UHGV virus genome: UHGV-0113946
From: a virus
Direction: 5' to 3' (one strand)
DNA: 12,303 nt
In this document: one piece after another, positions 1-12,303 of the stretch
Numbering within the stretch: position 1 is the stretch's first letter
Layout: each line of letters opens with the position of its first letter
Position numbers and translations under genes: made by a program
Notes under the pieces: model-generated
Databases searched by the model: none
What the model was told of the DNA's origin: nothing
What the model saw: only the letters and a program-made list of their open reading frames with translations

Positions 1-1329
1 TGGGGGGTGGATAAACCGTTGTATCGTGACCTGGTCAGCAGAACGCGTGCAGCCCTGAAGAAAAATCCGAAAAACGTGCTGTTGTCGGTGATCTGGATGC
101 AGGGGGAAAAAGATGTCAGTTCGGGGAGACATGCAGAGCACAATGCACTTTTTCTTGCCATGGTAAATAAATACCGTGCAGACCTGGCAGATATTGCAGA
201 CCAGTGTATTGGCGGGACAACGTCCGGCGTCCCGTGGATTTGCGGTGACACCACGTACGACTGGAAGGCGAAGTATGCAGTGCAGTATGAGGCGGTTTAC
301 GGAGGCTATAAAGGCAAGGCGGCGCAGAATATTCACTTTGTGCCGTTGATGACGGATGAGCATGGTGCGAATGTGCCGACAAACGAGCCGTCAGAAGATC
401 CGGATGTTGCGGATATTGGGTATTACGGAGCCGGTGGTCGAACGGACGCCAAAACCTGGACGACGGCTGACCGTAAAACGCATTTTGGATCATGGGCACG
501 TCGTGGGATTATTTCCGACCGTCTGGCAACGGCGATTCTTGTGCATGCCGGGAGAAACGCTGAATTCATTACCGGAAAACAGCCTGATACGGTGAAGCCC
601 ACCGGACCTTCCGGTGAAGGTACGGAGAGAGAGCCGGAAGCCCCGGTCAGTAACCGAACCCTGATGAGTCTGCTGGCGTCCGGTGAAGACCTGGCATCAC
701 AGGGCTGGCGCTATTATCACAAACCGGCGAGCGGAGACAGTGTTAATAAAAACATCGCTGAGGCTGTGGTCAGTGATGAGGGTGCCACCGGTGGTAAGGC
801 CCTGCAACTGAACAAACCGGAAAGCCACATCTGGTTTCTGGAGCATGATGCCGCCGGGAAGGGGGCAGAGTTGCTGAAGAAAGGCGGACGTGTGAGCGTG
901 CGGTTTAAGGTGCCGGGCGCACTGGTGCCGAATCAGTTTGCCCTGGGTATTTACTGGCAGTTGTCGTCCCTGCCGGAGGGAGTGACGCTGGCAGAGGAAG
1001 GCAACGACATGCTGATGTCCTTCTTCCTGCAGACGGATGCGACGAACCTGAACGCGATGTACCACAAGAAGCAGAATGCGAAGCTGGATACGTTCGGGGT
1101 CTTTGATAACGGATGGCACACACTGGCTTTTGAGTTTGCCGGAAACAACAGCATTCAGGTGACGCCGGTACTGGATGAGAAACGGGGTACACCGTTCACA
1201 CTGGTGAAATCTCCGGCATCAGGGGCGGCGGACAAACTGCAACTGACAGGCATATCAAAGGCGGCGACATATACGCTGCTGATTGACAGTGTGAAGGTGG
1301 AAGTGAACAACGCGGACATCGCGGCATGA
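1..1329 (+). CDS. Prophage sialate O-acetylesterase-like protein (NanS-p-like), 3' portion; gene is truncated at the 5' window edge
   Basis: Reading frame is open to position 1 (W-G upstream of the GTG at 7). Contains the WMQGEKD block typical of SASA/SGNH sialate O-acetylesterases (compare WxQGE(S)D), followed by a roughly 250-aa beta-rich C-terminal region consistent with a carbohydrate-binding domain. Position directly upstream of the lysis cassette matches where nanS-p homologues sit in EHEC lambdoid prophages. Recalled similarity, not computed. Confidence 0.6.
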   Translation, partial: WGVDKPLYRDLVSRTRAALKKNPKNVLLSVIWMQGEKDVSSGRHAEHNALFLAMVNKYRADLADIADQCIGGTTSGVPWICGDTTYDWKAKYAVQYEAVYGGYKGKAAQNIHFVPLMTDEHGANVPTNEPSEDPDVADIGYYGAGGRTDAKTWTTADRKTHFGSWARRGIISDRLATAILVHAGRNAEFITGKQPDTVKPTGPSGEGTEREPEAPVSNRTLMSLLASGEDLASQGWRYYHKPASGDSVNKNIAEAVVSDEGATGGKALQLNKPESHIWFLEHDAAGKGAELLKKGGRVSVRFKVPGALVPNQFALGIYWQLSSLPEGVTLAEEGNDMLMSFFLQTDATNLNAMYHKKQNAKLDTFGVFDNGWHTLAFEFAGNNSIQVTPVLDEKRGTPFTLVKSPASGAADKLQLTGISKAATYTLLIDSVKVEVNNADIAA

Positions 1330-1338
1330 TAAAAAAAG

Positions 1339-1367
1339 CCGCCAGCGGCAGGAATGGAAGCTGGCGG
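1339..1367. terminator. GC-rich hairpin immediately after the esterase stop codon (stem ccgccagc / gctggcgg, 13-nt loop), flanked upstream by an A7 run
   Basis: 8-bp perfect inverted repeat read directly from the sequence. The A7 run at 1331-1337 lies 5' on the + strand, so the canonical hairpin-then-U-tract geometry exists only for minus-strand transcripts; on the + strand it is a hairpin without a U tract. Confidence 0.35.
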
Positions 1368-1464
1368 AGGTAATCCCAATGGAGAATGTAAAGAAAAGAT
1401 GCTTTCGTATATCGGTTTTTTAAATGAAAACAGTTCTCATTGTCAACCATAACGGTAAGAAATT

Positions 1465-1647
1465 ATGACATTTATTCATCAGGTGATGCTGTACTTCTGT
1501 ACGGCAGTCTGTGTTATGTATCTTCTTTCGGGTGGGTACAGGGCAGTGCGCGATTTCTGGCGCAGGCAGATTGATAAAAGGGCCGCTGAGAGAATCAGCG
1601 CCAGTCAGTCAGCCGGAAGCAAACCCGAAGATCCGCTCATTCCGTAG
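1465..1647 (+). CDS. Hypothetical small protein (60 aa) with a hydrophobic N-terminal segment and basic C-terminus
   Basis: ATG-initiated ORF in the gap between esterase and holin; predicted single transmembrane helix (FIHQVMLYFCTAVCVMYLLSGGY); weak ribosome-binding site; no recognised homology. Confidence 0.3.
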   Translation: MTFIHQVMLYFCTAVCVMYLLSGGYRAVRDFWRRQIDKRAAERISASQSAGSKPEDPLIP

Positions 1648-1684
1648 TCACTTTCTTGACAACACCTTTCAACGAGAAAATCCC

Positions 1685-1930
1685 ATGTCAGAAATCACAT
1701 CCCTGGTCACTGCTGAGGCAGTGAAGGAAGTCCTGCGCTCTGAAGAAGTCCTGAGCGCACTGAAACAGAAACTCCGCCAGAACCTTGAGGCGCGTCTTGA
1801 TGCAGAAGTGGATGCCATTCTGGATGAGCTGCTGGGCGTACCAGCGGTTCCGGAGCCGGAAGGTATCGCGGGTGACGGGAGTGCTTCAGATGGCGGTGAC
1901 CCCACACCTGACAGCGACATGATGATGTAA
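1685..1930 (+). CDS. Hypothetical small acidic protein (81 aa)
   Basis: ATG at 1685 within ORF 1511..1930; helical, highly acidic C-terminus ([18 protein letters not shown]); same orientation as the late operon; function unknown. Confidence 0.45.
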
Positions 1931-2006
1931 GCATGCGCAAGGGACCATCGGTGTGTGCCGGTGGTCTTTATATTGTTGTGAGCTTCCGGATAACGGGAGA
2001 CGGGGT

Positions 2007-2222
2007 ATGTACCAGATGGAAAAAATCACAACAGGTGTGTCATACACCACGTCAGCGGTGGGAACGGGCTACTGGTTCCTGCAGTTGCTGGACAGGGTTT
2101 CCCCGTCTCAGTGGGCGGCAATAGGCGTGCTGGGGAGTCTGCTGTTTGGGCTGCTGACATATCTGACGAACCTGTATTTCAAAATCAGAGAGGACCGGCG
2201 TAAGGCGGCGCGGGGAGAGTAA
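2007..2222 (+). CDS. S: Class II holin, phage 21 S-type pinholin, with dual-start motif (Met1 at 2007, Met4 at 2016)
   Basis: Translation [71 protein letters not shown] is near-identical in length and sequence pattern to the phage 21 S pinholin as recalled (two TMDs, [14 protein letters not shown]-terminal [13 protein letters not shown]). Sits upstream of a SAR endolysin, the canonical partner of pinholins. Confidence 0.85.
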
Positions 2223-2226
2223 AGCG

Positions 2227-3117
2227 ATGAAGAAAAAATACGAACTGGTTGTTAAAGGGATAAATAATTACCCGGATAAGATTACTGTTACTGTGGCACT
2301 GGAAGTTGGTGGGTATCCGTCACTGTTGTTGCCAGATGTGGCGATTAGTCTTGACCGTACTGAAGGTGCCACGCTGGAGTTTTACGAAGCTGAGGCGAAA
2401 AAGCAGGCGAAGCAGTTTTTCATGGATGTTGCTGCCGGGTTATGTGAAGGGAACGAACCGTTGCCGGAAAAGCGCCCCATAATTTTAGAGGCGCAAAATG
2501 TGTTGATAACCTACAAAGGAAAGCTACCGGGAAGAATTACTGATTCTCTGAAGATGCCGCCGTCAACACTGCGGTCAGAAAAAGATGATGTTGAATCACG
2601 TATTGAAAAACTGGAGAGCTACGTCGTTGAGCTGAATAAGAAATGGTCGATATTGGTGCCTTCTGGCGATGAAAAGCAGTTTGCTGCGTTTGACGATTAT
2701 TGTCGGAAAGTGATGAGCAGAAATCTCGCAGAGTGTTTCAGTATTCATAATGATAATTTCAGTGAGCTGGAATGGGAGTGTAACCGGCCATCCTTTGTTG
2801 TATCCGGTGATGGTGGGAAAATAACCATCTCAGAAAATGGGAAAGTAACACCTCCATCGCACCAGCACAGTGAGGAGCTCATTGAATTTGCCATTGATTA
2901 CCTGAAGAACAATAAAAAACAGGGGCTGATGCAGCGCATTGGTCGTTGCATGGGGTATCTGCAGGTAGCCGCTGAGATTGAAGCGCTGGCCAGTGGTGCT
3001 GATAAGGATGCAGTTGTGCGGGAGACCGTTCTTCGTGATTTCAATACTCCACCCTTTAAGACTGAGCCTGATAACTGGATCCAGCCGGGGCTGACTTATC
3101 TTAAAGTGCGTATTTAG
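2227..3117 (+). CDS. Hypothetical cytoplasmic protein (296 aa) inserted between holin and endolysin; no recognised domain
   Basis: Long ATG-initiated ORF; GGAGAG Shine-Dalgarno 7 nt upstream, start only 4 nt after the holin stop; markedly AT-richer than the flanking genes (first 60 nt about 30% GC); no signal peptide or transmembrane segment; predicted coiled-coil segment near residues 115-140. Confidence 0.75.
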   Translation: MKKKYELVVKGINNYPDKITVTVALEVGGYPSLLLPDVAISLDRTEGATLEFYEAEAKKQAKQFFMDVAAGLCEGNEPLPEKRPIILEAQNVLITYKGKLPGRITDSLKMPPSTLRSEKDDVESRIEKLESYVVELNKKWSILVPSGDEKQFAAFDDYCRKVMSRNLAECFSIHNDNFSELEWECNRPSFVVSGDGGKITISENGKVTPPSHQHSEELIEFAIDYLKNNKKQGLMQRIGRCMGYLQVAAEIEALASGADKDAVVRETVLRDFNTPPFKTEPDNWIQPGLTYLKVRI

Positions 3118-3153
3118 TGGGCCAGGGACAGCGGCTGAATATTTAATATATCC

Positions 3154-3687
3154 ATGAACACCAAAATCAAATACGGCCTGTCGGCTGCCGTTCTGGCGCT
3201 GATTGCCGCTGGTGCGCCTGCGCCTGACATTCTCGACCAGTTTCTGGATGAAAAAGAAGGTAACCACACCACGGCATACCGTGATGGTGCGGGTATCTGG
3301 ACCATCTGCCGTGGAGCCACCCGGGTGGATGGTAAGCCTGTTATTCCTGGCATGAAGCTGTCGAAGGGGAAATGCGACCGGGTTAACGCCATTGAGCGTG
3401 ATAAGGCGCTGGCATGGGTGGAGAAAAACATCAAAGTGCCACTGACTGAACCCCAGAAAGCGGGAATTGCGTCATTCTGTCCTTACAACATTGGCCCCGG
3501 TAAGTGTTTCCCGTCGACGTTTTATAAACGAATTAATGCAGGCGATCGCAGGGGAGCGTGTGAGGCGATTCGCTGGTGGATTAAGGACGGTGGCAGAGAC
3601 TGCCGTATTCGCTCAAATAATTGCTATGGTCAGATATCCCGTCGTGACCAGGAGAGCGCGCTGGCGTGCTGGGGAATCGACAGATAA
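3154..3687 (+). CDS. R: SAR (signal-anchor-release) endolysin, lysozyme family
   Basis: N-terminal Gly/Ala-rich weakly hydrophobic segment (GLSAAVLALIAAGAPA) typical of SAR domains, followed by a T4-lysozyme-like catalytic E...D...T arrangement (DEKEGNHTTAYRDGAGIWT); position after the pinholin. Confidence 0.85.
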   Translation: MNTKIKYGLSAAVLALIAAGAPAPDILDQFLDEKEGNHTTAYRDGAGIWTICRGATRVDGKPVIPGMKLSKGKCDRVNAIERDKALAWVEKNIKVPLTEPQKAGIASFCPYNIGPGKCFPSTFYKRINAGDRRGACEAIRWWIKDGGRDCRIRSNNCYGQISRRDQESALACWGIDR

Positions 3688-3777
3688 GCAGAATATTTTG
3701 CTGAAAAATGACGTTGACCAACGCGGACGGATAACACGAAATCCTGCGAACTGGCAAAACCTAAGTGAATAAAAGTA

Positions 3778-3820
3778 AAAACCCCGTTTGTTGGCTGCAA
3801 GCGGGGTTTTGTGTTTCTGA
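3778..3820 (+). terminator. Putative intrinsic terminator downstream of the endolysin gene
   Basis: Stem aaaaccccg (3778-3786) pairs with cggggtttt (3802-3810), with further pairing inside the loop, followed by a T-rich stretch gtgtttctg; located about 90 nt after the R stop codon. Confidence 0.5.
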
Positions 3821-3843
3821 CCTTGGATAAGGCAAGGGAGAAC

Positions 3844-4026
3844 ATGGAAAAGTATAAACGAATTCTGTTGAGGTTGACTATGAAAAACGGCCTTGAACTG
3901 AAAGCGCCTGTAACTGATGACATCAGCAGAGCACTGGCTTTTGCCATTAAGTGGGTGGCGGTCGGTGTTGCTGTGTCCCCGATGCTGTATGGGCTGGCAA
4001 AACTGGTCATTGCGTTGAAATCGTGA
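3844..4026 (+). CDS. Hypothetical small membrane protein (60 aa), C-terminal transmembrane helix
   Basis: ATG at 3844 with AGGGAG Shine-Dalgarno 7 nt upstream; hydrophobic C-terminal segment [22 protein letters not shown]; lies between endolysin and Rz. Confidence 0.5.
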
Positions 4027-4040
4027 AGGGAGGATTAAGC

Positions 4041-4172
4041 ATGTCAGACAAACTCATAACGCTGGCGAAGATCCTCTGTGTAATTGTCGGCATTTCATTT
4101 TCACTAATGCTGGTTGCTCTTTTTCTTTCCATGGCCTGGATGATGTTGTCTTCGTCGGGGCTGCTGGGGTGA
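4041..4172 (+). CDS. Hypothetical small membrane protein (43 aa)
   Basis: ATG at 4041 with GGGAGG Shine-Dalgarno 7 nt upstream; almost entirely one transmembrane segment ([26 protein letters not shown]); its stop overlaps the Rz start region. Confidence 0.45.
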
Positions 4173-4669
4173 ACATAAACCGAATGCTTTCCGCGTTTAT
4201 CGTTATTCTGCTGGTGGCCTGTGGAGCGCTGTGGATGGCAACAGACCATTACCGTGATAACGCGATTACCTACAAAGCGCAGCGCGATAACAAAGCCAGT
4301 GAACTGAAGCTGGCGAACGCAACTATTACTGATATGCAGGTGCGCCAGCGCGATGTTGCTGCGCTCGATGCAAAATACTCGAGGGAATTAGCCGATGCGA
4401 GAGCTGAAAATGAAACTCTTCGCGCTGACGTTGCCGCTGGTCGTAAGCGCCTGCGGATCAACGCCACCTGTCCAGGCTCCGTGCGTGAAGCCCCCACCAC
4501 CTCCGGCGTGGATAATGCAACCGGCCCCCGACTGGCAGACACCGCTGAACGGGATTATTTCATACTCAGAGAACGGTTGATGACAATGCAGAAGCAGCTG
4601 GAAGGGGCGCAGGAATATATCCGCACTCAGTGCACTAAGCTGGCTTTTTATTATCCGGAGGATACATGA
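4169..4669 (+). CDS. Rz: Rz inner-membrane spanin (i-spanin), lambda-like
   Basis: N-terminal transmembrane segment then [14 protein letters not shown]...[10 protein letters not shown]...VAAGRKRL...[10 protein letters not shown]...[13 protein letters not shown], closely matching lambda Rz as recalled. Start is either GTG 4169 or ATG 4184 (ambiguous). Confidence 0.85.
4395..4580 (+). CDS. Rz1: Rz1 outer-membrane lipoprotein spanin (o-spanin), embedded out of frame within Rz
   Basis: [20 protein letters not shown] lipoprotein signal with lipobox Cys, then proline-rich [26 protein letters not shown], closely matching lambda Rz1 as recalled; entirely inside the Rz reading frame in a different frame. 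Confidence 0.8.
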
Positions 4670-4890
4670 AGAAATTACGGGTAACCGTAGAACCTTTTCA
4701 GGGAACAATTCCGTTCCGTATTTTGCAGCGTGGTCGTGTTCTTGTTGAAGGTTCGTTCAGTGGTAAATGTACGCAATTACACTCCCGGACCTTTCAGGTG
4801 AATGCCACGAATGAAGAGCTAACCGTGGAGTGTACGATGAATGCCGCTAAATGCCGCATGGTATCCGCTGCATTACAGCCAGTGTGTTGA
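4666..4890 (+). CDS. Hypothetical protein (74 aa) translationally coupled to Rz
   Basis: ATG overlaps the Rz stop codon (ATGA at 4666-4669); no recognisable domain; four Cys residues. Confidence 0.4.
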
Positions 4891-5228
4891 GCGACCTTAT
4901 TATCCATGCGCGGTATTGTCGCCGTATTCCTGCATTAACAGAGACCGCAGCCCGACAGGGAGACTCCTCTGCGCGAGTGTGCGGGGATAATCAAAAACGA
5001 TACACACCGGGGTTTACCGCGTTAACGGAGCGCGGCGTTGTCCCCTCATGGTCGCTGGTCCGGTGCGATGGTGGAAGAAACCGGACGATGTGTTACCTCG
5101 CATGACCTGTTATGTCATGTGTCTGATTTGTGATTTAAGTCGGATAATTGTCGTTGCCATTAAGCAGAGGATTGATGGCCGACAGGGTGGCATTGTTAGA
5201 ATAAGACTTATTCTTATCTGTGCCGGGA

Positions 5229-5561
5229 ATGAAAATGAAAAGAAATCTTCCGTTAATTATTTTGTTGTCTTCTCTGGTTATGGGCTGTACGCAACATAAA
5301 ACAGATATGCCCCGACAGTTGGTTAAGGCATTACCACAATATCCGGCCTATGCAGCGGCAAATTATATAAAGGGACGGGTTGATGTGAAGTTTGATATTG
5401 GTGCTGATGGTACTGTCACCCGAATTGAGTTTATCCGTTCAGAGCCGCACCATCTGTTTGATGAGCAGGTTGTAAAGGCGATGGCAAAATGGCGATTTGA
5501 GAAGGACAGGCCGCGTAAAGGCGTGAAGAAATCGTTTATCTTTAGTCCTTCTGCACCCTGA
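5229..5561 (+). CDS. Lipoprotein consisting of a TonB C-terminal domain (TonB_C-like), probable moron
   Basis: Signal peptide MKMKRNLPLIILLSSLVMG followed by Cys (lipobox-like LVMGC; residue +2 is Thr, not Asp). The mature region LPQYPAYAAANYIKGRVDVKFDIGADGTVTRIEFIRSEPHHLFDEQVVKAMAKWRFEKDRP aligns by eye with the E. coli TonB C-terminal domain as recalled ([61 protein letters not shown]). AT-rich relative to the flanks. Alternative starts at GTG 5220 or ATG 5235. Confidence 0.8.
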   Translation: MKMKRNLPLIILLSSLVMGCTQHKTDMPRQLVKALPQYPAYAAANYIKGRVDVKFDIGADGTVTRIEFIRSEPHHLFDEQVVKAMAKWRFEKDRPRKGVKKSFIFSPSAP

Positions 5562-5692
5562 TTATTTCATCAGAAATTAATTATCACTCTGTTGTTATTC
5601 TGTACATCCCGGCAGGGTAAGTCTTGTTCCGTCGGATATGAAGATGAAATATTGTTGGAGGACAGTGGGTACCTGCTCCTGTAACCGAACGT

Positions 5693-5893
5693 TCATTTCT
5701 CGTTATTTGTCATGCTGGTCGGGCGCAGATGCGTTGCATCTGTTGCCAGCCTTCTCCTGCAGGCTTCAATAACCCACGCTGAAAAGTTACCGGACCCTTT
5801 ATGCTCAAGGGCTATGTTGATTTGTTCAATTATGTGATTGGGGAAACGGATATTGCGGGTTGTGGTTCTGCGGGTCCGGTTTTTCGATGACAT
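5693..5893 (-). CDS. Small ribbon-helix-helix-like protein (66 aa), resembles DUF3950 / YlcI-type prophage proteins
   Basis: Minus-strand ORF; preferred start is the internal Met (MSSKNRTRRTTTRNIRFPNHIIEQINIALEHKGSGNFSAWVIEACRRRL) with AAGGA Shine-Dalgarno 7 nt upstream. The beta-strand / helix / turn / helix pattern is typical of Arc/CopG-type RHH folds. Family assignment is from memory and tentative. Confidence 0.55.
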   Translation of the reverse strand: MSSKNRTRRTTTRNIRFPNHIIEQINIALEHKGSGNFSAWVIEACRRRLATDATHLRPTSMTNNEK

Positions 5894-5934
5894 ATTTATT
5901 TCCTTTACTGATTGCCATATGACGGGGATTTTAC

Positions 5935-6300
5935 ATGGCTGAGCTTCGTACACTCCAGAGCAGAATCAAAACACTGAATACCCGACGGGTGAATATTCTG
6001 AAGGGGGAACAGCGTCGTGTCAGTGGCAGTGCACGTGTTTCCCTCAAGCGTCATATCTGGCTCAGGGATGCCGGGCAGTGCTGTCTCTGTGGTCGTGTGG
6101 TTGACCTCTGTGACAGTGAACTCGATCACCGAATTGCACTTCAGTTCGGTGGTGGTAATGAGGAGACGAATCTCTGGACGCTCTGTACCGAATGCCATCG
6201 ACAAAAGTCTGCTCGTGAAGCGGCGGGTGGTATGCCGGACCCGACGCTGCCGGAGGTGTCCGGAGGTAGTGGCAGAGCGGACGACATCATCGGACTGTAA
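5935..6300 (+). CDS. HNH endonuclease (packaging-associated, HK97 gp74-like)
   Basis: HNH motif CCLCGRVVD...DHRIALQFGGGNEETNLWTLCTECHRQKS with two Cys pairs and the His-Asn-His arrangement; sits immediately upstream of the terminase genes, as in HK97-type packaging modules. Confidence 0.85.
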   Translation: MAELRTLQSRIKTLNTRRVNILKGEQRRVSGSARVSLKRHIWLRDAGQCCLCGRVVDLCDSELDHRIALQFGGGNEETNLWTLCTECHRQKSAREAAGGMPDPTLPEVSGGSGRADDIIGL

Positions 6301-6391
6301 CCCGACCCGGGGGGGTATCATCCGGCGTAAAAAACGATCGCTCCGGACACCGCGCCCCCTCTCACGCAGAGAAAAAATTCCCGTTTCAGGG

Positions 6392-6518
6392 CAGTTAACA
6401 TGTTAACTGGCTGCCCGGGCATTTTTGCGGTTTTTATCTTTATAATTCAGTTTGTTGTGCGGAAAAAATGTTAACTGGCTTTTTCAGCAAATGTTAACCA
6501 GGCAGCAGTTAACATTTG
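6392..6518. promoter_or_regulatory. Candidate cos-proximal terminase recognition region: repeated palindromic GTTAAC-containing motifs separated by an AT-rich segment
   Basis: Perfect 18-bp palindrome cagttaacatgttaactg (6392-6409); motif aatgttaactgg again at 6467-6478; inverted pair caaatgttaac (6488-6498) and gttaacatttg (6508-6518); A-tract and T-tract rich DNA at 6421-6470. Lies between the HNH and small-terminase genes. Confidence 0.45.

Positions 6519-12303: not shown

Follow-up and report, generated by a model that had tools for sequence, protein, structure and literature searches.

The stretch of DNA analyzed here (the window, 12,303 bp) is a complete metagenome contig (ENA ERZ1742496 NODE_2022, 3.4x coverage), and its first base is a contig end. 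At that end, positions 1–1329 of the plus strand hold the last 442 codons and the stop codon of a nanS-p-type sialate O-acetylesterase gene, identified from its open reading frame, Pfam and PDB matches, and homologues. NanS-p is a prophage-borne 9-O-acetyl-N-acetylneuraminate (sialate) O-acetylesterase of lambdoid E. coli phages. Frame 1 is open from base 1 to a TGA at 1327–1329 and has no start codon in the window; frames 2 and 3 are rich in stops over the same region. In loci with an identical 5′ allele, the coding sequence starts 639 nt before the equivalent of window base 1, so the fragment represents about 442 of 655 residues, or 67%, which agrees with the preliminary description of this gene as the C-terminal two-thirds of a prophage sialate O-acetylesterase. 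Bases 1–1329 are the 3′ two-thirds of a NanS-p-type esterase gene, truncated at the edge of a low-coverage contig. The missing 5′ part (~639 nt, ~213 codons) encodes a DUF1737 domain and the first half of the SASA domain, placing the catalytic serine and SGNH blocks I (GQSN) and II off the contig.

The fragment has 1510 homologues, labeled SASA, DUF1737, DUF6645 or sialate O-acetylesterase. Full-length relatives are 654–660 residues long with a DUF1737 + SASA + DUF6645 architecture, and the N-terminal DUF1737 is present in all of them. The preliminary description had proposed a comparison with NanS-p and SASA profiles, and matches were found in both Pfam and the PDB. In Pfam, residues 1–63 of the fragment matched positions 98–157 of the 226-position SASA profile (PF03629, E 2.4e-6, above the curated cut-off) and residues 292–405 matched DUF6645 (PF20350, E 5.4e-46). 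In the PDB, residues 157–331 of the E. coli NanS/YjhS chain (3pt5) aligned with residues 1–180 (E 7e-48), and the NanS-p C-terminal domain (6yp6) aligned with residues 250–437 (E 1.4e-62).

By the 3pt5 alignment, the C-terminal half of the SASA/SGNH catalytic domain occupies residues 1–180 (positions 1–540, plus strand). Using published SGNH block definitions and a published list of aromatic-site residues (PMC10462455), we located block III as WMQGEKD (residues 32–38, nt 94–114) and block IV as DRKTH (residues 157–161). Block III is invariant in the homologue alignment, as is His161 (nt 481–483), which occupies the catalytic position. The C-terminal domain (residues 250–437, positions 748–1311, plus strand) corresponds to 6yp6 and PF20350, a lectin-like jelly roll and putative carbohydrate-binding module. 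Aromatic residues are retained at three of its four proposed sugar-binding positions: in the alignment Y515 is kept, Y510 and Y540 are replaced by phenylalanine, and F611 is deleted.

Downstream of the esterase, on the plus strand unless stated otherwise, lie genes for a 60-residue DUF1378 protein (1465–1647; PF07125, E 2.1e-36), found at the same place in relatives, and an 81-residue DUF826 protein (1685–1930; PF05696). The lysis genes follow: a 71-residue holin S of the P21 holin family (2007–2222; Phage_holin_2_1 PF04971, E 1.9e-32), a 177-residue endolysin R (3154–3687; Phage_lysozyme PF00959, E 6e-24) and a 144-residue Rz spanin subunit (4235–4669; Phage_lysis PF03245, E 3e-49). Between holin and endolysin is a gene for a 296-residue protein of the DUF1327/YdfR family (2227–3117; PF07041 on residues 1–100). 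A single tblastn match covers at least 280 of its 296 residues in 19 of 72 related loci, and in several complete genomes the gene is annotated as a truncated pseudogene. We considered whether this protein was unique; its exact sequence occurs only here, yet full-length forms 90–94% identical to it occur in other loci.

Between the lysis and packaging genes, Pfam identified a TonB_C-domain protein (5235–5561), a DUF3950/YlcI-like protein on the minus strand (5693–5893) and an HNH endonuclease (5935–6300), a trio also found in relatives. Pfam and gene calls placed TerS at 6591–7154, TerL at 7151–8875, a prohead protease–major capsid fusion at 8872–10809 and a portal gene, cut by the contig end, at 11021–12303. 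This HK97-like packaging and head module (6591–12303) is the same in loci L003 and L009–L011, where it precedes a tape-measure tail module; long-tailed prophages and phages carry it too, Stx2_EH2201 among them. An Rfam scan of the window found no family at its gathering score. A scan of nt 1–2300 for sigma-70-like promoters found none, consistent with read-through late transcription.

The preliminary description had likened this arrangement to that of 933W-type prophages. The esterase does lie just upstream of S-R-Rz, with the DUF1378, DUF826 and DUF1327 genes in addition, but the label “933W-type” is inexact. Within nt 1–1400, 933W matches only nt 1–553, at 72% nucleotide identity, the head module of the window is HK97-like, and 933W is absent from the 20 phage records that cover at least 80% of the window. 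The NanS-p proteins of 933W (L0105/z1466) and of phi24B (vb_24B_21, gp84) belong to the same family, with the same domain order and with blocks III and IV conserved, and their genes likewise precede small genes of the DUF826 type and holin S. Compared with either, though, the window fragment has only 57–60% amino acid identity, with nucleotide similarity (72%) confined to nt 1–553. In block IV it has RKTH where they have RASH/RSSH, its linker is different, with an insertion of 11 residues (YYHKP...NKNIAEA), and the three aromatic-site changes described above are further differences. In 933W and phi24B, stx2 immediately precedes the esterase gene and the head is that of a Sepvirinae podovirus, in contrast to the HK97-like head of the window and the absence of stx beside close alleles. 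The chromosomal NanS (YjhS) shares a homologous catalytic domain and the same non-canonical SGNH blocks (PDB 3pt5; PMC10462455), but has neither DUF1737 nor the lectin-like domain at the C-terminus and is not phage-borne.

Closer relatives fall on either side of a junction within the gene. Best matches computed per 100 nt delimited a rare 5′ allele segment at positions 1–400 (plus strand), which has matches in 36 of 5426 complete E. coli genomes; 12 of these match at 100% and seven more at 99.3–99.8%, making 19 at 99.3–100%. The same segment is 99.8–100% identical in the PhiR12 phages (100% in PhiR12_1), and 99.3–100% identical across the group formed by PhiR12_1 to PhiR12_5 and the prophages of E. 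coli 2015C-3121, NCTC9112, G1/2 and further strains (WP_062857750-type, 660 residues). The PhiR12-type esterases are identical to the window in the C-terminal half of SASA and have the same downstream gene order, but diverge from about nt 400, with another linker and C-terminal domain and ~60% amino acid identity over the fragment. Conversely, the P0005-type esterases (655 residues, 87% amino acid identity over the whole fragment) and P0001 (in locus L005, 93%), both from non-Stx prophages, share the linker and C-terminal domain of the window and differ in the SASA half. P0005 lies directly after Q in a phage with a P22-type portal, and in L005 a frameshift splits DUF1737 from the esterase. 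The gene is a mosaic with a junction near nt 400, combining a PhiR12-type 5′ part with a P0005-type remainder. This exact mosaic was found in none of the complete E. coli genomes, where the best match across the junction was 90.5%.

The sequence upstream of the fragment can be approached only through such relatives. We searched for an upstream contig from the same sample with the N-terminal 233 residues of an identical-allele esterase; the matches listed, including ENA fragments P0197 and P0205, came from other samples. Hundreds of clusters of partial N-terminal nanS-p fragments exist, and assemblies very often break in this gene. Among relatives whose visible upstream sequence is long enough, most have a Q-family antiterminator 0.8–5.4 kb upstream of the esterase, which there lies inside the late operon; the window itself shows the holin side of such a position, the Q side falling beyond the contig end. 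Other upstream content sometimes includes a methyltransferase or tRNAs, as well as small cargo such as a TerB/DUF3927 or TolA-like protein. In PhiR12_1, Q is followed directly by the esterase. In L005, the closest protein relative, a methylase is followed by tRNAs Met(CAT)/Arg/Arg, 977 bp without ORFs, and then the esterase. The best whole-window matches among complete genomes have 95% identity over 93–98% of the window, and in place of stx they carry a type I restriction-modification M subunit, a TolA-like protein, an HTH protein or OmpC.

Taken together, these observations very probably describe the 3′ fragment of a nanS-p gene from a lambdoid Escherichia prophage with a long tail and an HK97 head, in which the gene belongs to the late operon and stx is not expected upstream. 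Directly beyond base 1 would most likely lie the missing ~639 nt of the gene. Further upstream we would expect either Q within ~1 kb or, where Q is 3–5 kb away, a methyltransferase, the three tRNAs Ile/Arg/Arg and small cargo other than toxin genes. By analogy with the family literature, prophage induction would lead to transcription of the gene from pR′ under Q antitermination, and the SGNH-type Ser/His site of the product would strip Neu5,9Ac2 and mucin glycans of their 9-O-acetyl group. The jelly-roll domain may aid glycan binding, and the freed Neu5Ac would be usable by E. coli. In EDL933 and O104:H4, every NanS-p paralogue tested, whether from an stx or a non-stx prophage, is an active esterase permitting growth on Neu5,9Ac2, and induction of nanS-p accompanies that of the late genes (PMC8065619, PMC10462455).

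A different role, compatible with the enzymatic assignment, is that the protein is mainly a virion component: attached to the capsid as a decoration through DUF1737, it would present its esterase and lectin domains, which would later be released by cleavage, for interaction of the phage with mucus or the cell surface rather than for nutrition of the lysogen. According to a 2026 preprint (10.64898/2026.04.10.717836), gp84 of phi24B, a member of the NanS-p family, is abundant in virions; its DUF1737 reportedly forms a hexamer seated on the central hexons of the T=9 capsid, and the protein processes itself after release. Expression of nanS-p along with the late, structural genes would also fit such a role. 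However, the virion role is documented only in a Sepvirinae podovirus whose capsid differs, the head in the window is built on an HK97-like protease–capsid fusion, and DUF1737 itself lies outside the window. In our alignment the same DUF1737 sequence occurs beside at least two unrelated head modules, of lambda type (L001) and of HK97 type (L003), a poor fit to docking on a specific capsid, and the SSP linker motif proposed in the preprint as the processing site is replaced by TGPSG in the window allele. We regard a mainly virion role as unlikely here. Were the phi24B result to hold more widely, with DUF1737 as the anchor on the capsid, heads of the HK97 and lambda types would also be decorated by members of this allele family, and NanS-p would be a promiscuous capsid-displayed mucin esterase and not a simple lysogen “moron”; we consider this extension distinctly improbable.

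The mosaic allele might alternatively be an artifact, the contig being a chimeric assembly of two paralogous prophage copies of nanS-p in the sample, in which case what we deduce from the 5′ allele would be void. Coverage is only 3.4x, E. coli genomes carry a median of two and up to seven nanS-p-like copies, assemblies often break in this gene, and complete genomes span the junction at no more than 90.5% identity. Against this, L005, an independent metagenome contig, has a like combination of a PhiR12-like SASA half with a P0005-type linker and C-terminal domain; the reading frame is unbroken across the junction; and nanS-p alleles are known to be domain mosaics (PMC10462455). A chimera thus seems rather improbable, and even if the contig were one, the other “parent” alleles (at least 86% identity) were never linked to stx in our sample.

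The preliminary description had raised the possibility that stx lies just upstream, which would make the window part of the late region of an Stx-converting phage with stxAB immediately before the truncated nanS-p. Phages of the Stx1, Stx2a, Stx2c and Stx2d kinds share a conserved order, Q, (tRNAs), stxAB, nanS-p, S (PMC10462455; L003; 933W), and stx is present in 10 of 79 informative related loci. Moreover, the top whole-window matches in the phage collection are Stx1a-, Stx2a- and Stx2c-converting phages that share its lysis and head module (82% coverage, 91–94% identity), indicating that the late and head module travels with stx in some phages; this collection, however, is biased toward deposited Stx phages. 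The esterase alleles themselves tell against stx. Those of Stx phages are only ~72% identical to window nt 1–553, and the stx-linked alleles in our sample have at most 85.6% amino acid identity to the fragment. By tblastn, the window contains no stx, and stx was likewise found beside the window’s own 5′ allele at none of 12 loci with ≥99% identity over nt 1–400; the 11 that were read of the 19 genomes above had no stx, a result that tblastn bore out. Nor was it found at any of 40 loci with at least 86% amino acid identity to the fragment and at least 3.3 kb of upstream sequence. In L005 the slot after the tRNAs is empty. Judging from these relatives as “parents”, and assuming no further recombination just upstream, stx would not be expected immediately upstream, and we consider its presence there very improbable. 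The data favor instead a caveat that the preliminary description had itself attached, namely that non-Stx prophages carry NanS-p paralogues as well. As for the gene being a tail fibre or an unrelated hydrolase, this can be dismissed with near certainty, since it lies upstream of the lysis cassette and outside the tail module, and the Pfam, PDB and homologue searches all led to NanS and NanS-p.

The gene family and its arrangement are already known, and the window is in this respect an ordinary prophage fragment: the three-domain build of NanS-p, the location of its gene after Q, whether or not stx intervenes, and before the lysis genes, and its occurrence in many non-Stx prophages are all documented. 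What is informative is the allele, as the nt 1–400 lineage was never beside stx in the loci we examined. For screening, the lesson is that a nanS-p fragment at a contig edge is a poor pointer to stx, because there are more nanS-p copies than stx loci (~2480 nanS-p-like places versus ~1100 stx places in STEC-rich complete genomes) and because assemblies commonly break inside nanS-p.

We first establish what is cut at the left edge of the window. From base 1 to a TGA at 1327–1329, frame 1 of the + strand is open for 442 codons and contains no start codon; frames 2 and 3 of that strand carry many stops over the same region. Residues 1–63 of the fragment matched positions 98–157 of the 226-position Pfam SASA profile (PF03629), so the catalytic domain is represented by its back half only, and residues 292–405 matched DUF6645 (PF20350; E 5.4e-46). 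Two PDB structures aligned as well: E. coli NanS/YjhS (PDB 3pt5, chain residues 157–331) with residues 1–180 (E 7e-48), and the crystallised C-terminal domain of a NanS-p (PDB 6yp6) with residues 250–437 (E 1.4e-62). A search of a large protein collection returned 1510 homologues, named SASA family esterase or sialate O-acetylesterase in their sources; full-length ones have 654–660 residues and a DUF1737, SASA and DUF6645 architecture. In loci with an identical 5′ allele (nt 1–400 of the window), the coding sequence starts 639 nt before the equivalent of base 1, so the fragment represents ~67% of the protein. The preliminary description, which took this gene for the C-terminal part of a prophage sialate O-acetylesterase, is thus borne out by reading frame, profiles, structures and homologues. 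Both gene family and arrangement are known; all that is new is an allele of trivial mosaic structure, on a contig of low coverage.

We aligned the fragment with 933W L0105, two PhiR12-type proteins, the Stx2_EH2201 protein and P0005, a homologue with 87% amino acid identity. With SGNH blocks defined as in PMC10462455, block III (WMQGEKD, residues 32–38) is conserved throughout. Block IV (DRKTH, residues 157–161) retains its His but reads RKTH, whereas NanS and most NanS-p have RSSH or RASH. Among the C-terminal-domain aromatics proposed for sugar binding (Y510, Y515, Y540 and F611; PMC10462455), Y515 is kept, Y510 and Y540 are replaced by Phe, and a deletion has removed F611. Blocks I and II, with the catalytic Ser, lie beyond the contig edge, as does the DUF1737 domain.

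By exact-protein look-up, the window is a complete contig (ena:ERZ1742496:NODE_2022_length_12303_cov_3.39). A search with N-terminal esterase fragments found no upstream contig of the same sample; since the sequence upstream of base 1 is not visible, the question of what precedes the gene was answered from relatives. Very many protein clusters, some with >1000 members, consist of incomplete N-terminal nanS-p pieces from contig ends: assembly from short reads routinely stops within this gene, which is present in multiple copies. To find nanS-p cut at the edge of a contig is thus unsurprising and, taken alone, says little.

Comparison with the fetched loci in 100-nt segments revealed that the esterase gene contains a junction near nt 400 (~380–420), where a PhiR12-type SASA half meets a P0005-type linker and C-terminal domain. 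Nucleotides 1–400 match phage PhiR12_1 at 100% identity, as they do no other locus among the first 91, and segments past nt 400 match other, commoner alleles. Megablast matched nt 1–400 in 36 of 5426 complete E. coli genomes, 19 of them at ≥99%, and none of the complete genomes spans the junction above 90.5%, so the contig is either a recombinant not seen before or a chimera produced by assembly. A chimera is possible at a coverage of 3.4x, but an independent metagenome contig, L005, carries a similar, though not identical, combination (3770–6075) and encodes the closest protein, P0001 (93%). Because of this second example we favour a real mosaic.

The stx genes, suggested earlier to lie possibly just upstream, are unlikely to be there. 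The suggestion was reasonable: the fragment found ~2480 nanS-p-like places in 999 genomes of an STEC-rich complete-genome set, against 743 stx2 and 360 stx1 places, so the naive prior is not negligible. The best whole-window matches in a phage collection were moreover Stx1a-, Stx2a- and Stx2c-converting phages (82% coverage, 91–94% identity), but deposited Stx phages are over-represented in that collection, and the esterase 5′ halves of these matches are only ~72% identical to the window. Eighty IMG/VR loci were fetched, and stx was counted in every collected locus that extends ≥3.3 kb upstream (79 loci). Ten were positive, every one with an esterase allele ≤85.6% identical to the fragment; none of the 40 loci with ≥86% amino acid identity carried stx, nor did any of the 12 with ≥99% identity over nt 1–400. 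This allele-specific evidence and the metagenomic source lower the estimate, and stx immediately upstream is very improbable.

Relatives instead show what occupies this position, the slot that follows Q or the tRNAs and precedes nanS-p. The esterase directly follows Q in PhiR12_1 and in the P0005-type loci, the latter in a P22-portal phage. We read 11 of the 19 complete genomes with the ≥99% 5′ allele. In three (2015C-3121, NCTC9112 and S1-KEN-03-A), the esterase follows Q either directly or after a small hypothetical gene; in five, a gene in the Q or DUF1133 position is followed by a methyltransferase gene, tRNA Ile/Arg/Arg and a gene-free stretch of ~1 kb; in two, the tRNAs are followed in addition by a TerB-family protein and DUF3927 (unrelated to DUF3950); and one has a TolA-like gene. 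None of the 11 has stx upstream, also by tblastn with Stx2A and Stx2B, which detects Stx1 too. L005 likewise lacks stx; in it, a methylase gene and tRNA Met(CAT)/Arg/Arg precede 977 bp with no noteworthy ORF, and DUF1737 and the esterase come next. On the evidence of relatives, Q is likely to lie upstream in the window's prophage too. The best whole-window matches in complete genomes (L009–L011; 95% identity over 93–98% of the window) have no stx, and their slot holds type I R-M M subunit, TolA-like, HTH or OmpC genes. Across non-Stx relatives, the cargo (L009 4173–5108; L010 2601–3029; L011 2759–3841 and 5111–5539; L094 3275–3867; L100 2775–3367) comprises these kinds, OmpC being a porin, and the TerB-family and DUF3927 pair. 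In Stx phages, this insertion hotspot is where stx sits. Three further loci (L104 6001–6981, L105 78–1058, L106 316–1296) are deletion derivatives in which head-closure and tail genes directly follow a 206-residue nanS-p remnant (DUF1737 and the start of SASA), the lysis, terminase, capsid and portal block being missing.

Downstream, the genes are those of a lambdoid prophage's late region, and the head is HK97-like. On the + strand, the esterase is followed by DUF1378 (1465–1647), DUF826 (1685–1930), a P21-family holin (2007–2222), a 296-residue DUF1327 protein (2227–3117), endolysin (3154–3687), two small ORFs (3880–4026 and 4041–4172), Rz (4235–4669), TerS (6591–7154), TerL (7151–8875), a prohead-protease/major-capsid fusion (8872–10809) and a portal gene cut by the contig end (from 11021). 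Relatives sharing this head module (L009–L011 and phage Stx2_EH2201, L003) continue with a tape-measure tail module. The esterase lies ahead of the lysis genes, as first described, and probably in the late operon; the label "933W-type" is inexact, since the morphogenesis set is not that of 933W (Sepvirinae), and 933W matches window nt 1–1400 only over nt 1–553, at 72% identity.

Several local features were also seen. Between Rz and the terminase lies a conserved trio (5235–6300): a 108-residue TonB_C-domain protein (5235–5561, +), a DUF3950/YlcI-like protein on the opposite strand (5693–5893, −) and an HNH endonuclease (5935–6300, +). Phages with HK97-like cos packaging typically have an HNH gene beside TerS. 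The DUF1327/YdfR-family ORF is intact here; in several complete E. coli genomes (L009, L011) the annotation of this region gives a truncated YdfR/DUF1327 pseudogene and a separate hypothetical gene, other IMG/VR loci have forms 90–94% identical along the whole length, and 19 of 72 loci gave a single match spanning ≥280 of the 296 residues. At the end of TerL (8780–8875), a 4-nt deletion near nt 8785 (AAAAAGAAAGAATATG in relatives, AAAAAGAATATG in the window) shifts the last codons, so that the ORF has 574 residues, against 553 in relatives, and runs into the start of the capsid gene (8872); a genuine variant and a mistake in the 3.4x-coverage assembly are both possible explanations. Directly 3′ of the esterase stops (TGA TAA), a G+C-rich hairpin at 1333–1360 (GCCGCCAGC...GCTGGCGG), preceded by a run of A on the + strand, scores as an intrinsic terminator on the minus strand only (1351–1339, tail CTTTTTTTAT), facing into the esterase gene.

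In EDL933 and O104:H4, NanS-p proteins of stx and non-stx prophages alike show 9-O-acetyl sialate esterase activity, enable growth on Neu5,9Ac2 and de-O-acetylate mucin glycans; mitomycin C or norfloxacin induces nanS-p along with stx and late genes, consistent with Q-dependent transcription (PMC8065619, PMC10462455). By analogy with the family, the window esterase would de-O-acetylate 9-O-acetyl sialates and would probably be transcribed late, under Q, upon induction. A 2026 preprint (10.64898/2026.04.10.717836) reports that gp84, the homologue in phi24B, decorates the capsid, with DUF1737 as its anchor, and processes itself. The window has an HK97-like head, and its DUF1737 lies off the contig. 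Comparison of DUF1737 regions (L001 8362–8530, L092 4362–4530 and L003 7362–7530 versus L103 3362–3540 and P0005) placed one sequence type (MTFKHYD...AITPYTLMQAIAAEGDVTTPV) with both lambda-type heads (PhiR12_1, L001) and HK97-type heads (Stx2_EH2201, L003), and the 933W type also in the P22-portal phage of P0005. The DUF1737 allele therefore does not follow the type of head, a point relevant to the recent suggestion that this domain binds the capsid. In L005, a frameshift separates DUF1737 (58 residues, 3132–3308) from the rest of the esterase (597 residues, 3305–5098); should DUF1737 serve to hold the protein on the capsid, the enzyme would thereby be separated from its anchor.

Follow-up and report, generated by a model that had tools for sequence, protein, structure and literature searches.

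Genomic Context of the Lysis Region

The window analyzed here, meaning the whole stretch of 12,303 nucleotides, covers the start of the late operon of an Escherichia lambdoid, Stx-phage-like prophage; prophages in STEC genomes match 97-98% of it at about 95% identity. A nanS-p-type sialate esterase gene (7-1329) is followed by small genes encoding DUF1378 and DUF826 proteins and then by the gene of a P21-type class II holin (pinholin) of 71 codons (2007..2222, + strand; PF04971, E = 1.9e-32, and PHROG holin families), which has dual starts at M1 (2007) and M4 (2016). The gene under study (2227..3117, + strand) lies between this holin and gene R (3154..3687, + strand), which encodes a SAR-type phage lysozyme (PF00959, E = 6e-24, with an N-terminus that looks SAR-like). 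Small ORFs separate R from the Rz i-spanin gene (4169..4669, + strand; PF03245, E = 3e-49), and the ORF list revealed an Rz1 o-spanin ORF lying out of frame within Rz (4395-4580, + strand) and carrying the lipobox VVSAC, as expected for a two-component spanin, so that the lysis cassette is complete. A TonB_C-domain gene comes next, followed by the genes for an HNH endonuclease, the small and large terminase subunits and the head.

The TonB_C-domain gene (5220-5561; GC 44%) encodes a protein with a lipoprotein-like N-terminus (LVMGC), follows the lysis cassette ahead of the HNH/terminase genes and resembles a moron; the distant relative L020 has a TonB_C gene at a comparable place. Seven terminator-like sites were found in the window, compared to 2.5 expected from shuffled sequences. 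Two long terminator-like hairpins on the + strand are located just after R (3778-3810, 14-bp stem) and just upstream of the holin gene (1940-1969, 13-bp stem). The holin gene, the ORF and R have no terminator-like site between them, no promoter-like site was found ahead of the ORF on its own strand, and a search of the window for Rfam families gave no match.

The ORF of 891 bp starts with ATG at 2227 and encodes 296 amino acids followed by a stop codon. The holin stop codon (TAA, 2220-2222) and 4 nt (AGCG) precede this start, and the GGAGAG upstream of it is located at 2214-2219, inside the 3′ end of the holin gene. All of these coordinates agree with the preliminary description, which had reported an ORF translationally coupled to the holin and flanked by a pinholin and a SAR endolysin; Pfam matched the flanking genes to a class II holin and a phage lysozyme, the latter with a SAR-like N-terminus. 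The predicted product has a pI of 5.4 and, as also described, no transmembrane segment (maximum Kyte-Doolittle 19-residue mean of 1.16) and no signal peptide, its N-terminus being devoid of a hydrophobic core; its sequence is thus that expected of a soluble, cytoplasmic protein. Six homologous loci carry the ORF intact, and its overall dN/dS values are 0.31-0.63, indicating that it is a real gene and not a chance ORF.

The GC content of the ORF is 45.9%, while that of the window is 54.0% and that of the holin gene and R is 54-55%. The compositional contrast that had been taken as a sign of horizontal acquisition is therefore real, but it is modest and is matched by other accessory genes of the window, such as the TonB-like gene (44.4%) and orf4666 (47.1%). 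The genes of the family to which the ORF belongs have 44-47% GC in E. coli and in Salmonella alike, which fits a moron-like origin.

Identification of the ORF as a YdfR-Family Gene

Although the ORF had initially been considered impossible to match to any known family, profile searches gave a clear assignment. Residues 1-100 matched the Pfam family PF07041 (DUF1327) with 149.3 bits against a gathering cutoff of 25 (E = 3.8e-44), PHROG 1085 was matched end to end (residues 1-296 on profile positions 1-296, E = 4.3e-184), and the homologues are named “YdfR family protein” in RefSeq. A BLASTP comparison with YdfR of E. coli K-12, the founding member of the family (b1555, P76160), showed 47% identity over 77 amino acids (E = 1e-21), corresponding to residues 1-77. 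The position is also that of ydfR, an ORF directly after a class II holin gene and before a lysozyme gene in a lambdoid prophage, as in the essQ-ydfR-rrrQ cluster of the K-12 Qin prophage, where ydfR likewise starts 4 nt past the holin stop codon. Taken together, the Pfam and PHROG matches, the RefSeq name, the synteny with K-12 and the common start 4 nt past the holin stop make it almost certain that the ORF belongs to the YdfR/DUF1327 family, which occurs in lambdoid prophages of Escherichia and Salmonella, and represents its long form with two domains. It differs from K-12 YdfR in that the latter has 103 amino acids and consists of the N-domain only, without the coiled-coil linker and the C-domain, and in that the stop codon of K-12 ydfR overlaps the start of rrrQ (ATGA), whereas a 36-nt spacer follows the window gene.

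Among phage-encoded relatives, orf5 of the Stx2-converting phage 86 (268 amino acids) and BCI50300 of Stx2_95 (329 amino acids) are full-length, two-domain PHROG 1085 proteins located in the same slot, with C-domains 82-87% identical to that of the window protein; their linkers differ from that of the window protein by insertions and replacements, and in phage 86 a convergent small ORF (orf6), absent from the window, precedes R.

All nine PHROG matches are annotated as function unknown, and none is a lysis-annotated family. No lysis Pfam match and no membrane segment were found that would place the protein among holins, antiholins, endolysin regulators or spanins. NCBIfam gave only a spurious match of 12.8 bits, the best match in a sequence profile search of the PDB had an E value of 0.14, and when all 67 aligned members were compared with Pfam, DUF1327 was the only family matched consistently. 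In the literature, DUF1327 is mentioned in passing only, and PMC13232886 was the sole informative source for ydfR; searches for rrrQ, essQ and ydfR yielded nothing further, and the titles and abstracts on pinholin/SAR endolysin cassettes concerned lysis systems of other phages, and none dealt with the present gene. The gene, its family and its position between holin and lysozyme are thus already catalogued. New are the two-domain architecture as the ancestral state, the conserved C-domain not covered by a model, the definition of the alleles of the holin-R slot and an annotation artifact described below.

Domain Architecture of the 296-Residue Protein

The structural data were taken from a second AlphaFold2 model with an overall pLDDT of 68, and they were combined with alignments and dN/dS estimates to delimit three regions. 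The N-domain, or DUF1327 core (residues 1-75; 2227..2451, + strand), is predicted to form three beta strands followed by a long helix (beta-beta-beta-alpha; pLDDT 72-90). The hypervariable linker (residues 76-185; 2452..2781, + strand) is composed of a basic segment (residues 76-118, pI 9.4), a helix with heptad pattern (residues 122-143; nt 2590-2655) and a second helix (residues 149-171), with pLDDT values below 50 for residues 73-120 and 162-182. In the first helix, the hydrophobic residues I126, L129, V133, L136, W140, and L143 follow the 3-4-3-4 spacing of a/d positions, so the coiled-coil predicted previously was found, as a short heptad helix. The linker varies from 4 to 150 amino acids in length among 129 two-domain homologues, and its dN/dS against close relatives is about 0.8-1.3.

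The C-domain (residues 186-296, about 110 amino acids; 2782..3114, + strand) is predicted to contain three beta strands and four helices, with pLDDT values of 72-95. It carries the motifs GRCMGYLQVAAEIE and F-(D/N)-x-PPFK..W..PG..YL, the latter beginning as FNTPPFK in the window protein, and its invariant residues are H214, G239, L245, Q246, and A249. In intact copies, the dN/dS of this domain is 0.23-0.38. No Pfam family matched the C-domain in any of the 67 members, and no structural relative of it was found. Foldseek comparison of a beta-beta-beta-alpha domain with dsRBDs gave weak similarity (E of about 0.5-0.9), which is not significant and is a lead only. The matching secondary-structure patterns of the N- and C-domains suggested an internal duplication of the beta-beta-beta-alpha unit, but this was rejected by hhalign (probability 0.15%, E = 0.39).

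Distant Relatives in Salmonella

The distant relatives of the protein are annotated as hypothetical proteins of Salmonella prophages and contain an N-domain, a linker and a C-domain in like order. Identity to the window protein is about 30% overall, reaching 39% in the C-domain and 24% in the N-domain, and the homology of their N-domains to DUF1327 was indicated by hhalign (probability 82.6%, E = 1e-5). In the alignment of 67 members, 18 matched Pfam DUF1327, while 48 Salmonella-type rows fell below the model; a Salmonella-seeded search returned 114 clusters, 80 of them with both domains. The Salmonella enterica proteins, for example P0126 (192 amino acids) and P0147 (305 amino acids), share with the window protein the layout, the invariant C-domain residues and the neighborhood of a class II holin and a lysozyme, but they are below the DUF1327 model and are encoded upstream of the holin. 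We conclude from these comparisons that the architecture of the long form is ancestral, K-12 YdfR being a truncated version that retains only the N-domain.

In Salmonella, the gene is positioned between antiterminator Q and the holin, and its neighbors include toxin-antitoxin genes and ArtA-like toxin genes. A convergent ORF separates it from the holin in at least two loci, and one locus has a holin of another family (PF16080). The gene was always found between antiterminator Q and the lysozyme at the loci examined, including the one with the different holin. What is conserved is therefore a location at the promoter-proximal end of the late operon and not a fixed pairing with the P21-type holin, which argues for early and abundant late expression over a holin-specific partnership.

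A convergent small ORF of 86-105 amino acids, without a Pfam family, follows the YdfR-family gene in some relatives (L014 1385-1699, L008 4599-4916, L003 3852-4112, and L010 4881-5141, all on the - strand). Orf6 of phage 86 shares 45% identity with a Salmonella ORF of this kind (E = 3e-35), and 32% identity was found for another pair. The YdfR-family gene and the convergent ORF may thus form a conserved two-gene module. The convergent partner is absent from the window, and a two-gene system was accordingly dropped as a candidate for the window gene.

Distribution, Mosaicism and Decay

Of 5426 complete E. coli genomes, 3143 contain a match to some part of the ORF, and 496 contain one that covers at least 80% of it. 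The window gene is thus no orphan insert but a fuller version of a family that occurs in more than half of the complete E. coli genomes, including K-12, and in many Shiga-toxin phages. Megablast against the same 5426 genomes gave 8935 locations for the holin type, 5833 for the N-domain region and 938 for the C-domain region. Among phage records, the holin/R cassette is present in 369, the N-domain in 100 and the C-domain in 5, so that 5 of the 100 N-domain-bearing records have kept the C-domain. Among 258 collected proteins, 129 contained both domains, 62 the C-domain only and 60 the N-domain only, and large protein clusters, for example those with 962 and 648 member sequences, are full length. 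An exhaustive phmmer search with residues 114-296 as the query found only 25 relatives among 1.84 billion representative proteins, a C-domain profile search returned 69 proteins, and a scan of one genome per species returned 3 loci. These relatives revealed no informative fusion to new domains; the named matches were all from Escherichia, Shigella or Salmonella, and the rest were metagenome sequences.

The N-domain of the window gene is 100% identical to copies in some genomes, and its C-domain is 99.7% identical to a C-only allele of 185 amino acids in strain IBS28. The best full-length match, an intact 296-residue ORF in a complete E. coli genome, reached only 96.7% nucleotide identity, which indicates that the gene itself is a recombinant. 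C-only alleles located directly after the holin were also found in E. coli and Shigella. In the prophage of STEC strain 2012EL-2448, which is among the most window-like (L022 2013-3001), the allele of the 329-residue type is frameshifted into ORFs of 194 and 135 amino acids, indicating that decay of the gene is ongoing. Disruption in most homologous prophages had been named beforehand as a sign of a decaying remnant; truncated, domain-deleted and frameshifted copies are indeed at least as common as intact long forms, but the intact copies are under purifying selection. The gene is non-essential, mosaic, in many copies truncated or frameshifted, and under moderate purifying selection (dN/dS 0.3-0.5). 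The results support its classification as a dispensable accessory module in a variable late-operon slot, co-transcribed and translationally coupled with the holin. The proposal of a late-expressed accessory gene or moron thus holds in this respect, but not as regards novelty.

The RefSeq pipeline annotates only the first 112 codons of the gene in AF14, AVS0790 and ATCC 25922, as “YdfR family protein, pseudogene, missing C-terminus” (marked parts L002 8001-8336 and L015 and L016 1201-1536), although the 296-residue ORF is intact in all three. These pseudogene calls on intact genes are a systematic annotation artifact, probably because the family model covers the N-domain alone. In addition, the C-terminal half of the protein P0137 (181 amino acids) is a coiled-coil linker module of the YdfR family, while its N-terminus is 48% identical to the product of window ORF 4666-4890 (74 amino acids), which is located downstream of Rz. 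Recombination therefore joins the linker module to unrelated small proteins of the late region as well.

Alleles of the Holin-R Slot and Translation of R

The comparison with related prophages that had been proposed distinguished carriers of the gene, such as BP-4795 and mEp460, from 24B/933W-type phages without it, and placed the boundaries at the holin-R junction. In the latter phages, the same holin and lysozyme genes are adjacent and R itself starts 4 nt past the holin stop codon, using the GGAGAG embedded in the holin gene. In BP-4795, mEp460, Evi, PhiR42_1, and K-12 Qin, it is the ydfR-type gene that starts 4 nt past the holin stop; the N-domain is also present in H-19B. The holin-ydfR-lysozyme arrangement is thus a common alternative form of the lysis cassette, and being a frequent allele, it weakens the premise that a gene located between holin and endolysin is exceptional.

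The first six codons of R encode MNTKIK in the ydfR-bearing allele and MSRKLR in the allele without the gene, and the junction ...ATATCC-ATGAAC is common to all five E. coli phage alleles with the gene, while K-12 has ATATCT. On its right side, the alternative module thus ends inside R. Junction comparison also identified the 36-nt spacer upstream of R (3118..3153, + strand) as AU-rich and without a Shine-Dalgarno sequence, and RNA folding indicated that it is unstructured (z = +1.17). As a result, R of the window is preceded by this unstructured AU-rich leader only. A cis effect is directly shown by the aligned alleles, in which the gene takes over the GGAGAG that serves R in gene-less alleles. 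Since R thereby loses the ribosome-binding site located in the holin gene, the ratio of holin to endolysin could differ between Stx1/Stx2c-type and 933W-type phages.

Possible Function of the Long-Form Protein

The available functional data concern K-12 YdfR, whose residues 1-72 were sufficient for a bacterial two-hybrid signal with RNase E 1-597. When Strep-YdfR was purified from lysates, Rne1-598 was eluted along with it, and DNase I-resistant RNA co-purified. YdfR was not toxic when overexpressed and altered few transcripts, and almost no ydfR reads were detected in uninduced cells (PMC13232886, RNA Biol 2026). On the basis of these data, we tentatively favor the possibility that the long-form protein is a late-phase cytoplasmic factor acting on RNase E or RNA. 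By analogy with the 47%-identical K-12 YdfR, the DUF1327 N-domain would attach to RNA, to the catalytic N-terminal half of RNase E or to both, the heptad helix of the linker may drive oligomerization, and the better-conserved C-domain would serve as the effector or bind a partner. The protein would be produced from early in the late phase and would act on RNA decay rather than attack the envelope, for example by stabilizing the long late transcript or by altering host mRNA turnover.

The main rival is a role in lysis timing, in which the cytoplasmic protein would tune the onset of lysis, either by binding to the pinholin at its cytoplasmic tail or through an action on the SAR lysozyme. Such a role is consistent with the tight linkage of the gene to holin-lysozyme cassettes in two genera, with its translational coupling to the holin and with the change that its presence brings to the translation context of R; moreover, ydfR was flagged for envelope integrity in a genetic screen, as far as its citation in PMC13232886 indicates. 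The T4 RIII antiholin and the endolysin regulators of phage Mu (PMC9239132) are, like YdfR, soluble or cytoplasm-facing and encoded beside holin and endolysin genes, but no homology to the YdfR family was found. We nevertheless consider lysis timing unlikely, since no lysis-annotated family was matched (the nine PHROG matches all being of function unknown), the protein has no membrane segment, and in Salmonella the gene lies upstream of the holin, with a convergent ORF between them in at least two loci and a PF16080 holin in one. The envelope phenotype of the K-12 ydfR knockout could also be a polar effect on rrrQ, by our reading.

Less probable than this is a host-directed moron acting in superinfection exclusion, abortive infection or anti-defense, functions to which the preliminary description had alluded. 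Nothing was found in favor of abortive infection or anti-defense, as no PADLOC-DB defense model was matched (best match PbeC, E = 0.05, 9.8 bits). The low GC content of the family in both hosts, the highly mosaic gene and its location in the Q-to-lysis moron zone, beside toxin-antitoxin and ArtA-like toxin genes in Salmonella, would fit a moron of this kind, and the conserved convergent small ORF of some relatives suggests a two-gene module. However, the window lacks that partner, the ORF has no promoter-like site ahead of it on its own strand, and the near-silence of K-12 ydfR in uninduced cells (PMC13232886) makes a role in the lysogen unlikely. To a similar degree, we doubt that the gene is a functionless passenger heading to decay, whose sole consequence would be the cis spacing of R from the holin and its Shine-Dalgarno sequence. 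Many Stx phages are without the gene, the C-domain is kept in only 5 of 100 N-domain phage records and at 938 places in complete E. coli genomes against 5833 for the N-domain region, one of the most window-like prophages carries a frameshifted copy, and the linker evolves almost neutrally. These signs of decay are countered by the C-domain dN/dS of 0.23-0.38 in intact copies, by the persistence of the two-domain layout and the invariant C-domain residues down to 30% identity across genera, and by the full-length state of the big protein clusters (962 and 648 members).

Returning to the action on RNase E or RNA, a more specific form of this reading can be outlined, which we regard as improbable in its full extent. 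The long-form YdfR would be a temperate-phage RNase E effector, in which DUF1327 docks while the C-domain reprograms RNA decay as the late phase begins, either to protect the late transcript of about 25 kb or to set lysis timing via mRNA stability, and K-12 YdfR would be a truncated docking module. RNase E modulators are known from virulent phages, namely T7 gp0.7, T4 Srd, and phiKZ Dip. No sequence or fold similarity of the YdfR family to these proteins was detected, and the analogy would be functional only, that of a phage protein of lytic growth that binds host RNase E, if the YdfR link holds. Unless this link is functional in the long form, the interest of the gene is moderate to low; if it is, the gene would provide a rare example of the main RNA-decay enzyme of a host being targeted by a temperate phage. 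The best-conserved part of the family is the C-terminal domain without a Pfam model and K-12 YdfR consists of the N-domain only, so that experiments on K-12 YdfR may miss the real activity of the family.

Follow-up and report, generated by a model that had tools for sequence, protein, structure and literature searches.

The interval between the endolysin and spanin genes of a P21/Stx-type lambdoid Escherichia coli prophage holds two genuine protein-coding genes for small membrane proteins, ORF1 and ORF2, which together with a hairpin on their 5′ side (hairpin-ORF1, with or without ORF2) make up a mobile, portable module that is new here. ORF1 stands for a family of enterobacterial phage proteins that has not been described before. 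What do these proteins do? A lysis role is the leading idea because of the conserved position inside lysis cassettes, which is an association only, and we give a rough probability of 40% to the proposal that ORF1 and ORF2 are late-expressed accessory lysis proteins. Gram-negative lysis is usually told as holin, endolysin and spanin; the ORF1 family recurs in the cassette as a fourth occupant, independent of endolysin or holin type, and is found, often in multiple copies, in ~30% of complete E. coli genomes.

The features around the module are listed below; by the window we mean the whole 12,303-nucleotide stretch that was analyzed (virus genome UHGV-0113946).

3154–3687, plus strand: endolysin R, a GH24 phage lysozyme (PF00959, E 6e-24; phrog_7)
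3772–3846, minus strand: hypothetical cis-antisense RNA of ~75 nt (promoter-like site plus conserved minus-strand U-tract)
3778–3810: GC-rich hairpin between a 5′ A-run and a 3′ T-run, resembling a bidirectional intrinsic terminator (terminator scan)
3811–3843, plus strand: conserved leader TTTCTGACCTTG..AAGGCAAGGGAGAA with the Shine-Dalgarno sequence of the long ORF1 form (alignment of divergent loci)
3844–4026, plus strand: ORF1, 60 aa (phrog_1115, E 1.4e-42; RefSeq CDS WP_021566721.1)
3851–3880, minus strand: candidate sigma-70 promoter (−35 TAGTCA at 3880..3875, 18-nt spacer, −10 TATACT at 3856..3851)
4041–4172, plus strand: ORF2, 43 aa (phrog_4906, E 2.1e-23, full length; RefSeq CDS WP_001280932.1)
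4184–4669, plus strand: Rz, the i-spanin (PF03245, E 3e-49; phrog_13)
4395–4580, plus strand: Rz1, the o-spanin lipoprotein, within Rz in the +1 frame (PF06085, E 1.5e-21)

Every element that a sequence-only reading had placed after the endolysin gene (hairpin, two ORFs, Rz) was found, with positions corrected by 1 base; ORF1 has the 60 aa claimed for it, and its start is ATG 3844 rather than 3845. The ORFs do run straight into Rz, as that reading had it: 11 nt separate the ORF2 stop from the Rz ATG at 4184, and an alternative GTG at 4169 overlaps the stop. The spanin genes are of the two-component kind, a PF03245 i-spanin gene with an embedded PF06085 lipoprotein gene, the latter likely starting at ATG 4410. 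Endolysin R, the upstream border of the module as Rz is the downstream one, has a weakly hydrophobic SAR-like N-terminal segment (residues 5–23, summed Hessa dG +5.5) preceded by a basic N-terminus (K4, K6).

Two genes for small membrane proteins

RefSeq and phage records annotate both ORFs as CDSs, and every source labels both "hypothetical"; the full-length PHROG matches of ORF1 (phrog_1115, E 1.4e-42; phrog_4493, E 2.6e-30; phrog_3246, E 4.5e-19) and of ORF2 (phrog_4906) are groups of unknown function. No family in Pfam, NCBIfam, PADLOC or Rfam matches either one; in Pfam, ORF1 and ORF2 lack a match at E 0.01, and 11 ORF1 relatives lack one even at E 10. A literature search returned no paper on ORF1 or ORF2, their accessions or the R–Rz interval. 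The two peptides are absent from the supplementary files examined for the small-gene Ribo-seq study of Sakai, as are the hairpin and leader from those examined for the EHEC Hfq-CRAC paper.

The sequence-only reading had named conservation in relatives as one check, and this held, with coding-type substitution patterns in both ORFs. For ORF1, which has the conserved motif MKNGLE.DAPVT..IS and whose family members span 45–62 aa, identity across 12 diverse homologues is 0.75/0.78/0.40 at the three codon positions, close copies vary at 2/2/14 sites per codon position, and the core has a pN/pS of 0.13–0.28 at a pS of up to 0.74. For ORF2, comparison with two divergent loci (L212 and L214) gives a pN/pS of 0.37–0.38 at a pS of 0.55–0.58, against ratios of 0.65–2.4 in the other forward frames, and L212 and L214 differ from each other by 11 synonymous and 2 nonsynonymous changes. 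In cassettes with unrelated endolysins, ORF2 is ~65% identical and keeps its length, start, Shine-Dalgarno sequence and hydrophobic profile, the changes being mainly synonymous or conservative.

Each ORF had been credited with a good Shine-Dalgarno sequence and a single transmembrane helix, and both descriptions fit ORF2 better than ORF1. ORF2 has an excellent GGAGG at 4029–4033 with a spacing of 7 nt and one very hydrophobic helix at about residues 11–33, predicted N-in (residues 11–29: mean Kyte-Doolittle 2.9, summed Hessa dG −3.8). The first ATG of ORF1, in contrast, is poorly served by GGGAG at 3836–3840, only 3 nt away. An internal ATG at 3880 (M13) has GAGG at a 6-nt spacing, kept in all 12 of the diverse homologues aligned, and a second ORF1 form of 48 aa starting there is possible. 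As to topology, hydropathy and AlphaFold support the single helix of ORF1 only in part: the model has a basic, amphipathic N-terminal helix (2–15) in addition to the long C-terminal one (25–59), and the hydrophobic part of the latter, which contains two Lys and a Ser-Pro, scores as marginal (summed dG +3.9). The C-terminal helix also differs between subfamilies. On this modeling ORF1 is predicted to be a tail-anchored small inner-membrane protein.

A hairpin that travels with ORF1

The claim of a strong terminator after the endolysin gene stands, in the form of a conserved terminator-like hairpin. The stem has 14 bp and the loop 5 nt (dG −21.6 kcal/mol); its stability exceeds what composition gives (z = −4.05, with equally stable folds in 0 of 200 shuffles), and a U-rich tract follows the stem on the plus strand (TTTTGTGTTTCT) and on the minus strand (TTTTTACTTTTATT). 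Both tracts are retained in the A/T-flanked hairpin homologues read. Homologous hairpins (z −3.4 to −9.7), with stems that differ or compensate in sequence, lie upstream of the ORF1-family gene at every locus examined; these are per-sequence folds, used in place of column-fixed covariation counting on the alignment, which was dropped because indels shift the stem register. Since the hairpin is found with ORF1 whether the gene before it is one of several unrelated endolysins or a tail gene, it is part of the ORF1 module, as its 5′ boundary, rather than of the endolysin gene. We rejected the idea that the leader is a general expression cassette with variable cargo, since 29 of 29 distinct products behind the leader motif belong to the ORF1 family.

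Among complete E. coli genomes, ORF1 is present in 1560 of 5426 and ORF2 in 1659 of 5426. ORF1 has relatives in Escherichia, Salmonella, Yersinia, Klebsiella and Lelliottia, usually directly 3′ of an endolysin gene (at least six types) and directly 5′ of the spanin genes; the position is conserved far beyond the prophage of the window. In redundant counts over fetched loci, the order GH24 endolysin, ORF1, ORF2, Rz is seen at ~194 loci, GH108 endolysin, ORF1, ORF2 at 36, and endolysin, ORF1, Rz at 19; M15-peptidase, GH19-like, 140-aa and 265–283-aa endolysins also precede ORF1. We infer that ORF2 is an addition in the Escherichia lineage; where it is missing, the ORF1 stop lies only 1–19 nt from the spanin start. 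The holins of ORF1 cassettes vary too (PF04971; PF16080; PF16931 with PF05449), and since the family shows no preference for a single type of either holin or endolysin, nothing points to a particular protein partner. The module is missing from many lambdoid cassettes, among them that of K-12 Qin, with rrrQ in direct overlap with rzpQ. Scans of GTDB species-representative genomes found ORF1 nowhere at first and, in a second scan, only in Lelliottia wanjuensis; this scarcity fits an accessory prophage gene, and the K-12 Qin cassette, examined directly, is without ORF1.

A proposed role in late lysis, or possible lysogenic cargo

Are the two genes expressed with the late operon or apart from it? 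The terminator had been taken to mean that they may be expressed separately from S and R. This is unsupported, since no promoter follows the hairpin on the plus strand: the promoter scan found no sigma-70-like site on that strand anywhere in 2900–5400, and none was detectable in any other locus context scanned. A plus-strand promoter between the hairpin and ORF1, or one built on a −10 TATAAA at 3853–3858, was discarded because none of the lineages has a −35 that could serve it. The distance from the hairpin to the ORF1 ATG is just 33 nt, and the hairpin travels with ORF1. Late expression also draws support from the compensating stem changes of the hairpin and from its G·U pairs, which favor the fold of the plus-strand RNA. 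In lambdoid late operons, Q-modified RNA polymerase reads through such terminators, so the default expectation is that ORF1 and ORF2 are expressed late, together with S, R and Rz; the short gaps between ORF1 and the spanin genes likewise have the look of operon membership.

We set out the accessory lysis proposal in conditional terms. With the hairpin-ORF1-ORF2 unit inserted between the endolysin and spanin genes, ORF1 and ORF2 would be transcribed in the late operon from pR′, with Q-modified polymerase passing the hairpin, which in the lysogen would stop transcription that is not antiterminated. The two proteins would gather in the inner membrane beside the pinholin, the membrane-tethered endolysin and Rz, and might there act as non-essential modulators of lysis, be it of timing, membrane energization or spanin function. 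ORF1 would be N-in and tail-anchored, with the cytoplasmic MKNGLE.DAPVT motif as its functional surface, and ORF2 a plain N-in transmembrane peptide. If the two do tune lysis timing or spanin action, phage release would be affected, Stx-type prophages included, and in these toxin release is governed by lysis timing. Points against this proposal are the cassettes without the module, frameshifts in ~10% of ORF2 copies, the loci outside lysis cassettes, the absence of a link to any single holin or endolysin type and the missing sequence relation to holins.

Known lysis proteins offer partial counterparts. P2 LysA, reportedly characterized by Ziermann et al. in 1994 as an accessory membrane protein for lysis timing whose gene lies between those for endolysin K and the LysB/LysC spanin equivalents, would be the closest positional analogue: it shares the endolysin–membrane protein–spanin placement and is non-essential and membrane-embedded, but it is much larger and multi-spanning, whereas ORF1 and ORF2 have one hydrophobic helix each; the likeness is one of position and kind. 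The Mu gp25 releasin (DUF2730, PF10805) is a non-holin membrane protein that serves as a lysis factor, and its family occurs with SAR and cytoplasmic endolysins alike (PMC9239132). Like gp25, ORF1 is small, non-holin, membrane-tethered with a cytoplasmic domain, and encoded among lysis genes; gp25, however, has 99 aa and an N-terminal TMD (N-out, C-in), whereas ORF1 has 48–60 aa, a C-terminal anchor and a predicted N-in orientation, and the Pfam scan gave no PF10805 match for ORF1 or ORF2. With the holin/antiholin pairs S105/S107 of lambda and S68/S71 of P21, ORF1 shares the character of a small inner-membrane lysis-cassette protein with dual starts, M1 and M13 each having a Shine-Dalgarno sequence and the long form carrying extra positive charge. 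The two ORF1 starts, however, are separated by 12 codons, compared with 2–3 in these pairs, and ORF1 has a single marginal transmembrane helix in place of two or three TMDs. ORF2 likewise has one hydrophobic helix, and neither protein belongs to PF04971 or another Pfam holin family.

Could the module instead be cargo that benefits the lysogen? We consider it unlikely that ORF1 and ORF2 form a moron, an add-on under its own regulation that the terminator shields from the late operon, with membrane proteins that would act, for example, in superinfection exclusion and with the endolysin–spanin site as a permissive insertion slot. Lambdoid morons such as HK97 gp15 and lambda bor/lom are its models, and the module resembles them as a small extra unit with its own terminator, lower GC (0.47 versus 0.54 in R and Rz) and a mosaic distribution, present or absent between otherwise adjacent genes. 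The R–Rz junction bears other cargo in relatives, as in L003 and L004, with an antirepressor in Lys8385Vzw and nothing in Qin. ORF1 relatives outside lysis cassettes sit at classic moron sites after tail-fiber or tail genes (L210, L211, L221, L226, L228), with terminators on either side in L210 and HicAB-like ORFs adjoining in L221, or after a nanS-p esterase gene (L216); in Yersinia enterocolitica an ORF1-Rz remnant lies beside chromosomal genes in more than 1000 contigs. The typical moron, however, has its own promoter upstream and a terminator downstream, whereas here the plus strand offers no detectable promoter in any context scanned, the terminator is upstream of ORF1 and ORF2, and a terminator-like site downstream is seen only in L210 and L212. 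Against cargo speaks also the strong preference for the endolysin–spanin junction, where most of the distinct ORF1-family members are packed tightly against the spanin genes, and PADLOC has no defense model that matches.

A candidate antisense RNA

The 5′ end of the module may hold a further element. The candidate minus-strand promoter falls within codons 3–13 of ORF1, and the promoter scan placed such a site at the homologous position in three loci. The minus-strand −10 is TATACT or a perfect TATAAT in 11 of 12 diverse homologues, and the pattern T[AG]G[TA]CA-N18-TATA[CA]T recurs in divergent loci (perfect TATAAT in L227, L228, L230 and L243). Over the first 12 codons, third-position identity among the 12 homologues is 0.68 versus 0.40 in the core, and pS is 0–0.14 versus 0.5–0.7; CGA, AGG and TTG, which are rare or minor codons in E. 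coli, barely vary there. By these substitution patterns, the first 12 codons of ORF1 are constrained at the nucleotide level, which could be explained by their overlap with the internal Shine-Dalgarno sequence, M13 and the conserved peptide.

A hypothetical cis-antisense RNA would start opposite the ORF1 ATG, run over the Shine-Dalgarno sequence and end at the hairpin and a UUUUUACUUUUAUU tail; the predicted folds in 13 homologues span 72–107 nt. We regard it as a doubtful but real prospect that terminator, leader and first 12 ORF1 codons together encode an unrecognized cis-antisense sRNA of ~72–107 nt. Rfam contains no family that matches at the gathering score, the only hit being a sub-threshold minus-strand one at 3768–3842. 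If such an sRNA exists, it would add an RNA layer to a late operon thought to be ruled by Q antitermination and holin timing alone, and temperate phages of enterobacteria would widely have, within their lysis cassettes, a riboregulated switch for a small membrane protein, by which a toxic lysis modulator could stay off in lysogens or the 60-aa or 48-aa isoform be chosen.

Carried to its full extent, this idea makes the module an antisense-controlled toxic peptide, arranged as in type I toxin-antitoxin systems or P22 sar, which strikes us as rather improbable. A constitutive minus-strand promoter within the first ORF1 codons would yield an RNA of 70–100 nt that ends at the bidirectional terminator and pairs with the long ORF1 form at its Shine-Dalgarno sequence and start codon, silencing leaky expression in the lysogen or setting the 60-aa/48-aa ratio late in infection; as such it is compatible with late accessory lysis proteins, as their regulatory layer. 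In P22, the sar RNA is complementary to the ribosome-binding site of ant. It is 68/69 nt long (PMC12197685), and prophage hokW (hokW-sokW) is a small membrane toxin that aids phage release (PMC8621323). In common with these systems, the module has hydrophobic membrane peptides of type I toxin size (<60 aa), a candidate antisense RNA over the ribosome-binding site and a terminator at its end. Promoter-like site and hairpin accompany the ORF1-family gene in every context examined, and the A/T-flanked hairpins read have an extended A-rich 5′ flank (AAAAnnAAAA-like) that is required only for minus-strand termination. The promoter, however, matches at just 9 of 12 positions with an 18-nt spacer, at a chance rate of ~2.5 per 2.5 kb, and the same nucleotides encode the internal start signals and conserved peptide. 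The G·U pairs of the hairpins of the window, L004 and L207 favor the plus-strand fold, and the Yersinia copy reads TATACC, with a hairpin that lacks A/T tracts. The antisense RNA is a prediction here, unlike that of the known systems, and neither a toxin promoter nor a long structured toxin leader is evident; described type I toxin and antitoxin-RNA families give no match in Rfam (gathering score), Pfam or NCBIfam.

It is highly improbable that one or both ORFs are non-functional, whether as ORFs that arose by chance in mosaic spacer or as remnants in decay: close ORF2 alleles lack third-position bias (15/10/15; pN/pS ~0.5), the ORF2 antisense frame is also open with a similar substitution ratio, and frameshifted, fused and duplicated variants are common, but ORF1 is under strong purifying selection across genera and ORF2 keeps its features beside unrelated endolysins.

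A resemblance of ORF1 to pinholin TMD2 (7/16 identities by BLASTP, shuffle p ~0.006, in one subfamily only) had suggested a decoy of that segment. We have downgraded it to chance or convergence because relatives of the GER2 and L005 types give p > 0.9, the C-terminal helix is variable and no near-full-length profile match inspected is holin-like. The ORF1 profile search over 1.84 G proteins gave 23 matches, with no holin likeness among the near-full-length ones inspected; the 13 fetched and the rows already known from a previous search with ORF1 consist of small proteins of the ORF1 kind or fragments. The 23 further include a few short matches and two long multi-stretch ones (928 and 4413 aa). 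A holin::ORF1 chimera does exist (P0120).

Two small genes between endolysin and Rz

The window comes from an E. coli prophage of the lambdoid, Stx-phage-like kind and represents its late region. The sequence-only reading had placed a terminator and two small membrane-protein genes between the endolysin gene (R) and the spanin gene Rz, and this arrangement was recovered; its ORFs stand, although its ATG positions were 1-2 bases off.

7-1329, SASA/DUF6645 esterase
1511-1930, DUF826 protein
end at 2222, P21-type class II holin (PF04971)
2227-3117, DUF1327 protein, 296 aa
3154-3687, GH24 lysozyme (endolysin), N-terminal segment weakly hydrophobic
3778-3810, hairpin, 14-bp stem, 5-nt loop (dG -21.6 kcal/mol, z -4.05)
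3844-4026, + strand, ORF1, 60 aa
4041-4172, + strand, ORF2, 43 aa
4184-4669, Rz, with Rz1 embedded

ORF2 has an ideal Shine-Dalgarno sequence (GGAGG, spacing 7 nt) and, by hydropathy, encodes a plain, strongly hydrophobic single-TM peptide. In ORF1, GGGAG lies just 3 nt upstream of the first ATG, and an internal in-frame ATG at 3880 (M13) has GAGG at 6 nt; the protein has a basic amphipathic N-terminal helix followed by a long C-terminal helix of marginal hydrophobicity, on par with the SAR-like segment of the endolysin.

RefSeq and recently deposited phage records list both ORFs as hypothetical proteins, and both match PHROG families without assigned function. Judged by its substitutions, ORF1 is certainly a gene: variable sites among close copies fall 2/2/14 by codon position, identity by codon position across 12 diverse homologues is 0.75/0.78/0.40, and comparing the core (codons 13-60) with homologues from E. 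marmotae and Salmonella gives pN/pS of 0.13-0.28, pS reaching 0.74. ORF2 is very probably a gene. Its close alleles are ambiguous (variable sites 15/10/15, pN/pS ~0.5) and ~10% of copies are frameshifted; ~65%-identical copies from cassettes with unrelated endolysins give 0.37-0.38, and one pair of these copies shows 11 synonymous versus 2 nonsynonymous changes, with ratios of 0.65-2.4 in the other forward frames. These selection patterns, the PHROG matches and the helices bear out the claim of real small membrane-protein genes. ORF1 DNA occurs in 1560 and ORF2 DNA in 1659 of 5426 complete E. coli genomes, at up to seven places per genome.

Several neighbors deserve mention. The 2227-3117 protein, a second cargo slot within the same lysis cassette, joins an N-terminal DUF1327/YdfR domain to a long additional C-terminal part and matches phrog_1085 at full length; relatives carry shorter YdfR-family versions and a small opposite-strand gene in this slot. 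A 74-aa ORF (4666-4890) starts within the Rz stop (ATGA overlap) and is probably a truncated gene fragment, since its match to phrog_2571 is confined to positions 100-172 of 291. In the 113-aa product of 5220-5561, LSSLVMGC resembles a lipoprotein signal and the C-terminal domain is of the TonB type (TIGR01352, E 8e-15). This protein may be a TonB mimic encoded by the phage; the PHROGs label of its family, 'Rz-like spanin', looks mis-annotated.

A portable hairpin and small-protein module

Comparison of loci reveals that the hairpin, ORF1 and ORF2 move as one unit. In E. marmotae (locus L212) they come after a GH108 endolysin and in L214 after an M15 peptidase endolysin; the holins of both cassettes are from other families, and the flank ahead of the hairpin is of unrelated sequence. 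In Salmonella, the hairpin and ORF1 lie without ORF2 between a different lysozyme and Rz. With a profile search, further ORF1-family members turned up in Yersinia enterocolitica, Klebsiella aerogenes and metagenomic phages; Lelliottia was added by a genome scan. The family members share a core (MKNGLE.DAPVT.EIS.A.A.AI[KR]) and vary in the C-terminal helix (..ALKS, ..AIRWW, ..PLIxALK). Classification of ~300 fetched, redundant loci, complemented by manual inspection, gives as the commonest order endolysin, ORF1-family gene, (ORF2), i-/o-spanin. The endolysins that precede the family are of six or more types, and 1-19 nt separate its stop from the spanin start where ORF2 is missing.

A strong hairpin precedes the M13 ATG by ~55-105 nt in all ORF1-family loci examined. 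Most of these hairpins are A-run/GC-stem/T-run structures, with compensating changes between their stems (CCCCGTTTG, CCCCGGCTG, CCCCGA.CG, CGCCCG.ACTG, GGCCCCGA); the Yersinia hairpin is unrelated, at 20 bp. The hairpin is therefore a selected structure that is part of the ORF1 module, and not simply the endolysin's terminator. The hairpin and the small-protein genes form a portable module, common in enterobacterial prophages and without a described function, which makes it more general than the sequence-only reading had noticed.

The R-Rz junction varies otherwise: it is empty in K-12 Qin and holds an antirepressor gene behind a different hairpin in Stx1-type phages. In the latter (L003 1545-1600 and similar loci), GGCACC-GTAAT-GGTGCC followed by TTTGTCATTT occupies the same spot after R and is unrelated to the module's hairpin; thus, a post-endolysin terminator is kept though the cargo differs.

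Natural rearrangements of the module (P0090, P0092, P0094, P0114, contexts c57 and c94, L005 2792-3033) include ORF1-ORF2-ORF1' with residues 23-60 duplicated, frameshift fusions in which the TM helix of ORF2 runs on into the C-terminal helix of ORF1 (79-83-aa two-TM proteins), and a different small TM ORF followed by ORF2 and an ORF1 remnant. P0120 (59 aa, 554-nt ENA contig) fuses a P21-type holin N-terminus (TMD1 to ..VSPSQW) to the ORF1 C-terminus at a short holin TMD2/ORF1 resemblance, which may reflect genuine recombination or an error of assembly. In Salmonella, a very hydrophobic 29-codon ORF upstream of the hairpin (L207 2723-2812, MICFVAAFMLACDGRSGWGWFLLVGLIVM) starts within the lysozyme stop codon (ATGA) and may be a further micro-membrane-protein gene, and L216 (2305-2668) has two tandem ORF1-family paralogues (64 and 55-64 aa) between a nanS-p-type esterase gene and a DUF1353 gene, with no recognisable lysis cassette. 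In GH108/M15-type cassettes (L243, L212, L214, L261), Rz does not come next after ORF2 or ORF1. Its place is taken by a 60-65-aa ORF, truncated to 34 aa in L212, whose product has a lipobox (..AILVPFLLVGC..) and a signal peptide and could be o-spanin-like or another small lipoprotein.

A constrained ORF1 5' end

The long ORF1 form is probably translated, because only two homologues lack an ATG or GTG 11-12 codons ahead of M13, and remote relatives retain the peptide pattern Y-[KR]-[RK]-x-[FIL]-x-x-[RM]-L-[ST]-M. DNA-level conservation upstream of M13 is far above that of the core (pS 0-0.14 versus 0.5-0.7; third-position identity 0.68 versus 0.40). In this stretch (TATAAACGAAT..TGAGGTTGACyATG), the codons CGA, AGG and TTG, which are rare or minor in E. 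coli, hardly vary across the homologue set. The conserved internal Shine-Dalgarno sequence and ATG account for part of the constraint and thus suggest that ORF1 yields both a 60-aa and a 48-aa isoform, with ~3 more net positive charges on the former.

The same bases contain a minus-strand promoter-like site (T[AG]G[TA]CA-N18-TATA[CA]T) whose match to consensus is modest; the promoter scan places it at the homologous position in three loci, and the TATAAT is perfect in four lineages. A transcript would begin opposite the ORF1 ATG and arrive at the hairpin after 35-60 nt, and a long U-tract follows the hairpin on this strand in the A/T-flanked homologues read. We therefore predict a 72-107 nt antisense RNA over the ORF1 Shine-Dalgarno sequence and start, a testable hint of antisense control. 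This layout resembles P22 sar/ant (PMC12197685) and type I toxin-antitoxin pairs (PMC8621323). No Rfam family matched the candidate RNA, and coding and ribosome-binding constraints may suffice for the conservation.

Expression and possible role

Are the two genes expressed separately, as had been proposed? The promoter scan found no + strand promoter between the hairpin and either gene, so this proposal is not supported, and late read-through is the straightforward reading. In established lambdoid biology, Q-antiterminated late transcription passes terminators that block unmodified polymerase; here it would continue through the hairpin into ORF1 and ORF2, and in the lysogen the hairpin would halt polymerase that lacks this modification. 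The + strand fold is favored by G.U pairs in the hairpins of the window, GER2 (a relative) and Salmonella.

The databases and searchable literature yielded nothing addressing either protein. We tentatively favor, at a probability of roughly 0.4, non-essential, late-expressed inner-membrane lysis modulators. The strongest evidence is position: the family recurs as a fourth lysis-cassette occupant that sits tightly against the spanin genes, whatever the type of holin or endolysin. A lysis-related role, as suggested earlier, is thus plausible. The nearest positional analogue is P2 LysA. Mu gp25 sets a precedent for membrane-tethered, non-holin lysis factors (PMC9239132).

It is unlikely that the module is a moron, a reading to which its lower GC, the retained Yersinia remnant and ORF1 relatives at tail-fibre sites lend weight but against which the lack of a promoter in our scan argues; a minority of relatives follow tail-fibre/tail genes or an esterase gene. 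An antisense-controlled toxin, to which the candidate RNA points, is rather unlikely as well, and would be compatible with lysis modulation as its regulatory layer. That ORF1 and ORF2 are non-functional is very improbable.

The Yersinia enterocolitica copy (L218-L220) seems to be a prophage lysis-cassette remnant fixed in the species: on the chromosome, the host genes tmcA, a SopD-like gene and a hydrolase gene adjoin the ORF1-family gene, Rz and genes for a DUF4222 protein and an IS110 transposase, and the 49-aa ORF1-family protein is identical on more than 1000 contigs. A perfect inverted repeat of 18-20 bp lies ahead of the remnant, together with TGGTATAAA, which resembles an extended -10 on the + strand.

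Follow-up and report, generated by a model that had tools for sequence, protein, structure and literature searches.

A prophage lipoprotein built on a TonB C-terminal domain: a candidate TonB-box decoy

Introduction

Why would a prophage encode TonB's C-terminal domain on a lipid anchor? The question is raised by a short gene in a stretch of E. coli prophage DNA of 12,303 nt (the window), here termed the TonB-C gene. An original prediction, made from the letters of this DNA, proposed that its product is an outer-membrane lipoprotein consisting essentially of the TonB-box-binding domain, and that it acts as a decoy against TonB-dependent phages and colicins. Here we analyzed the gene, its product and its relatives, and weighed the decoy against the other explanations. 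New in this analysis are the evidence of purifying selection, the proteomic detection of the protein, the family members outside phages, and a sister lipoprotein with a TolA domain.

Results

A lipoprotein gene in a low-GC island

The predicted 110-aa ORF (5229–5561, plus strand) is real, and an in-frame ATG at position 5235 opens a 108-aa version of it. The second ATG is the more likely start, because GGGA (5225–5228) lies 6 nt 5′ of it and the RefSeq homolog, WP_000828070.1, has the 108-aa form. We use this coding sequence (5235–5561, stop codon included) and its numbering unless stated otherwise. The N-terminus, MKRN-LPLIILLSSLVMG↓C, matches the PROSITE-type lipobox pattern. Our criterion was [LVI][ASTVI][GAS]C with a residue other than Asp at +2, and the product conforms to both parts. 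The putative lipoprotein signal peptide (5235–5288, plus strand) thus bears out the earlier claim, with lipobox LVMG↓C, the codon for Cys18 at 5286–5288 and, as had been noted, Thr at +2. All clades and more than 20 family representatives keep the lipobox, and Asp was never found at +2, either in the three phage clades or in these representatives. The +2 rule predicts sorting to the outer membrane, where the protein presumably resides. The linker is shorter than the ∼15 residues first proposed: 7 residues (TQHKTDM) lead from the lipobox Cys to the first residue that aligns with TonB, and 17 to the YP motif.

The gene has 44.0% GC versus 54.0% for the window, as expected of the AT-rich gene on a GC-rich backbone that had been described. 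A low-GC island (∼5101–5953, 41–46% GC) takes in the gene together with its proximal promoter region and a convergent YlcI/YnfO gene (5693–5953, minus strand, assigned by Pfam). The ∼330 bp of noncoding DNA claimed upstream corresponds to a gap of 338 bp (4891–5228) in which no gene is annotated in RefSeq relatives; only its proximal part is AT-rich (41% GC at 5101–5234 versus 57.6% at 4891–5100). A two-gene cassette with the 74-aa ORF that precedes the gap (4666–4890) was considered and discarded, because the equivalent 74-aa ORF of a Rahnella prophage is unrelated.

A scan of the plus strand for consensus sigma-70 promoters with two hexamers found none. The sole match to TGnTAnnnT in the upstream gap, TGTTAGAAT (5194–5202, plus strand), is a candidate extended −10 element, and phage 21 has TGTCAGAAT at the aligned site. 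Overlapping this candidate is a perfect 8-1-8 palindrome, AGAATAAG-A-CTTATTCT (5198–5214), with a weak likeness to a Fur box (13/19). We rejected it as evidence that iron regulates the prophage copy, because the 12.3-kb window has four sites that score 13/19, so that the match is not significant, and because the palindrome's second arm is absent in phage 21, where the alignment places a 13-bp insertion in the clade studied here. More generally, the prophage copies of the gene have no significant Fur box. A terminator-like hairpin with an 8-bp stem followed by a T-rich tail (5099–5131, plus strand) sits where the low-GC island begins on the left. No terminator was found downstream of the TonB-C gene, and no Rfam family within 4600–6100.

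The mature protein is a TonB C-terminal domain without its motor coupling

Residues 26–104 (5310–5546, plus strand; 28–106 in the 110-aa numbering) align without gaps to residues 153–231 of E. coli TonB, with 31 identities in 79 positions (39%, counted from the phmmer alignment). Pfam TonB_C (PF03544) matched with E = 7.8e-15 (55.5 bits, cutoff 24.6) and NCBIfam tonB_Cterm (TIGR01352) with E = 7.5e-15 (55 bits, cutoff 27.1), and phmmer against the PDB hit TonB of E. coli (chains 1u07, 2gsk_B and 2grx_C), with E ∼1e-16. The predicted whole-length TonB C-terminal domain is therefore confirmed, and the Pfam search proposed as a check came out well above its cutoff. The YP motif (Y36 P37), G186 and the aromatic residues Y163, F180, F202, W213 and F230 (TonB numbering) are kept, and Y215 is replaced by Phe.

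The second proposed check, a structural superposition, gave a concordant answer. The AlphaFold model (pLDDT >93 over residues 31–100) contains helix 38–42, strands 47–55 and 61–70, helix 76–84 and strand 94–103; that is, the protein is modeled with the α-β-β-α-β fold, a three-stranded sheet and a free β3 edge (residues 94–103). Foldseek superposed the model on TonB bound to BtuB (2gsk_B) or FhuA (2grx_C) with 1.0–1.1 Å rmsd, and likewise on 1u07, the best structural match; the target-normalized TM against receptor-bound TonB was 0.91–0.92. The E. coli domain (∼153–233; 1u07, 1xx3, 2gsk, 2grx) thus has the same fold, and there β3 is the strand that pairs with the TonB box.

The product is nevertheless not a bona fide TonB energy transducer. 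As predicted, its 108 residues hold neither the transmembrane anchor nor the proline-rich spacer of TonB, and its sole hydrophobic segment is the putative cleavable lipoprotein signal peptide. NCBIfam TonB equivalog models were matched in their C-terminal part only (e.g., 157–240 of 249), with 72 bits versus a cutoff of 315. Compared with E. coli TonB, the protein falls in a separate clade of short lipoproteins, lacks the N-terminal helix and ExbB/ExbD coupling, and would be unable to transduce energy from its predicted lipid anchor in the opposite membrane. Two exchanges concern partner binding: Tyr replaces R166, a TonB residue reported to contact FhuA, and Leu (L33) replaces Q160, at a position that differs by clade (Leu, Tyr or Gln). 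The Leu is compatible with TonB-box binding, because the Q160L allele of TonB is functional and rescues the activity of TonB-box mutants of FhuA and of colicin M (PMC11658791).

The gene is common, maintained by selection and made in the lysogen

RefSeq names the homolog WP_000828070.1, from prophage CP-933N of EDL933, "TonB family protein"; it is identical to the window protein at 107 of 108 positions, and the phage 21 copy is 71% identical. Homologs of the gene occur in 1616 of 5426 complete E. coli genomes (∼30%), and carriers include EHEC O157:H7 EDL933, UPEC CFT073 and phage 21. The novelty implied by the original prediction does not hold: annotations of the gene date back to 2001 and it is very common, so that it is unstudied rather than newly found. 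Its further statement, that no system of this kind has been characterized, agrees with our searches. We found no functional study of the family in the literature searched, no family at E≤0.01 among the PADLOC-DB v2 defense-protein models, and no characterized system of this kind among the BFVD viral structures. The CP-933N J protein is, over its C-terminal 300 aa, 81% identical to that of mEp460 and 50% to lambda J; since these identities name no receptor, receptor typing through J was dropped.

The TonB-C gene is under purifying selection: dN/dS was 0.06–0.26 wherever dS was unsaturated, and the ORF is intact at 80 of 80 IMG/VR loci. Some copies of the phage 21-type clade are frameshifted.

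Published proteomics of EDL933 bear on expression. The EDL933_2289 protein was detected in uninduced EDL933 and changed −1.33- and −1.02-fold with ciprofloxacin, and its RNA was not differentially expressed (PMC11125564, Table S1); Bor followed the same pattern, present and not induced, and late genes rose 20–100-fold (PMC11125564). Expression in the uninduced lysogen is therefore supported by a protein whose abundance prophage induction leaves unchanged. The gene also varies in its slot: bor stands alone in BP-933W, bor and the TonB-C gene stand together in phage 21, and the TonB-C gene stands alone here. It behaves like a lysogeny-expressed moron. The compositional island, the presence or absence among related phages and the protein in the lysogen uphold this part of the prediction; on the promoter side of it, no match passed the sigma-70 consensus scan, and there is only the extended −10-like motif.

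Some relatives on bacterial chromosomes carry Fur-box-like sites

The family is not phage-specific, since chromosomal members outside phages occur in Klebsiella, Raoultella, Pantoea and Salmonella, some with Fur-box-like operators. Searches (tblastn) with phage lysis and terminase proteins gave nothing significant at the Klebsiella and Raoultella loci, which showed that these copies are not prophage-borne. They lie at a conserved non-phage site with an invariant Fur-box block directly upstream, which is the only site of at least 14/19 in each 7.6–12.3-kb locus; the sitA promoter of phage 21 served as positive control for the scan and scored 17/19. The Pantoea member has GAGAAT-C-ATTCTC 31 nt upstream (14/19). 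Chromosomal homologs sit among genes for small envelope proteins, one a glycine-zipper lipoprotein and the other a membrane protein with DUF1440; one Klebsiella phage holds both the TonB-C and the DUF1440 gene. Given chromosomal members, some of them with operators that resemble Fur boxes, it is likelier that the phage borrowed a cellular lipoprotein gene than that it truncated tonB. Regulation of iron uptake is a serious alternative to the decoy, and phage 21 has sitABCD, for an iron/manganese transporter, as well as the TonB-C gene. On the decoy reading, the chromosomal homologs would imply that Fur derepresses a transport inhibitor when iron is scarce, which is counter-intuitive.

Discussion

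A decoy for TonB boxes is the best-supported mechanism for the TonB-C lipoprotein, and we hold it tentatively, at somewhat less than an even chance. The conserved YP motif, aromatic residues and β3 strand suggest that TonB-like partner binding may be retained; TonB-box binding and every phenotype considered here are inferences. The protein, having no link to the ExbB-ExbD motor, would capture TonB-box peptides by β-augmentation at its free β3 edge, as TonB does. As targets we envisage the TonB boxes at the N-termini of outer-membrane transporters, and perhaps also those that group B colicins and related bacteriocins bring in. Since no force could be applied, such capture would be unproductive and would compete with genuine TonB. 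The steps reduced would be irreversible adsorption of T1/phi80-type phages and the import of TonB-dependent bacteriocins and antibiotics, with lower siderophore and B12 uptake as a cost or a regulated effect. Because the prophage makes the protein during lysogeny, it would be a lysogenic-conversion factor of the exclusion type.

Precedents for inhibition exist. According to PMC9841981, which cites Howard et al. (2001), an overexpressed periplasmic TonB domain competitively inhibits TonB-dependent iron import through FecA and FhuA, in line with what the original prediction said of soluble fragments. Pentapeptides of the TonB box likewise inhibit killing by colicins and infection by phi80 (PMC9841981). 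Like the TonB-C lipoprotein, the soluble fragments reported there are TonB periplasmic domains uncoupled from the motor; they are overexpressed laboratory constructs, whereas TonB-C is a natural gene product, predicted to be lipid-anchored at the outer membrane, in which ∼60% of the positions have diverged.

The decoy also meets difficulties. Because TonB boxes far outnumber TonB, a high copy number would be needed; the cost in iron uptake must be small, since the gene is in ∼30% of E. coli genomes; and the very short tether might not match the geometry of TonB-transporter crystal complexes. The Tyr in place of R166 and the variation at position 160 also count against it.

In design the protein appears similar to Llp of T5 and Cor of phi80, N15, HK022 and mEp167, small phage lipoproteins in the outer membrane's inner leaflet that act on the TonB-dependent transporter FhuA from the periplasmic side and exclude other phages. 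On the periplasmic face of FhuA, binding of TonB and binding of Llp seem to hinder one another. Llp and Cor differ from it in their unrelated fold and in being FhuA-specific, with an allosteric effect on plug and loops, whereas a TonB mimic would be generic. Pfam, PHROG and PDB searches gave only TonB, with no likeness of sequence or fold to Llp or Cor, and the Llp fold is different (PDB 8A60). With Bor of lambda and Iss the protein shares its character as an outer-membrane lipoprotein moron, its slot between Rz and the cos/terminase genes and its expression in the lysogen; there is no relation in sequence or fold, and Bor confers serum resistance.

Other explanations were weighed as well. The protein may have originated as an iron-regulated outer-membrane lipoprotein of the cell that regulates or helps iron uptake, for instance by keeping TonB boxes accessible or by prioritizing loaded transporters, so that the prophage copy would alter host iron physiology. 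The invariant Fur-box footprint at the conserved non-phage site in Klebsiella and Raoultella, the Pantoea site (14/19) and the company of sitABCD in phage 21 point that way; against them stand the prophage copies without a significant Fur box and the only experimental precedent for an unenergized TonB domain, which is inhibition. To our knowledge there is no mechanism by which such a domain would help transport, and we regard this reading as unlikely. Also unlikely, in our estimate, is a lipoprotein for envelope structure, stress or virulence that has nothing to do with TonB boxes, whether it acts in conversion as Bor does (serum resistance, adhesion) or tethers the outer membrane to peptidoglycan with the TonB/TolA fold as an all-purpose binding module. 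The gene does occupy the moron slot of bor, adjoins bor in phage 21 and has chromosomal homologs beside small envelope proteins, and peptidoglycan binding has been proposed for the TonB C-terminal domain. Yet the TonB-typical motifs (YP, aromatic cluster, β3) are conserved, and the cellular branch has a Fur footprint that links it to iron. The decoy might, alternatively, be aimed at TonB itself rather than at TonB boxes, in which case TonB-dependent processes would likewise be dampened, through a scarcer target. TonB C-terminal fragments crystallize as dimers (e.g., 1u07) and the aromatics that line the interface are conserved here; moreover, TonB is far scarcer than the transporters (PMC9841981), so fewer decoy molecules would suffice to titrate it. 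We consider this improbable, because the dimeric crystal structures of TonB do not exist in vivo, according to PMC3005593, and the model is a monomeric fold that matches receptor-bound TonB.

Two further readings follow from database labels, and both are highly implausible. The product matches phrog_1267, "Rz-like spanin", with E = 9.6e-42, and an outer-membrane lipoprotein gene just downstream of the lysis cassette could encode an o-spanin or Rz-like spanin. The window, however, already supplies spanin function with a full i-spanin Rz (4169–4669, plus strand; Pfam Phage_lysis, E = 3.4e-49) and an embedded o-spanin Rz1 (4395–4580, plus strand; lipobox VVSA↓C and a proline-rich tail, from the ORF list). 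The TonB-C gene lies 560 bp downstream of Rz, from which an opposite-strand bor separates it in phage 21, and its product has a globular TonB_C domain instead of a short proline-rich o-spanin, and no C-terminal transmembrane segment of a unimolecular spanin. Together with the members at non-phage chromosomal sites and the abundance that is unchanged on induction, this led us to reject the PHROGs label. The annotations "partial tonB-like" and "TonB fragment" in EDL933-derived records and phage Perceval, and the frameshifted phage 21-type copies, would fit a non-functional tonB remnant acquired by phage. A remnant would not be expected to have its own signal peptide and lipobox, a dN/dS of 0.06–0.26, an intact ORF in 80/80 viral contigs, only 39% identity to host TonB and a protein seen by proteomics; selection and expression effectively refute this reading.

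If the TonB-box decoy is correct, the prophage would practice receptor-independent exclusion at the energy-coupling step common to all TonB-dependent invaders, and ∼30% of complete E. coli genomes would harbor such a decoy. The host range of therapy phages would be affected, as would sensitivity to siderophore-conjugated ("Trojan horse") antibiotics, colicins and microcins; how pathogens acquire iron might change too. The decoy would, moreover, be a natural inhibitor of the TonB-transporter interaction, a pursued antibiotic target. The putatively Fur-regulated chromosomal relatives raise the question of whether bacteria regulate or shield their iron transporters with an outer-membrane-anchored TonB domain.

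A broader proposal, which we find possible and less probable than the TonB-box decoy as such, is that enterobacterial prophages, along with some chromosomes and bacteriocin modules, use TonB and TolA C-terminal domains, in a lipid-anchored or a periplasmic form, as generic import decoys that confer receptor-independent immunity. Such decoys would intercept TonB-box or TolA-binding epitopes that phages or bacteriocins have to present in the periplasm. A soluble Serratia subgroup of the family is linked to a colicin-immunity module. Residues 10–106 of the linked colicin match the translocation domain of colicin A, with TolB- and TolA-binding segments (PDB 3iax_B and 3qdr_B; Pfam ColA_N). Our reading of its "DSMTV" as a TonB box was withdrawn, since the N-terminus is colicin A-type and Tol-dependent, and because of this domain the linkage lends no support to a TonB-box decoy against that toxin.

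Related prophages carry the sister lipoprotein with a TolA C-terminal domain (locus L001, 13929–14357, annotated as "TolA"). Like the TonB-C lipoprotein it has a lipobox, Thr at +2, a linker and then a transducer C-terminal domain of the same fold superfamily; it comes from the same lineage of lambdoid prophages and is likewise uncharacterized. It differs in that its domain is TolA domain III, and it is rarer (126 of 5426 E. coli genomes) and occupies another slot, the stx-equivalent one downstream of Q.

The Prophage Gene Encodes a Predicted Lipid-Anchored TonB C-Terminal Domain

The ORF at 5229–5561 (+ strand) of the window spans 110 codons. An in-frame second ATG at 5235, 6 nt past a GGGA sequence (5225–5228), coincides with the RefSeq start and gives a product of 108 aa, whose numbering is used here. 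Residues 1–18 (MKRNLPLIILLSSLVMGC) match the pattern of a lipoprotein signal peptide with the lipobox LVMG↓C, followed by Thr at +2. In E. coli, Asp at +2 keeps a lipoprotein in the inner membrane, so that Thr at this position predicts sorting of the TonB-C lipoprotein to the outer membrane.

Residues 26–104 align without gaps to residues 153–231 of E. coli TonB, with 31 of the 79 aligned positions identical (39%, counted from the alignment). The product matched Pfam TonB_C (E = 7.8e-15, exceeding the gathering score), TIGR01352 (E = 7.5e-15) and the E. coli TonB chains 1u07, 2gsk_B and 2grx_C (E ∼1e-16). The YP motif, G186 and the aromatic residues F180, F202, W213, Y215 (as Phe) and F230 of TonB are retained, and the positions aligned with Q160 and R166 are Leu and Tyr. 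An AlphaFold2 model built from seven family sequences reached pLDDT >93 over residues 31–100, and its secondary structure runs helix–strand–strand–helix–strand. With Foldseek, the model superimposed on BtuB-bound (2gsk_B) and FhuA-bound (2grx_C) TonB with an rmsd of 1.0–1.1 Å and a target-normalised TM of 0.91–0.92; TolA domain III scored far lower. The transmembrane anchor and the proline-rich spacer are absent, and only seven residues tether the lipid anchor to the first TonB-aligned residue. The original prediction of a lipoprotein signal peptide joined to a TonB domain that lacks anchor and spacer is confirmed; its architecture stood, but the linker had been put at ∼15 residues and the start at 5229, which is less likely than 5235.

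The Gene Lies in a Low-GC Island of a Lambdoid Late Region

The window represents the late region of a lambdoid prophage whose head is of the HK97 type. On the + strand, a NanS-p-type esterase (7–1329), a DUF1327 protein (2227–3117), lysozyme (3154–3687) and Rz (4169–4669, with Rz1 embedded at 4395–4580) precede a 74-aa ORF (4666–4890), which Pfam does not recognise and PHROGs assigns to phrog_2571 (function unknown). The start of this ORF overlaps the Rz stop codon (ATGA), and translational coupling to Rz is probable; an ORF at the equivalent position of a Rahnella prophage is unrelated. The TonB-C gene (5235–5561, +) is followed by a YlcI/YnfO (DUF3950) gene on the − strand (5693–5953) and, on the + strand, by genes for an HNH endonuclease (5935–6300), the terminase small (6516–7154) and large (7151–8875) subunits and the capsid (8872–10809).

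As had been noticed, the gene is AT-rich against its backbone (44.0% GC vs. 54.0% for the window). The low-GC island extends from ∼5101 to 5953, and a terminator-like hairpin (5099–5121) forms its left edge. The YlcI/YnfO gene, convergent with the TonB-C gene and overlapping with its 5′ end the opposite-strand HNH start by 19 bp, lies within the same island and may thus belong to the same acquired segment. A consensus promoter scan gave no match on the + strand; the sole extended −10 type motif of the upstream gap is TGTTAGAAT (5194–5202), which aligns with TGTCAGAAT in phage 21. Late transcription in lambdoid phages proceeds by Q-antiterminated read-through during lytic growth, and the gene, being on the late-operon strand, should also be transcribed in this way.

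The Gene Is Common, Conserved and Expressed in the Lysogen

The arrangement is found at 98.9% identity in many E. coli chromosomes, and prophage CP-933N of O157:H7 EDL933 has it too, with the gene EDL933_RS11180 (WP_000828070.1; 107 of 108 residues identical to the window protein). By blastn, the TonB-C gene was present in 1616 of 5426 complete E. coli genomes, ∼414 of them with the window clade (at least 95% identity) and ∼1200, including CFT073, with a second clade at ∼74% nucleotide identity. Fifteen isolated phages carry it, including Stx1a-converting phages, JLK-2012, Lys8385Vzw, ev017, Perceval and phage 21. The phage 21 homolog, CPT_21_73, is 71% identical, is annotated as 'TonB C-terminal domain protein' and stands in the order bor, CPT_21_73, cos. 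Other database labels include 'partial tonB-like membrane protein encoded within prophage CP-933N' and 'TonB fragment'. A first amendment to the original prediction is that this gene is no new find, having been annotated for a long time and being extremely common. Full-text literature searches found no functional work on it or on any TonB_C-domain lipoprotein, and the announcement of the phage 21 genome makes no comment on it. PADLOC has no model for the protein, and BFVD returned no similar viral structure.

The lipoprotein ORF was intact in all 80 IMG/VR loci retrieved, with few polymorphic sites. Pairwise dN/dS was 0.06–0.26 where dS was unsaturated, and 0.12 between the window and phage 21 clades. 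In published proteomics, EDL933_2289 (the CP-933N 'TonB-like membrane protein') was quantified at 3 h and 12 h, with protein fold changes of −1.33 and −1.02 in the presence of ciprofloxacin and no differential expression of its transcript; Bor showed the same pattern, and in the induced Stx2 phage late genes rose 20–100-fold (PMC11125564 Table S1). Detection without change upon induction places the protein in the uninduced lysogen. These data show that (i) the gene behaves as a lysogenic-conversion gene; and (ii) a dead tonB fragment is excluded by the intact ORFs, the low dN/dS and the detected protein.

PHROGs places the family in phrog_1267, 'Rz-like spanin', in the lysis category. We reject this identity: a genuine Rz/Rz1 pair is already present in the window, the product is a globular TonB_C domain, bor stands on the opposite strand between the TonB-C gene and the spanins in phage 21, members occur outside phages, and abundance is not raised by prophage induction. 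The label appears to derive from gene position, and it will spread into phage annotations.

Some Cellular Relatives Carry a Candidate Fur Box

A search of 1.84 billion representatives returned 4873 TonB_C matches. The closest, leaving out fragments of the window protein and a small number of TonB_C proteins with multiple repeats, were ∼15 short proteins (∼105–135 aa) aligned from residue 1. Further members, from Salmonella, Pantoea, Erwinia, Rahnella and Serratia, came from a profile search. A lipobox is present in nearly all of them, and +2 is never Asp. The Rahnella gene lies in a lambdoid prophage, again between the Rz and terminase genes, and that of Klebsiella phage ST13-OXA48phi12.4 between the lysis and terminase genes. 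The Klebsiella/Raoultella member is chromosomal, in the conserved order lacZ, lacI, two small envelope-protein genes, TonB-C and a DUF1440 gene, and no phage genes were found within 6 kb; Pantoea and Salmonella members are likewise chromosomal, and no phage genes could be recognised around them. The adjoining DUF1440 gene encodes a YagU-like membrane protein. Phage ST13-OXA48phi12.4 has diverged copies of both genes (2277–2903 and 5968–6336; compare 5998–7290 in chromosomal locus L006), the proteins being 53–56% (TonB-C) and 61% (DUF1440) identical to the chromosomal ones. This pairing hints at a possible joint function of the two proteins, and the phage genes look like acquired cellular lipoproteins rather than recent tonB truncations.

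In five Klebsiella/Raoultella loci, GTGATAnTATTGAkAATTATTATCAATA is invariant directly upstream of the RBS, and the DNA further upstream diverges. Its core, GATAAT-T-ATTATC or GAGAAT-T-ATTATC, agrees with the Fur consensus at 15–16 of 19 positions (e.g., L008, 5967–5991). None of 300 shuffles reached the score in three of four loci tested, and ∼1% did in the fourth. In scans of whole loci (7.6–12.3 kb) the block was the only site of at least 14/19 in each; the same scan recovered, as positive control, the phage 21 sitA promoter at 17/19. In a Pantoea member, GAGAAT-C-ATTCTC lies 31 nt upstream of the gene (14/19). We make no case for Fur control of the prophage copy: its palindrome (5198–5214) scores 13/19, as do three further sites in the window, and is unconserved in phage 21. 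The footprint predicts iron-regulated expression of the chromosomal Klebsiella/Raoultella protein. A second amendment places the prophage gene in a wider family of enterobacterial lipoproteins that includes cellular members predicted to be iron-regulated.

Phage 21, which carries bor and the TonB-C gene, also has a complete sitABCD iron/manganese transporter operon (132–3581), with the Fur box of its promoter at 3652–3676. Such TonB-independent metal uptake could offset a TonB-dampening factor.

A TonB-Box Decoy Is the Leading Reading

Group B colicins have their own TonB boxes. The lipoprotein would present an unenergised TonB domain beside the periplasmic face of transporters and would bind unproductively the TonB boxes of transporters and/or incoming toxins, in competition with TonB. 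TonB Q160L rescues the function of TonB-box mutants (PMC11658791). An overexpressed periplasmic TonB domain is reported to inhibit iron import, and TonB-box pentapeptides to inhibit both killing by colicins and infection by phi80 (PMC9841981). Two lipoproteins of other phages, Llp and Cor, disable a TonB-dependent transporter from the inner leaflet of the outer membrane, which makes this position workable. Given these precedents, a TonB-box decoy is the most likely mechanism, with slightly less than an even chance. It is weak in that the tether is very short, that many copies would be needed against the abundant TonB boxes, and that, paradoxically, iron starvation would induce an inhibitor.

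The Fur footprint argues that the family functions in iron/TonB physiology, inhibiting or assisting, and not in lysis or general envelope structure. A regulatory or helper role in iron uptake, taken over from the cellular homologs with their candidate Fur box, is rather improbable, and we give about as little weight to a Bor-like envelope or virulence role. Sequestration of TonB itself is less probable still. The decoy interpretation of the original prediction is reasonable and still leads, unproven and a shade short of evens. We classify the protein as a putative conversion/exclusion factor of the prophage, an outer-membrane lipoprotein by prediction, whose fold and predicted action are undescribed among such factors; its high prevalence matters here, and the decoy hypothesis is sharp and cheap to test.

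A TolA Sister Lipoprotein and a Serratia Colicin Module

The closest relative of the window, a prophage in NZ_CP075852 (98.9% identical to window 4600–6000), carries downstream of Q and tRNA-Ile/Arg, in the slot equivalent to that of stx, a 142-aa gene annotated 'TolA' (13929–14357). The encoded protein has the lipobox LTTG↓C, Thr at +2 and then a TolA C-terminal domain (PF06519, E = 3.4e-22), and the gene occurs in 126 of 5426 E. coli genomes. Judged from its architecture, it is a sister of the TonB-C lipoprotein. Lipid-anchored TonB and TolA partner-binding domains in one phage lineage fit a mimicry/decoy strategy, and the TolA-domain sister suggests that this strategy is general.

In a Serratia subgroup (119 aa), the signal peptide is of the ordinary kind, without lipobox, so that the protein is presumably soluble in the periplasm. 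Its gene lies directly upstream of a co-oriented colicin E1-type immunity gene, which a convergent pore-forming colicin gene adjoins. This trio recurs in a chromosomal island and a plasmid-like contig (L122, 6001–8510; L124, 6001–8447), and the shared DNA (83% identity) runs from 22 bp before the TonB_C start codon to just past the colicin gene. Other Serratia strains keep the TonB_C gene with the colicin pair swapped for other cargo, such as a 786-aa SIR2_2-domain gene (L127, 2940–5300), which marks the site as a variable island taking up defence or competition cargo. The colicin translocation domain is colicin A-like, implying Tol dependence; the association links the family to bacteriocin loci but is no demonstration of a TonB-box decoy against that Tol-type colicin.

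The NZ_CP075852 prophage also has an ompC-like porin gene (37229–38323) inside its tail-gene module, a further item of envelope-remodelling cargo.
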